From contig MTSL01000134.1 in NCBI GenBank assembly GCA_002794465.1, forward strand, positions 75,495 through 107,494: DNA of 32,000 bases. Direction: 5' to 3'. Below, piece by piece: positions 1 through 32,000 of the stretch (within the stretch, counting starts at the first letter, position 1; each line of letters starts with the position of its first letter). This DNA is from Paramicrosporidium saccamoebae KSL3 (taxonomy: Eukaryota > Fungi > Cryptomycota). The notes under the pieces are model-generated. The model ran no database searches. It had not been told where the DNA came from and worked only from the letters and a program-made list of their open reading frames with translations. The position numbers and the translations under genes are program-made.

Positions 1-2047
1 TTAGACGGAGCAGTATTTTGAGGGTCGTCTCCAATTTCCATTTCTGAAGCGTCCTCAATCGCTGATGGTGCTGATAATAGACAAAATTTTGGGTACACAA
101 ATGCTCTTCCATCTTTTTTGATTGAAAGGCCTGCTGCCATCGCTCGAATCCACGATAATAGCATATGTATTCCTTCCCCTTTGCATACTCCTCGAGTTTT
201 CCTTCAATTCCGCGTCTGGACGCTATCCGCTTCCCCGCCAATCCCCGCATCTTTCTCAGTGTACGTTTTTTGCATCTCCATGGCCTCCTAAAACAAATTT
301 AGTTAACCACCAAAGTGTACTGTCGAAGATAAAAGGCCACATTAGCATCCATTCGCCAGCCCTTCATCACCTCCGACTTTAAGGTCCGATTTTTGTGCGC
401 CTCGTGCAGTTCCACGCGTCGATTCAAAACGGCAATTTTGCGCCATCCCATAAACACTGCAGCCATTCCTGCTCTCCCAAAGGCATCGCTCCACGTGAGA
501 CTTCGGGGCAGATTGATTTGTGATCGTGACTTTACTCGCACATAATGACGGAGCCGCAATCTTGTCTGCAGCAAACGTCGCCAGTTTGCAAATGACGACT
601 CTTTGAGGTTACTGTTTTCCTTGACAGCATCCACTCGCAATTTCCACGCCGTCACCACATTGCGGAACAGTCTTGATCGATACAGCGAATCAGCCGCTTG
701 ACGCGTTTCCCTCCATAATCTCCATCGTGAAAACGACAATCGGGCGTCTCTATTAGCCCGCAATGTTCTCACCTTTTCGCTACTGCGAGCCACCCATCGA
801 GTGACCTCACGCCAAACCTTTAGAAACAGCGTCGCTGATTGTTTGGTGTGTCGATAGATCATCACCTGCGCCGAGTTGCGGAGAGTTCCAGTGACGACAG
901 TTTTGGTGCGCCATCTCTGCAGAGCACCCACAAATAGTTTACGGACGTAGAAATTGTCGGCATTTAGCACTTGTCGACTATGGTAGTCAAGCGTGCTACG
1001 CCATCTCCCCAAAAAGTGATTCATTCTCAGCGATCTCTTTCGTTTCTCCCTCCACACATTCAGAGCATCTCCAGCCCGACGCTGTAGATAGTGACGACGT
1101 GCATGCTCTCCTGCCACAAATGTCTTTGTATATACTGTTAACCACGTGCAAAAGGCAGGTCGTGCGTGTCTGGTTTGGTCATATAGACAGGCCAATTTCA
1201 TGTAATTTCCCTTCTTCGTGCTCAATCCTCGCCAATGCTCCAAGGCACCGCGTTTGTCATTGATAATGTCTCGCACACGACGACGCTGTAACTTTGCACT
1301 TCCACGCCATTCACGAAACACAAATTTGGCCACTGTAGCGCAATTGGCGGTTGGGCTGAACATGCTGTCTCTCACGCGGTAGCCGTGTCCAACGTAGGTG
1401 AGCTTCAGGTGCAGCCATTTGCGCCATGCGCGTATTGCCGTCTGTGCCGTTTCCACTGCATGACATCCCAACACCCGTCTCGCCCGATATGCCACTTGCC
1501 ATTTATGGAATGCATTTGCCACTGGATTGGTTTCCTGCTTTAGGATGGGCTTGAGAAAGAGATCCGATCCAAAATTCATTTTCCCCTCCAAAGGCTTTCC
1601 GAATCGACGCGTGCTGTGTACACCGGTGCGCCATCGCGAAAAATACTTTTTTGCCTTGGTTTGGACTATTTTTTGTTGCACAGCCACCACCCAGCGGGAA
1701 TCCCGTAGCAGCTCAATGGCCTGACCAAAGGAGAAATGCGACAGCAGTTGGACCAGTTCTATGTAGCGATTGGTCATGTCAATGGCCTTTTCTGTGACAC
1801 CGAGGGCGCGTACTACTTGGAGCAAAGCCGCCAGGAGCAGTCGGAGACGGACTGTACTGTTGGAATTGTGGGTAACCCGCATGACTACGGTGCGCGCAGA
1901 GAGCAGCTGGGCCAGAGCCACCGTCTTTGCCAACAACTTTGTCTCTACAGAGTATTACCAACAACTATGAATAACGGTACCTGAGACGGAAGCCGGAGTC
2001 ATCAGAGAGGTTTGTGTGGAAGGCATCTCTTTGCCCGCCAATAACAT
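1..2047 (-). CDS. SFI1: Sfi1-like spindle pole body/centrin-binding repeat protein; runs off the left edge of the window
   Basis: Basic helical protein with Trp-containing repeats spaced about 23-33 aa (e.g. AFHKWQ, AIRAWRKW, VFREWR, ALQRWR, SFSRWR). Model: exons 2047-1981, 1944-321, 287-<1, with GT-AG introns 1980-1945 (36 nt) and 320-288 (33 nt). The last exon stays open to base 1 and has further repeats (FERWQQ, LQKWKL). Confidence 0.8.
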
Positions 2048-2379
2048 GGTCCCGTGAAACTGAAATTAATTTGTTAACATGGTTCTGATTTGCGCGACGC
2101 TTGATCCATACCGGTTCTAGTCCGTGCAAGCGTTTCGATCTGTGCCGGGTTTTTGATCCGTGTGAGATTTCGGTTTGTAATAAAGACTCTTATCTCTGAC
2201 TAATAGAGAGCATGATATTTACTTTCCCACAATCACCAAAAGACCTTTTACCCCTAATCAATAGAGACACTCTCTCACGGCATGAAAAAGATAATCAGTC
2301 AGATCTAGTATAGACATTGTTGTTTGGGATTGAAATTACAAACAGTGACATTTGATGTGGATATGCTGACTTTTAAACA

Positions 2380-2675
2380 TTACCGCATTGTCGCACTATC
2401 ACGTGCAGTCGCAATCGGCACCGTAGTATTCTTCTCTGCTGCTTCCAATTCCGCGCGAAGACGTATTTGTTCTTCGTGTTCAAGTATATTCAGTCGCTTC
2501 CTTTCCCTCCTTTCTTCGTCCCTTTCCAATCCCGCTCGCAGTCTCTATAAACTCATGCATCCTACCATGTTTGGAATACTGCACGTTGGTCATCTTGGTC
2601 TTTGTAAACTAGATGTATGACGGTGGTGGTGAATACAATTGAGGCTGCCAATGTGCTCCATGCCAGTTTTGACAT
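2380..2675 (-). CDS. PET117: Cytochrome c oxidase assembly factor Pet117
   Basis: Removing the 35-nt intron 2579-2545 gives MSKLAWSTLAASIVFTTTVIHLVYKDQDDQRA|RLRAGLERDEERRERKRLNILEHEEQIRLRAEL. This matches the Pet117 pattern of an N-terminal hydrophobic segment followed by a charged helix; 86 aa. Confidence 0.8.
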
Positions 2676-2706
2676 GCCCCGGCCTGCCTGAGTTTCAATT
2701 TCTGCA

Positions 2707-3524
2707 ATGCTCGCTCGCATGCTGAATAGAGGGATGGTTGCGCGTTCACTAAATAAGGGGATTGGTCCTCGTACGCTGGAAAAATGGGCTGTTGCTCGCA
2801 TGCTCAACACTGACACGACCTCGACTGCCAGTCAGCCAAAGAAAATTACCGGTACTCTCCCTTCTCCACCCTAACTGTACAGAGGAAGAGGCACGCAGCA
2901 AGGCCCAGTCATTGTTGCAATATTTTCCGGGAGAAACCATGGTGAGGAAGGCCACTTATGCCAGCTTGACAGGTGGTTTGACGGCATTCCTTGTCGCCAA
3001 TGGAATCTACATTCCAAACGATGAGACGCTCATTCTGATTGCCTTTCTCGTTGTCACGCGTGTCTTGTACGTCAAACTGGGCACTCCCATCGCCAATCTC
3101 ATCGACTCCAGCATCAACGTACTCGTGCAGATTGATTCCACCCTTTTAGGAGCTGAAGCTGAAAATGTCCTCGAGTCGAACCGCAAAGATGGACACTATT
3201 AATTTGGAAATTACCGAATTGGAGACTCTGCGCGACTTGCCCGCCATTGCTGTCGGTCTCTTTGAGACGAAGCGCGAAAATGTGGTGCTCGAGGCAGAGC
3301 TCGCCGAATTGCTCGAACGTAACAAGCTCTTAGGCGAGGTAAAAGTGAAACTGGATGACGCAGTGCGGAAGGCGGGAGAGAAGAAGATTGCTGAGCGCAG
3401 GGCGCTTGTCGATTCGATCATGGCAGGAGTGATGACAGAGCTGAAGGAGAGTAAGCTGCAGGGTCGCATTTTGAAGCAGGCTTTGGCAGACTTGGAGCGT
3501 GTTCCAGTCCAGTCGCAGCTCTAG
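2707..3524 (+). CDS. ATP4: Mitochondrial ATP synthase peripheral-stalk subunit b
   Basis: Arg-rich presequence, then KAQSLLQYFPGET...GIYIPNDETLILIAF and a coiled-coil stalk. Introns 2852-2882 and 3119-3149 (31 nt each) join track ORFs 2762 and 3165 in frame; 251 aa. Confidence 0.9.
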
Positions 3525-3540
3525 GTAGTAAATCACTTTA

Positions 3541-4068
3541 TTATGCGCCATACTTGGGGGCTTTGTCTAGAATGTATAATAGCTCTTGATACAACTGGTC
3601 CCTCTGTATTATCCCAAGACAACCATGTTGCAGTACCGCCAACGGTTCAAAGACAGTAATATTGTCATGTCGCACCCTCTCATTGCCTACCATTTCGACA
3701 ATTGATATCGTTCTTATAGGGGCGTCTTTCCTCATCAGAAAGGATGGAGTGGCACCACAAGCCTTGGCATTATCCACCCGGGATTGGAATTCTTCCCGAA
3801 AGCTGCACTCTGCAAACTCTGTAGTGTACACGCACACAAGAATCGTATCTGCAGGTCTTTCAACTGTTGATGGGTCAACATCGCCTTTAGAATATCGTGC
3901 TATCGAACCCACAGCAAAGTCCCAAGTAAGCTCTGGTAGCTCCACCACATCAGACCTATTGTGTTGGTCGTATGATACAATGATTCCTTTGGAACTCTTT
4001 CCGGTAATAAATTCACCCGTCTCGAGGGGACTACAGTATTTTTCAATAATGAGTATTTTAGAGATCAT
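3541..4068 (-). CDS. Hypothetical protein, 175 aa
   Basis: ATG-initiated open frame filling the gap between ATP4 and PPX1, with globular alpha/beta composition. No family recognised. Confidence 0.6.
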   Translation of the reverse strand: MISKILIIEKYCSPLETGEFITGKSSKGIIVSYDQHNRSDVVELPELTWDFAVGSIARYSKGDVDPSTVERPADTILVCVYTTEFAECSFREEFQSRVDNAKACGATPSFLMRKDAPIRTISIVEMVGNERVRHDNITVFEPLAVLQHGCLGIIQRDQLYQELLYILDKAPKYGA

Positions 4069-4174
4069 TCTATAGACCCCAGTCGGATAGGTGGGAATCC
4101 TGAATGTTATTGTACGGACGGTATCACAGTTAGAGATTCTACCACCATTTTTAATCTATGTCTTGTTGTCATTC

Positions 4175-5358
4175 TTATGGAAATTGTGAGGCCATGAACG
4201 CTTTGGTTATCGGATGAAACTGCTTCCTCGAAATAGTAGTGTTATGCTGATCATACAGCGCAAAATTGGCACCAGAGACTATTAGTTCTAGACGAACATC
4301 TTTGGATTGAAGCAGCTCGTATAGCTCGGCCACGATGGCAGGGTTTTCTGGTTTGGAAAAGATGGCAAACTGTTGAGAATGGGTTGTTGAGCCTCGTTCT
4401 CTTATGGAATTGGTCATTAGGAGAAGCTGAATGTCTTCATCGGCCATGAAGCGCTGTACGCTTCCAACCCAGCTATCAAGATTCTCGTTGTTGGTGCCAA
4501 TCATCACGGAGAATGGGACATGGAAGGTGGAGATTCCATAATAAATCACCGAGTTCTTGGGATGATGCACATACAATTTGTAATCCTTATAGAGCAGGTC
4601 GTAAATGCCGAATCTGTCCTCTGGGACAGACGATATGGCTTCCTCTAATTCATGCATTACATTTGTTCCCTCTTGCTGGACTTGCGTAAAAGACGACGAC
4701 AAAATTCGGACAGCATCGATATCAATGGGCTTTTGCCGCCATGTCAAATTGACTGTATCAAAGATGATTGTTTGCAAAAGTAGTCGGGCAAGGTGTTCCA
4801 AGCGTTCAGTCATTTTGCCATTCTTTGCCATTTCCACAATCAGACTGGCCGTGCTGCCACAGACCTTGACGATACGGGGAACAGCGTCCAGAAAGTGACC
4901 GGCATCTTCGTGGTGGTCTATGATGCTGCACACTCGGGGCTTCAGGCCTGGATATTTCCGATGCCACCGTCCAGAGGGCTCATTATGATCCACAAGGACC
5001 ACATTTAACGTGTTTTGAGCCTTGCTTGCAGCAGAGAGTACGTTGTCCATAAAGAGCAGGTCTCGGGTCTCAAGACCATTCTCCTTCAGAGCCATTTGTA
5101 TCTCCCCTCTCATATCAAGGATGCGAGGAATCGGCGAGTTGATAAAGGGAATCAACGGTCTTCCGTCCAACGTATCATTAAGATAGGCGTAAGATAGGGA
5201 GCTGACAATAGAGTCCAAGTCTGCCACATCAAACCACAACCGACAGTCGTACCTCCAGCTTCATTGCCGCACACAAATACACCAGCATTCACCCCACCAT
5301 CCCTGAATAACGCACTGCGCTCCTTGACAAATGCTGCCAGATTCATACTGCCTAGCAT
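4175..5358 (-). CDS. PPX1: Exopolyphosphatase, DHH/Prune family
   Basis: The 32-nt intron 5252-5221 rebuilds VCGNEAGDLDSIVSSL (DHH motif I). Also LVDHN, IIDHH and CGSTASLI, plus a DHHA2-like C-terminus. Confidence 0.92.
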
Positions 5359-5392
5359 GCAACGACGCGCCGGGACCAGCCAATTACCGGCC

Positions 5393-6006
5393 ATGGCTGC
5401 GCCCCTCCTCCAGTTGTTCCTGAATGAATTAATCGTGGAATTTTCCTTCGTCGATTTTAAACACACTGAGCTAGCTCGTCTTCCCTGTTCATTTTGCGGA
5501 CAACATTGTCGCAATTTTGGTATAATGTACACACAATGCTAACTAATGAAAAGAGCGTAGACAGGGACACGATATTTATGGAAGGAAAATTGATAATCAT
5601 GACGCCAATGGCGAGCTGGTGGAATGTGGAATTTGTAAAAAGACAGTAGCTGCCGCCCGGTTTGCACCACATCTGGAGAAATGCATGGGACTCGGCAGGA
5701 CGGGGAGGGCGAAGCGCAACATTAAGAATCGCAACAAGACACTGCCGTCCTCTGCGAGCGATTTGGATGATTCGCAGTATTCAACGGGAATGCTGGATAA
5801 TGACCACTCGCTCGGATTTGGTGTAGACTCTGATGATCCCTACTCTGGAAAAAGTAAACCCGTATCCTTGGTTGATTGTTGTAGAGAGCAAGAAGAAGAA
5901 GCTTGACCGTCCCACGCCCAATAGTGCAGTCAGTTTGATTACAGATGATTTTAATGCATCAACTCACGGACTGTTAGGCAATCTCATGCTACCAAATCTT
6001 GAGTAA
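5393..6006 (+). CDS. SGF11: SAGA deubiquitination-module subunit Sgf11 (ATXN7L3-like)
   Basis: Zinc finger ECGICKKTVAAARFAPHLEKCMGLGR with an upstream DIYG. Introns 5520-5553 and probably 5854-5884; the last exon is less certain (unspliced stop at 5906). Confidence 0.88.
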
Positions 6007-6039
6007 AAAACAAATAAAATCGTCTTTAGGCGGCGCGCA

Positions 6040-6804
6040 ATGTTGTCGGTGCCAAAAGACACCCTAAGCGAAGACAAGGAAAATAGCGTCCGTCACGACA
6101 CCCCCCATGGCAAACAGAATGGACTGACCACAAAACGCACATTCTCTTCCATTCAGACGCCATTGGGCGCAAAGGCGGGCACTCCGGCCACACACCGACA
6201 CCCCATCCTGCGGGACATTACAAATTCGGCAAATGCATTGCGAGCAAACGACACGAGTGAGAAACGCATAGGGTTGGTACGCAGTGGCAGTAAGCCCACC
6301 GTGGAAAGCAAGCTGAGGATTGCTGACCCCGAAAGCGTCCCTGATCCACAGACCATTGAGGAGCTGCTAGCATTGCCAGACGATCTGCTTCCTGATATTG
6401 AACGTGTTCCGGCACTCCAGGAGAGGGACGAATTTGAGGGACTGCCGCTGATCAAGGACATTTCCCATGTCGAGGTGACTGGTTGCAGTCCGACCTGGGA
6501 TGCCGAATGCGATGAAATCTTACAGAGTGCCGCAAAAAGCCGAAAACTTTTACACGACCACATTACCCATGCACTACGAGATCTCGTCATCCGACCAAGT
6601 GATTTCGATTGGGCCTTTGATGCAATGGATCCGTCAAGGGATCCCTCTCCGTGTCGCTTCGACGGAGCGGATCTATTAGCCAATCTCTCTTCGTGTCGTT
6701 TTGATCAAGTGGATCTTCTTGACAGCCAAGGGGATGAGGCGGATCTATTAGATGATCTCGCCTCGGGCCGTTCCGACGACCAACTCTCTCAAGCTTACTG
6801 CTAG
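6040..6804 (+). CDS. Probable securin (separase inhibitor)
   Basis: Low-complexity protein with a KEN box (DKENS), a D-box-like HPILRDITN, and PDIERVP matching the securin D-I-E-x-x-P pseudo-substrate motif, in the expected order. Confidence 0.62.
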   Translation: MLSVPKDTLSEDKENSVRHDTPHGKQNGLTTKRTFSSIQTPLGAKAGTPATHRHPILRDITNSANALRANDTSEKRIGLVRSGSKPTVESKLRIADPESVPDPQTIEELLALPDDLLPDIERVPALQERDEFEGLPLIKDISHVEVTGCSPTWDAECDEILQSAAKSRKLLHDHITHALRDLVIRPSDFDWAFDAMDPSRDPSPCRFDGADLLANLSSCRFDQVDLLDSQGDEADLLDDLASGRSDDQLSQAYC

Positions 6805-6831
6805 TGTAAAACAATTTATTGCACAACCGTG

Positions 6832-7499
6832 TCACATTGTAAATGGCTTCAGTGGGCCTACATAAATGTTAATGGTAATAGAAAAGAGATGCCTGTGTGG
6901 GGTTTGTAGCCAAGACCCTTCTTAAGACTCTCCTTCAGATCAAACTTTTTGCGCGCTTCGGCGGGCTTTACTTCGATTGGGTTTGTAGGAATCTTGGCAA
7001 CTTCGGGAGCCTTTGGCTTGGCGCCATTAGCGTAGGGATAGAGTCGACTGGAAGGGCCAGCAATTGTGACTGTAGTCTTCTTAACAGGCACAGTGGGTTT
7101 GAGCTGTGCTCGTGGGATGGCAGAAGGTCTCCTGGGCGAAGATCTCACTGCGGTTGTCGCAGTTATTGTCTGTAACACGGCGGGATTGGCGGCAGTGTCA
7201 ATTTGAAGTTTCTCCAGCTTTTCTCTCGTCTCGCCAATTTCAGCAAATTCCCCATCTTCCTCCTCTACTGGGGAATCGTCCATGGTGTCTTCTTCAGCAG
7301 AACCCTCTGGAATCTCATCCATTGCCCTTCCAACCCGAAACAATTTCTCAATCAGTTCAACATTCTACCAAAACATCACGCATCAAACAATCTCAACCTT
7401 CCCAGTACCCTTTATATCGTGTTGCTTGCACAGCGCCTGTAGTTCCTTCCTCTTGCAAGTTTCCAAGAACACGCGCTCATACGGCGCTTGCGATTCCAT
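6832..7499 (-). CDS. NUSAP1: NuSAP-like microtubule/chromatin protein
   Basis: N-terminal SAP-like ELQALCKQHDIKGTGK|NVELIEKL (intron 7397-7365). C-terminal KKFDLKESLKKGLGYKPHTG|PLKPF matches the NuSAP FDLKxSL..PLxYxPHxGxLKP motif after removing intron 6892-6858. Confidence 0.75.
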
Positions 7500-7528
7500 T
7501 CAAGAAAAGAAAACTAATTTAATTACAA

Positions 7529-8809
7529 ATGCCCGCGGAGATGAAGGACACTGTGGAGTATCTGCAGTCATTGGCTGCGGTACGTGAGCGTTGCGAGGCA
7601 GTGTTGGAGCTGGGCTTGGCAGACAAGTTGGAATGTTTTAGTGTCAGGTTGGATAAATTGCCAGAGGCTGCGGAGATGATTACAAAGTTGATTATTAGGG
7701 ATTATGGTAATGTCGGGCCTGCAGAGGTTGATTCGACGATTGCAAACATTCCACCGCATGGAAGGTGGCGTCATTTTGGAGCTGAGAATGTAGAACGGTT
7801 GATTAAGGAGCTTGAAGTGGCGCTCAACGGAGATAAGATAAAGATTACAACATCGATGCTTGATCTGTTCATTGTGGCAGTATTATTGGATGCAGGCGCT
7901 GGCGATGCCTGGAAGTACAACGATAATGGAAAGACGATTGTTCGCTCAGAGGGACTGGCAGTGGCGGCTCTCCGTATGTTTCAGTCTGGATTATTCTCTT
8001 CGTCAGAAAAGCTGCGTGTTGACTCGAGGGGATTGAAGAATTTAAAAGAATCAGATCTCGTAGCTGGATTCCAGGTGAGCCAAGATAATCCTCTGCTTGG
8101 TGTTGGTGGAAGACTTGCTCTCTTACACCAACTGGGAAACGTCATTGAGAAACAGACGCAATACTTTCCCAAGGACTCTGAGGGATTTTCTCGCCCGGGT
8201 GCATTGGTAGAGTATTTGACCACAAAGCAATCTGCAAAATCCCAAGTCCATATTGACGTCTTTTGGGATCTGGTTATTAATGGTTTTGGAGGAGTTTGGC
8301 CTGAATCGCGGACAAAGCTGAACGGCGTCTCTTTGGGCGATGTCTGGCCTTGTGCAGTACTCGGGTGTCTGATTCCATTCCACAAACTGTCTCAGTGGCT
8401 TTCATACTCTCTAATGGAGCCAATCTCGTACTTTCTCGGGATCGAATTTGTCAATGCCGAAAAGATGACCGGTCTTGCAGAGTATCGAAATGGTGGCCTA
8501 TTCGTCGATTTGAGTATAATTACCCTTAAGGAATCAGCCAAAAAGTATGGAATACAATCTGCAGACTTTTCCGTTCCGACATTTGCTCCTGACAGTCCGG
8601 TGATTGTCGAATGGAGAGCCCTCACTGTTGCACTTATTGATCGATTAGCCATTCTGATGCGCAGTCAATTAAAGGTCAATGCAGAATGCCTGCCGCTCCC
8701 AAAGCTCCTGGAGGCGGGGACATGGAAGGCGGGTCGTGAGATTGCCAAGCAGCTGCGCCCGGGAGGTGGGCCGCCAATCGCGCTCCTTTCGGATGGCACC
8801 TTATTTTAA
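7529..8809 (+). CDS. URC4: DUF1688 protein (Urc4/Urg3-like, uracil catabolism associated), copy A
   Basis: LLDAGAG, RSEGLAVA, GDVW, FHKLSQWLSYSL, TGLAEYRNGGLF, EWRALTV, LEAGTWKAGRE. Confidence 0.88.
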   Translation: MPAEMKDTVEYLQSLAAVRERCEAVLELGLADKLECFSVRLDKLPEAAEMITKLIIRDYGNVGPAEVDSTIANIPPHGRWRHFGAENVERLIKELEVALNGDKIKITTSMLDLFIVAVLLDAGAGDAWKYNDNGKTIVRSEGLAVAALRMFQSGLFSSSEKLRVDSRGLKNLKESDLVAGFQVSQDNPLLGVGGRLALLHQLGNVIEKQTQYFPKDSEGFSRPGALVEYLTTKQSAKSQVHIDVFWDLVINGFGGVWPESRTKLNGVSLGDVWPCAVLGCLIPFHKLSQWLSYSLMEPISYFLGIEFVNAEKMTGLAEYRNGGLFVDLSIITLKESAKKYGIQSADFSVPTFAPDSPVIVEWRALTVALIDRLAILMRSQLKVNAECLPLPKLLEAGTWKAGREIAKQLRPGGGPPIALLSDGTLF

Positions 8810-8853
8810 TGAATAAATCGTATCTTTGGGTAATATTGCGTCGGACTTTTGCA

Positions 8854-10392
8854 ATGCCATCTGTTCCATGTGGCGACTCGGTCCCATATTTGCAGAGCCT
8901 TCCAGCTATACGTGAGCGCTGTGAGTCAGTTTTTGAGTTGGGAATGGCAGGGAAGCTTGAGCATTTTGAGCTCAATTTGAGCCGGCTCAGTGAAGCAGCA
9001 GACATGATTGACAAGCTGATTATACGGGATTTCGGGAAAATTGACAGCGAGCATGTCGAACAGACTCTACAGAAAATCCCGTTTGGCAGATGGCGGCATT
9101 TTGGCACCGAGAACCAGAAGAGTCTATTGTCAGAACTGGGTGCACTGGACAAGATGGAGTTGACGCGCTCAGTGCTGGATCTGATTGTAGTCTCTGTGTT
9201 GTTGGATGCCGGTGCAGGGGATGACTGGAAGTTTAATGACAATGGCAAGATTTTGATGCGATCCGAAGGATTGGCAGTGGCGACCCTGCGCATGTTCCAG
9301 GGGGGTATGTGGTCTTCAGTGGGAAAATTGCAGGTGGATTCGATTGGTCTAAGGGCAATACAGGAATCAGATCTTATCCACTGGTTCCAAGTTCGAAAGG
9401 ACAATCCTCTGCTGGGAGTAAAAGGACGGCTGGACCTCTTGCACAGATTGGGGAGAGTACTTGAGAGTCAGCCCGTTTATTTCCCCAAGGATGTTAACGG
9501 ATTTGCTCGTCCTGGGTCGTTGGTGGACCACCTACTAACAAGACAATGTGGACACGCGCAGATCCATGTCAATGTTCTTTGGGATGTGGTGATGAAGGGA
9601 TTTGGAGGGGTTTGGCCCGAGTCGCGAACCAAACTAGACGGAGTGTCTTTGGGAGACGTTTGGCCCTGCGCCGCTCTTGGCTTATTGGTCCCATTCCATA
9701 AGCTGTCGCAATGGCTTACATACTCCCTAATGGAGCGCATCACACATTTCCTCGACATTAACTTTCTGGAGGCTGATAAGATGACAGGATTGGCAGAGTA
9801 TAGGAACGGCGGATTGTTTATAGATCTTGGAATTCTGACGCCAAAAAAGTTGTCCAGTTTGGAACCATCGCTCCCATCCGTGTTCAATCAGTTGGTCCAG
9901 TTAATGTCAAACACGACGGCTCAACTAAAGTCTGTCAACCCTGCACTCTCTGAGGGGACAATGGAGGGGATGATGGAAGAGCTCGAAAAGTCCCCATTTC
10001 ACAAAGACCTTTTGGATGCACTGAAAGCAAAATCATTAGAGCAAAGGGCGGACGAGACACCCGGTGCAGCAACCGACGAGTGGATCGAGTATGGAAAGGA
10101 TGATTTATGCCCCGATTCTGGAGTCTTGAGCCAAAAAGAGTCTTTGATTTTGGGGTCGTCATTTCCTCCAGAAAGCCAAGTGATTATTGAATGGCGCGCC
10201 CTCACAGTTGCTCTCATGGATCGTCTAATTGCTCTGATGCGCGGACGTCTAAAAGTATCGCCTGAAAGTTTTTCATTTCCAAAGTTTTTTGTGGCTGGAT
10301 CTTGGAAGGCTGGACGTGAGCTTGCCAAGCAGCTCCGTCCGGCCACGGGTGGCCCCCCAATTTCTATAGACTCTGATGGGACGCTTTTTTAA
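8854..10392 (+). CDS. URC4: DUF1688 protein, tandem copy B with an internal insertion of about 88 aa
   Basis: Same motifs as copy A and colinear with it. The start is placed at ATG 8854 (MPSVPCGDSVPYLQSL) by alignment to copy A (MPAEMKDTVEYLQSL). Confidence 0.85.
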   Translation: MPSVPCGDSVPYLQSLPAIRERCESVFELGMAGKLEHFELNLSRLSEAADMIDKLIIRDFGKIDSEHVEQTLQKIPFGRWRHFGTENQKSLLSELGALDKMELTRSVLDLIVVSVLLDAGAGDDWKFNDNGKILMRSEGLAVATLRMFQGGMWSSVGKLQVDSIGLRAIQESDLIHWFQVRKDNPLLGVKGRLDLLHRLGRVLESQPVYFPKDVNGFARPGSLVDHLLTRQCGHAQIHVNVLWDVVMKGFGGVWPESRTKLDGVSLGDVWPCAALGLLVPFHKLSQWLTYSLMERITHFLDINFLEADKMTGLAEYRNGGLFIDLGILTPKKLSSLEPSLPSVFNQLVQLMSNTTAQLKSVNPALSEGTMEGMMEELEKSPFHKDLLDALKAKSLEQRADETPGAATDEWIEYGKDDLCPDSGVLSQKESLILGSSFPPESQVIIEWRALTVALMDRLIALMRGRLKVSPESFSFPKFFVAGSWKAGRELAKQLRPATGGPPISIDSDGTLF

Positions 10393-10640
10393 ACAATAAA
10401 ACAGTATCTTTTCCCCCTACCTGTCGCTTTTAGGGGATAAATCAGTATCTTTTGGATGTTGGATCCCCCCTCCGACCGTTTTTAAAGAATAAATCAGTAT
10501 CTTTTGGATGATACACACCCTCCTTCCGGTCGTTCTTAAGGAAAAAGTTGATATCCTTTTGATGACGACCTCTAACTAACCGCTTTAAAGAATAAATCAA
10601 TATCTTTTGGATGACGAATTCCCTCCCGCCGACCGTTTAT
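10393..10640 (+). repeat. Five degenerate units of about 45-55 bp, each a copy of the RPA3 promoter plus first codons
   Basis: AATAAATCAGTATCTTTTGGATG...CCGACCGTTT recurs at about 10395, 10437, 10488, 10542 and 10591. The last unit contains the real RPA3 ATG (10611). Confidence 0.85.
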
Positions 10641-11043
10641 GTGAATGGCGCTTCGCTTCCTGGATGTGTGGGTAGGACGGTGCGCATTATCGGCCGCGTC
10701 GCAGGAGTACTTGAGGAGATATCTAATGCTAACATTGATAGGTAGCGGGAGCGGGACGTGTACAGTTGGAGGCTTGCGATGGACGGTCTGTGGTTGTCAT
10801 TCGGCCCAGAGTATGTCGGGATAAGGGTCAATGACTGTAGGATGCACCAAATTATACGGCAAAGTTTGTCTGTGTAACTGGTACCGTGCAGCCCGACAAT
10901 ACGATCAGCGAAGGAACTGTCGATGAACTCTGCGATAATTTCAGTATGTGACCGGTCAGCTGTGTGAGACTGTAGATTTGGCCAACTTTGCCAAAGTGAT
11001 TGAGTTTGGGATGCAGACGCCCAAATTGTTCCAAGTCGCTTAA
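10611..11043 (+). CDS. RFA3: Replication protein A 14-kDa subunit (absent from the ORF track)
   Basis: Introns 10707-10741, 10811-10840 and 10944-10975 give MTNSLPPTVYVNGASLPGCVGRTVRIIGRV...LEACDGRSVVV...FVCVTGTVQPDNTI...FNLANFAKVIEF...PKLF (111 aa), a typical RPA3 OB fold. Confidence 0.88.
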
Positions 11044-11400
11044 TAAACTGTTTAATGACCGAGGTGCAGCTCTTTGGCTTGATTAGTCCCTACTCTGTTG
11101 TCAGAATGATCGAGTTTACCACGCTACACCCAGATTGGTACAAGCCGCTTAATCAATGCTTAGTGGCCGATATGCAACTCCTTGATCTGATTAGTCCCTA
11201 CTTTGTTGCCAAATTGGTCCAGGCCGCTTAATAAATGCTTAATGACCGAGGTGCAGCTCTTTAACTTGAACAGTCTCTGCTCTGTTGACCGAATGGTCGA
11301 GTTTACCACGCTACACCCAAATTGTTCCAGGCCGCTTAATAAACTGTTTAATGACCGAGGTGCAGTTCTACTTTGATTTCATTAGCCCCTACTCCTACTT
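11020..11400 (+). repeat. Four degenerate copies (79-109 bp period) of the RPA3-stop / GST-kappa-start junction
   Basis: CC(A/G)CTTAAT(A/C)AA..TTA-ATGACCGAGGTGCAG..T(G/C)ATTAG(T/C)CCCTAC recurs, with start-codon positions at 11055, 11163 (GTG), 11242 and 11351. Confidence 0.88.
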
Positions 11401-12004
11401 TGCCTCTGTTTTGCTGCAGAGAATAGCCGGCTCATGGGGATTGAAAATAATTTACAAACCAGTCCGGCTGCCATATATTATCAAGACTACGGGCAATAAA
11501 CCGCCGGCAAGCGTTCCAGCGAGGGCGGCGTTCCTTAAAACCGACCTGATGAGGTCCGCCATATTCTACGGGATTGCCCTGAGACCGCCAAAGGACTTTT
11601 TATCAATTTCCACAAAGGCGCCGGAACTAGTGGTTCATGCGGCAAGGACTGTGGTATCTGAGGAAGATGTTGGAAGGATTGTGGAGGTGTTATGGACAGA
11701 GTTTTTCGGGAAAGGCGACTCAACTTTATTTACATCAGATCCTTGGAGTCTAAAACCCTTAATAGCGCCACTATTTTCTGCAGAAATTGTCGAGTCAATC
11801 TTGACCAAAGCTCACGAGATGGAAGAAACGTTGAGGAGCACTACGGATGAAGCATTGGCGGCTGGTGCCTTTGGTGCACCAATCATGCTAATCACCAAAG
11901 ACGATCAGACGCAATTTTTCTTTGGCAGCGATCGTTTCCACCATATTGCGCAGTTTCTCTCCACCGACCCCCGCCCACTGTACACTCCACAGAGCAAATT
12001 GTAA
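11351..12004 (+). CDS. GSTK1: Glutathione S-transferase kappa / HCCA isomerase-like (DsbA family)
   Basis: MTEVQFYFDFISPYSY, GAFGAP, FFGSDRFHHI. The track's TTG start at 11285 lies in the upstream repeat. Confidence 0.9.
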   Translation: MTEVQFYFDFISPYSYFASVLLQRIAGSWGLKIIYKPVRLPYIIKTTGNKPPASVPARAAFLKTDLMRSAIFYGIALRPPKDFLSISTKAPELVVHAARTVVSEEDVGRIVEVLWTEFFGKGDSTLFTSDPWSLKPLIAPLFSAEIVESILTKAHEMEETLRSTTDEALAAGAFGAPIMLITKDDQTQFFFGSDRFHHIAQFLSTDPRPLYTPQSKL

Positions 12005-12068
12005 TGGTTGCATATTGTACGGGCGCAAAGGCCAACTTAGAGTCGGAGGGCTTTAACTATTTACAATG

Positions 12069-13222
12069 TTACGTATGGTAACTCTTGACTCGCGAGAATA
12101 AAAACCTGTTCCAGTCTCGAGTCTCGAATTCATAGACACTCGGCAGACCATCCCAAGAGATGGCTGGGGAGACAGAGACGTATCGATTGCAACTCAGAGC
12201 ATTGTGTTTCAGCTGGCTGAGCTCCATCTCAAAGAGCGAGTTGTGTGTGGATTGCGGATCATAGAGAGTGAGATGCCATTTGCGATCGACTGGGCCATAG
12301 CGAAAGTACTTTCCAACAAACATATTGGTCTTTGAAAAGGCAGAGAGTTTGCCTGTCGGAGCTTTCCTCTTTACGCCATACGGAGATACCAAATCAATAG
12401 CTCTGACACCAAACGGAACAAAATCAGGCAGGTCGGGCAACTCTTTCAAAAGACTGACAATCTTCTTCGGCTCCTCGGTGGTAACTAGCAAGACTACGAC
12501 ATTTCCAAGCTCGGCAGGGAACATTCTCAAATATCGATAATAGGTGACCATGTGCACTGGCTGATAGAACTGACCATCATTCATTCCGGGTCGAAAATAG
12601 CTCAGCTTGCAAATATAAACGCCATCCGTCCGCAGTCGTGGCTCCTCAAAGTATGCATTTCGATAAGACGTGGTGGGTCGCGTAAGGGACGGATGTATAC
12701 ACACACGGGTGGTATGGTACATGTGACGCCAAATTTGAGGGCTTCGCGAGTATATAAAGAGCCGTTTGCATGTCCGTGCGCACTCTTCAAGAGAAACGGC
12801 ATGATTTGTGCCAACCCACAGCAGAATCCTCACCATCACTTCTGCCGGAAGATTCAGCGGTTCGTACTCTCCCACCTCCAAACTGAGTTCAGAAAGCAAC
12901 CCGGGCACAACAGCCTCAAACTTTGGCTTCTTTGCTTCACACACCTCTACTGGCGGGATGTTTGCCTCTTGTGTATTGACAACACGGTCAACATCAGGAT
13001 TTAGTCGGAACGCCTTTTCGTAATACTTTATCGCTAAAATGTTAGTACTAAACATCAAATACCTTCTGAAACTTGTCCCAGACGTTCTAGCTCTGACGCG
13101 CGCAAGAAAAGCTCTACGTCGCGTGAACAACTCCCAGAGGCATCCCCTAGTGACAGTTTCGCAGTTTTCTGTACAATATCAATGGCGGAGGAATGTTTGG
13201 TCGGGCTTGCACTAGACGACAT
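12069..13222 (-). CDS. HRT3: F-box protein Hrt3/FBXO9
   Basis: TPR-like EAIKYYEKAFRLNPDVD (after intron 13062-13034), F-box LPAEVMVRIL..SLEECARTCK, and PRLRTDGVYICKLSYFRPG..HMVTYYRYLRMF. Alternative start at 13249. Confidence 0.88.
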
Positions 13223-13420
13223 GGCGGACTCACGAGGGCCAATCATCATTTCCTTATAGAAACATGGACCAATCAGAGGTGAATATGGACGGCTATGAGC
13301 GGATCATCTACATCTTTATTTCTTACCGTCCTTTTCGTCTTGTCCAAACACTTGGGCTTCACTCCCGTTATACTAGTGGGGAGATATCCGTGTGAGCAAA
13401 TAATCTAGAATCTATAGTCA

Positions 13421-14958
13421 TTATTTCTTGTCGTTCTTCTTCGTCTTATTCAAATATTTGGGCTTCACCTCCATTGTATTAATGGGAAGGTATCCATTCT
13501 TCGGTTGGTGTGGCCATAGATCGCCCCATTTGGACTTTCGTGCATCATAGTAGATTTGTTTACCCTGTGAGCGGGGGACGATGAGCCGTTTAAAGGTGCT
13601 GTCTGTGGCACAAATGTCGTTGACAATGTGTCCTTGTCGCTTCAGCGGCCTTCTGATCAAGCGAGGCCACTGAAAAGACTTTTCTGAGAGACTAGAATCC
13701 TCAGTAGGCACTGGACGGGGCCCGCGACGGAGCACTAGATAACTAAATTTCTGATCTACAAACCCCTTTCCAATGGGATGTGTTTCCGTCTGGAACTTGG
13801 AAACTTCGATTCGCTGCGAAAAATGACACCAGCTCCCTATCATGGGGCACTTTTTCTCATGTGGACAAGGCGCCACAATGTGCAGCTCACACCCTCTGTT
13901 AGACCCATCGGAAGCCTCGCCATTCTCGTCAAGGTAGCCTTCTTTGTTAAGAATCTGTCGTCTCGCGTTGGCAATGACACGTGAGCCTTCTGGGGTGCCA
14001 CGATCAATCAACACCAAAATGTCGCGGGTCTGTTCCCACAAAGCGTCCACTGTCATTTTGCGAACCCCATCATCGGGCAAGTCGCCCAGTGAGAATGCCG
14101 CAACGGTCAAGTCGTACTGGCGGGGTCGTGCTGCCAAGGAAAGAAACCGTCGTAGCTCAATCGTATCAATTGGGTTATCAGCGTCGCGTCTGATGCTAGT
14201 GAGCAGTTTACGGGCCATTTGGAGCATTGGCTCGGAAATGTCTACGCCATGGATAGACTTGAGACTATTTCTCCAAGTCTGCTCTGTTGCCCTACGACAT
14301 AATTGACTAGAGAGTAATCGAATACAGAATAGCAGTGGCGGGACCAGTCCCAAAGTCAAACATATTTTGTGGCTTGAAATCTGGAAGCCGCTTATGTACA
14401 TCTGCAAAGACGCGCTCTAGACAGCCATATGCAAATGGCATCTGCCATGCCACATAGGCCATAGTTTCGCGGTCACCGTATTCTAAGATTGTCCTCGGCA
14501 GCTCATCCGGGTCTAAAGGTTATCGTCCAGTAAGACTGGTACGGATGACAAGCGGAACGCCTGTAGACCGCATTTGCGGCAGTATGTATTCGGCCTTGAC
14601 CTTGCAGGCTTCCTTGCTGACCTCTAGCAAACGAGATACATCTGGTTTGAGGATGTGTCGAGGATAGCCTGCAGTTGAGAAATGGCTCCCATGTACCTTT
14701 CAAGACTTGTTCCACGGCAGACATGACGTCGGCAGGCATTTTTGTCAAGTTTGGGTGGTTCTTCCCAAGCAAGTATTCAGCCGTATGACCCTTTTCAATC
14801 GCATTCATAAAAGACTCTTTGACGGACTGGAGCCTTTTGGTGCTGAAACGGCGCATCGAGAAGCCCCAAGCTTTGGGATTCGGCATGGGCTCGACAGTAG
14901 AATCTGTAAACTTTTTCCAAAACTCAGTACGCATTGTAGCCAAGATCTCGACAATCAT
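13421..14958 (-). CDS. RSM22: Mitoribosome small-subunit assembly methyltransferase Rsm22/METTL17
   Basis: Three introns (28, 30, 34 nt) join the exons in frame. Motifs FDFGTGPATA, GTPEG, APCPHEKKCP, WCHFSQR, FSYLVLRRG, WPRLIRRPLKRQGH, YDARKSKWGDLWP. The start may be the Met at 14934. Confidence 0.9.
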
Positions 14959-15351
14959 TCAGATTAGGATCACTGAGCACACGGGATAGTGTGAGGGCCG
15001 ATATAGATTTGTACAACGAGTTATAGTTGCGAGATGGTATGTCTACGGACCAGGACTCCGATAAAAGGTCTTATTACTGTCGCGTAGCGGGGATAAATAG
15101 TATTGACTGTCAGGCAAGAAAGGGGGGTTTGTTTACTGCTACTCTTAGAATAGTGTGGATACACATCTCACTGTTCTCAAATACCCAGCAACTAGGTCTT
15201 CTCCAAACTAGGGAACTATTCTCAAATACCCGACTAATCAGCACTCTACGTCACATTACTAATCTTGCAATAATGTTAGGCATTGTCTATATCAACAACC
15301 GTTGTAGACACATCTTTGCTAAGCATTCAATTTGATGAAACTTTACTTATA

Positions 15352-15454
15352 GATTAGTATCGACGCCTCGATTCAACAAGGCTTTAATGATGGATTAGTA
15401 TCGACGCCTCAATTCGGCGAGGCTTTAATGATGGATTAGTATCGACGTCTGGCA
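15352..15454. repeat. 41-bp tandem repeat (2 full units plus 1 partial) that duplicates the HD1 stop codon region
   Basis: GATTAGTATCGACG starts at 15352, 15393 and 15434. On the minus strand each unit ends AG(A/G) CGT CGA TAC TAA (RRRY*). Confidence 0.9.
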
Positions 15455-15882
15455 TTTATGAACCAGTTGTCTAATTGCTTGAGATCTAGTCCCGTTTTCT
15501 CCATAAGTATCTTCTTCTCGTCTCCCGTCGGAAATGGGTGATCTTTATGCTCCTCTAGCCACATCAGTAAAAGCTTTCGTACATGAGTAGAATGATTTGG
15601 TCGGCGCTTACTAGCTGCTTGTACGTCGGAGTTCATATTGTCAAGCTTCTCAATTCGGGCAACTCTGGCCAAATCAATAAAGTGCTGCATAAGGACAAAC
15701 AACATTTTCTCCATATACTGATCCATAATAGTCCCACAGGTCCCTCGAGAGCTGCCAAAATAATTTTCCAGAATAGCCGGAAGCTCCACGAGTAGCTTAG
15801 ATGATTCCTTGTCTGCAGTATCAAAGGTTCTTGAGAGTAATTCTATAGCCGGAAAGAGCGGATGGGCAGTGATAGCAGTCAT
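15436..15882 (-). CDS. TALE-class homeodomain protein (HD1-like) with MEIS/KNOX (MEINOX)-like N-terminus
   Basis: LLLMWLEEHKDHPFPTGDEKKILMEKTGLDLKQLDNWFINARRRY: W19 to W48 spans 32 residues, i.e. the 3-aa TALE loop is present; I50. The N-terminus has AITAHPLFPAIELL and MDQYMEKMLFVLMQHFIDL. Confidence 0.93.
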   Translation of the reverse strand: MTAITAHPLFPAIELLSRTFDTADKESSKLLVELPAILENYFGSSRGTCGTIMDQYMEKMLFVLMQHFIDLARVARIEKLDNMNSDVQAASKRRPNHSTHVRKLLLMWLEEHKDHPFPTGDEKKILMEKTGLDLKQLDNWFINARRRY

Positions 15883-15924
15883 TCCGCGGCTGGGTGGCTG
15901 AACCTAAGCCAGCATTTCAAGCTT

Positions 15925-16388
15925 TGACAGCTTTTCCTATTATGCACCAATCATCAGATTTGATATCTTGATTGTGATCACTCGAAAATTGAAAAGCGAA
16001 TGTTTAAAAGTAGCTAAAAGTTTTACGGATACTTTCTCTTCTGTGCTACTAAAGCTTCTTGTGAGTAATTATACAGCCGAAAAGAGCGGATGGACAATGA
16101 TGGTGACTTGGCAATTGGGTGGCTGAATTCAAGCCATCCTTGAAAAACTTTGACAGCTTATATTTAGGATCCTCAGCCACCAAATACCAATGGCTCGATC
16201 TTGGTCATTTGGTATTGACTTTATTCAATTGTCGAATCGTGATTAACGGAATGTCGTCTTGTAACAAAAAGTTATGGAATCTGACACAGCTGTGCTAGGT
16301 TAGTATGGAGAGACAATGCTGTACAAAATTGTTTTCATCTTTGTCAGTCACATATCAGCCACCACCTGTCAAACATGTCAAACTGACA
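15925..16388. promoter_or_regulatory. Cluster of TALE-type TGACA(G) sites in the bidirectional HD1/HD2 spacer
   Basis: TGACAG at 15925 and 16151, TGACA at 16282 and 16384, TGTCA at 16342, 16367 and 16376. That is 7 sites in 540 bp, against about 1 expected for a 5-mer on two strands at uniform composition. Confidence 0.65.
16030..16160 (-). pseudogene. Relic copy of the HD1 5' end
   Basis: The minus strand reads HPLFSAV*LLTRSFSSTEEKV against HD1 HPLFPAIELLSRTFDTADKES. GAA has become TAA and the ATG is lost. Confidence 0.85.
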
Positions 16389-16422
16389 ACAAGATCTTGC
16401 GCCCGCCTTATGCAGCCAACAA

Positions 16423-17259
16423 ATGCGCCTCTTTCTTCAGCACACCTCAAGGACCAAGAGTGTAATAGATGAAGCTGTGAGTGCATTTAAACGCCGCAAT
16501 CTGGCTCAAGCGAATCTACTGCTCCAGCAGAATTTGCTTGAAGCTCGTGATATTCATCAGGAGCTTTTATTGGAGGCATCAACTAAGCTGGCAAATGAAC
16601 ATCTTGCCCAGTACGCTCGTTTCGTGCGTACGCTGTCCGACCAGGTGGATCAAAAGGTTTCAGATGTCAATAACACTGGAGCTAGTGTGCAACGTCTGCT
16701 TTTAGTGACCCCGACAGCTCTGATGCAAATGAGCGTCGTAATGTTCCGATTCGCAGTTGCAAACCGCCTTTATCGGTTCCAAGTCAAAATCCTGGAGATG
16801 AGTTTTGTACACAACAGCCTGCAATCAACTGTTCTGACAGCAAAGAGGTTTTCAAATGACATTATCTCTACGTTAACGTCGAGCTACTCTGCTGATTCAT
16901 ATCCTGGCTTGCCTGAAGTGGCCCGCTTGGGACGTGTGACAGGCCTGGGAGAGCGTCAGATCGTAATGTGGTTTACTAATCGTCGCTCTCGCACCAATAA
17001 CAAACGCAGCCGGTCGGGGAAATCCTGCGACCATGAGATCCTGAGCGACGCCAACACACTCTCGCCACCCGACAGCCCCAGTTCAATGATCAGTTTTCCT
17101 CCTCAGCATCGACAATCCCAACTTTCTTCTGATGACAACTTTTTCCAGGAAAGTAGCCGGCAAGCAGAGTTGGAGTTTTACAAGACCATGGTCTGCAATA
17201 ACACCCGCCATCATTGGGATGACTATGCAGAGTTCTTTGCTGATATTGGTAGACATTAA
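16423..17259 (+). CDS. Typical (non-TALE) homeodomain protein (HD2-like)
   Basis: KRFSNDIISTLTSSYSADSYPGLPEVARLGRVTGLGERQIVMWFTNRRSR: F8, L16, Y25-P26, L40, W48-F49-N51-R53 at 60-aa spacing with no TALE loop. Helical N-terminus of about 135 aa and a Ser/Pro plus acidic C-tail. Confidence 0.88.
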   Translation: MRLFLQHTSRTKSVIDEAVSAFKRRNLAQANLLLQQNLLEARDIHQELLLEASTKLANEHLAQYARFVRTLSDQVDQKVSDVNNTGASVQRLLLVTPTALMQMSVVMFRFAVANRLYRFQVKILEMSFVHNSLQSTVLTAKRFSNDIISTLTSSYSADSYPGLPEVARLGRVTGLGERQIVMWFTNRRSRTNNKRSRSGKSCDHEILSDANTLSPPDSPSSMISFPPQHRQSQLSSDDNFFQESSRQAELEFYKTMVCNNTRHHWDDYAEFFADIGRH

Positions 17260-17273
17260 TTTTGAATACAGCA

Positions 17274-17658
17274 TCAAATCTTTTTCATCAGACTTCCAGC
17301 ATCTTGAAGGATGGCTATTAGTGGCGCAGGGATGTTTTTGTTTAGGGTTCCTTCCGGTAGAGAAAATGGAAGGGCGTCTGCTCTTATCTTTCTCTCATCA
17401 AAGGGGGTTTCTGTCCTTGTCTCAATCCTAAAATCATGACTCGTTACATTGTACATACGGAAAGGATGCTGTGGAATTCAAAACTAATCTCTGAGCCTCT
17501 GGCGCCGTGTCAATATCAGTGTTTGGCATGAAAAATGAAAAGAGGGAAGAGCAGCAGTTCTTAAGACAGGAACAGGAGCAGCAGTCCTGAAAACAGGAAG
17601 GGGAACAGCAGCTCTCGAGACAAGAAGAAAAACGGTGGTCCTCAAGATAAGATATCAT
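17274..17658 (-). CDS. Small spliced orphan protein (117 aa) with a Cys-rich N-terminus
   Basis: Canonical GTATGT...TTTTAG intron 17458-17428 (31 nt) joins track ORFs 17434..17658 and 17274..17456 in frame. The N-terminus is four 27-bp/9-aa repeats. Confidence 0.6.
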
Positions 17659-17696
17659 CCAATGTTGACAGTCCCGCCAGCCAGGGCCACGTCACC

Positions 17697-18115
17697 ATGG
17701 AATCACTCTTTTGTCCTGAGTGTCACAACCTCCTTGACCTTCCCGGCGACGAAGATGTTGTGACTTGCACAGTTTGCGGTGCGAAACAGTCTGCGAGTGG
17801 TACGGGTGTGGCGAGAGTCTTATAATACTAGTGTTCGAGGATCGCCCAGTGGTGACGAGGAGTAGGCCGGGACTCTTTGGAGACATTTTCAAGAAACGAG
17901 TAGTCTCAGGCGCCGCTGGAAAAGTGCACAATGACGGCGCCATGATTAAAGAGAAATGCCCCAAATGCGGCAACCCAGAAATGTCCTTCCACACTATGCA
18001 GCTTCGCTCTGCAGACGAAGGACAGACTGTCTTTTACGTATGTCCCAAATGCAGGTACAACATTTTGTTGGTGATTTATAATGTTTGCAGATATAAATAT
18101 TCAGTCAACACATAG
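17697..18115 (+). CDS. RPA12: RNA polymerase I subunit A12
   Basis: [17 protein letters not shown] and [34 protein letters not shown]. Introns 17800-17831 and 18055-18090. Confidence 0.95.
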
Positions 18116-18128
18116 AGGATAGAATAAA

Positions 18129-18554
18129 TCATCTTGCATTTGTAGCCATCTGGAGCCAGCCAGCGATAAGCAGCAGACCGCCTAGAGGGGTTATTAGGCC
18201 GAGGGTGCGCCACTGCGGTTGCAAGATTATAGCGTAGATCGAGCCAGAGAAGAGAACAACCCCAACCAGTATTAACCATGCGCCGAGATGGATTCCCCCA
18301 CGATTGGCCGCCAACAGCACTGGAGCGACATGGAACAGCTATGATGATTATCACCTATTGTGCTTTGTATACGTGGTAGTGCACAGCAATCTCCCATGAA
18401 CGAACCTTGGTGGCATCGGTCACAATCTTTTTCAGGAAATGCATCCCAAATGCCCTTTAGGGTCAGTACAACCGGGATTATGGTACCCAAATGCGACACC
18501 GCTGGCGCCGAGGAGACAACCTGCCATCCAGAGCCGAGGATCGTCAAAGTTCAT
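18129..18554 (-). CDS. TMEM256: TMEM256/DUF423 small membrane protein
   Basis: GASGVAFGAFGMH..WEIAVHYHLFH..LFSGSIYA..ITPLGGLLLIAGW after removing introns 18486-18455 and 18372-18339. Confidence 0.88.
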
Positions 18555-18586
18555 CTTCCCGATTGGTTAAAGGATAAATGGATTTT

Positions 18587-19257
18587 ATGTTTTCACTTGT
18601 CACGATCCGGGACTGTGTGAAACTGTCCCCGAGCAAACTCAAACAAGACTTTGTAAAGGCCATAATTCTGGCGCTGAATCAAAAATACTGCAACAAGGTA
18701 GTGCAGTGTGGCATCGTCTGATTCAGTAGGTTATTATAAATATTGGGCTGTCAATAAGCATCTTTGATGTACTGGAAGCAGCCGATCCATACGTTCATTT
18801 GGGGGAAGCCTCTGCCATTGTCAAGGTGAAATTTCGGCTGATTGTGTTTCGTCCGTTTGTTGGAGAGATACTCGAGGGCACAGTACGCAGTAGCAGTGAG
18901 GAGGGCATCCACGTCTCAGTTTCCCTCTTTGACGATATTCTCGTCCCGCCTGCATGTATGCAGCCCAATACAACCTTTGACCCGTCCGAGCAGGTGTGGT
19001 CCTGGAATTACGAGGAAAACCAAATGTTCCTGGACGTGGGAGAGACGATACGGTTCAGGGTGATGGGAGAGCAGTTCACAGAGACAGCGCCCTTACAGAA
19101 AGAAGTTTTGATGGCGGCGAGGGCGGCCGCACTAAGCGGGACTGAGGTGATACCCGTAGGAGAAGAGTTGCCGGTGACTCCTGCGCCATACAAATTAGTC
19201 GCTACGATTGCAGAGGATGGATTAGGTCTAGTTAGATGGTGGCAACCGCCCGAATAG
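18587..19257 (+). CDS. RPC25: RNA polymerase III subunit C25
   Basis: MFSLVTIRDCVKLSP..LNQKYCNK|VIINIGLSISIFD..VKFRLIVFRPFVGEILEG..LGLVRWW. Intron 18698-18729; alternative ATG at 18578. Confidence 0.93.
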
Positions 19258-19265
19258 AACATTAT

Positions 19266-19520
19266 GTGGGAATATATATACGAATTAGATGCGTGGGGAC
19301 GTATGTACGAACTGGATGCGTGGGGACGTGTGTACGAATTAGATGTGCGATAATATATATACAATTAGATGCGTGAGAGTATATATAAATTAGATACGTG
19401 GGGATGTATTTACGAATTAGATGGGTATGAATATGTTTACAAACCGGATCTGCAAGAGTATATTTACGGACTGGGTCATAAATTTGCGGACTGGATCTTA
19501 AATAATGGATCTGCAAGAGT
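19266..19520. repeat. Degenerate minisatellite of about 27 bp (about 8-9 units) between the convergent RPC25 and VTA1 ends
   Basis: Consensus approximately GTGGGGA(C/T)GTAT(A/G/T)TACGAATTAGATGC. Confidence 0.85.
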
Positions 19521-19578
19521 ATATGCACCCTCTTGACTACAACCCTCGCCACACTAACGAATATAGTACAGGTTTAAT

Positions 19579-20562
19579 TTACTTCCTCGGTAAGCTGTGT
19601 AAAATGCTCAATGCAGACTCGAGATTCTTGATCGCAGTTGCAACATCTTCAAACTGGATTGCACTGATAGCAAATCTAGCATGTTTCTCTGCACTCGATA
19701 GTGCCAAAGGGTCTACTACGGGGGACACGGCAGCTGGGATCTGCAACGGGGACTGAGTTGGTTGGACTGTCACTGGTCCTGGAATGGTGATTGCAGGAAG
19801 AACAATTGGAGGCGACGTTCTATGAAAAGCTGTATCTGTCGCCGCACTCTTATTAATATCTGTTGGCATAAATGTCGGACACGACATTTGATGGTTGGGC
19901 ATTTTCGTTGTGTCCGCCGTCTTGTTTATCGTTTCGCTCGTTGTTCTCGGTTCAGGATCAAACTGAAACTGTCCAGACATTGACGGCAAGTGTCCTCCCC
20001 TGCTCACTTCGTCTATTTCTTGGATCTTTTCCGCCGATCCAGGCGGTCCAGACAGCGGCTGCTTGCCCTCATTGAGTGATTTGACAATATCTGACGCCTT
20101 CCATTTTGCATATCGAATCCTCTCCTCAATCTCCTCCCCTAGCTCGCCCAGTCCACGCATGACCTCTAGAAATTGCGACGCAACGAGAAAGAGACGTCCA
20201 GTTTTCTTAGTGGCCTGGCCAGCACGGTCCTCGTTGTCGGCAGCAAGGAAAATGCGACTGGCGAATTGCAGTATAGCTGCGCGGGCCTGCTCGTGGTCGT
20301 GCATTGCAGGTTCGTTGCTAAGAGCCTTCTTCTCCTGCTATCTTAGCACTAGTCAAAGGTTGATTACCTGCTCCAGCTCGCTAAAGAGCGCTTTAATAAA
20401 GGCATCATTTTCAGGAGATTTCTGGTATGGCTTGCACAAAGCAATACTCACTGCATAGTAGCCACAGTAATATGCAATGACTGGCTCACGGGTTTTTAAT
20501 TCTGACGCTCGCTGCAAGTAGGGCAAGAGGTGCCTAAAATCTTCAGGACACTCGGGGAGCAT
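19579..20562 (-). CDS. VTA1: ESCRT/Vps4 regulator Vta1
   Basis: LLPYLQRASEL..EPVIAYYC, FLAADNEDRAG..FLVASQFLEVM..IRYAKWKA, and C-terminal AEKHARFAISAIQFEDVATAIKNL. Intron 20367-20338. Confidence 0.95.
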
Positions 20563-20612
20563 GCGGGATTTGCAGCAATTTTCCTTTTATTATCCGTAGG
20601 ATACATGCACAA

Positions 20613-21295
20613 CTAACTTGACATATAATTCATGGCCAGCACCATTACAGCGAACACAAGGATCATGAGAAAACCAATCAGATGCGAATTGTTTAGCCCA
20701 GATTCCATCGGTCTGGGCCGGACACTGGGTGGCAATGGTGGGGGTATCTTTTCGTCATCTGCACGGGGCTTGGGCTTGTATCCACAGCTGCGACATGCAA
20801 AGGGACGTGACGAATAAGCCAATTGCTGTCGTTCCTCGGCCGACATCCCAACATATCCGATGGCACCACGATCTTCCACCGTAAAATGATCCCGGATGGC
20901 GATGAGCATGGTACGCACCCCCCACGCCGGTTGCCAATGCTCCGGATGGAACCCAGTGACAGACAAACATATCTTTGTGCCTGTTTGGAAGCGTCCGCTA
21001 GGAGTGAGGAACATGAGTGTGGGTGGCGAGAAAGGATAGTCTGCAGGAAAGATAAGACGGCCGTGGTACAGACCATATTCATAGGGACTCTCGTTGGGTC
21101 CTTCAAGTGTAAAATGCCATTCTAAGTAGTTGTCCTACACGTAAATACAAGGCCGTTGGCCATACCTCTAAAGGATGCACAGTAAAGGGAAGGTCGCGCA
21201 GGTTCTTGTCTATTTCATCAAACTCCTTCTTTAGCCTCTTAATAGCTATTGTTGAGCAGCTTGGTAGGAAAGGTACCTGGATTATTGCGCGACAT
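20613..21295 (-). CDS. UBC6: Tail-anchored ubiquitin-conjugating enzyme Ubc6/UBE2J
   Basis: MSRNNPAIKRLKKE..HPLE|DNYLEWHFTLEGP..TPSGRFQTGTKICLSVTGFHPEHWQPAW with a C-terminal TM helix. Introns 21276-21246 and 21165-21135. Confidence 0.93.
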
Positions 21296-21366
21296 TTCGT
21301 CGTGGCAGCTATTCCAGAGGCTTCGGCCACGGACCAATCACCACTTATGGGGCGAATTACCTTGGT

Positions 21367-22553
21367 TTATTCCAAATATGGTGTACTTACAATCTGTTCT
21401 AAATCTTCGCACAGCTCTTGCCAAGAGTACTCTTTTCCAAATTGCTGCTTTACTCCATGGTCCGATCTAATTCTGTTTAGTACGCTTCGCTTTACATATC
21501 TCCGAAATTCCGTCTCGTCAGAAGAATCTAGCGATAGCAAGGCGGATGAACTTTGCAGAGATGAATTGGCAGTGTCGGACATGTAGATTGAAACGCCCAA
21601 ATAGTCACTCTCTTGTTCTATAGAATCAGCCCTTCCCAACTTCCAAGAGCTCCTCTCAGCATTCCCGAGGGATCCCAGGACAGAAAAGTTTTTCAAATTG
21701 TTTGTGGGAACCTTGCCTTGAGAAGCTGTGCCAAATCCGACCTCTGATATACCAAGCGGCATTTTCTGAATTCCACAGTACGGGAAGAGATTTGGTGTGA
21801 CAAATGTCTCGAGTAGCCCTCCAACTAGACAAGAACTTTGAAGATTAAACGACAGAGAGTCGTCAAAAAAGAGCGGTAGCAACCGATTCGAATATTCATT
21901 CAGACAGGTCAGGTTTATCGCCTTGTCGGCTACGCAGCCTCGATAATCAGGATCAAAGCCAGTAAACAGAGCAATAGTATCACAAACTCTCACGCCGAGA
22001 TTGTCTTTTGCCAATGTCAGGAATGATGTGGACAGTCCACCCCAGAAACCCACCGATTCTGTAACAGTCAGAACCCTCTCGAGACTGTCGCATTCCTCAG
22101 CAGCCAGACGCAAAGCATCTAGAGCAGTTTCTTGACACTGTGCCGTCGCTTCTATTCCAGCTTCGTGTAGACCAGTGTTCTCAACCGATGAAAAGATGGG
22201 AACATTTGTGGGAATGTAGCTTTGAGGAAGATACTTTGTAAAATTGAACCGTTGCCAGCCGCTTAGCTGGCTTGGTGGCGCAGATACCTCAGATTCGATA
22301 ATCATGCTCTTTTGATGTGTCTCAAAAACTACAGTTCTTGGAGTTGACTAGAAAGATTAGGACCCAACCTTGTGGATGTACTCTCGATCCTAGCAAGGTA
22401 TTGAACAAAGTCTCGTCATTTGAGTGGTAAAGCTTTGCCTGCTGGCTCTAAAAATATAGCAAACACAAGATTGGATACAATAGAATTCCAAAAGTGAGAC
22501 AAGGACGTATTAGCAGAATCGCCAAACTGCAGAACGATAGTCTGACCAGCCAT
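21367..22553 (-). CDS. DML1: Misato/Dml1 tubulin-FtsZ-like protein
   Basis: MAGQTIVLQFGDSANTSLSHFWNS, TPRTVVFE and LRLAAEECDSL..GFWGGL. Two introns (31 and 34 nt) lie upstream of the track ORF. Confidence 0.85.
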
Positions 22554-22622
22554 CGGTGGTCCCCGGTGATCGTTCTGTTTATCTCGCTATTTACAAATAA
22601 CTCTCGTGCAAGCAATTTATTT

Positions 22623-22871
22623 CTACAACGAAGACCAGGCGAGAAATTTGAGCAGCACCAGGACTACTACTACAGCCATCACCGACACTAGACATTATGA
22701 AAAAACAAACTTGTTACGGCAAATCGACTTTTCCAGCGCATCCAATTCTCGAATGCCTGTCTCGACACTGAACCGGAACCACCACATTTTGATCCAATCT
22801 CCCCAGTATCGGACACCCTTTCCACGAGGTATCCGATGGGCTGTATAGTGCACCTCACGGGGCAGCGACAT
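22623..22871 (-). CDS. Serine palmitoyltransferase small subunit-like (ssSPT), copy 1
   Basis: Intron 22717-22688 gives MSLPREVHYTAHRIPRGKGVRYWGDWIKMWWFRFSVETGIRELDALEKSICLSVMAVVVVLVLLKFLAWSSL (72 aa), an amphipathic helix plus a TM segment. Confidence 0.68.
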
Positions 22872-23004
22872 TCAAAGTTTGTTTGACCAATTGCTATATT
22901 TAGTAATAAATATAAGCGGTGTGAATTGGATGTTGCGCGGCGGGAGCATGTCCACACTTGATCACATAATACCAAATACTCGGCTAATCATTCCGCTACT
23001 TTAC

Positions 23005-23173
23005 ACTTTTATAAACTCGCCAGTATAGTGTCAATCTCTCCGCTTATCGTCTCTGACTATTCTTTTCCCACTTGATCCATCACCCAGCTAATTTTTTCAC
23101 TTTTGTGAACTCACCAGTATAGTGCCAATCTTTCCGTTTCTCGCCTCTGACTACTCTTTTGCCATTTGGTTCA
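23005..23173. repeat. Two-copy direct repeat, 94-bp period
   Basis: ACTTTT(A/G)T(A/G)AACTC(G/A)CCAGTATAGTG(T/C)CAATCT(C/T)TCCG...TCTGACTA(T/C)TCTTTT at 23005 and 23099. Confidence 0.85.
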
Positions 23174-23216
23174 CTGCTTTACAGTGGACTGGGGCGAATT
23201 GGTCAAGCCTGGGTTA

Positions 23217-23695
23217 ATGCAGGAACAGCTGGGCGCATATCAGCACTTTGTGGATATTCGTCTGTTGCCTGACCTAAAGCAGACAATTGTATATCAAGAA
23301 AGGATTCAGGAGGACATTAAAGAATAGTACAGGAATTCTCATGCTGGCTGACTCGTTGTAGTGAAGCCTTGATGGATACTATTGACGCCATAAGCAAGAG
23401 TGCGGCCAACGGAGGAAAAGTCTTGTTAAAGGTTGGAAAGAATGTTTACGGCCACGTTACAGTGTATTCCATATGATTATGTCGTTCATAAAGTAGCGAT
23501 AACCCGGACAAGATACTAGTGGATGTGGGAGAAGAGGTGTATGTGGAAATGTCCAGGTTAGAGGCACTCCGATTTTGTCATGAAAAGGTCTACTTTTTAC
23601 GGAAAAAGCTCGAGTCCCTTCAGGATAGAGAGGTGGATATCAAGTCTCACATAGATATGGTTGCGTTTAATCTGGAAGCACTCCGAGGACAGTAG
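23217..23695 (+). CDS. UXT: UXT, alpha-type prefoldin-like protein (absent from the ORF track)
   Basis: Introns 23327-23361 and 23464-23496 give YQHFVDIRLLPDLKQT..EYEALMDTI..KVGKNVYGHVTVDNPDKILVDVGEEVYVEMSRLEALRF..IKSHIDMVAFNLEAL (136 aa). Confidence 0.8.
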
Positions 23696-24097
23696 GATAA
23701 TTACCTCAAGCTATTTGTTCGAGTGGGAGGGTGTGGTGTCTATAAAATTGAGTCATGTCGCGTAGTGGAGAAGATGCCACGGATAGAGTCAAGCGGGAGG
23801 AGAATGTGTCCACTGTTGATCCGATAGCCTACTTTTAGTCTCACAAATGACGTATTAATAGTCCCGAGATTCTGTTAGTAAACGGAGGTGATGACTTTGT
23901 TAATATATCTTGCGTCATTATAGACTGCCATCCTCAGCACGCGGATTGTGGAATGACTAGCTGGATTGGGACTACCAGTTATAGACGGATAGTGTCTAAC
24001 AGATCCGTTATTTCCATTCGTTGTCTTTGGCTTTAGCTCTGCACCTTCCAAAGGTCCTAGCTCACAGTTAAAATTTGATGCTTTAGCACTGTACAGT

Positions 24098-24793
24098 TTA
24101 TAAACGACGTAGTTTACGGCGTGTCTCGGATAGAGAGCTGGTCAAGGTCGCAGTTTTCCTGCTGATCGGGTTAGCACTAGAGGTATTTTCCTGGTCGGCC
24201 TTGATCGGACTAGCGCCAGCGTGGATAGTCGCCAACAGCTTGGCCTTTTTAGTAAACCCGTCAAAATCGTCGAGAATCATCTTTCCCGCATCCTCGTTGA
24301 GTGCAGACTCGGGATTTGGGGTCATCAGTAGACTCTTGATCGTCTACTAATAAGTCACACAGAGAGGCGCTACCAAAAGTAAATGTGCGAGACCCAATTC
24401 AGGCTGCCAATCCTTTTGTAATGTGCTGAGGCAGATTTCACCGGTGGTGGGAGAAATGTTCGGATGAAAGATACTTGTCAAAAACTTGCCTACAGCGTTT
24501 CAGCCGTAGACATGACATTACTACCTTTGGGCGGTACATGCGGATAGTCTTCTGTAAATATCAGACGAATGGAAAACTTTCCTCCGCAATAAGGCGAGCC
24601 ATCTATGCCTTATATAGAGAAGACGACATGTACCTGGACCGGCGACAACAGCACAGAGGGTAAAGAGATCTGCTTCATTGGGAGATACCTCAATACCCTC
24701 AACTGGTTTGGCAATAAGCTGCTTGATCTCCTTATGGAGTAATTTGACGCCCTTCAGGCTGGAAGCGGCAGAATCCTTCGATAGCTCTACCAT
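24098..24793 (-). CDS. UBE2S: Ubiquitin-conjugating enzyme UBE2S (APC/C E2)
   Basis: UBC fold with three introns (31, 35, 30 nt), [26 protein letters not shown] and the diagnostic C-terminal RRKLRRL*. Confidence 0.88.
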
Positions 24794-24812
24794 TTAAGAG
24801 TATATTATTATA

Positions 24813-25965
24813 TTATTTCTGGCGCCCAAAGATGCGTTTTGCAAAAGATTGCAGCACGACACCTAGTTTTCTATTGCCATTTCCAACACTTTCAATCCGG
24901 AGAGAGAGGGCATCTTGATATGATTTTTCAAACAACCGGAACTCGGATTGCAAATCCAGATCATTATAGATGCCCCTGACAACAGCCTCAGACTCTATAT
25001 TTTTCTGTCCGTAGTGCTGTGCCAAGGAAGCGCGCATTTCCGCAGTTAAATTCTTGCTTTTCAAAGCCGTAACGATAAGCCAGGTGCATTTTCCTTCAAC
25101 AATATCAGTTCCAATTTTACCAATCACCTTGGGGTCGCCAAAACAATCGAGATAGTCATCTTGAATTTGAAACAATTCTCCCAGATCAATTAGAACCGAT
25201 TCTAATTCGGGTAAAACGGCTTCTTCAAAATATCCACCAACGAGAAGTGCGGCGATGACAGGCAGGTAGAACGAGTAATAAGCCGTCTTGAATCGGACAA
25301 TCCGACGATAAAGATCCATACTAAAACGGTTCAAATCGCGTGGTCCGTCCACAGGAGCCGTTAGCAGGTCCAAAAGCTGTCCTAGCTCTGTGCGCATTTT
25401 CGTATCAATGAACAATTCGAACAGAGGGACGTATGCCGGATTCTTCCCAAAGAAGCGCCTGAGGGTCCTGAATATCATTGAATGGAGGACGAAACAGTCG
25501 TTGATGGCCACCATTCCAACCTGTTCAGTGCGATACCAACATTCTTGGCCGCGTCGGGTGAGAGATGAATCCATGATGTCATCAGCCACCAAGAAAGATG
25601 CCTGAAGCTACAAAATGACAAAACAACAAGTCGACTACCCACTCGATACACCACCCAAGGGCCACGTATGCTTGCTGCTCCGCAGGCGAAAGCTTTCCCT
25701 CACGCATAACGGCCCCAGTTTCTGCCACGCTAAGCCCTCTATTCATCTTTCCTATAGAAATGCGTGAGCGTCCTAGGTATGTCTAGATACCTCCCAGCAC
25801 ATTATAGTCGCACATTTTGTCTATCCATCCTGAGGCAGGCTCTCCAATGCCAAGTTTCTTCATCTCCTCAAGAAAGTCATTTTTCAAATCCTTGTATGAG
25901 CGGTCGAATTCTTCCCGGAAGGGGCTCATGGTCTCGACCGGGAAAAGCGTCTCTATCCCGGCCAA
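24813..25965 (-). CDS. ERG20: Farnesyl diphosphate synthase
   Basis: YNVLGGKMNRG, LQASFLVADDIMDSS (FARM), FQIQDDYLD, GTDIVEGKCTW. Introns of 39 and 31 nt. Confidence 0.96.
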
Positions 25966-26090
25966 TAACCATTTTAGGACTGATTACGACGAACGTGAAA
26001 TATAAATGTATTTTGGATCACTAGTGTCTTGATATGGGCTTCTGGTCTTGCTTTGGCCTTAGAGACAACCAGGCCCAGGCGGAGCGGAGT

Positions 26091-27497
26091 ATGACAAAAA
26101 GCCCGGTCCCCAATATCGGCATTCTGGCCGCGGAAATTTACCTCCCCAACACTTATGTCTCGCAGGCAGCTTTGGGTACAGTTGGTCATGGTGGAGGTTT
26201 GTAATATAATAGAGGTATTTGATGGAGTGCCAACGGGGAAATACACTGTCGGACTTGGCCAAGAAGCCATGGCAATTGTCCGTGACAATGAAGACGTAAA
26301 CTCTATGTGCATGACTGGTATCTCTCTGAATGACAACCTATATGTTTAGCCGTGTCTCTACTGATGGAGCGACATGAAATTTCTGAGGATCGCATCGGTC
26401 GAATTGAAGTTGGAACTGAGACTATCCAGGACAAGAGCAAGTCGGTCAAATCTTATTTGATGCAGCTATTTCCTTTGAACCCGGATATCTGTGGTGTTGA
26501 TAATGTAACTGCATGTTATGGCGGAACTGCGGCCTTGCTAAACAGTGTGGCGTGGATGGAGAGTGAAGACTGGGATGGACGCTTGGCGCTGGTTGTTGTG
26601 GGCGACATTGCCGTGTACGCAAAGGGGCCTGCCCGTCCAACGGGCGGGGCAGCGGCGATGGCAATTTTAATAGGACCAAATGCGCCCCTAGTAATGGAAC
26701 GTGGAACTGCTGCCCACTTTATGCAGCATGCTTTTGATTTTTACAAACCCGATCCCTCCAGCGAATATCCTACGGTCGATGGTCAGACATCCATCTTTTG
26801 CTACTTGGGTGCGTTGGATGCCTGCTATAATGCCCACTTGGACAAGATTGAAAAAAAGACGGGCGCAGAAGTCAACGGGTTAGAGTTGTTTGACCATTTT
26901 GTCTTCCACGCTCCCTATGCCAAACTGGTGCAAAAGTCTGTAGGTCGCCTACTTTTCAACGATTTCCTGAGATGCCCCAATCCTCATTCCCAGCTGGAGC
27001 CATTTAGAGATGCGGTCATTGAAACGACATACAACAACCGCGAGCTGGACACGCTTTTATCTACATTAAGCAAAGAGTCCTTTGCGACCAAAACTGCCAT
27101 CACCAAACTATTGCCTGGCCAGCTTGGCAATAGCTATTGTGCATGTCTATTCTCGGGTCTATTTTCGCTAATATGCCAACTAAAAGATACTGACTGTGTG
27201 GGACGGCGAATTGGAATGTTCTCTTATGGCTCTGGGCTGGCTGCAACCATGTTTTCGCTAAAAGTTGTGGCTCCGATGACTAACGTCACGCCACCTGTTG
27301 ATGAGATTAAAACAATCTTGTCAAAGAGACAAGAAGTAAGTGCTGCCGAGTTTGAAGCCATCCTGAATGAGCGAGAGGCGAATTATTGCCGCAAAGGTTG
27401 GAGTCCCCAGAGTTCCACAGAAGTTTTGAGGTCCGGAACATTCTATCTGGACACTATTGACGCCAAATTCCGTCGATTCTATAATAGAAAAAATTAA
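26091..27497 (+). CDS. ERG13: HMG-CoA synthase
   Basis: NIGILAAEIYLP, GKYTVGLGQ, GRIEVGTET, ACYGGTAAL (catalytic Cys), FHAPY, GNSYCA, MFSYGSG. Introns of 37 and 32 nt. Confidence 0.96.
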
Positions 27498-27747
27498 TTA
27501 GCTATCCACGTATAAAGCTCGGTGGCAAACAGTCTTGTGATCATTACGCCGACTACTAACAAGATTCCATCTAAAATTACAATCTACAAAGTTTTGTACA
27601 CAGGATGTAGCGCTCCCAGCTTTCGAGCATAATTATTCCACTATTGAGTTTAAAGCGGTACCAGCGCAGTCTGATCCACGATGGAATCGACGTTAGTCCC
27701 TTCTCCTTGGGCACTTGATGTGCTCTGTATAGCAGAGAGGCGGCCAT
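27494..27747 (-). CDS. Serine palmitoyltransferase small subunit-like (ssSPT), copy 2
   Basis: Intron 27599-27571 gives MAASLLYRAHQVPKEKGLTSIPSWIRLRWYRFKLNSGIIMLESWERYILYGILLVVGVMITRLFATELYTWIAN (74 aa). Confidence 0.72.
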
Positions 27748-28068
27748 GTTCTCGGTTGCAATTGGCGCAGCCGTATTTCTGGGGTTACCAATCAAGGCTG
27801 GGATATCGATACTTCCAAAAACAGAATAATGACTAAGAGTGTTGGGGAGGGTGTAAGGGACGGGTATTACTGTGATTTAGGGGATTTGTCAAGTATTAGA
27901 TTAGTCGCCACATGTCAAGATTTGAGCCAGAAAAGCTAAAGTATGGTTTAATTGAGAATAAAAAGTTCCCTTGACGCCTGACAAATTACGCAATAACACC
28001 CCGCCTCTCGTCCCATGACGTAAGATTACAATACTCCATGTTCAGAACCTCACAACCCAAACACTTTA

Positions 28069-29052
28069 TTACAATCTATCGGGGGGACGCATCCCATCGA
28101 GCCATCTCATCGTCAGTGCATAAACGGTAAATATTACTGCATTTGTTGGAAATGCGCGCATCACAGTAGCCGTGGTGCCTCGGAAGAGGCCAGGAATGCC
28201 TTCATTTTTTACAATCAATCGAAACCATGTTACTATGGAAGTGTTGGTTGGTTTACTTCCGGGGATGGGAAAGAGTGGCTGGGCTTGAATTCTTGTTTTG
28301 ATAACATCGATGGGATATGTAGACATCCAGGCGACAATGCCACTAACACCTCCGGCAAGCATTAATGCCCGGTTGTCCAAATGGCCCTGATTCTCTTCAG
28401 TGGTCCATGCGCGTCTCATGCCCTCAAAGCACGCAAAGTATGATCCATAGCTAGGCGTCTCTCTTAGAATAGTGGGCCATAAGCCCCGATAACAGCCAAC
28501 TAGGCCATGCCGCCTCCAAACCTGTTTCATGCAATCTGACGGTGATCGGAACTCGCCCTTTCCAATCTGGTTCTGCACTTGGATCTTACCCAATTCCACA
28601 GGTCCGCTAATGTAGCTGTTCACAAATCCTGATCCCGCACCCGCAATAAAAATCTGGCCGAGTGTCGGCGTGTGTCCGGGTTGTAGTTGGCTCTCCAGGA
28701 AGAATCCGTAGACACCAAATAATAGAGTGTTAATTGCGGTTACACCGACTAGTGGGGAGGAGACACCCTTAAAAAGACCCGGGACTCGCTCCTTCTGGAG
28801 GATGGAAGCAAAACAATGTAGTGTGTTGCGGTACAGAGGCGACGAGTGGGGTTGGGACTGTAGTCGGACTTTGACAGTGTCAAAAGGGTGGCCAGCGAGC
28901 ACGCCAGAGGCGCCTGCAACAGTTCCAGCTATCACATTCATGCCGGTTACGCTCCATAAACAGCTGGAAAACCATGATGGTCGGCGGTCGTCATCCGGCG
29001 ACGCCATAGGAGAAGGGACGTCAAGGCTCACCTTTCCAAATATAGAAGGCAC
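28069..29052 (-). CDS. Mitochondrial carrier (SLC25A29/45/48, Ymc/Crc-like)
   Basis: Three carrier repeats: GHPFDTVKVRLQ, GPVELGKIQVQ, YPIDVIKTRIQ. Substrate not assignable by eye. Confidence 0.92.
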   Translation of the reverse strand: MPSIFGKVSLDVPSPMASPDDDRRPSWFSSCLWSVTGMNVIAGTVAGASGVLAGHPFDTVKVRLQSQPHSSPLYRNTLHCFASILQKERVPGLFKGVSSPLVGVTAINTLLFGVYGFFLESQLQPGHTPTLGQIFIAGAGSGFVNSYISGPVELGKIQVQNQIGKGEFRSPSDCMKQVWRRHGLVGCYRGLWPTILRETPSYGSYFACFEGMRRAWTTEENQGHLDNRALMLAGGVSGIVAWMSTYPIDVIKTRIQAQPLFPIPGSKPTNTSIVTWFRLIVKNEGIPGLFRGTTATVMRAFPTNAVIFTVYALTMRWLDGMRPPDRL

Positions 29053-29074
29053 ATTTGGTCACACGCCATAATGT

Positions 29075-30892
29075 TTATTGGATTGCAAGAAGGGTATCGA
29101 AAAGGCGATACCTCCTGTTGTTGGAGACTCTGTACGATTTGATACATAGCGACGTGGGAAGAGGTGAAGATACAAGCCGATTCATGCAGTCTTCAAGGTA
29201 CTCCAGAACGACAGGATTGTTGGCCAAGTTACAAGGCTGTAATCCGTTGAGAAATCGATTTGCGTCCTGATGTGCAACAATAATACTAATGGAATCCGCC
29301 CCGTCCGTGACATTGAGAGTAAACATAAATGTGAATCCATCAAAATCGGTCCCACAAGACGAACAAGAATGAGCTGCAGCGACAGGAGCGGTTGTCCGAC
29401 ACTTGGAACAACTTTGACGACTGAATTCGGCCACACGAGCCGGCCTAAAGTTTGTAATTCGACCCTTGATTAGGAATTTGGCTAAATCCTCCTGTGCGTC
29501 AAGAACAGTTCTTATTGCAGTTACCGCGATATTTGTGTGAAGGACGGCTAAGCATAAGAGACAGCGTGGACATGCTTACTGGTAAGGGGTCCTGATGACG
29601 TCTGCTTAGTGGGTGAGGTGGTTGTGGTGCGGGCCTGTTTAGCGGGCAAGGCATCTTGGGTGTAAACTTGTCTGGTTGGTGTGTGAACTTGTCTAGCAGG
29701 CGAGACGTTCCGACTACGAACTCTTTGGGTGGGAGAGACATTTGGACCATCATCCCCTCTAGTGGGTGAAACATTTGGATCATCATCCTCTCTAATGGGT
29801 GAAACATTGGAATCACCACCCCATCTAGCGGGCGAGACGCTTTGCTCACCAACTCGACTCTTTGTCGGATCCTGAGAGCTGTAGTGTCCAAACAAGGCAG
29901 TTTTCCTTTCATTCAAGACACGAGCCTCTGCACTCGTCGCGCCAAGGACAAATATCTTTTCTGAATTGGAATGATCACCATGAAGAACAGCAATTAATCC
30001 GGCGGAACTGAGATCTCCATCGACGGGAGATGAGATTATTTTTGAGCGTACATTCAAAACTCTAATAATCTGTCCTTCTTGCAATTGTGCCGCACGATCA
30101 GAAAAGTTGTCCCAGAATGTTGTGAGCAGTAGACGATGTTCATAGTCTGGCGAAAGATCAAAGTGGCTGGGATTAGCTCGAATTTCCACATTTGCAGTGT
30201 AGTCGGTGAGTAAGGCAGTGACTTGACTGGGTTTGTAGGTCGGAAGGATACGAACAACTTCTGCAACAAGGTCAAAAAAAGTGTTGGGCTGGATCAGGTC
30301 AACGGTTAGCGTGGGTCTACTGGCTGACGGTTTGCTCGGAGAGGTCCTTACAAGCGCTGCAGTATGCCCGGTCCTGGCAGAGATTCGGTTCAGGATACGA
30401 CGCTCCTCAGCCTCTACGGGTCTCGCTGGACTAGCTACCCAACTGCCCGACTCATCTCGCGAGAATGTAGTAAAAGCAGCCCAGTTTGTTGAAATGGCCT
30501 GCAAGGATCCTTGGAACGTTTGGACTCTCATGTGACGAAATTGAACAATGTCATCTTCGGCACGAACATTGGGAAACAGCGACTCGGATGACCGGAATAT
30601 CGACACTGATAACCCTGCCGAATAGTCTCCAAATTCTAGCTGCAAAGAGTCGTCCACCACTATCATATTCATCATGAAATCTGTAATATATAATGCTCAC
30701 GTGTACTGTACATTACCTGTTCCTCTTGTGGGGTACGGCTGTTTATATGCCACAACTCGGCCATAAAAGTTCAGGGATGGCCCGGGCGCAAGCTCACTAA
30801 TGGGAGTATACTGATAATTTCGTGTCTAGAGTCATTAACACTGATGACTTTTATGACTACGGTACCTTTTCACAATCGGTACTGACCATCAT
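29075..30892 (-). CDS. POT1: Telomere ssDNA-binding protein POT1, full length (OB1-OB2-linker-OB3/Zn)
   Basis: Introns of 40, 36 and 32 nt join YQYTPISEL..NFYGRVV..PTRGTDF..IVVD (OB1), LTDYTAN..TFWDNF..IRVLNV (OB2) and CSKC..CSSC..FTLNVTDG..LCIKSYRV..YRLFDT (OB3); 569 aa. Confidence 0.88.
29605..29841 (-). repeat. In-frame 33-bp (11-aa) repeats in the POT1 linker
   Basis: SVSPARWGGDS/NVSPIREDDDP/NVSPTRGDDGP/NVSPTQRVRSR/NVSPARQVHT. Confidence 0.9.
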
Positions 30893-30936
30893 CTTTAGCC
30901 CTTGACCCGCCCGCCACGGTCCGTTTGGCAGTTCCC

Positions 30937-31929
30937 ATGTCTAACGTTCGAGACCGGACCGGTGAATTTGCCGCCACCATAGACTCCCTTCTGAACCGCT
31001 CTGTGGCAGGAGTTGGAAACTTGAGTGACCCTCTGCTTGGCGTCCGCTCGCCTAGCATCCCAAAGAGTCCAAGCCATGTCCACACAGAGTTCACCCGCCG
31101 GGCCACGGAAATTAACGTTGGAATCCAGCGTGTCCTGTCCATGTTAGAGAAGCTGACCAAATTGGCGAGAAATAAGACTCTGTTTGACGACAGACCCGTA
31201 GAGGTCCAAGACCTGACCCAGATAATCAAAGTGGAAATAGCAAAACTGAATGGACAAATTGCCGACTTGCAGAATTTCCAACGGATGAGGAAAACTGGAG
31301 GATACACAGTGGGAACTAACAGAAGCGCCGAAGAGCACAGTTCACAGGTTGTCGTGTCGCTGCAGAGTCGTCTTGCAGAGGCGTCTTCGACGTTTACAAA
31401 TGTTCTTGAAATGCGTTCACAGAATATAAAAGCACAAAGAGACCGACGTGACCAGTTTAGCGCCACGAACATAATGCCAGGTACAGTAGGCAGGTTAATC
31501 TGATTGTTTGTAGTTCCGTCAGTTTCAAGACAGCGGAATGTTAGAGATTCGCCCTCGCCTGGGAAAGGGTCTGGAGACTCTCACATCGCCATAGAAATGC
31601 CCACACAGTCGCTCCAGCAACTGTCACTGATGACCTCGGCGCCGGATACTAGTTATCTGGAAAGTAGGGGCGCAGCGCTCCAAGGCATTGAATCGACAAT
31701 CAACGAACTCGGCACCATTTACCGACAACTCGCCACCATGATTGCCGAGCAGGGAGAAGTTGTCCAACGAATCGATATGAATGTAGAAGACATGCATCTG
31801 AACATTGAAAGAGGACAAGGGGAATTGCTAAAATATCTTCGTAACGTCAGCTCCAATCGTTGGCTGATGATCAAGATTTTTGCCATTCTAATCATTTTCG
31901 TCATCTTTTTTTCCGTTTTTCTGCTATAA
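30937..31929 (+). CDS. SED5: Syntaxin-5 (Golgi t-SNARE)
   Basis: RDRTGEF, LEKLTKLARNKTLFDDRPVE, SNARE motif ESRGAALQGIESTINELGTIYRQLA..RID and a C-terminal TM. A 33-nt intron joins the two track ORFs. Confidence 0.96.
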
Positions 31930-32000
31930 TTGCCTCCATCTGCAGATATATGGTGTATAAACTGTATTTATATCCAAGCATTATGACGATAGTCATGAGG

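Follow-up and report, generated by a model that had tools for sequence, protein, structure and literature searches.

Two homeobox genes of different classes stand head-to-head in the genome of Paramicrosporidium saccamoebae KSL3, a parasite of amoebae, and the question they raise is whether such a pair constitutes a mating-type locus of the basidiomycete kind, a regulator of some other sort, or nothing more than two genes that happen to be neighbours. Both proteins are called, in exactly the form discussed here, on contig MTSL01000134.1 of assembly GCA_002794465.1, the source of the window (the whole stretch of 32,000 nucleotides that was analysed). Neither the pair nor the analogy is new. PSACC_01945/01946 were described by Quandt et al. 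in 2017 as HD1/HD2 homologues in a basidiomycete-like layout, within a diploid organism that possesses a full meiotic gene set, and they were published together with a negative result: heterozygosity and allelic divergence are absent at both genes in the diploid isolate (PMC5701793). That paper names the pair, and HD1 carries one or other of the two locus tags. What is added here is limited to the conservation of the arrangement in uncultured relatives, the pattern of selection, and two sets of motifs, those of the promoter and the MEINOX-like ones.

A sequence-only reading of the window had placed a TALE homeobox gene on the minus strand and a typical homeobox gene on the plus strand, diverging from starts 540 bp apart, and so they lie: HD1 (15436-15882, minus strand, 148 aa) is recognised as Pfam Homeobox_KN (1.6e-18), HD2 (16423-17259, plus strand, 278 aa) as Pfam Homeodomain (1.3e-10), and the gap between them runs from 15883 to 16422. 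The neighbours are also those it had named, Rsm22 below HD1 and RPA12 after HD2, and the non-coding tract below HD1, put at 475 bp, measures some 477-501 bp according to the choice of Rsm22 start. In gene content and orientation the pair resembles a basidiomycete locus: a TALE gene of the HD1 class and a typical homeodomain gene of the HD2 class stand next to each other in the window and are transcribed away from each other. The further claim that the spacer is unusually long needs tempering: divergent pairs elsewhere in the window stand 31-40 bp and, in one case, 206 bp apart, intergenic gaps span 19-1792 bp, and approximately 226 of the 540 bp are a duplication. Scanned for Rfam families and tRNAs, the window produced no match, and a scan for bacterial-type promoters and terminators, irrelevant to a eukaryote, remained at chance level.

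Judged by its sequence, the HD1 homeodomain (aa 91-148; 15439-15612, minus strand) is MEIS/PKNOX-like. It has the features of the MEINOX class (a 63-aa TALE homeodomain with WFIN.RRR, I50), and its helix1-helix2 spacing agrees with that of MEIS, PKNOX and TGIF. A search of the PDB retrieved PKNOX1 (2.5e-12), TGIF2LX and MEIS1/2 as the nearest solved structures, along with PBX, and did not retrieve MATalpha2. Alignments to PKNOX1, MEIS2 and TGIF2LX span the position of the three-residue loop, with no gap at that position against TGIF2LX and a 3-residue gap further N-terminal against PKNOX1. The nearest named TALE homeodomains are those of ichthyosporeans, insects, oomycetes and chytrids. The protein stops eight residues past the conserved homeodomain residue W48 (WFINARRRY, then stop), and the stop and last four codons are overlapped by a 41-bp tandem repeat (15341-15447; 2.6 copies, TRF score 165, repeat family D1) that accounts for 107 bp of the tract below the gene.

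Ahead of the homeodomain lies a predicted helical region (15667-15882, minus strand) in which hhalign and a weak Pfam match point to two MEINOX-like motifs, AHPLFPAIELLSR (aa 6-18) and MDQYMEKMLFVLMQHFIDL (aa 53-71), both common to relatives and to chytrid TALE proteins. Pfam Meis_PKNOX_N scores 16-18 bits on this N-terminus (E=0.005-0.015), below the curated cut-off of 27 bits, and nine HD1-family and chytrid N-termini gave no MEIS/KNOX match in Pfam at E up to 10. For hhalign, the MEIS/KNOX templates were compared with Pfam; a 10-sequence HD1-family profile scored 25.8 against the MEIS-A motif over only 13 columns, a value reached by 0/200 column shuffles, and 14.0 against the KNOX2 motif over only 17 columns, reached by 2/200. 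AF2 predicts helices in the HD1 N-terminus with low confidence, the mean pLDDT of the two proteins being 59 and 48 from two-sequence alignments. Members of the HD1 family are 148-166 aa long, and from its primary structure HD1 looks like a minimal MEIS/KNOX-like TALE protein, comprising a short helical N-terminal domain and a homeodomain, without a C-terminal tail.

HD2 is built on a different plan. Its 60-aa homeodomain (aa 136-195; 16828-17007, plus strand), the spacing of which was checked by hand with W183 at position 48, has no 3-aa loop insertion and bears the recognition helix QIVMWFTNRRSR with T at position 50. DUX4, ZHX3 and HHEX are its nearest solved structures in the PDB, and MATa1 was not retrieved. 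The N-terminus is long and predicted to be helical, and the first 138 aa contain no Pfam domain. At the opposite end, a four-orthologue alignment defines an acidic/aromatic motif, DDNFFQE..QAELEFYKTM....W..FAEFFA (17128-17256, plus strand), whose columns are invariant in 4/4 HD2 orthologues that are elsewhere 30-37% identical; it may be an activation or interaction domain. A proline-directed SPPxSP (17062-17079) is also conserved. The conserved block of 100 nt that follows the HD2 stop folds no better than shuffled sequence (z = +1.3), and a structured RNA was therefore rejected.

Adjacency in relatives, which the same reading had put forward as a check, is borne out: a clade of uncultured Paramicrosporidium relatives has kept the arrangement. 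L008 and L092 preserve the order RPA12(-)-HD2(-)-HD1(+)-Rsm22(+)-F-box(+), and L003/L004 have the divergent pair, so that the layout is found in three uncultured relatives (L004, L008 and L092). In a fourth, L007, the two genes remain linked, within 3.1 kb, but HD1 lies beyond Rsm22, with loss of the shared promoter. The contigs L005, L006, L011, L093 and L094 stop short of the homeobox region and are uninformative for layout. Direct protein searches found one metagenomic relative per protein, and more distant orthologues were reached only via the neighbouring Rsm22 gene. Scanning metagenomes with the alignment of the HD2 family confirmed nothing; the corresponding HD1 scan returned 80 TALE loci, most on contigs of <3 kb, in which tblastn and a WFxNxR scan detected no second, non-TALE homeobox. 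In the closest relative, sequenced in JGI samples 3300042203 and 3300042204, HD1 carries a frameshifting 26-nt deletion. A candidate 43-nt intron that would rescue the frame would excise residues conserved in frame, making a deletion or an assembly error the more likely explanation.

The shared intergenic region (15883-16422) is presumed to be a bidirectional promoter and is enriched in motifs that were first spotted by eye and tested afterwards. CAGCCACC occurs at 15893, 16118, 16174 and 16356, four of its six copies in the 32 kb, where 0.81 would be expected in the whole window. CAGCCAC has 4/9 of its window copies within the spacer, which makes up 1.7% of the sequence (P about 1e-5), and this enrichment is repeated in L008 (3/3, P=6e-4) and L092 (2/2, P=4e-3). 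TGACAG, the MEIS/TALE core site, lies in the spacer at 15925, 16151 and 16366, and in the window as in L004, L092 and L007 a copy precedes the HD2 ATG by 20-80 nt; the shorter form TGACA occurs seven times in the spacer against 1.5 expected, and in distant relatives its enrichment is at chance level. Pairwise alignment with the closest relative reveals a conserved block upstream of the HD2 ATG (16345-16405, plus strand), CAGCCACCACCTGTCAAAnnTGTCAAACTGAyAACAAGATCTTGCGCCCG, and its combination of AGCCAC with CTGTCA 3-4 nt on is also present in L092. The duplicated part of the spacer comprises the HD1 5' end and leader, with a first copy at 15800-15933 and a degenerate second copy at 16028-16159 (minus strand), delineated by direct repeats D2, D3 and D7 (77-93% identity, spacing 225-228). 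The second copy contains a stop codon and is a pseudo-exon. In the closest relative the HD1 5' end and leader are single copy, the duplication is absent and the spacer is 316 bp.

Both genes are real, intact in KSL3 and under purifying selection, with omega of 0.09-0.33 across all partitions of both. Against its orthologue, HD1 has a dS of about 1.2 and an omega of about 0.15, with 0.16 over the first 31 codons and 0.09 over the homeodomain, which is 86% identical to that of the closest relative. For HD2 the values are 0.58 and 0.27, and identity to the closest relative is 70% in the N-terminus (omega 0.33), 75% in the homeodomain (0.29) and 73% in the C-terminus (0.16). In this comparison, which is one between lineages, HD2 divergence is even and its N-terminus is not hypervariable with respect to the homeodomain or C-terminus. 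Because the non-coding flank of the closest relative is also 17% diverged, that sequence represents another lineage and not an allele. Among 15 billion proteins no second allele of either is recorded, and the 90% cluster of each has a single member.

It is at this point that the proposal of a MAT-like ploidy or mating switch goes unsupported by the evidence available, there being no heterozygosity (PMC5701793), no recorded second allele and even divergence of HD2; what survives of the HD1/HD2 analogy is one TALE and one typical gene, divergent and close together. We consider it decidedly unlikely that this is a basidiomycete-style multiallelic locus, in which haplotypes with divergent N-termini would permit only non-self HD1-HD2 dimers to trigger a post-mating programme, and in which selfing or endoreplication would have rendered this isolate homozygous. 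Such a locus would suit the divergent TALE and typical homeobox genes, as in Ustilago b and Coprinopsis A (PMC2866331), the diploidy and full meiotic gene set of P. saccamoebae (PMC5701793), the retention of the pair across relatives and the helical N-termini, which in the models could be dimerisation domains. It sits badly with a diploid isolate lacking heterozygosity or allelic divergence at both genes (PMC5701793), with single-member clusters, with two sister metagenome contigs that differ by just 0.5%, with an HD2 that diverges evenly from the nearest lineage (omega 0.27-0.33) and shows no N-terminal hypervariability, with a non-coding flank 17% diverged, which marks that sequence as another lineage, and with homeodomains that retrieve MEIS/PKNOX and DUX/ZHX, not alpha2 or a1. 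With both partners in cis and homozygosity in the sequenced diploid, the likeliest role of the locus is not that of a multiallelic mating-type locus but that of a regulator which, in this isolate, draws no distinction between self and non-self.

Whether the two genes function together is a separate matter. They may be independent homeobox factors with separate targets and no heterodimer, neighbours only through the collinearity of a compact region, an explanation we regard as possible but doubtful. RPA12, Rsm22, F-box, DSBA and DUF1688 are equally syntenic in the relatives, and since the whole neighbouring gene block is collinear, adjacency alone is no proof of functional coupling; moreover, Rsm22 splits the genes in L007 with both intact, and the 80 metagenomic TALE loci offer no other TALE/non-TALE neighbours. 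Against independence stand CAGCCAC, which lies near both start codons and is enriched in the spacers of three diverged lineages, and the persistence of both genes within 3.1 kb even in L007; a 148-aa TALE protein without an effector domain is hard to imagine acting alone, TALE proteins being classically obligate partners. That the pair is instead the degenerating remnant of a mating system once used by a lineage now asexual strikes us as very improbable: local duplications crowd HD1 at either end in KSL3 and the relative's HD1 has its 26-nt frameshifting deletion, but both KSL3 reading frames are intact, purifying selection extends to every partition, the HD1 N-terminus included, and intact orthologues are found at up to 70% amino-acid divergence.

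To the reading we favour, a conserved and co-regulated TALE/non-TALE pair that serves as a heterodimeric life-cycle regulator rather than as a multiallelic MAT locus, we would give roughly even odds. Fungal HD1/HD2 and yeast a1/alpha2 proteins work as TALE/non-TALE heterodimers, and HD1 and HD2 would act together likewise, HD1 contributing cooperative binding to DNA at sites of the TGACAG type, HD2 the effector domain. The dimer may feed back on its own promoter and could govern a transition in the life cycle or in development, for instance a diploid or spore programme. Counting against a heterodimeric regulator are the collinear gene block, the layout of L007, the deletion in the relative's HD1, the chance-level TGACA of distant relatives and the low confidence of the AF2 models.

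The suggestion that the locus displays an ancestral state draws some indirect support from the clade-wide conservation of the pair and the MEIS/KNOX-type look of HD1. Taken further, and here we are on unlikely ground, the pair would be an early surviving HD1/HD2 system whose TALE partner still has the MEIS/KNOX-type (MEINOX) dimerisation domain common to chytrid TALE proteins, acting as a zygote or diploid-phase switch of Rozellomycota, or as MAT in outcrossing relatives. If true, this would connect two heterodimer switches, KNOX/BELL in plants and MEIS/PBX in animals, with the TALE/non-TALE heterodimers of the mating-type loci in Dikarya. A conserved TALE/non-TALE pair in the lineage sister to other fungi, especially one whose TALE partner looks MEIS/KNOX-like, would also offer a way into the sexual cycle of Rozellomycota and microsporidia, which has yet to be observed.

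Among known systems, the homeobox gene clusters of Encephalitozoon cuniculi, reportedly proposed as MAT candidates by Burglin in 2003, resemble this locus in their adjacent homeobox genes, their fungal lineage and their candidacy for MAT. Re-examination of those clusters revealed isolates without distinct alleles (PMC2866331), and the P. saccamoebae organisation is, according to Quandt et al., not conserved in microsporidia (PMC5701793). The putative MAT locus of arbuscular mycorrhizal fungi (HD2 plus an HD1-like gene) is likewise a homeodomain pair outside Dikarya that is MAT-like by layout, but has multiple divergent alleles among isolates and dikaryons (PMC11414155), whereas no allelic variation is known in the P. 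saccamoebae pair. With the HD loci of basidiomycetes (Ustilago bE/bW, Coprinopsis A, Cryptococcus Sxi1/Sxi2) it shares adjacent, divergent TALE and typical genes and a helical region, here predicted, before each homeodomain; it differs from them in having no known allelic polymorphism or hypervariable N-terminus, in its flanks of Rsm22 and RPA12, and in a tiny HD1 (148 aa) that ends inside helix 3 of a MEIS/PKNOX-like homeodomain. In comparison with MEIS/PKNOX-PBX of animals and KNOX-BELL of plants and algae, the candidate partner next door is non-TALE, without a PBC or BELL domain, and the MEINOX match of HD1 falls under the Pfam threshold. Homology to MEIS/KNOX was reported to be absent from Fungi by Joo et al. 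in 2018 (PMC6219170). What HD1 has in common with these proteins is a homeodomain closest to PKNOX1, MEIS and TGIF, N-terminal HPLFP and (L/M)DQ(F/Y)ME-type motifs in MEIS-A/KNOX1, MEIS-B/KNOX2 order, and TGACAG sites in its own promoter region.

The contig (MTSL01000134.1, assembly GCA_002794465.1) encodes both homeobox proteins exactly: HD1, a TALE protein of 148 aa (15436-15882, minus strand; Pfam Homeobox_KN, 1.6e-18), and HD2, of 278 aa (16423-17259, plus strand; Pfam Homeodomain, 1.3e-10). The three-residue loop of HD1 is covered in its alignment to the PKNOX1, MEIS and TGIF homeodomains, and the HD2 homeodomain is of the ordinary 60-residue type in its spacing, W183 falling at position 48. 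Coordinates, Pfam matches and spacing agree with the sequence-only reading of TALE and 60-aa non-TALE genes lying head-to-head 540 bp apart, flanked, as it also stated, by Rsm22 below HD1 and RPA12 after HD2. The 540 bp stand, but the claim that such a spacer is exceptionally long holds only in part: other gaps over the annotated stretch of the window measure between 19 and 1792 bp, and another divergent pair is 206 bp apart. The pair and its analogy with mating-type (MAT) loci had already been published in the P. saccamoebae genome paper, to which this accession series belongs (PMC5701793), and the finding is therefore a rediscovery of something real and known, to which this analysis adds modest detail.

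Longer contigs of uncultured relatives were reached through homologues of the neighbouring Rsm22. Both L008 (ENA; Rsm22 62% identical) and L092 (Logan; 54%) carry RPA12(-), HD2(-), HD1(+), Rsm22(+) and F-box(+), the order of the window; the pair is thus conserved in an uncultured Paramicrosporidium-like clade down to an HD2 identity of 30-37%, which extends the published statement. The adjacency also holds in L003/L004, metagenome contigs of the closest relative, but breaks down in L007 (Logan; Rsm22 70% identical), where HD2 still adjoins Rsm22 and HD1 lies beyond it on the opposite strand; loss of the shared promoter is therefore possible. The rearranged parts of L007 (681-2937 and 7122-7592) comprise the relocated HD1 and two additional reading frames of 409 and 215 aa, with no family match, between RPA12 and HD2. 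Deposited models in the window seemingly fuse neighbours twice (12069-14934 and 19579-22305), joining F-box and Rsm22 (811 aa), which are called as separate genes in relatives, and Vta1 and a ubiquitin-conjugating enzyme (787 aa). Elsewhere, AT-rich nested tandem repeats with periods of 27, 78 and 105 nt separate Rpc25 from Vta1 (19266-19467), and a 79-bp unit occurs twice upstream of a DSBA-like gene (11130-11287).

The two JGI contigs L003 and L004, 99.5% identical where they overlap, jointly correspond to 15407-17567 and retain the divergent pair as in the window. Between window and relative, HD2 has a dS of 0.58, dN of 0.15 and omega of 0.27, its N-terminus, homeodomain and C-terminus sharing 70%, 75% and 73% of their amino acids; HD1 has a dS of about 1.2 and omega of 0.15 (0.16 over the first 31 codons, 0.09 in the homeodomain), and non-coding DNA past HD2 is 82.5% identical. 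These values fit orthologues of two lineages rather than alleles of one species and, judged by such substitution patterns, both genes are constrained over their full length. A 26-nt deletion in the relative's HD1 (L004, about 1040-1090; single contig) causes a frameshift somewhere from codon 31 to codon 41, so that the 31 conserved N-terminal codons no longer read in frame with the remainder of the gene, and either frame meets a stop at the junction. Inactivation of recent date, translation from an internal start and assembly error are all possible causes. The 100 nt directly 3' of the HD2 stop (17260-17360) are 90% identical to the relative without gaps, a conservation above that of either coding region, and had no Rfam match and no stable fold (z = +1.3). 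A 60-aa minus-strand frame (17274-17456), open in window and relative, overlaps this block, for which a 3'UTR element, a small gene and the promoter of RPA12 are all conceivable.

Duplication has marked both ends of HD1. The spacer holds a degenerate copy (a ~226 bp segment, 16028-16159 and beyond) of HD1's 5' end together with its leader (15800-15933); the unit may reach about 16255 and covers the first ~28 codons plus leader, this second copy having a stop codon and no ATG. In the closest relative the segment is single-copy and the spacer 316 bp; several states are common to the second copy and the relative and lost from the first. A 41-bp tandem repeat of 2.6 copies (15341-15447) spans the HD1 stop codon, and the gene's final codons with their stop, CGTCGATACTAATC, appear three times as a result; the relative apparently has one unit, at which point its contig ends.

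Within 32 kb, CAGCCACC occurs six times against 0.81 expected, four of them inside the spacer, and TGACAG, the core MEIS-type site, has three spacer copies against 0.39 expected. Since these motifs were spotted by eye before testing, the meaningful tests are those in relatives. The core CAGCCAC is concentrated in the HD spacers of L008 (3/3, P=6e-4) and L092 (2/2, P=4e-3); in L004, L092, L007 and the window alike, a TGACAG precedes the HD2 start by 20-80 nt, coming 3-4 nt after AGCCAC in the window and L092, and TGACA was not enriched in distant relatives. The motifs suggest conserved co-regulation of HD1 and HD2 and, possibly, autoregulation. One of the two CAGCCACC copies outside the spacer (25583-25590) sits in the 40-bp divergent promoter of polyprenyl synthase and HMG-CoA synthase, so the motif may be a general promoter element rather than HD-specific.

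The best-supported reading is that the genes are a co-regulated TALE/non-TALE pair, whose products probably regulate a life-cycle transition as a heterodimer; the effector domain would be that of HD2, and HD1 would be its DNA-binding cofactor. The N-terminal 135 aa of HD2 are predicted to be helical and match no known domain; further on come a typical homeodomain, whose position 50 is T, a conserved SPPxSP motif and, at the C-terminus, an acidic/aromatic motif that is strongly conserved. Because the entire neighbourhood is collinear in relatives, adjacency is not specific evidence of HD1-HD2 coupling; the main rival, that each functions independently, is a lesser but tangible possibility. Decay of the pair is unlikely given purifying selection on both genes.

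Outcrossing populations might use the locus as a true MAT, but with low probability. The sequence-only reading proposed a ploidy/mating switch, to be checked by looking for divergent N-terminal alleles. No result here supports allelic self/nonself recognition: the KSL3 isolate is homozygous at the locus (PMC5701793), protein searches found no second HD1 or HD2 allele on record, and HD2 divergence between lineages is purifying and even across domains, the N-terminus included. Monomorphism, which that reading had itself named as counter-evidence, was thus partly reported already (PMC5701793). Divergent alleles, or MEINOX homology together with HD1-HD2 interaction, would raise the value of the locus if true.

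Among solved structures, the HD2 homeodomain is nearest to DUX4, ZHX3 and HHEX, with a1 not among the matches, and that of HD1 to PKNOX1, TGIF2LX and MEIS1/2, with yeast alpha2 likewise not among them. The small proteins (148-166 aa) of the HD1 family combine an N-terminal HPL(F/Y), a TALE homeodomain and, ahead of the latter, a second amphipathic helix (E.YLE.. or MDQYME..), and stop one to nine residues past RRR. The named proteins nearest to HD1 are those of ichthyosporeans, insects (PKNOX2), oomycetes and chytrids; the top-scoring matches, proteins P0051 and P0052, hold six to seven tandem TALE-like homeodomains per chain. Two chytrid proteins, B. salamandrivorans KAH9273986.1 and Polyrhizophydium stewartii KAJ3423018.1 (P0142 and P0126), resemble HD1 in both N-terminal motifs, HPLY and the second helix (VTLVHQIID against FVLMQHFID), as well as in the RPNHS...WFINARRRYL ends, a likeness suggesting that early-diverging fungi have a TALE class in common. 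The window's HD1 alone has a sub-threshold match to Pfam Meis_PKNOX_N (E=0.005-0.015). In a ten-sequence profile, the first motif aligns with MEIS-A (hhalign 25.8, reached by 0/200 column shuffles; 13 columns) and the second with KNOX2 (14.0, 2/200; 17 columns), using templates validated against Pfam. As these matches are short, homology of the HD1 N-terminus to the MEINOX domain is suggestive rather than established; it matters because among Amorphea Joo et al. (2018) reported MEIS/KNOX homology from several lineages, 'but not from Fungi' (PMC6219170).

What the first reader, a model, noticed from the sequence alone, without database searches (positions are those of the whole stretch)
15670..15876. 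The TALE protein keeps a MEINOX (MEIS/KNOX) dimerisation domain
Seen: AITAHPLFPAIELL and MDQYMEKMLFVLMQHFIDL, and the protein stops right after helix 3. Known: animal MEIS has IYGHPLFPLLAL...LDNLMIQAIQVLRFHLLEL and plant KNOX has IMAHP...LDQFMEAYCEML. Yeast alpha2 and basidiomycete HD1 proteins lack a recognisable MEINOX. Inference: a minimal MEINOX+HD protein in a MAT-like position would link fungal HD mating factors to the ancient TALE heterodimer zygote switch (Chlamydomonas GSM1/GSP1).
Basis: partly seen in the sequence, partly recalled or inferred. Interest (0 to 1): 0.75.

Follow-up and report, generated by a model that had tools for sequence, protein, structure and literature searches.

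The report
MEIS-like domain in rozellid fungal homeobox protein
A 148-residue homeobox protein of the early-branching fungal parasite Paramicrosporidium saccamoebae, encoded back-to-back with a second homeobox gene as in mushroom mating loci, has a weak but statistically real copy of the MEIS/KNOX partner-binding domain, which a 2018 survey did not find in fungi.

Summary
Window 15670-15876 (- strand) encodes AITAHPLFPAIELL...MDQYMEKMLFVLMQHFIDL. It lies in an intronless 148-aa ORF (15436-15882) that ends at homeodomain position 56.

The window is Paramicrosporidium saccamoebae (Rozellomycota). The gene and its divergent non-TALE neighbour (16423-17259) were published in 2017 as "HD1/HD2 homologs". 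No MEINOX domain was reported for them.

Evidence on the MEINOX claim:
- Pfam Meis_PKNOX_N hits only below its threshold (16.2 bits, E 0.015; the ortholog scores 20.1 bits, E 9e-4; cutoff 27).
- KNOX1 and KNOX2 do not hit.
- A profile-profile comparison against 104 real MEIS/PKNOX domains gives 94.8% probability and E 5e-8. It covers MEIS-A and MEIS-B in register, and 0 of 300 column shuffles reach the score.
- The B half alone is also significant (P 6e-4; 0 of 300 shuffles).
- No MEINOX structure has been solved, so the fold could not be compared.

The ~150-aa MEINOX-like+HD protein, paired with the second homeobox gene (HD2), recurs with conserved synteny in metagenomic relatives. A similar pair occurs in the chytrid Batrachochytrium salamandrivorans.

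Verdict: a divergent, minimal MEIS-class TALE protein in early fungi. Dimerisation with HD2 and any mating role are inferred, not shown. The 2017 paper found no allelic divergence at the locus.

The parts
15436..15882 (-). Intronless CDS of the 148-aa TALE homeobox protein (published as one of PSACC_01945/01946), stop codon included
   Evidence: ORF list. Identical 148-aa gene call on NCBI contig MTSL01000134.1. Pfam Homeobox_KN E 1.6e-18.
15817..15876 (-). MEIS-A-like block, aa 3-22 (AITAHPLFPAIELLSRTFDT); predicted helix 10-22
   Evidence: Pfam Meis_PKNOX_N aa 3-23 against profile positions 8-28, E 0.015. hhalign of the A part alone gives E 8.3e-8. AF2 predicts a helix.
15730..15816 (-). Variable middle segment, aa 23-51 (predicted helix 26-45 plus loop); carries an indel relative to L002
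   Evidence: Alignments. AF2 model.
15652..15729 (-). MEIS-B-like block, aa 52-77 (IMDQYMEKMLFVLMQHFIDLARVARI); part of the long predicted helix 51-83
   Evidence: hhalign of aa 41-86 alone maps to the MEIS-B columns: score 22.5, P 5.9e-4, 0 of 300 shuffles reach it.
15439..15615 (-). TALE homeodomain, aa 90-148 (HPFP loop extension; helix 3 NWFINARRRY); the protein ends here
   Evidence: Pfam. PDB sequence hits PKNOX1 2.5e-12, TGIF2LX, MEIS1/2. Foldseek hits to the same homeodomains.
16423..17259 (+). Divergently transcribed non-TALE homeobox gene (HD2 type, 278 aa). Pfam aligns aa 142-190 to the homeodomain, which begins a few residues upstream. The preceding ~135 aa have no Pfam match. The C-terminal motif DNFF..EFY.TM...FADI is conserved. 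This is the candidate partner.
   Evidence: Pfam Homeodomain E 1.3e-10. Orthologs aligned. Synteny.
15883..16422 (.). Shared 540-bp intergenic region, presumably a bidirectional promoter, with 7 TGACA cores where 1.5 are expected
16357..16408 (.). 52-nt block almost identical in L002 that holds tandem TTTGACA motifs; a candidate TALE binding and autoregulatory element
   Evidence: Alignment of the two intergenic regions. Motif positions.
16028..16159 (-). Decayed tandem copy of the TALE promoter-proximal region plus the first ~27 codons (no ATG, in-frame stop)
   Evidence: the repeat finder families D2-D4. Alignment. Absent from L002.
15341..15463 (.). Three 41-nt tandem repeats; the third copy contains the last codons and the stop of the TALE gene
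   Evidence: the repeat finder family D1.

Best explanation
The ORF at 15436-15882 (-) encodes a minimal MEIS-class TALE homeodomain transcription factor of Paramicrosporidium saccamoebae. It has an ~85-aa N-terminal helical module that is a divergent homolog of the bipartite MEINOX (MEIS-A/MEIS-B) domain. A short disordered linker follows, then a TALE homeodomain at which the protein ends.

Shown:
- The sequence, the domain order and the TALE homeodomain.
- Statistically supported colinear similarity of both N-terminal blocks to MEIS/PKNOX.
- Conservation of the ~150-aa architecture, and of the head-to-head pairing with a non-TALE homeobox gene (HD2), in several related lineages.

Inferred:
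- By analogy with MEIS-PBX, KNOX-BELL and basidiomycete HD1-HD2, the N-terminal module is the protein-protein interface. It would tie the TALE protein to a second homeodomain protein, most likely the adjacent co-regulated HD2 through that protein's N-terminal region, which has no Pfam match.
- The heterodimer would bind composite sites with a TGACA core. These would include the conserved TGACA cluster in the genes' own shared promoter, which would make the pair autoregulatory.
- HD2, with its conserved C-terminal motif, would supply functions that the 148-aa protein has no room for.
- Whether the pair acts as a self/non-self mating switch or as an allele-invariant developmental or zygotic regulator is open. 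The published absence of allelic divergence favours the second.
For: Identity and locus.

MEINOX similarity:
- Pfam Meis_PKNOX_N is the only non-homeodomain hit (apart from a 13-bit Phospho_p8 match inside the homeodomain) and falls at the right place: E 0.015 for the full protein, 0.0045 for aa 1-81.
- The L002 ortholog scores E 9e-4 with two matched stretches.
- hhalign of window+L002 against 104 MEIS/PKNOX domains: probability 94.8%, E 5.2e-8, 76 columns spanning A and B in register.
- The window protein alone gives 82% and E 1.1e-5. The 7-member family gives 81% and E 1.2e-5. Nine sequences including chytrids give 74% over 73 columns.
- Controls: 0 of 300 column shuffles reach the score for the whole region or for the B half, and the reversed alignment scores 11.6.
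- Reciprocal test: HMMs built only from the fungal sequences score real MEIS/PKNOX proteins at a median of 8.7-10.9 bits. Between 43% and 61% of them exceed the best of 2,360 shuffled decoys.

Homeodomain class: best PDB hits are PKNOX1, TGIF and MEIS, all ahead of PBX.

Fold: AF2 with a 6-sequence alignment predicts three N-terminal helices at pLDDT ~66-84.

Conservation:
- Full-length ~150-aa relatives P0080, P0087, P0100, P0103 and the L007 protein.
- Same order TFIIS_Zn - HD2 <-> TALE - Rsm22 in L003, and TFIIS_Zn - HD2 <-> TALE in L007.
- Same divergent pair in L002.
- A chytrid pair in L006.

Promoter motifs.
Against: - The curated Pfam threshold for Meis_PKNOX_N is not reached, and KNOX1/KNOX2 do not hit.
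- None of the more divergent family members or chytrid proteins hits Meis_PKNOX_N on its own. Most of the profile-profile signal comes from the P. saccamoebae clade and from the short HPLFP helix.
- The small-family and chytrid sub-alignments alone reach only 14-17% probability.
- A profile of the fungal N-termini retrieved no MEIS or KNOX protein at E <= 10 from the 5.8-billion-protein database.
- No experimental MEINOX structure exists, so there is no structural confirmation.
- The adjacent partner is non-TALE, whereas known MEINOX partners (PBC, BELL) are TALE proteins.
- The HD2 N-terminus shows no Pfam similarity to PBC or any other family.
- No interaction, expression or allelic data were available here.
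Confidence: 0.75

Rival explanations
1. The N-terminal resemblance is convergence or chance. Under this reading a short HPLFP-type helix cap and an amphipathic helix merely mimic MEIS-A/B, and the domain is a lineage-specific helical interaction module unrelated to MEINOX, like the idiosyncratic N-termini of basidiomycete HD1 proteins.
For: Pfam stays below threshold and aligns only 21 residues. Family members P0080, P0087, P0100 and P0103 and the chytrid proteins give no Pfam hit. Their sub-profiles match MEIS only over the 15-16 columns around HPL[FY]. The KNOX comparison is not significant. The large-database profile search did not reach MEIS or KNOX.
Against: Two separate blocks match independently, in the right order, and at the right place relative to a MEIS-like TALE homeodomain: A at E 8e-8 and B at P 6e-4, with 0 of 300 shuffles each. 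The ortholog scores higher in Pfam, with two stretches. The reciprocal HMMs separate real MEIS/PKNOX proteins from 2,360 decoys. Conservation is concentrated in exactly these two blocks.
Confidence: 0.15
2. The domain is a genuine MEINOX homolog, but its partner is not the neighbouring HD2. It would then homodimerise, or bind a PBC/BELL-like TALE protein encoded elsewhere, and the head-to-head HD2 gene would be only co-regulated.
For: All characterised MEINOX partners are TALE proteins (Joo et al. 2018, PMC6219170). The HD2 N-terminus has no detectable PBC similarity. Joo et al. propose a homodimerising proto-TALE protein.
Against: The pair is kept adjacent and divergent in four rozellid-type contigs at 32-73% TALE identity (the window, L002, L003, L007) and apparently in a chytrid. 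Adjacency is also the hallmark of interacting HD1/HD2 pairs in Basidiomycota. The rest of the genome could not be searched here.
Confidence: 0.2
3. The pair is not a mating-type determinant at all. It would be an allele-invariant developmental or life-cycle regulator, for example of spore or zygote programmes, in a diploid or homothallic parasite.
For: Quandt et al. 2017 found no heterozygosity or allelic divergence at these genes in a genome they infer to be diploid. The homeobox genes diverge only modestly faster than their neighbours: TALE 32% and HD2 37%, against 42-65% for flanking genes.
Against: One isolate cannot exclude multiallelism in populations. The arrangement is that of basidiomycete HD MAT loci. 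The N-terminal half of HD2 and the TALE linker are the least conserved parts.
Confidence: 0.5

Closest known systems
Animal MEIS/PKNOX (PREP)/Homothorax TALE proteins (Pfam Meis_PKNOX_N + Homeobox_KN)
   Same: Both have an N-terminal bipartite domain: (A/G)HPLFP..L helix, a variable spacer, then (L/M)D.(L/Y)M......L..H(L/F)..L helix. It lies upstream of a TALE homeodomain whose helix 3 reads NWFINARRR. Profile-profile probability is 94.8%. The best PDB homeodomain hits are PKNOX1 and MEIS.
   Different: The protein is only 148 aa, against ~400-470. The MEIS-A to MEIS-B spacer and the linker to the homeodomain are much shorter. It lacks the C-terminal part of MEIS-B (..CDNFCHRYISCLKGKM) and has no C-terminal region. 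It falls below the Pfam gathering score. Its neighbour and presumed partner is a non-TALE homeodomain protein rather than PBX.
Plant and algal KNOX proteins (KNOX1/KNOX2; Chlamydomonas GSM1)
   Same: Same overall MEINOX+HD logic. The motif MDQYMEKMLFVL resembles LDQFMEAYCEML. The homeodomain has I50 (WFIN).
   Different: There is no Pfam KNOX1, KNOX2 or ELK hit. hhalign against the small KNOX alignment is not significant (P 0.006-0.025 over 11-12 columns), although that alignment also missed MEIS. The partner class is different.
Basidiomycete HD1/HD2 mating-type genes (bE/bW, A-locus Y/Z, Sxi1/Sxi2) and the HD1-like/HD2 MAT-like locus of Rhizophagus (comparison from general knowledge)
   Same: A divergently transcribed TALE (HD1-type) and non-TALE (HD2-type) pair, with N-termini as the presumed dimerisation surface. 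Quandt et al. 2017 already noted this similarity for this very locus.
   Different: According to Joo et al. 2018, MEIS/KNOX homology was not found in fungal TALE proteins. No allelic divergence was seen at this locus. The proteins are much smaller. Orthology to basidiomycete HD1 was not tested here.
TGIF-class TALE proteins
   Same: The homeodomain is about as similar as to MEIS: TGIF2LX 46.5 bits and TGIF1 38.6 bits.
   Different: From general knowledge, TGIF proteins have no MEINOX-type N-terminal domain. This was not tested here.

Membership tests
MEINOX-class TALE homeodomain proteins (MEIS/PKNOX/KNOX) | TALE homeodomain (three extra residues between helices 1 and 2) | tested here: met
   Pfam Homeobox_KN E 1.6e-18 over aa 108-147. 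HPFP loop. PDB TALE homeodomains are the top hits.
MEINOX-class TALE homeodomain proteins (MEIS/PKNOX/KNOX) | Helix 3 of the WFIN(A/Q)R(R/K)R type (Ile50), as in MEIS/KNOX/TGIF and unlike PBC (Gly50) or IRO (Ala50) | tested here: met
   The sequence reads NWFINARRRY. The class residues are cited from general knowledge.
MEINOX-class TALE homeodomain proteins (MEIS/PKNOX/KNOX) | N-terminal domain passes the curated Pfam model Meis_PKNOX_N (PF16493, gathering score 27 bits) | tested here: not met
   16.2 bits and E 0.015, aligning only aa 3-23. The L002 ortholog reaches 20.1 bits and E 9e-4. Other family members give no hit.
MEINOX-class TALE homeodomain proteins (MEIS/PKNOX/KNOX) | Bipartite A and B helices, colinear with MEIS-A/MEIS-B, upstream of the homeodomain (remote-homology level) | tested here: met
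   hhalign probability 94.8%, E 5.2e-8, 76 columns. A alone gives E 8e-8 and B alone P 5.9e-4. 0 of 300 shuffles reach either the whole-region or the B-half score. Reciprocal HMM test.
MEINOX-class TALE homeodomain proteins (MEIS/PKNOX/KNOX) | KNOX1, KNOX2 and ELK domains (plant KNOX subclass) | tested here: not met
   No Pfam hit at E <= 10. hhalign against three KNOX sequences is not significant. That reference alignment was too shallow for a fair test, because the MEIS-vs-KNOX control also failed.
MEINOX-class TALE homeodomain proteins (MEIS/PKNOX/KNOX) | Same three-dimensional fold as a MEIS/KNOX N-domain | not testable with these tools
   No PDB chain matches a MEIS N-domain. Foldseek matches only the homeodomain. 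AF2 predicts three helices at pLDDT 66-84.
MEINOX-class TALE homeodomain proteins (MEIS/PKNOX/KNOX) | The N-domain mediates heterodimerisation with a partner homeodomain protein | not testable with these tools
   Inferred only from adjacency and conservation of HD2.
Fungal HD1/HD2 mating-type (MAT) locus | Adjacent, divergently transcribed TALE (HD1-type) and non-TALE (HD2-type) genes | tested here: met
   15436-15882 (-) and 16423-17259 (+). The same pair occurs in L002, L003 and L007.
Fungal HD1/HD2 mating-type (MAT) locus | Multiple highly divergent alleles; heterozygous in diploids or dikaryons | not tested
   Only one haplotype is in the window. Quandt et al. 2017 report no heterozygosity or allelic divergence, which argues against this feature.
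Fungal HD1/HD2 mating-type (MAT) locus | Orthology of the TALE gene to basidiomycete HD1 | not tested

The most novel reading that the evidence does not exclude
The head-to-head pair of a MEINOX-bearing TALE gene and a non-TALE HD2 gene, seen here in Rozellomycota and apparently in a chytrid, is the ancestral fungal form of the homeodomain zygote/mating switch. Basidiomycete HD1 proteins would then be MEIS/KNOX-class TALE proteins whose MEINOX domain diverged beyond recognition. The MEINOX surface would have been re-targeted from a TALE partner (PBC/BELL) to a non-TALE partner at the base of Fungi.
Probability: 0.3. Interest if true: 0.8.

Novelty: new variant of a known kind. Interest (0 to 1): 0.6.

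Why it matters
Heterodimers of homeodomain proteins switch on the diploid programme after gamete fusion in green algae, land plants, brown algae and fungi. Plants and algae use MEINOX-TALE plus TALE pairs. Fungi use TALE plus non-TALE pairs whose dimerisation regions have no recognised relatives. The most systematic survey (Joo et al. 2018) found MEIS/KNOX homology in apusozoans, ichthyosporeans and choanoflagellates "but not from Fungi".

A MEIS-like N-domain on the TALE member of an HD1/HD2-type pair in early-branching fungi would be a sequence-level bridge between the two systems. It also gives a very small, tractable protein (~150 aa, essentially MEINOX+HD) for asking how the MEINOX surface chooses partners. 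In addition, it corrects the published impression that this gene arrangement is not conserved among relatives of Paramicrosporidium.

Tried and rejected
- Single-sequence Pfam scans of the divergent relatives (P0080, P0087, P0100, P0103, P0078, P0072, P0094) gave no Meis_PKNOX_N, KNOX or PBC hit.
- A profile of nine fungal N-termini searched against the 5.8-billion-protein set returned only its own members. The family could not be enlarged that way, and no MEIS or KNOX protein was reached.
- The KNOX comparison is uninformative. Only three KNOX sequences were obtained, and the MEIS-vs-KNOX positive control itself failed (probability 8.8%, wrong register).
- AF2 without an alignment gave pLDDT ~50 for the N-domain.
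- Foldseek against the PDB matched only the homeodomain, and the PDB holds no MEIS N-domain.
- TGACAG counts over the whole window are not enriched (23 found, 20 expected). Only the local intergenic cluster and its conservation are notable.
- The bacterial-type promoter/terminator scan is irrelevant for a eukaryotic locus.
- I considered that the 148-aa ORF might be a truncated gene model, with a downstream intron or an upstream exon formed by the 16028-16159 copy. I rejected this. The stop is conserved in L002, the relatives are 148-166 aa, and the upstream copy lacks an ATG and has an in-frame stop.
- The HD2 N-terminus (aa 1-134) has no Pfam match.

Full report
**Origin of the window.** The exact 148-aa product of the ORF is recorded on NCBI contig MTSL01000134.1 of assembly GCA_002794465.1. 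Accession MTSL00000000 is the genome of Paramicrosporidium saccamoebae, an intranuclear parasite of amoebae in the Rozellomycota (Quandt et al. 2017, PMC5701793). [quoted passage not shown] It does not mention a MEINOX or MEIS-like domain. In the searchable library it is the only paper that contains both "Paramicrosporidium" and "homeodomain".

**Observation.** Window 15670-15876 (- strand) translates to AITAHPLFPAIELL...MDQYMEKMLFVLMQHFIDL. This is aa 3-71 of an uninterrupted 148-aa ORF at 15436-15882. The C-terminal 59 residues are a TALE homeodomain (Pfam Homeobox_KN, E 1.6e-18; HPFP loop; helix 3 NWFINARRRY), and the stop codon follows directly. The stop is at the same position in the closest relative, metagenome contig L002 (73% identity). 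More distant full-length relatives are 148-166 aa. The "minimal" architecture is therefore real and not a truncated gene model. A 278-aa non-TALE homeodomain protein is encoded 540 bp upstream on the other strand, at 16423-17259 (Pfam Homeodomain, E 1.3e-10).

**Is the N-terminus a MEINOX domain?**

*Sequence against curated profiles.* Meis_PKNOX_N is the only Pfam family matched outside the homeodomain. It matches at the expected place (aa 3-23 against profile positions 8-28), but at 16.2 bits and E 0.015, below the 27-bit gathering score. For aa 1-81 alone the E-value is 0.0045. The conceptual L002 ortholog does better: 20.1 bits, E 9e-4, two matched stretches. KNOX1, KNOX2, ELK and PBC do not hit.

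*Profile against profile.* I retrieved 118 genuine MEIS/PKNOX N-domain proteins and 2 KNOX proteins from the protein database, using bait sequences only to fetch real entries. I aligned 104 of the MEIS/PKNOX domains.

| Query N-terminal alignment | hhalign probability | E-value | Extent |
|---|---|---|---|
| Window + L002 | 94.8% | 5.2e-8 | 76 columns, AIxxHPLFP through ...LMQHFIDLARVARI, in register with MEIS-A and MEIS-B |
| Window protein alone | 82% | 1.1e-5 | 70 columns |
| Seven-member family | 81% | 1.2e-5 | 17 columns (84 columns with relaxed alignment settings) |
| Nine sequences including chytrids | 74% | 2.7e-5 | 73 columns |

*Controls.*
- 300 column shuffles of the query gave scores of 12.4 ± 2.6 (max 25.0), against 45.7 observed.
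- The reversed alignment scored 11.6.
- The A half alone gave E 8e-8.
- The B half alone (aa 41-86, without HPLFP) still mapped to the MEIS-B columns, with score 22.5 and P 5.9e-4. It exceeded all 300 shuffles (max 20.0).

*Reciprocal test.* HMMs built only from the fungal N-termini scored real MEIS/PKNOX proteins at a median of 8.7-10.9 bits. Between 43% and 61% of them scored above the best of 2,360 composition-matched decoys.

*Conservation pattern.* Between the window and L002 the two blocks are the best conserved parts of the N-terminus. The spacer between them is variable, with an 8-codon indel.

*Homeodomain class.* The best solved relatives are PKNOX1 (2.5e-12), TGIF2LX and MEIS1/2, well ahead of PBX/Exd.

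*Weaknesses.*
- The signal is strongest in the P. saccamoebae clade and weak in its divergent relatives: 14-17% probability for the small-family and chytrid subsets, limited to the HPL[FY] helix. None of them hits Pfam.
- The profile search of 5.8 billion proteins did not reach MEIS or KNOX.
- The KNOX comparison was underpowered. It used three sequences, and the MEIS-KNOX control failed.
- There is no solved MEINOX structure. The AF2 model cannot be compared with a reference, and Foldseek matched only the homeodomain. That model has mean pLDDT 75.5, with helices at 10-22, 26-45 and 51-83 and a disordered linker at 83-94.

My estimate is about 0.8 that the N-terminus is a divergent homolog of the MEIS-type MEINOX domain. 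It is not a Pfam-grade member.

**Context and conservation.** An exhaustive phmmer search found small full-length relatives at 33-38% identity over aa ~1-147: P0080, P0087, P0100 and P0103, all from metagenomes.

- *L003.* P0087 lies on a 21-kb contig with the gene order Vta1 - RNA_pol_Rbc25 - TFIIS-type Zn ribbon - HD2 <-> TALE - Rsm22 - F-box/FBO_C - DSBA. This is the same order as in the window. tblastn confirms the order and gives 42-65% identity for the flanking genes, 37% for HD2 and 32% for the TALE protein.
- *L007.* A further contig shows TFIIS_Zn - HD2 <-> TALE, with a 154-aa TALE protein that begins MSYAIHPLRALIIL and contains DLFEAYLYYILKEI.
- *L002.* This contig has the same divergent pair.

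By synteny and flank identity, the pair is conserved among relatives of Paramicrosporidium.

Chytrid TALE proteins carry an N-terminal HP(L/A)Y..L.LW.LRD helix and a later LDR.I.....LVHQI.D helix that align with the same blocks. They are P0078 from Polyrhizophydium stewartii, P0072, and P0094. P0094 is encoded in the B. salamandrivorans assembly GCA_021556675.1. There it sits head-to-head with a gene whose product has a weak non-TALE homeodomain (Pfam E 0.084 on the first exon; the spliced helix 3 reads IVKWFEMKRM), and Vta1 lies next door. This suggests, but does not prove, that the pairing predates the rozellid/chytrid split.

**Mechanism.** Shown: a TALE homeodomain with the MEIS/KNOX/TGIF-type recognition helix, a helical N-terminal module with MEIS-A/B similarity, and conserved pairing with HD2.

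Inferred: the N-module is the interaction surface for a partner homeodomain protein, most plausibly HD2. HD2's N-terminal ~135 residues have no known domain. Its C-terminus carries a conserved DNFF..EFY.TM...FADI motif, which could supply functions that the 148-aa protein lacks.

The shared intergenic region contains 7 TGACA cores where 1.5 are expected. TGACA is the core of MEIS/TALE binding sites (from general knowledge). Three of the cores lie in a 52-nt block at 16357-16408 that is almost identical in L002, although the two intergenic regions are only 70% identical overall. This fits autoregulation but is only a motif-level hint.

**Literature comparison and novelty.** Joo et al. [quoted passage not shown] Dierschke et al. 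2021 (PMC8476127) contrast TALE-TALE pairs in plants and algae with TALE/non-TALE pairs in fungi. Searches for MEINOX plus fungi or chytrids, for HD1/HD2 plus Chytridiomycota, and for Meis_PKNOX_N found no report of a MEINOX-like domain in a fungal TALE protein.

The locus itself is therefore known. The following appear to be new:
- the MEIS-like N-domain;
- its conservation in a ~150-aa family;
- the conserved synteny in relatives;
- the chytrid counterpart.

I rate it a new variant of a known kind: a minimal MEIS-class TALE protein paired with a non-TALE partner. A mating function remains speculative. The published lack of allelic divergence argues for an allele-invariant regulator, or for a homothallic or otherwise cryptic system.

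Noticed in passing
window 16028-16159 (compared with 15800-15933): A ~130-bp decayed tandem copy, offset ~226 bp and 77-93% identical, of the TALE gene's promoter-proximal region and first ~27 codons. It reads ..TIIVHPLFSAV*LLTRSF, with no ATG and an in-frame stop. It is absent from L002, and it accounts for the longer intergenic region in the window (540 bp against 316 bp).
   Followed up: partly
window 15341-15463: Three tandem 41-nt repeats (68-83% identity to the reference copy). The third copy contains the last codons and the stop codon of the TALE gene, so the 3' UTR repeats the gene's own end twice. L002 has no such repeat downstream of its stop.
   Followed up: no
window 16357-16408; L002 ~647-698: A 52-nt block upstream of the HD2 start codon is almost identical between the window and L002, although the intergenic regions are only 70% identical overall. 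It contains GTTTGACATGTTTGACAGGTGG plus a third TGACA. A further conserved AAGCTGTCAAAG / CAGCCACC element sits ~40-55 nt upstream of the TALE start codon in the window, in the window's duplicate and in L002. These are candidate TALE binding sites.
   Followed up: partly
L002 1021-1090: The 73%-identical metagenomic ortholog has a 1-nt frameshift and an 8-codon deletion in the spacer between the MEIS-A-like and MEIS-B-like blocks. This could be an assembly error, a pseudogene or an unrecognised tiny intron. The gene caller therefore reported only the C-terminal 92 aa (P0002).
   Followed up: partly
L003 (ENA ERZ27237304 k141_71349) and L007 (ENA ERZ1066135 NODE-7415): Uncultured relatives keep the same neighbourhood, Vta1 - Rbc25 - TFIIS_Zn - HD2 <-> TALE - Rsm22 - FBO - DSBA. 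This contrasts with the published statement that the arrangement is not conserved in other Rozellomycota. The authors had compared only Rozella allomycis and Microsporidia.
   Followed up: yes
L006 5288-9343 (Batrachochytrium salamandrivorans GCA_021556675.1, JAKFGI010000015.1): The chytrid TALE gene (P0094) has an N-terminal AHPLYPLILEIWQLRDE and a later LDRWIVSMVVTLVHQIID. It is head-to-head with a 469-aa gene whose homeodomain-like region is split by an intron inside the Trp48 codon (TG|G), a position Joo et al. 2018 highlight for TALE genes. Helix 3 of that neighbour reads WFEMKRM, which lacks the usual Asn51. Vta1 is the next gene downstream of the TALE gene.
   Followed up: partly
window 7529-10392: Two adjacent same-strand ORFs (426 and 527 aa; the gene caller gives 426 and 482 aa) both carry Pfam DUF1688. 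This looks like a tandem gene duplication.
   Followed up: no
one search hit list (P0003, P0004, P0010, P0012, P0082 and others): Many of the top phmmer hits to the TALE homeodomain are metagenomic proteins with 4-9 separate homeodomain matches in one polypeptide. They are either multi-homeodomain TALE proteins or collapsed or duplicated assemblies. P0021 and P0081 clearly contain repeated segments.
   Followed up: no

Follow-up and report, generated by a model that had tools for sequence, protein, structure and literature searches.

Three CTGTCAAA-type elements in the spacer between the divergently transcribed homeodomain genes HD1 and HD2 of Paramicrosporidium saccamoebae are preserved in a relative, against a background that evolves at about the neutral rate. 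In our estimate there is a fair chance, somewhat short of even, that these three ancestral elements are functional and are read by a TGACA-specific TALE protein, with HD1 as the obvious candidate, which would place the pair under auto- and cross-regulation. The hypothesis is of an ordinary kind, if in an unusual organism; it is plausible but supported in part only, and transcription factors that have sites in their own promoters are so common that a specialist would not be surprised.

The HD1/HD2 gene pair

The stretch of DNA analysed here (the window, 32,000 nucleotides, to which all positions refer) could be assigned through the HD2 open reading frame (16423..17259, plus strand), which has a single exact occurrence in public assemblies, i.e. 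on contig MTSL01000134.1 of GCA_002794465.1; a product identical to the 148-aa HD1 is called on the same contig. MTSL00000000 is the accession of the P. saccamoebae genome paper (Quandt et al. 2017, eLife), in which the divergent pair was already published as PSACC_01945/01946 and noted to be Basidiomycota-like (Quandt et al. 2017). In Basidiomycota, sexual identity is under the control of HD1/HD2 pairs, and MAT-like heterozygosity or allelic divergence at the pair is absent in the sequenced P. saccamoebae diploid (Quandt et al. 2017). The same paper makes no statement on the HD1/HD2 spacer.

HD1 (15882..15436, minus strand) encodes a 148-aa TALE-class homeodomain protein (Pfam Homeobox_KN, E = 1.6e-18) that ends ...NWFINARRRY*, and HD2 encodes a 278-aa non-TALE homeodomain protein (Pfam Homeodomain, E = 1.3e-10) with the motif WFTNRRSR, i.e. 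T at position 50, whose nearest solved structures are the DUX4 homeodomains. A TALE-type HD1 and a typical HD2 are therefore divergently transcribed as in a basidiomycete-type HD locus. The 540 bp between the two ATGs (15883..16422) hold seven TGACA/TGTCA cores by site count and are the shared bidirectional promoter of the published pair.

Elsewhere in the window, gene calls on the record fuse unrelated neighbours (F-box/Rsm22, UQ_con/Vta1 and POT1/mitochondrial carrier), and the call for farnesyl-diphosphate synthase is truncated and begins just before the DDIMD motif. The annotation is therefore unreliable for defining promoters where such fused or truncated calls are found (12069-14934, 19579-22305, 24813-25614 and 28069-30892). 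The window also contains two adjacent tandem DUF1688 paralogues (7529-8809 and 8944-10392).

Enrichment of TGACA cores

As the initial annotation had counted, the seven cores are TGACA at 15925, 16151, 16282 and 16384 and TGTCA at 16342, 16367 and 16376; its further claim that five of them lie within 107 bp just upstream of HD2 holds for 16282-16388, including CTGTCAAACATGTCAAACTGACA at 16366-16388, and the 12-mer that it had described as kept 12/12 in both copies of a diverged duplication is found as CTTTGACAGCTT at 15922-15933 and 16148-16159.

For background, the window was extended by two neighbouring genes to 39.5 kb, giving 23 other intergenic intervals. Within these 39.5 kb, the density of cores is 13 per kb in the HD spacer vs 2.1 per kb in the other intervals (19 cores in 8.9 kb), the runner-up among intervals of at least 200 bp reaching 5.3 per kb, and the excess in the pre-chosen HD spacer has a P of about 0.001; the whole window contains 89 cores, i.e. 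2.8 per kb. Dinucleotide shuffles of the spacer yielded a mean of 1.85 for the seven observed (P = 0.0016). A blind scan of the 39.5 kb by first-order Markov simulations returned P = 0.005 for at least five cores in 107 bp and P = 0.085 for at least seven in 464 bp. Based on these density, shuffle and blind-scan P values, the enrichment of TGACA in the spacer is real but moderate, and it is strongest in the HD2-proximal cluster. In an unbiased k-mer test, TGTCAAA is present four times in the spacer vs eight times elsewhere in the window (P = 1.6e-5), and CTGTCAAA three times in the spacer and once elsewhere.

One more TGACAG had been reported near 17665. It is indeed present, isolated, at 17666..17671 (plus strand), where by motif position it precedes the ATG (17698) of an RPA12-like zinc-ribbon gene by 32 nt, but TGACAG occurs at chance-level density in the window (23 in 32 kb), and one of the relative's two contigs (L002, see below) stops short of the matching region. 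Between HD2 and the RPA12-like gene, a 27-bp unit forms three tandem copies (GAGCAGCAGTTCTTAAGACAGGAACAG, 17549-17629); the automatic call for the latter gene begins inside this repeat (17577, non-ATG), its true start being likely the ATG at 17698.

Tandem duplications and the origin of the sites

The seven sites are not independent, as two were made by a tandem duplication and two by a 9-bp direct repeat. The duplication is old, has a period of about 226 bp (15800..16255; unit 1, 15800-16027; unit 2, 16028-16255) and was delimited by three repeat families and a three-way alignment of both copies and the relative. It comprises the 5'-most ~83 bp of the HD1 coding sequence together with DNA upstream of it, and unit 2 contains a decayed pseudo-5' end of HD1 without ATG and with an in-frame TAA. 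Both copies are 69-73% identical to each other, a divergence about equal to that from the relative, in which the unit is single copy.

In the three-way alignment, copy 1 of CTTTGACAGCTT (15922..15933, minus strand) reads AAGCTGTCAAAG on the HD1 sense strand, where its TGTCAAA begins 47 nt upstream of the HD1 ATG. Copy 2 (16148..16159, minus strand), identified by repeat search and alignment, lies in the duplicated unit with inverted GGTGGCTGA and TCAGCCACC on its flanks. On the HD2 side, CTGTCAAACATGTCAAACTGACA (16366..16388, plus strand) has two direct TGTCAAA, which precede the HD2 ATG by 56 and 47 nt, followed by a third, inverted TGACA at 16384; the sites at 16367 and 16376 constitute the 9-bp direct repeat (TGTCAAACA / TGTCAAACT). 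Independent site origins may perhaps number only two, i.e. an HD1-side element and an HD2-side element that was then micro-duplicated.

At the extreme 3' end of HD1 begins a 41-bp unit in three tandem copies (83% and 68% identity; 15341-15463), which takes in the last HD1 codons and the stop (...RRRY*) and is single copy in the relative. With the 226-bp duplication at the other end, HD1 thus has a lineage-specific tandem duplication on either side. The decayed HD1 5' copy (16028-16110, minus strand) reads ..HPLFSAV*LLTRSFSSTEEKVS. Because it is nearer to the relative's HD1 N-terminus (LLSRSFNSTGKELS) than is the live copy (LLSRTFDTADKESS) at several residues, these sequences hint at a fast-evolving HD1 N-terminus. 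More intergenic tandem arrays lie at 19266-19503 (periods of 27/78/105 bp) and 11130-11287 (79 bp), and intergenic tandem duplication appears to be common in this genome.

A history of this kind could in itself have produced the array, i.e. a TGACA word that had arisen by chance, or two such words, would have been copied by the 226-bp and 9-bp duplications, and any conservation would reflect low divergence. The shared origins of four of the sites, the frequency of intergenic tandem repeats here and the blind-scan value for seven cores in 464 bp (P = 0.085) all fit this explanation. Collapsing the duplication, however, raises the density (six cores in 315 bp vs 1.37 in dinucleotide shuffles, P = 0.0012), and the comparison with the relative bears on the question further.

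Phylogenetic footprint

Apart from the window's own proteins, protein searches with HD1 and HD2 gave one match per gene, both from JGI metagenomes. One contig of this uncultured relative (L003, 1402 bp) carries the 3' part of HD1, the full spacer and the 5' part of HD2, and the other (L002) carries HD2 and downstream sequence. Of 203 pattern matches in a metagenome scan based on the HD2 alignment, none was confirmed as a further relative, and an exact-pattern metagenome scan for AGCCACCACCTGTCAAANNTGTCAAA gave no match; since the searches returned no others, the footprinting rests on this one relative. For the source environment of the JGI samples, 3300042203 and 3300042204, we found no paper naming either.

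HD2 and its counterpart in the relative (P0002) share 66-71% identity, another comparison giving 72% at the protein level. Neutral identity, as estimated from 4-fold degenerate sites, is 0.66-0.70 (~0.68), and the relative's spacer of 316 bp has an identity of 0.70 over its alignable length, i.e. near-neutral. Against this near-neutral bulk, conserved blocks are easily recognised.

Phylogenetic footprinting had been proposed as a check by the initial annotation. Three of the six orthologous sites are kept exactly in the one relative: the site at 15925/16151 reads CTTTGACAGCTT in both organisms, the site at 16367 reads CTGTCAAAC in the window and CTGTCAAAT in the relative, and that at 16376 reads ATGTCAAAC and GTGTCAAAC, respectively. 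The other three are not kept. TGACA at 16282..16286 (plus strand), beside the palindrome CACAGCTGTG (16285-16294), and TGTCA at 16342..16346 (minus strand) are peculiar to P. saccamoebae, the relative having AGACA and TGCCA there, and TGACA at 16384 is TGATA in the relative. Every kept site contains TGTCAAA, the conserved cores reading CTGTCAAAG (TGACAGCT on the opposite strand), CTGTCAAAC and ATGTCAAAC, whereas the three unkept sites consist of the TGACA core only. By direct reading of the alignment, 27 of 30 bases within sites are identical to the relative, vs 0.67 outside sites; a gapped alignment gave 28/30 (0.93) and over-counted the site at 16282. In the relative's spacer alone, the TGACA 5-mer occurs three times vs 0.96 expected (P = 0.064, not significant) and TGTCAAA three times vs 0.095 expected, these copies being orthologues and hence not independent events.

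Conservation above the neutral rate in this relative was found for three of the six sites, for the 12-mer and for a 52-bp block upstream of HD2 (16356..16407, plus strand; 49/52 identical), which comprises CAGCCACC, the two TGTCAAA, the palindrome CAAGATCTTG (16390-16399) and GCGCCCGCC. At a neutral identity of about 0.68, a 5-mer would survive by chance in about 15% of cases, and at least three of six 5-mers would stay intact with a P of about 0.04, which is in line with multiplied chance words. The longer tracts are not: CTTTGACAGCTT is the longest invariant run among copy 1, copy 2 and the relative (permutation P = 0.001, non-coding part), 49 of 52 identical positions are far beyond chance, and substitutions within the 9-bp repeat are confined to the bases between the two TGTCAAA cores. 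We therefore regard duplication of chance words as an improbable account of the array.

The HD1 stop one residue after RRR (...RRRY*) is also conserved in the relative. Further upstream in the relative's HD1 (about 1035-1090 of L003, codons 27-40 in minus-strand view), the frame of the first 33 codons differs from that of the remainder, and a stop codon separates the two. Taking out a 43-nt GT...AG interval (GTCCAT...GACAG) would join both parts in one frame, and P. saccamoebae has 23 extra codons there; the break may be a very short intron, a frameshift or a sequencing error.

Position relative to the start codons

In sense orientation, TGTCAAA begins 47 nt upstream of both ATGs (at 15929 for HD1 and 16376 for HD2), and both copies are at -48 in the relative. 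Among the other 22 gene upstream regions listed, TGTCAAA is present in none, and a TGTCA core near -47 is present in one, i.e. at -46 of a 5'-truncated gene call.

The equal distance to both ATGs could simply reflect promoter geometry. In that case, the conserved elements would be core-promoter, transcription start or 5'UTR elements, or sites of another factor that merely contain TGTCA, and HD1 would not be involved. Both conserved elements are sense-oriented and fixed in their spacing to the ATGs, from which they lie 40-60 nt away, and the 52-bp block on the HD2 side is kept whole, including CAGCCACC, CAAGATCTTG and GCGCCCGCC, which do not contain TGACA; at 16-67 nt before the HD2 start codon, this block might itself be a core promoter or a 5'UTR. 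The top-enriched word of the spacer, moreover, is a different one, GGTGGCTGA. On the other hand, TGTCAAA is missing upstream of the other 22 genes listed and is therefore not a general core-promoter word, the single TGTCA core near -47 belonging to the truncated call. Furthermore, the decayed duplicate no longer fronts a gene and yet retains CTTTGACAGCTT 12/12, and the element fits the TALE consensus over 9 bp. Weighing these points, we consider a role as promoter or 5'UTR elements, or as sites of another factor, possible, if on the unlikely side.

A conserved, symmetric module in this early-diverging fungus would be a more specific form of the regulatory reading, in which a sense CTGTCAAA at -47/-48 of both genes would allow HD1, with or without HD2, to fix both genes in the same on or off state. 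This version is rather unlikely in our view. If true, it would be the first described cis-regulatory logic for an HD1/HD2 locus outside Dikarya, and it would imply that the HD1 partner already recognised TGACA and fed back on its own locus before the Basidiomycota mating system arose.

Two other features near the start codons were dismissed. An upstream open reading frame before HD2 could begin at the ATGs at 16305 or 16412, neither of which is kept in the relative, and CAGCC at -10..-6 of both genes, likewise not kept in the relative, was put down to coincidence.

A second motif family

The top-ranked k-mer of the spacer is not TGACA but GGTGGCTGA, together with its inverted form TCAGCCACC (four copies vs one elsewhere in the window, P of about 2e-8). 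In the k-mer test, GGTGGCTGA was located at 15893-15901 and 16118-16126 (plus strand) and, as TCAGCCACC, at 16173-16181 and 16355-16363. Its core (GGTGGCTG/CAGCCACC) is retained at two of three orthologous places in the relative, the third reading CAGCCATC. Among 5-mers, AGCCA with eight copies is slightly ahead of TGACA with seven. As both GGTGGCTGA and AGCCA are more enriched than TGACA, the spacer is generally rich in repeated words; two or more families of recurrent motifs are present in it, and TGACA is one prominent word among others. Conservation of the GGTGGCTGA family points to one or more further factors.

On the HD1 side, 21-22 bp separate GGTGGCTGA, the one other motif that recurs, from TTTGACA, whereas on the HD2 side it is 3 bp away from TGTCAAA and the order of the two is different. 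A second half-site at a constant distance from TGACA, as in a composite operator, was not found in the spacer, a result that counts against a heterodimer-operator model.

Together with AAGCCA, GGTGGCTGA also makes up two inverted repeats of the form TGGCT-N7-AGCCA (15896-15912 and 16121-16137). A structural element built from the inverted GGTGGCTGA/TCAGCCACC arms that flank the 12-mer was considered and rejected, the predicted fold being weak (z = -2.1 for the window sequence, -0.36 for that of the relative), and Rfam and tRNA searches gave no match to an RNA gene in the spacer. TCAGCCACC was likewise rejected as a general promoter word, its sole other copy in the window (25582) encoding the VADD motif of farnesyl-diphosphate synthase. 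Finally, the spacer contains two perfect 10-bp palindromes, CACAGCTGTG at 16285-16294 and CAAGATCTTG at 16390-16399; the latter, inside the 52-bp block, is identical in the relative, and the former has one mismatch there.

HD1 as a candidate binder

The best solved-structure matches of HD1 are PKNOX1, TGIF2LX, MEIS1/2 and TGIF1, all of which share an identical helix 3 (NWFINARRR), and HD1 also has a basic N-terminal arm (KRR). In the TGIF1-DNA crystal, the helix residues Arg219-221 make base contacts to 5'-TGACA-3', and with the arginines of the N-terminal arm the recognised stretch reaches about 8 bp (PMC6158717). The consensus of TALE sites has a TGACA core, with TGACAG(C/G)T or CTGTCAA as the optimal site, and the DNA in the TGIF1 crystal is ATTGACAGCTGTCAAT (PMC6158717), of which TTGACAGCT is present in the conserved 12-mer CTTTGACAGCTT. 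At the sequence level, seven TGACA cores thus occur in the same organism as an encoded WFINARRR protein. The initial annotation had assumed that such a helix reads TGACAG(C/G)T. The identity of the HD1 helix and the TGACA cores agree with this, but the form that is conserved is TGTCAAA and not TGACAG as such. By analogy with TGIF1, in which a truncation just after the homeodomain lowers affinity, though only by half (PMC6158717), the end of the HD1 helix one residue past RRR may weaken binding.

The HD1-proximal element CTGTCAAAG might instead be a response element of the CAAAG type for an HMG-box protein, as the conserved 12-mer has TCAAAG on the HD1 sense strand. In fungi, HMG-box factors act upstream of mating-type homeodomain genes, e.g. 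the HMG protein Prf1 of Ustilago maydis, which induces the b homeodomain genes through pheromone-response elements, and sex-related HMG loci exist in early-diverging fungi. Both conserved elements on the HD2 side, however, read TCAAAC and not CAAAG, and conservation reaches across TGACAGCTT, which an HMG core does not need. An HMG-box site is therefore very improbable here.

A TALE site remains the reading that we follow. It would start from an ancestral core of about 315 bp with three selectively maintained CTGTCAAA-type elements, each in the sense orientation of the gene that it precedes: one 47 nt upstream of HD1, which would later have been doubled by the 226-bp duplication with both copies retained, and a tandem pair before HD2, at distances of 56 and 47 nt. 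A TGACA-reading TALE protein would occupy these elements and co-regulate both genes, and if HD1, alone or with HD2, were this binder, an auto- and cross-regulatory loop would result. The lineage-specific copies at 16282, 16342 and 16384 may add to the array or be incidental. We purely infer that the sites are protein-binding, that the binder is a TALE protein and that it is HD1, and the same goes for any sign of the regulation; another TGACA-reading factor or a core-promoter function would be the alternatives to HD1.

The claim of a regulatory array of TALE sites, as put forward initially, thus stands in part. Enrichment in a shared promoter, an identical HD1 helix 3 and conservation of three of six sites and of the 12-mer speak in its favour, but the relative lacks three of the seven sites, GGTGGCTGA ranks above TGACA, and no composite HD1+HD2 half-sites were found. 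What has been gained are three short elements at defined positions that fit the predicted specificity of HD1, by which the question of a regulatory unit is open to direct bench test, and CTGTCAAA as a motif for a genome search of candidate targets.

Comparison with known homeodomain systems

Among known systems, MEIS, PKNOX (PREP) and TGIF (4XRM, 5BNG and 6FQP; Guca et al. 2018, PMC6158717) resemble HD1 in being Homeobox_KN proteins with the same helix 3 and a basic arm, and the spacer elements contain TGACA as their sites do, the 12-mer also having TTGACAGCT. Unlike these proteins, HD1 is a 148-aa fungal protein and a predicted binder, with a helix 3 that stops one residue past RRR. In contrast to their sites, the palindromic TGACAGCTGTCA is not present in the spacer, and a PBX-type TGAT half-site is not adjacent to its elements.

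In the basidiomycete U. maydis, lga2, frb52, clp1 and rbf1 have the bbs motif to which the bE/bW heterodimer binds (PMC2916880), and the direct targets of the heterodimer in that study are downstream genes, not the b promoter itself. Unlike the Basidiomycota, P. saccamoebae is a rozellomycotan, and its pair is without reported allelic divergence (Quandt et al. 2017). The arrangement of a TALE-type HD1 and a typical HD2, divergently transcribed around a short spacer, is the same as in basidiomycete HD loci. Loci of the basidiomycete type are also multiallelic or heterozygous, and heterodimerisation is governed by hypervariable N-termini.

Saccharomyces cerevisiae a1-alpha2, in which alpha2 is TALE-like, acts on the MATalpha alpha1/alpha2 bidirectional promoter of its own locus, and its operator is one composite site of two different half-sites at a fixed spacing. 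The P. saccamoebae spacer differs from this operator in having several TGACA-type sites with no recognisable second half-site at a constant distance. For the proposed logic, in which a homeodomain pair would control its own locus through a bidirectional promoter, yeast a1-alpha2 at MATalpha would by analogy be the closest precedent.
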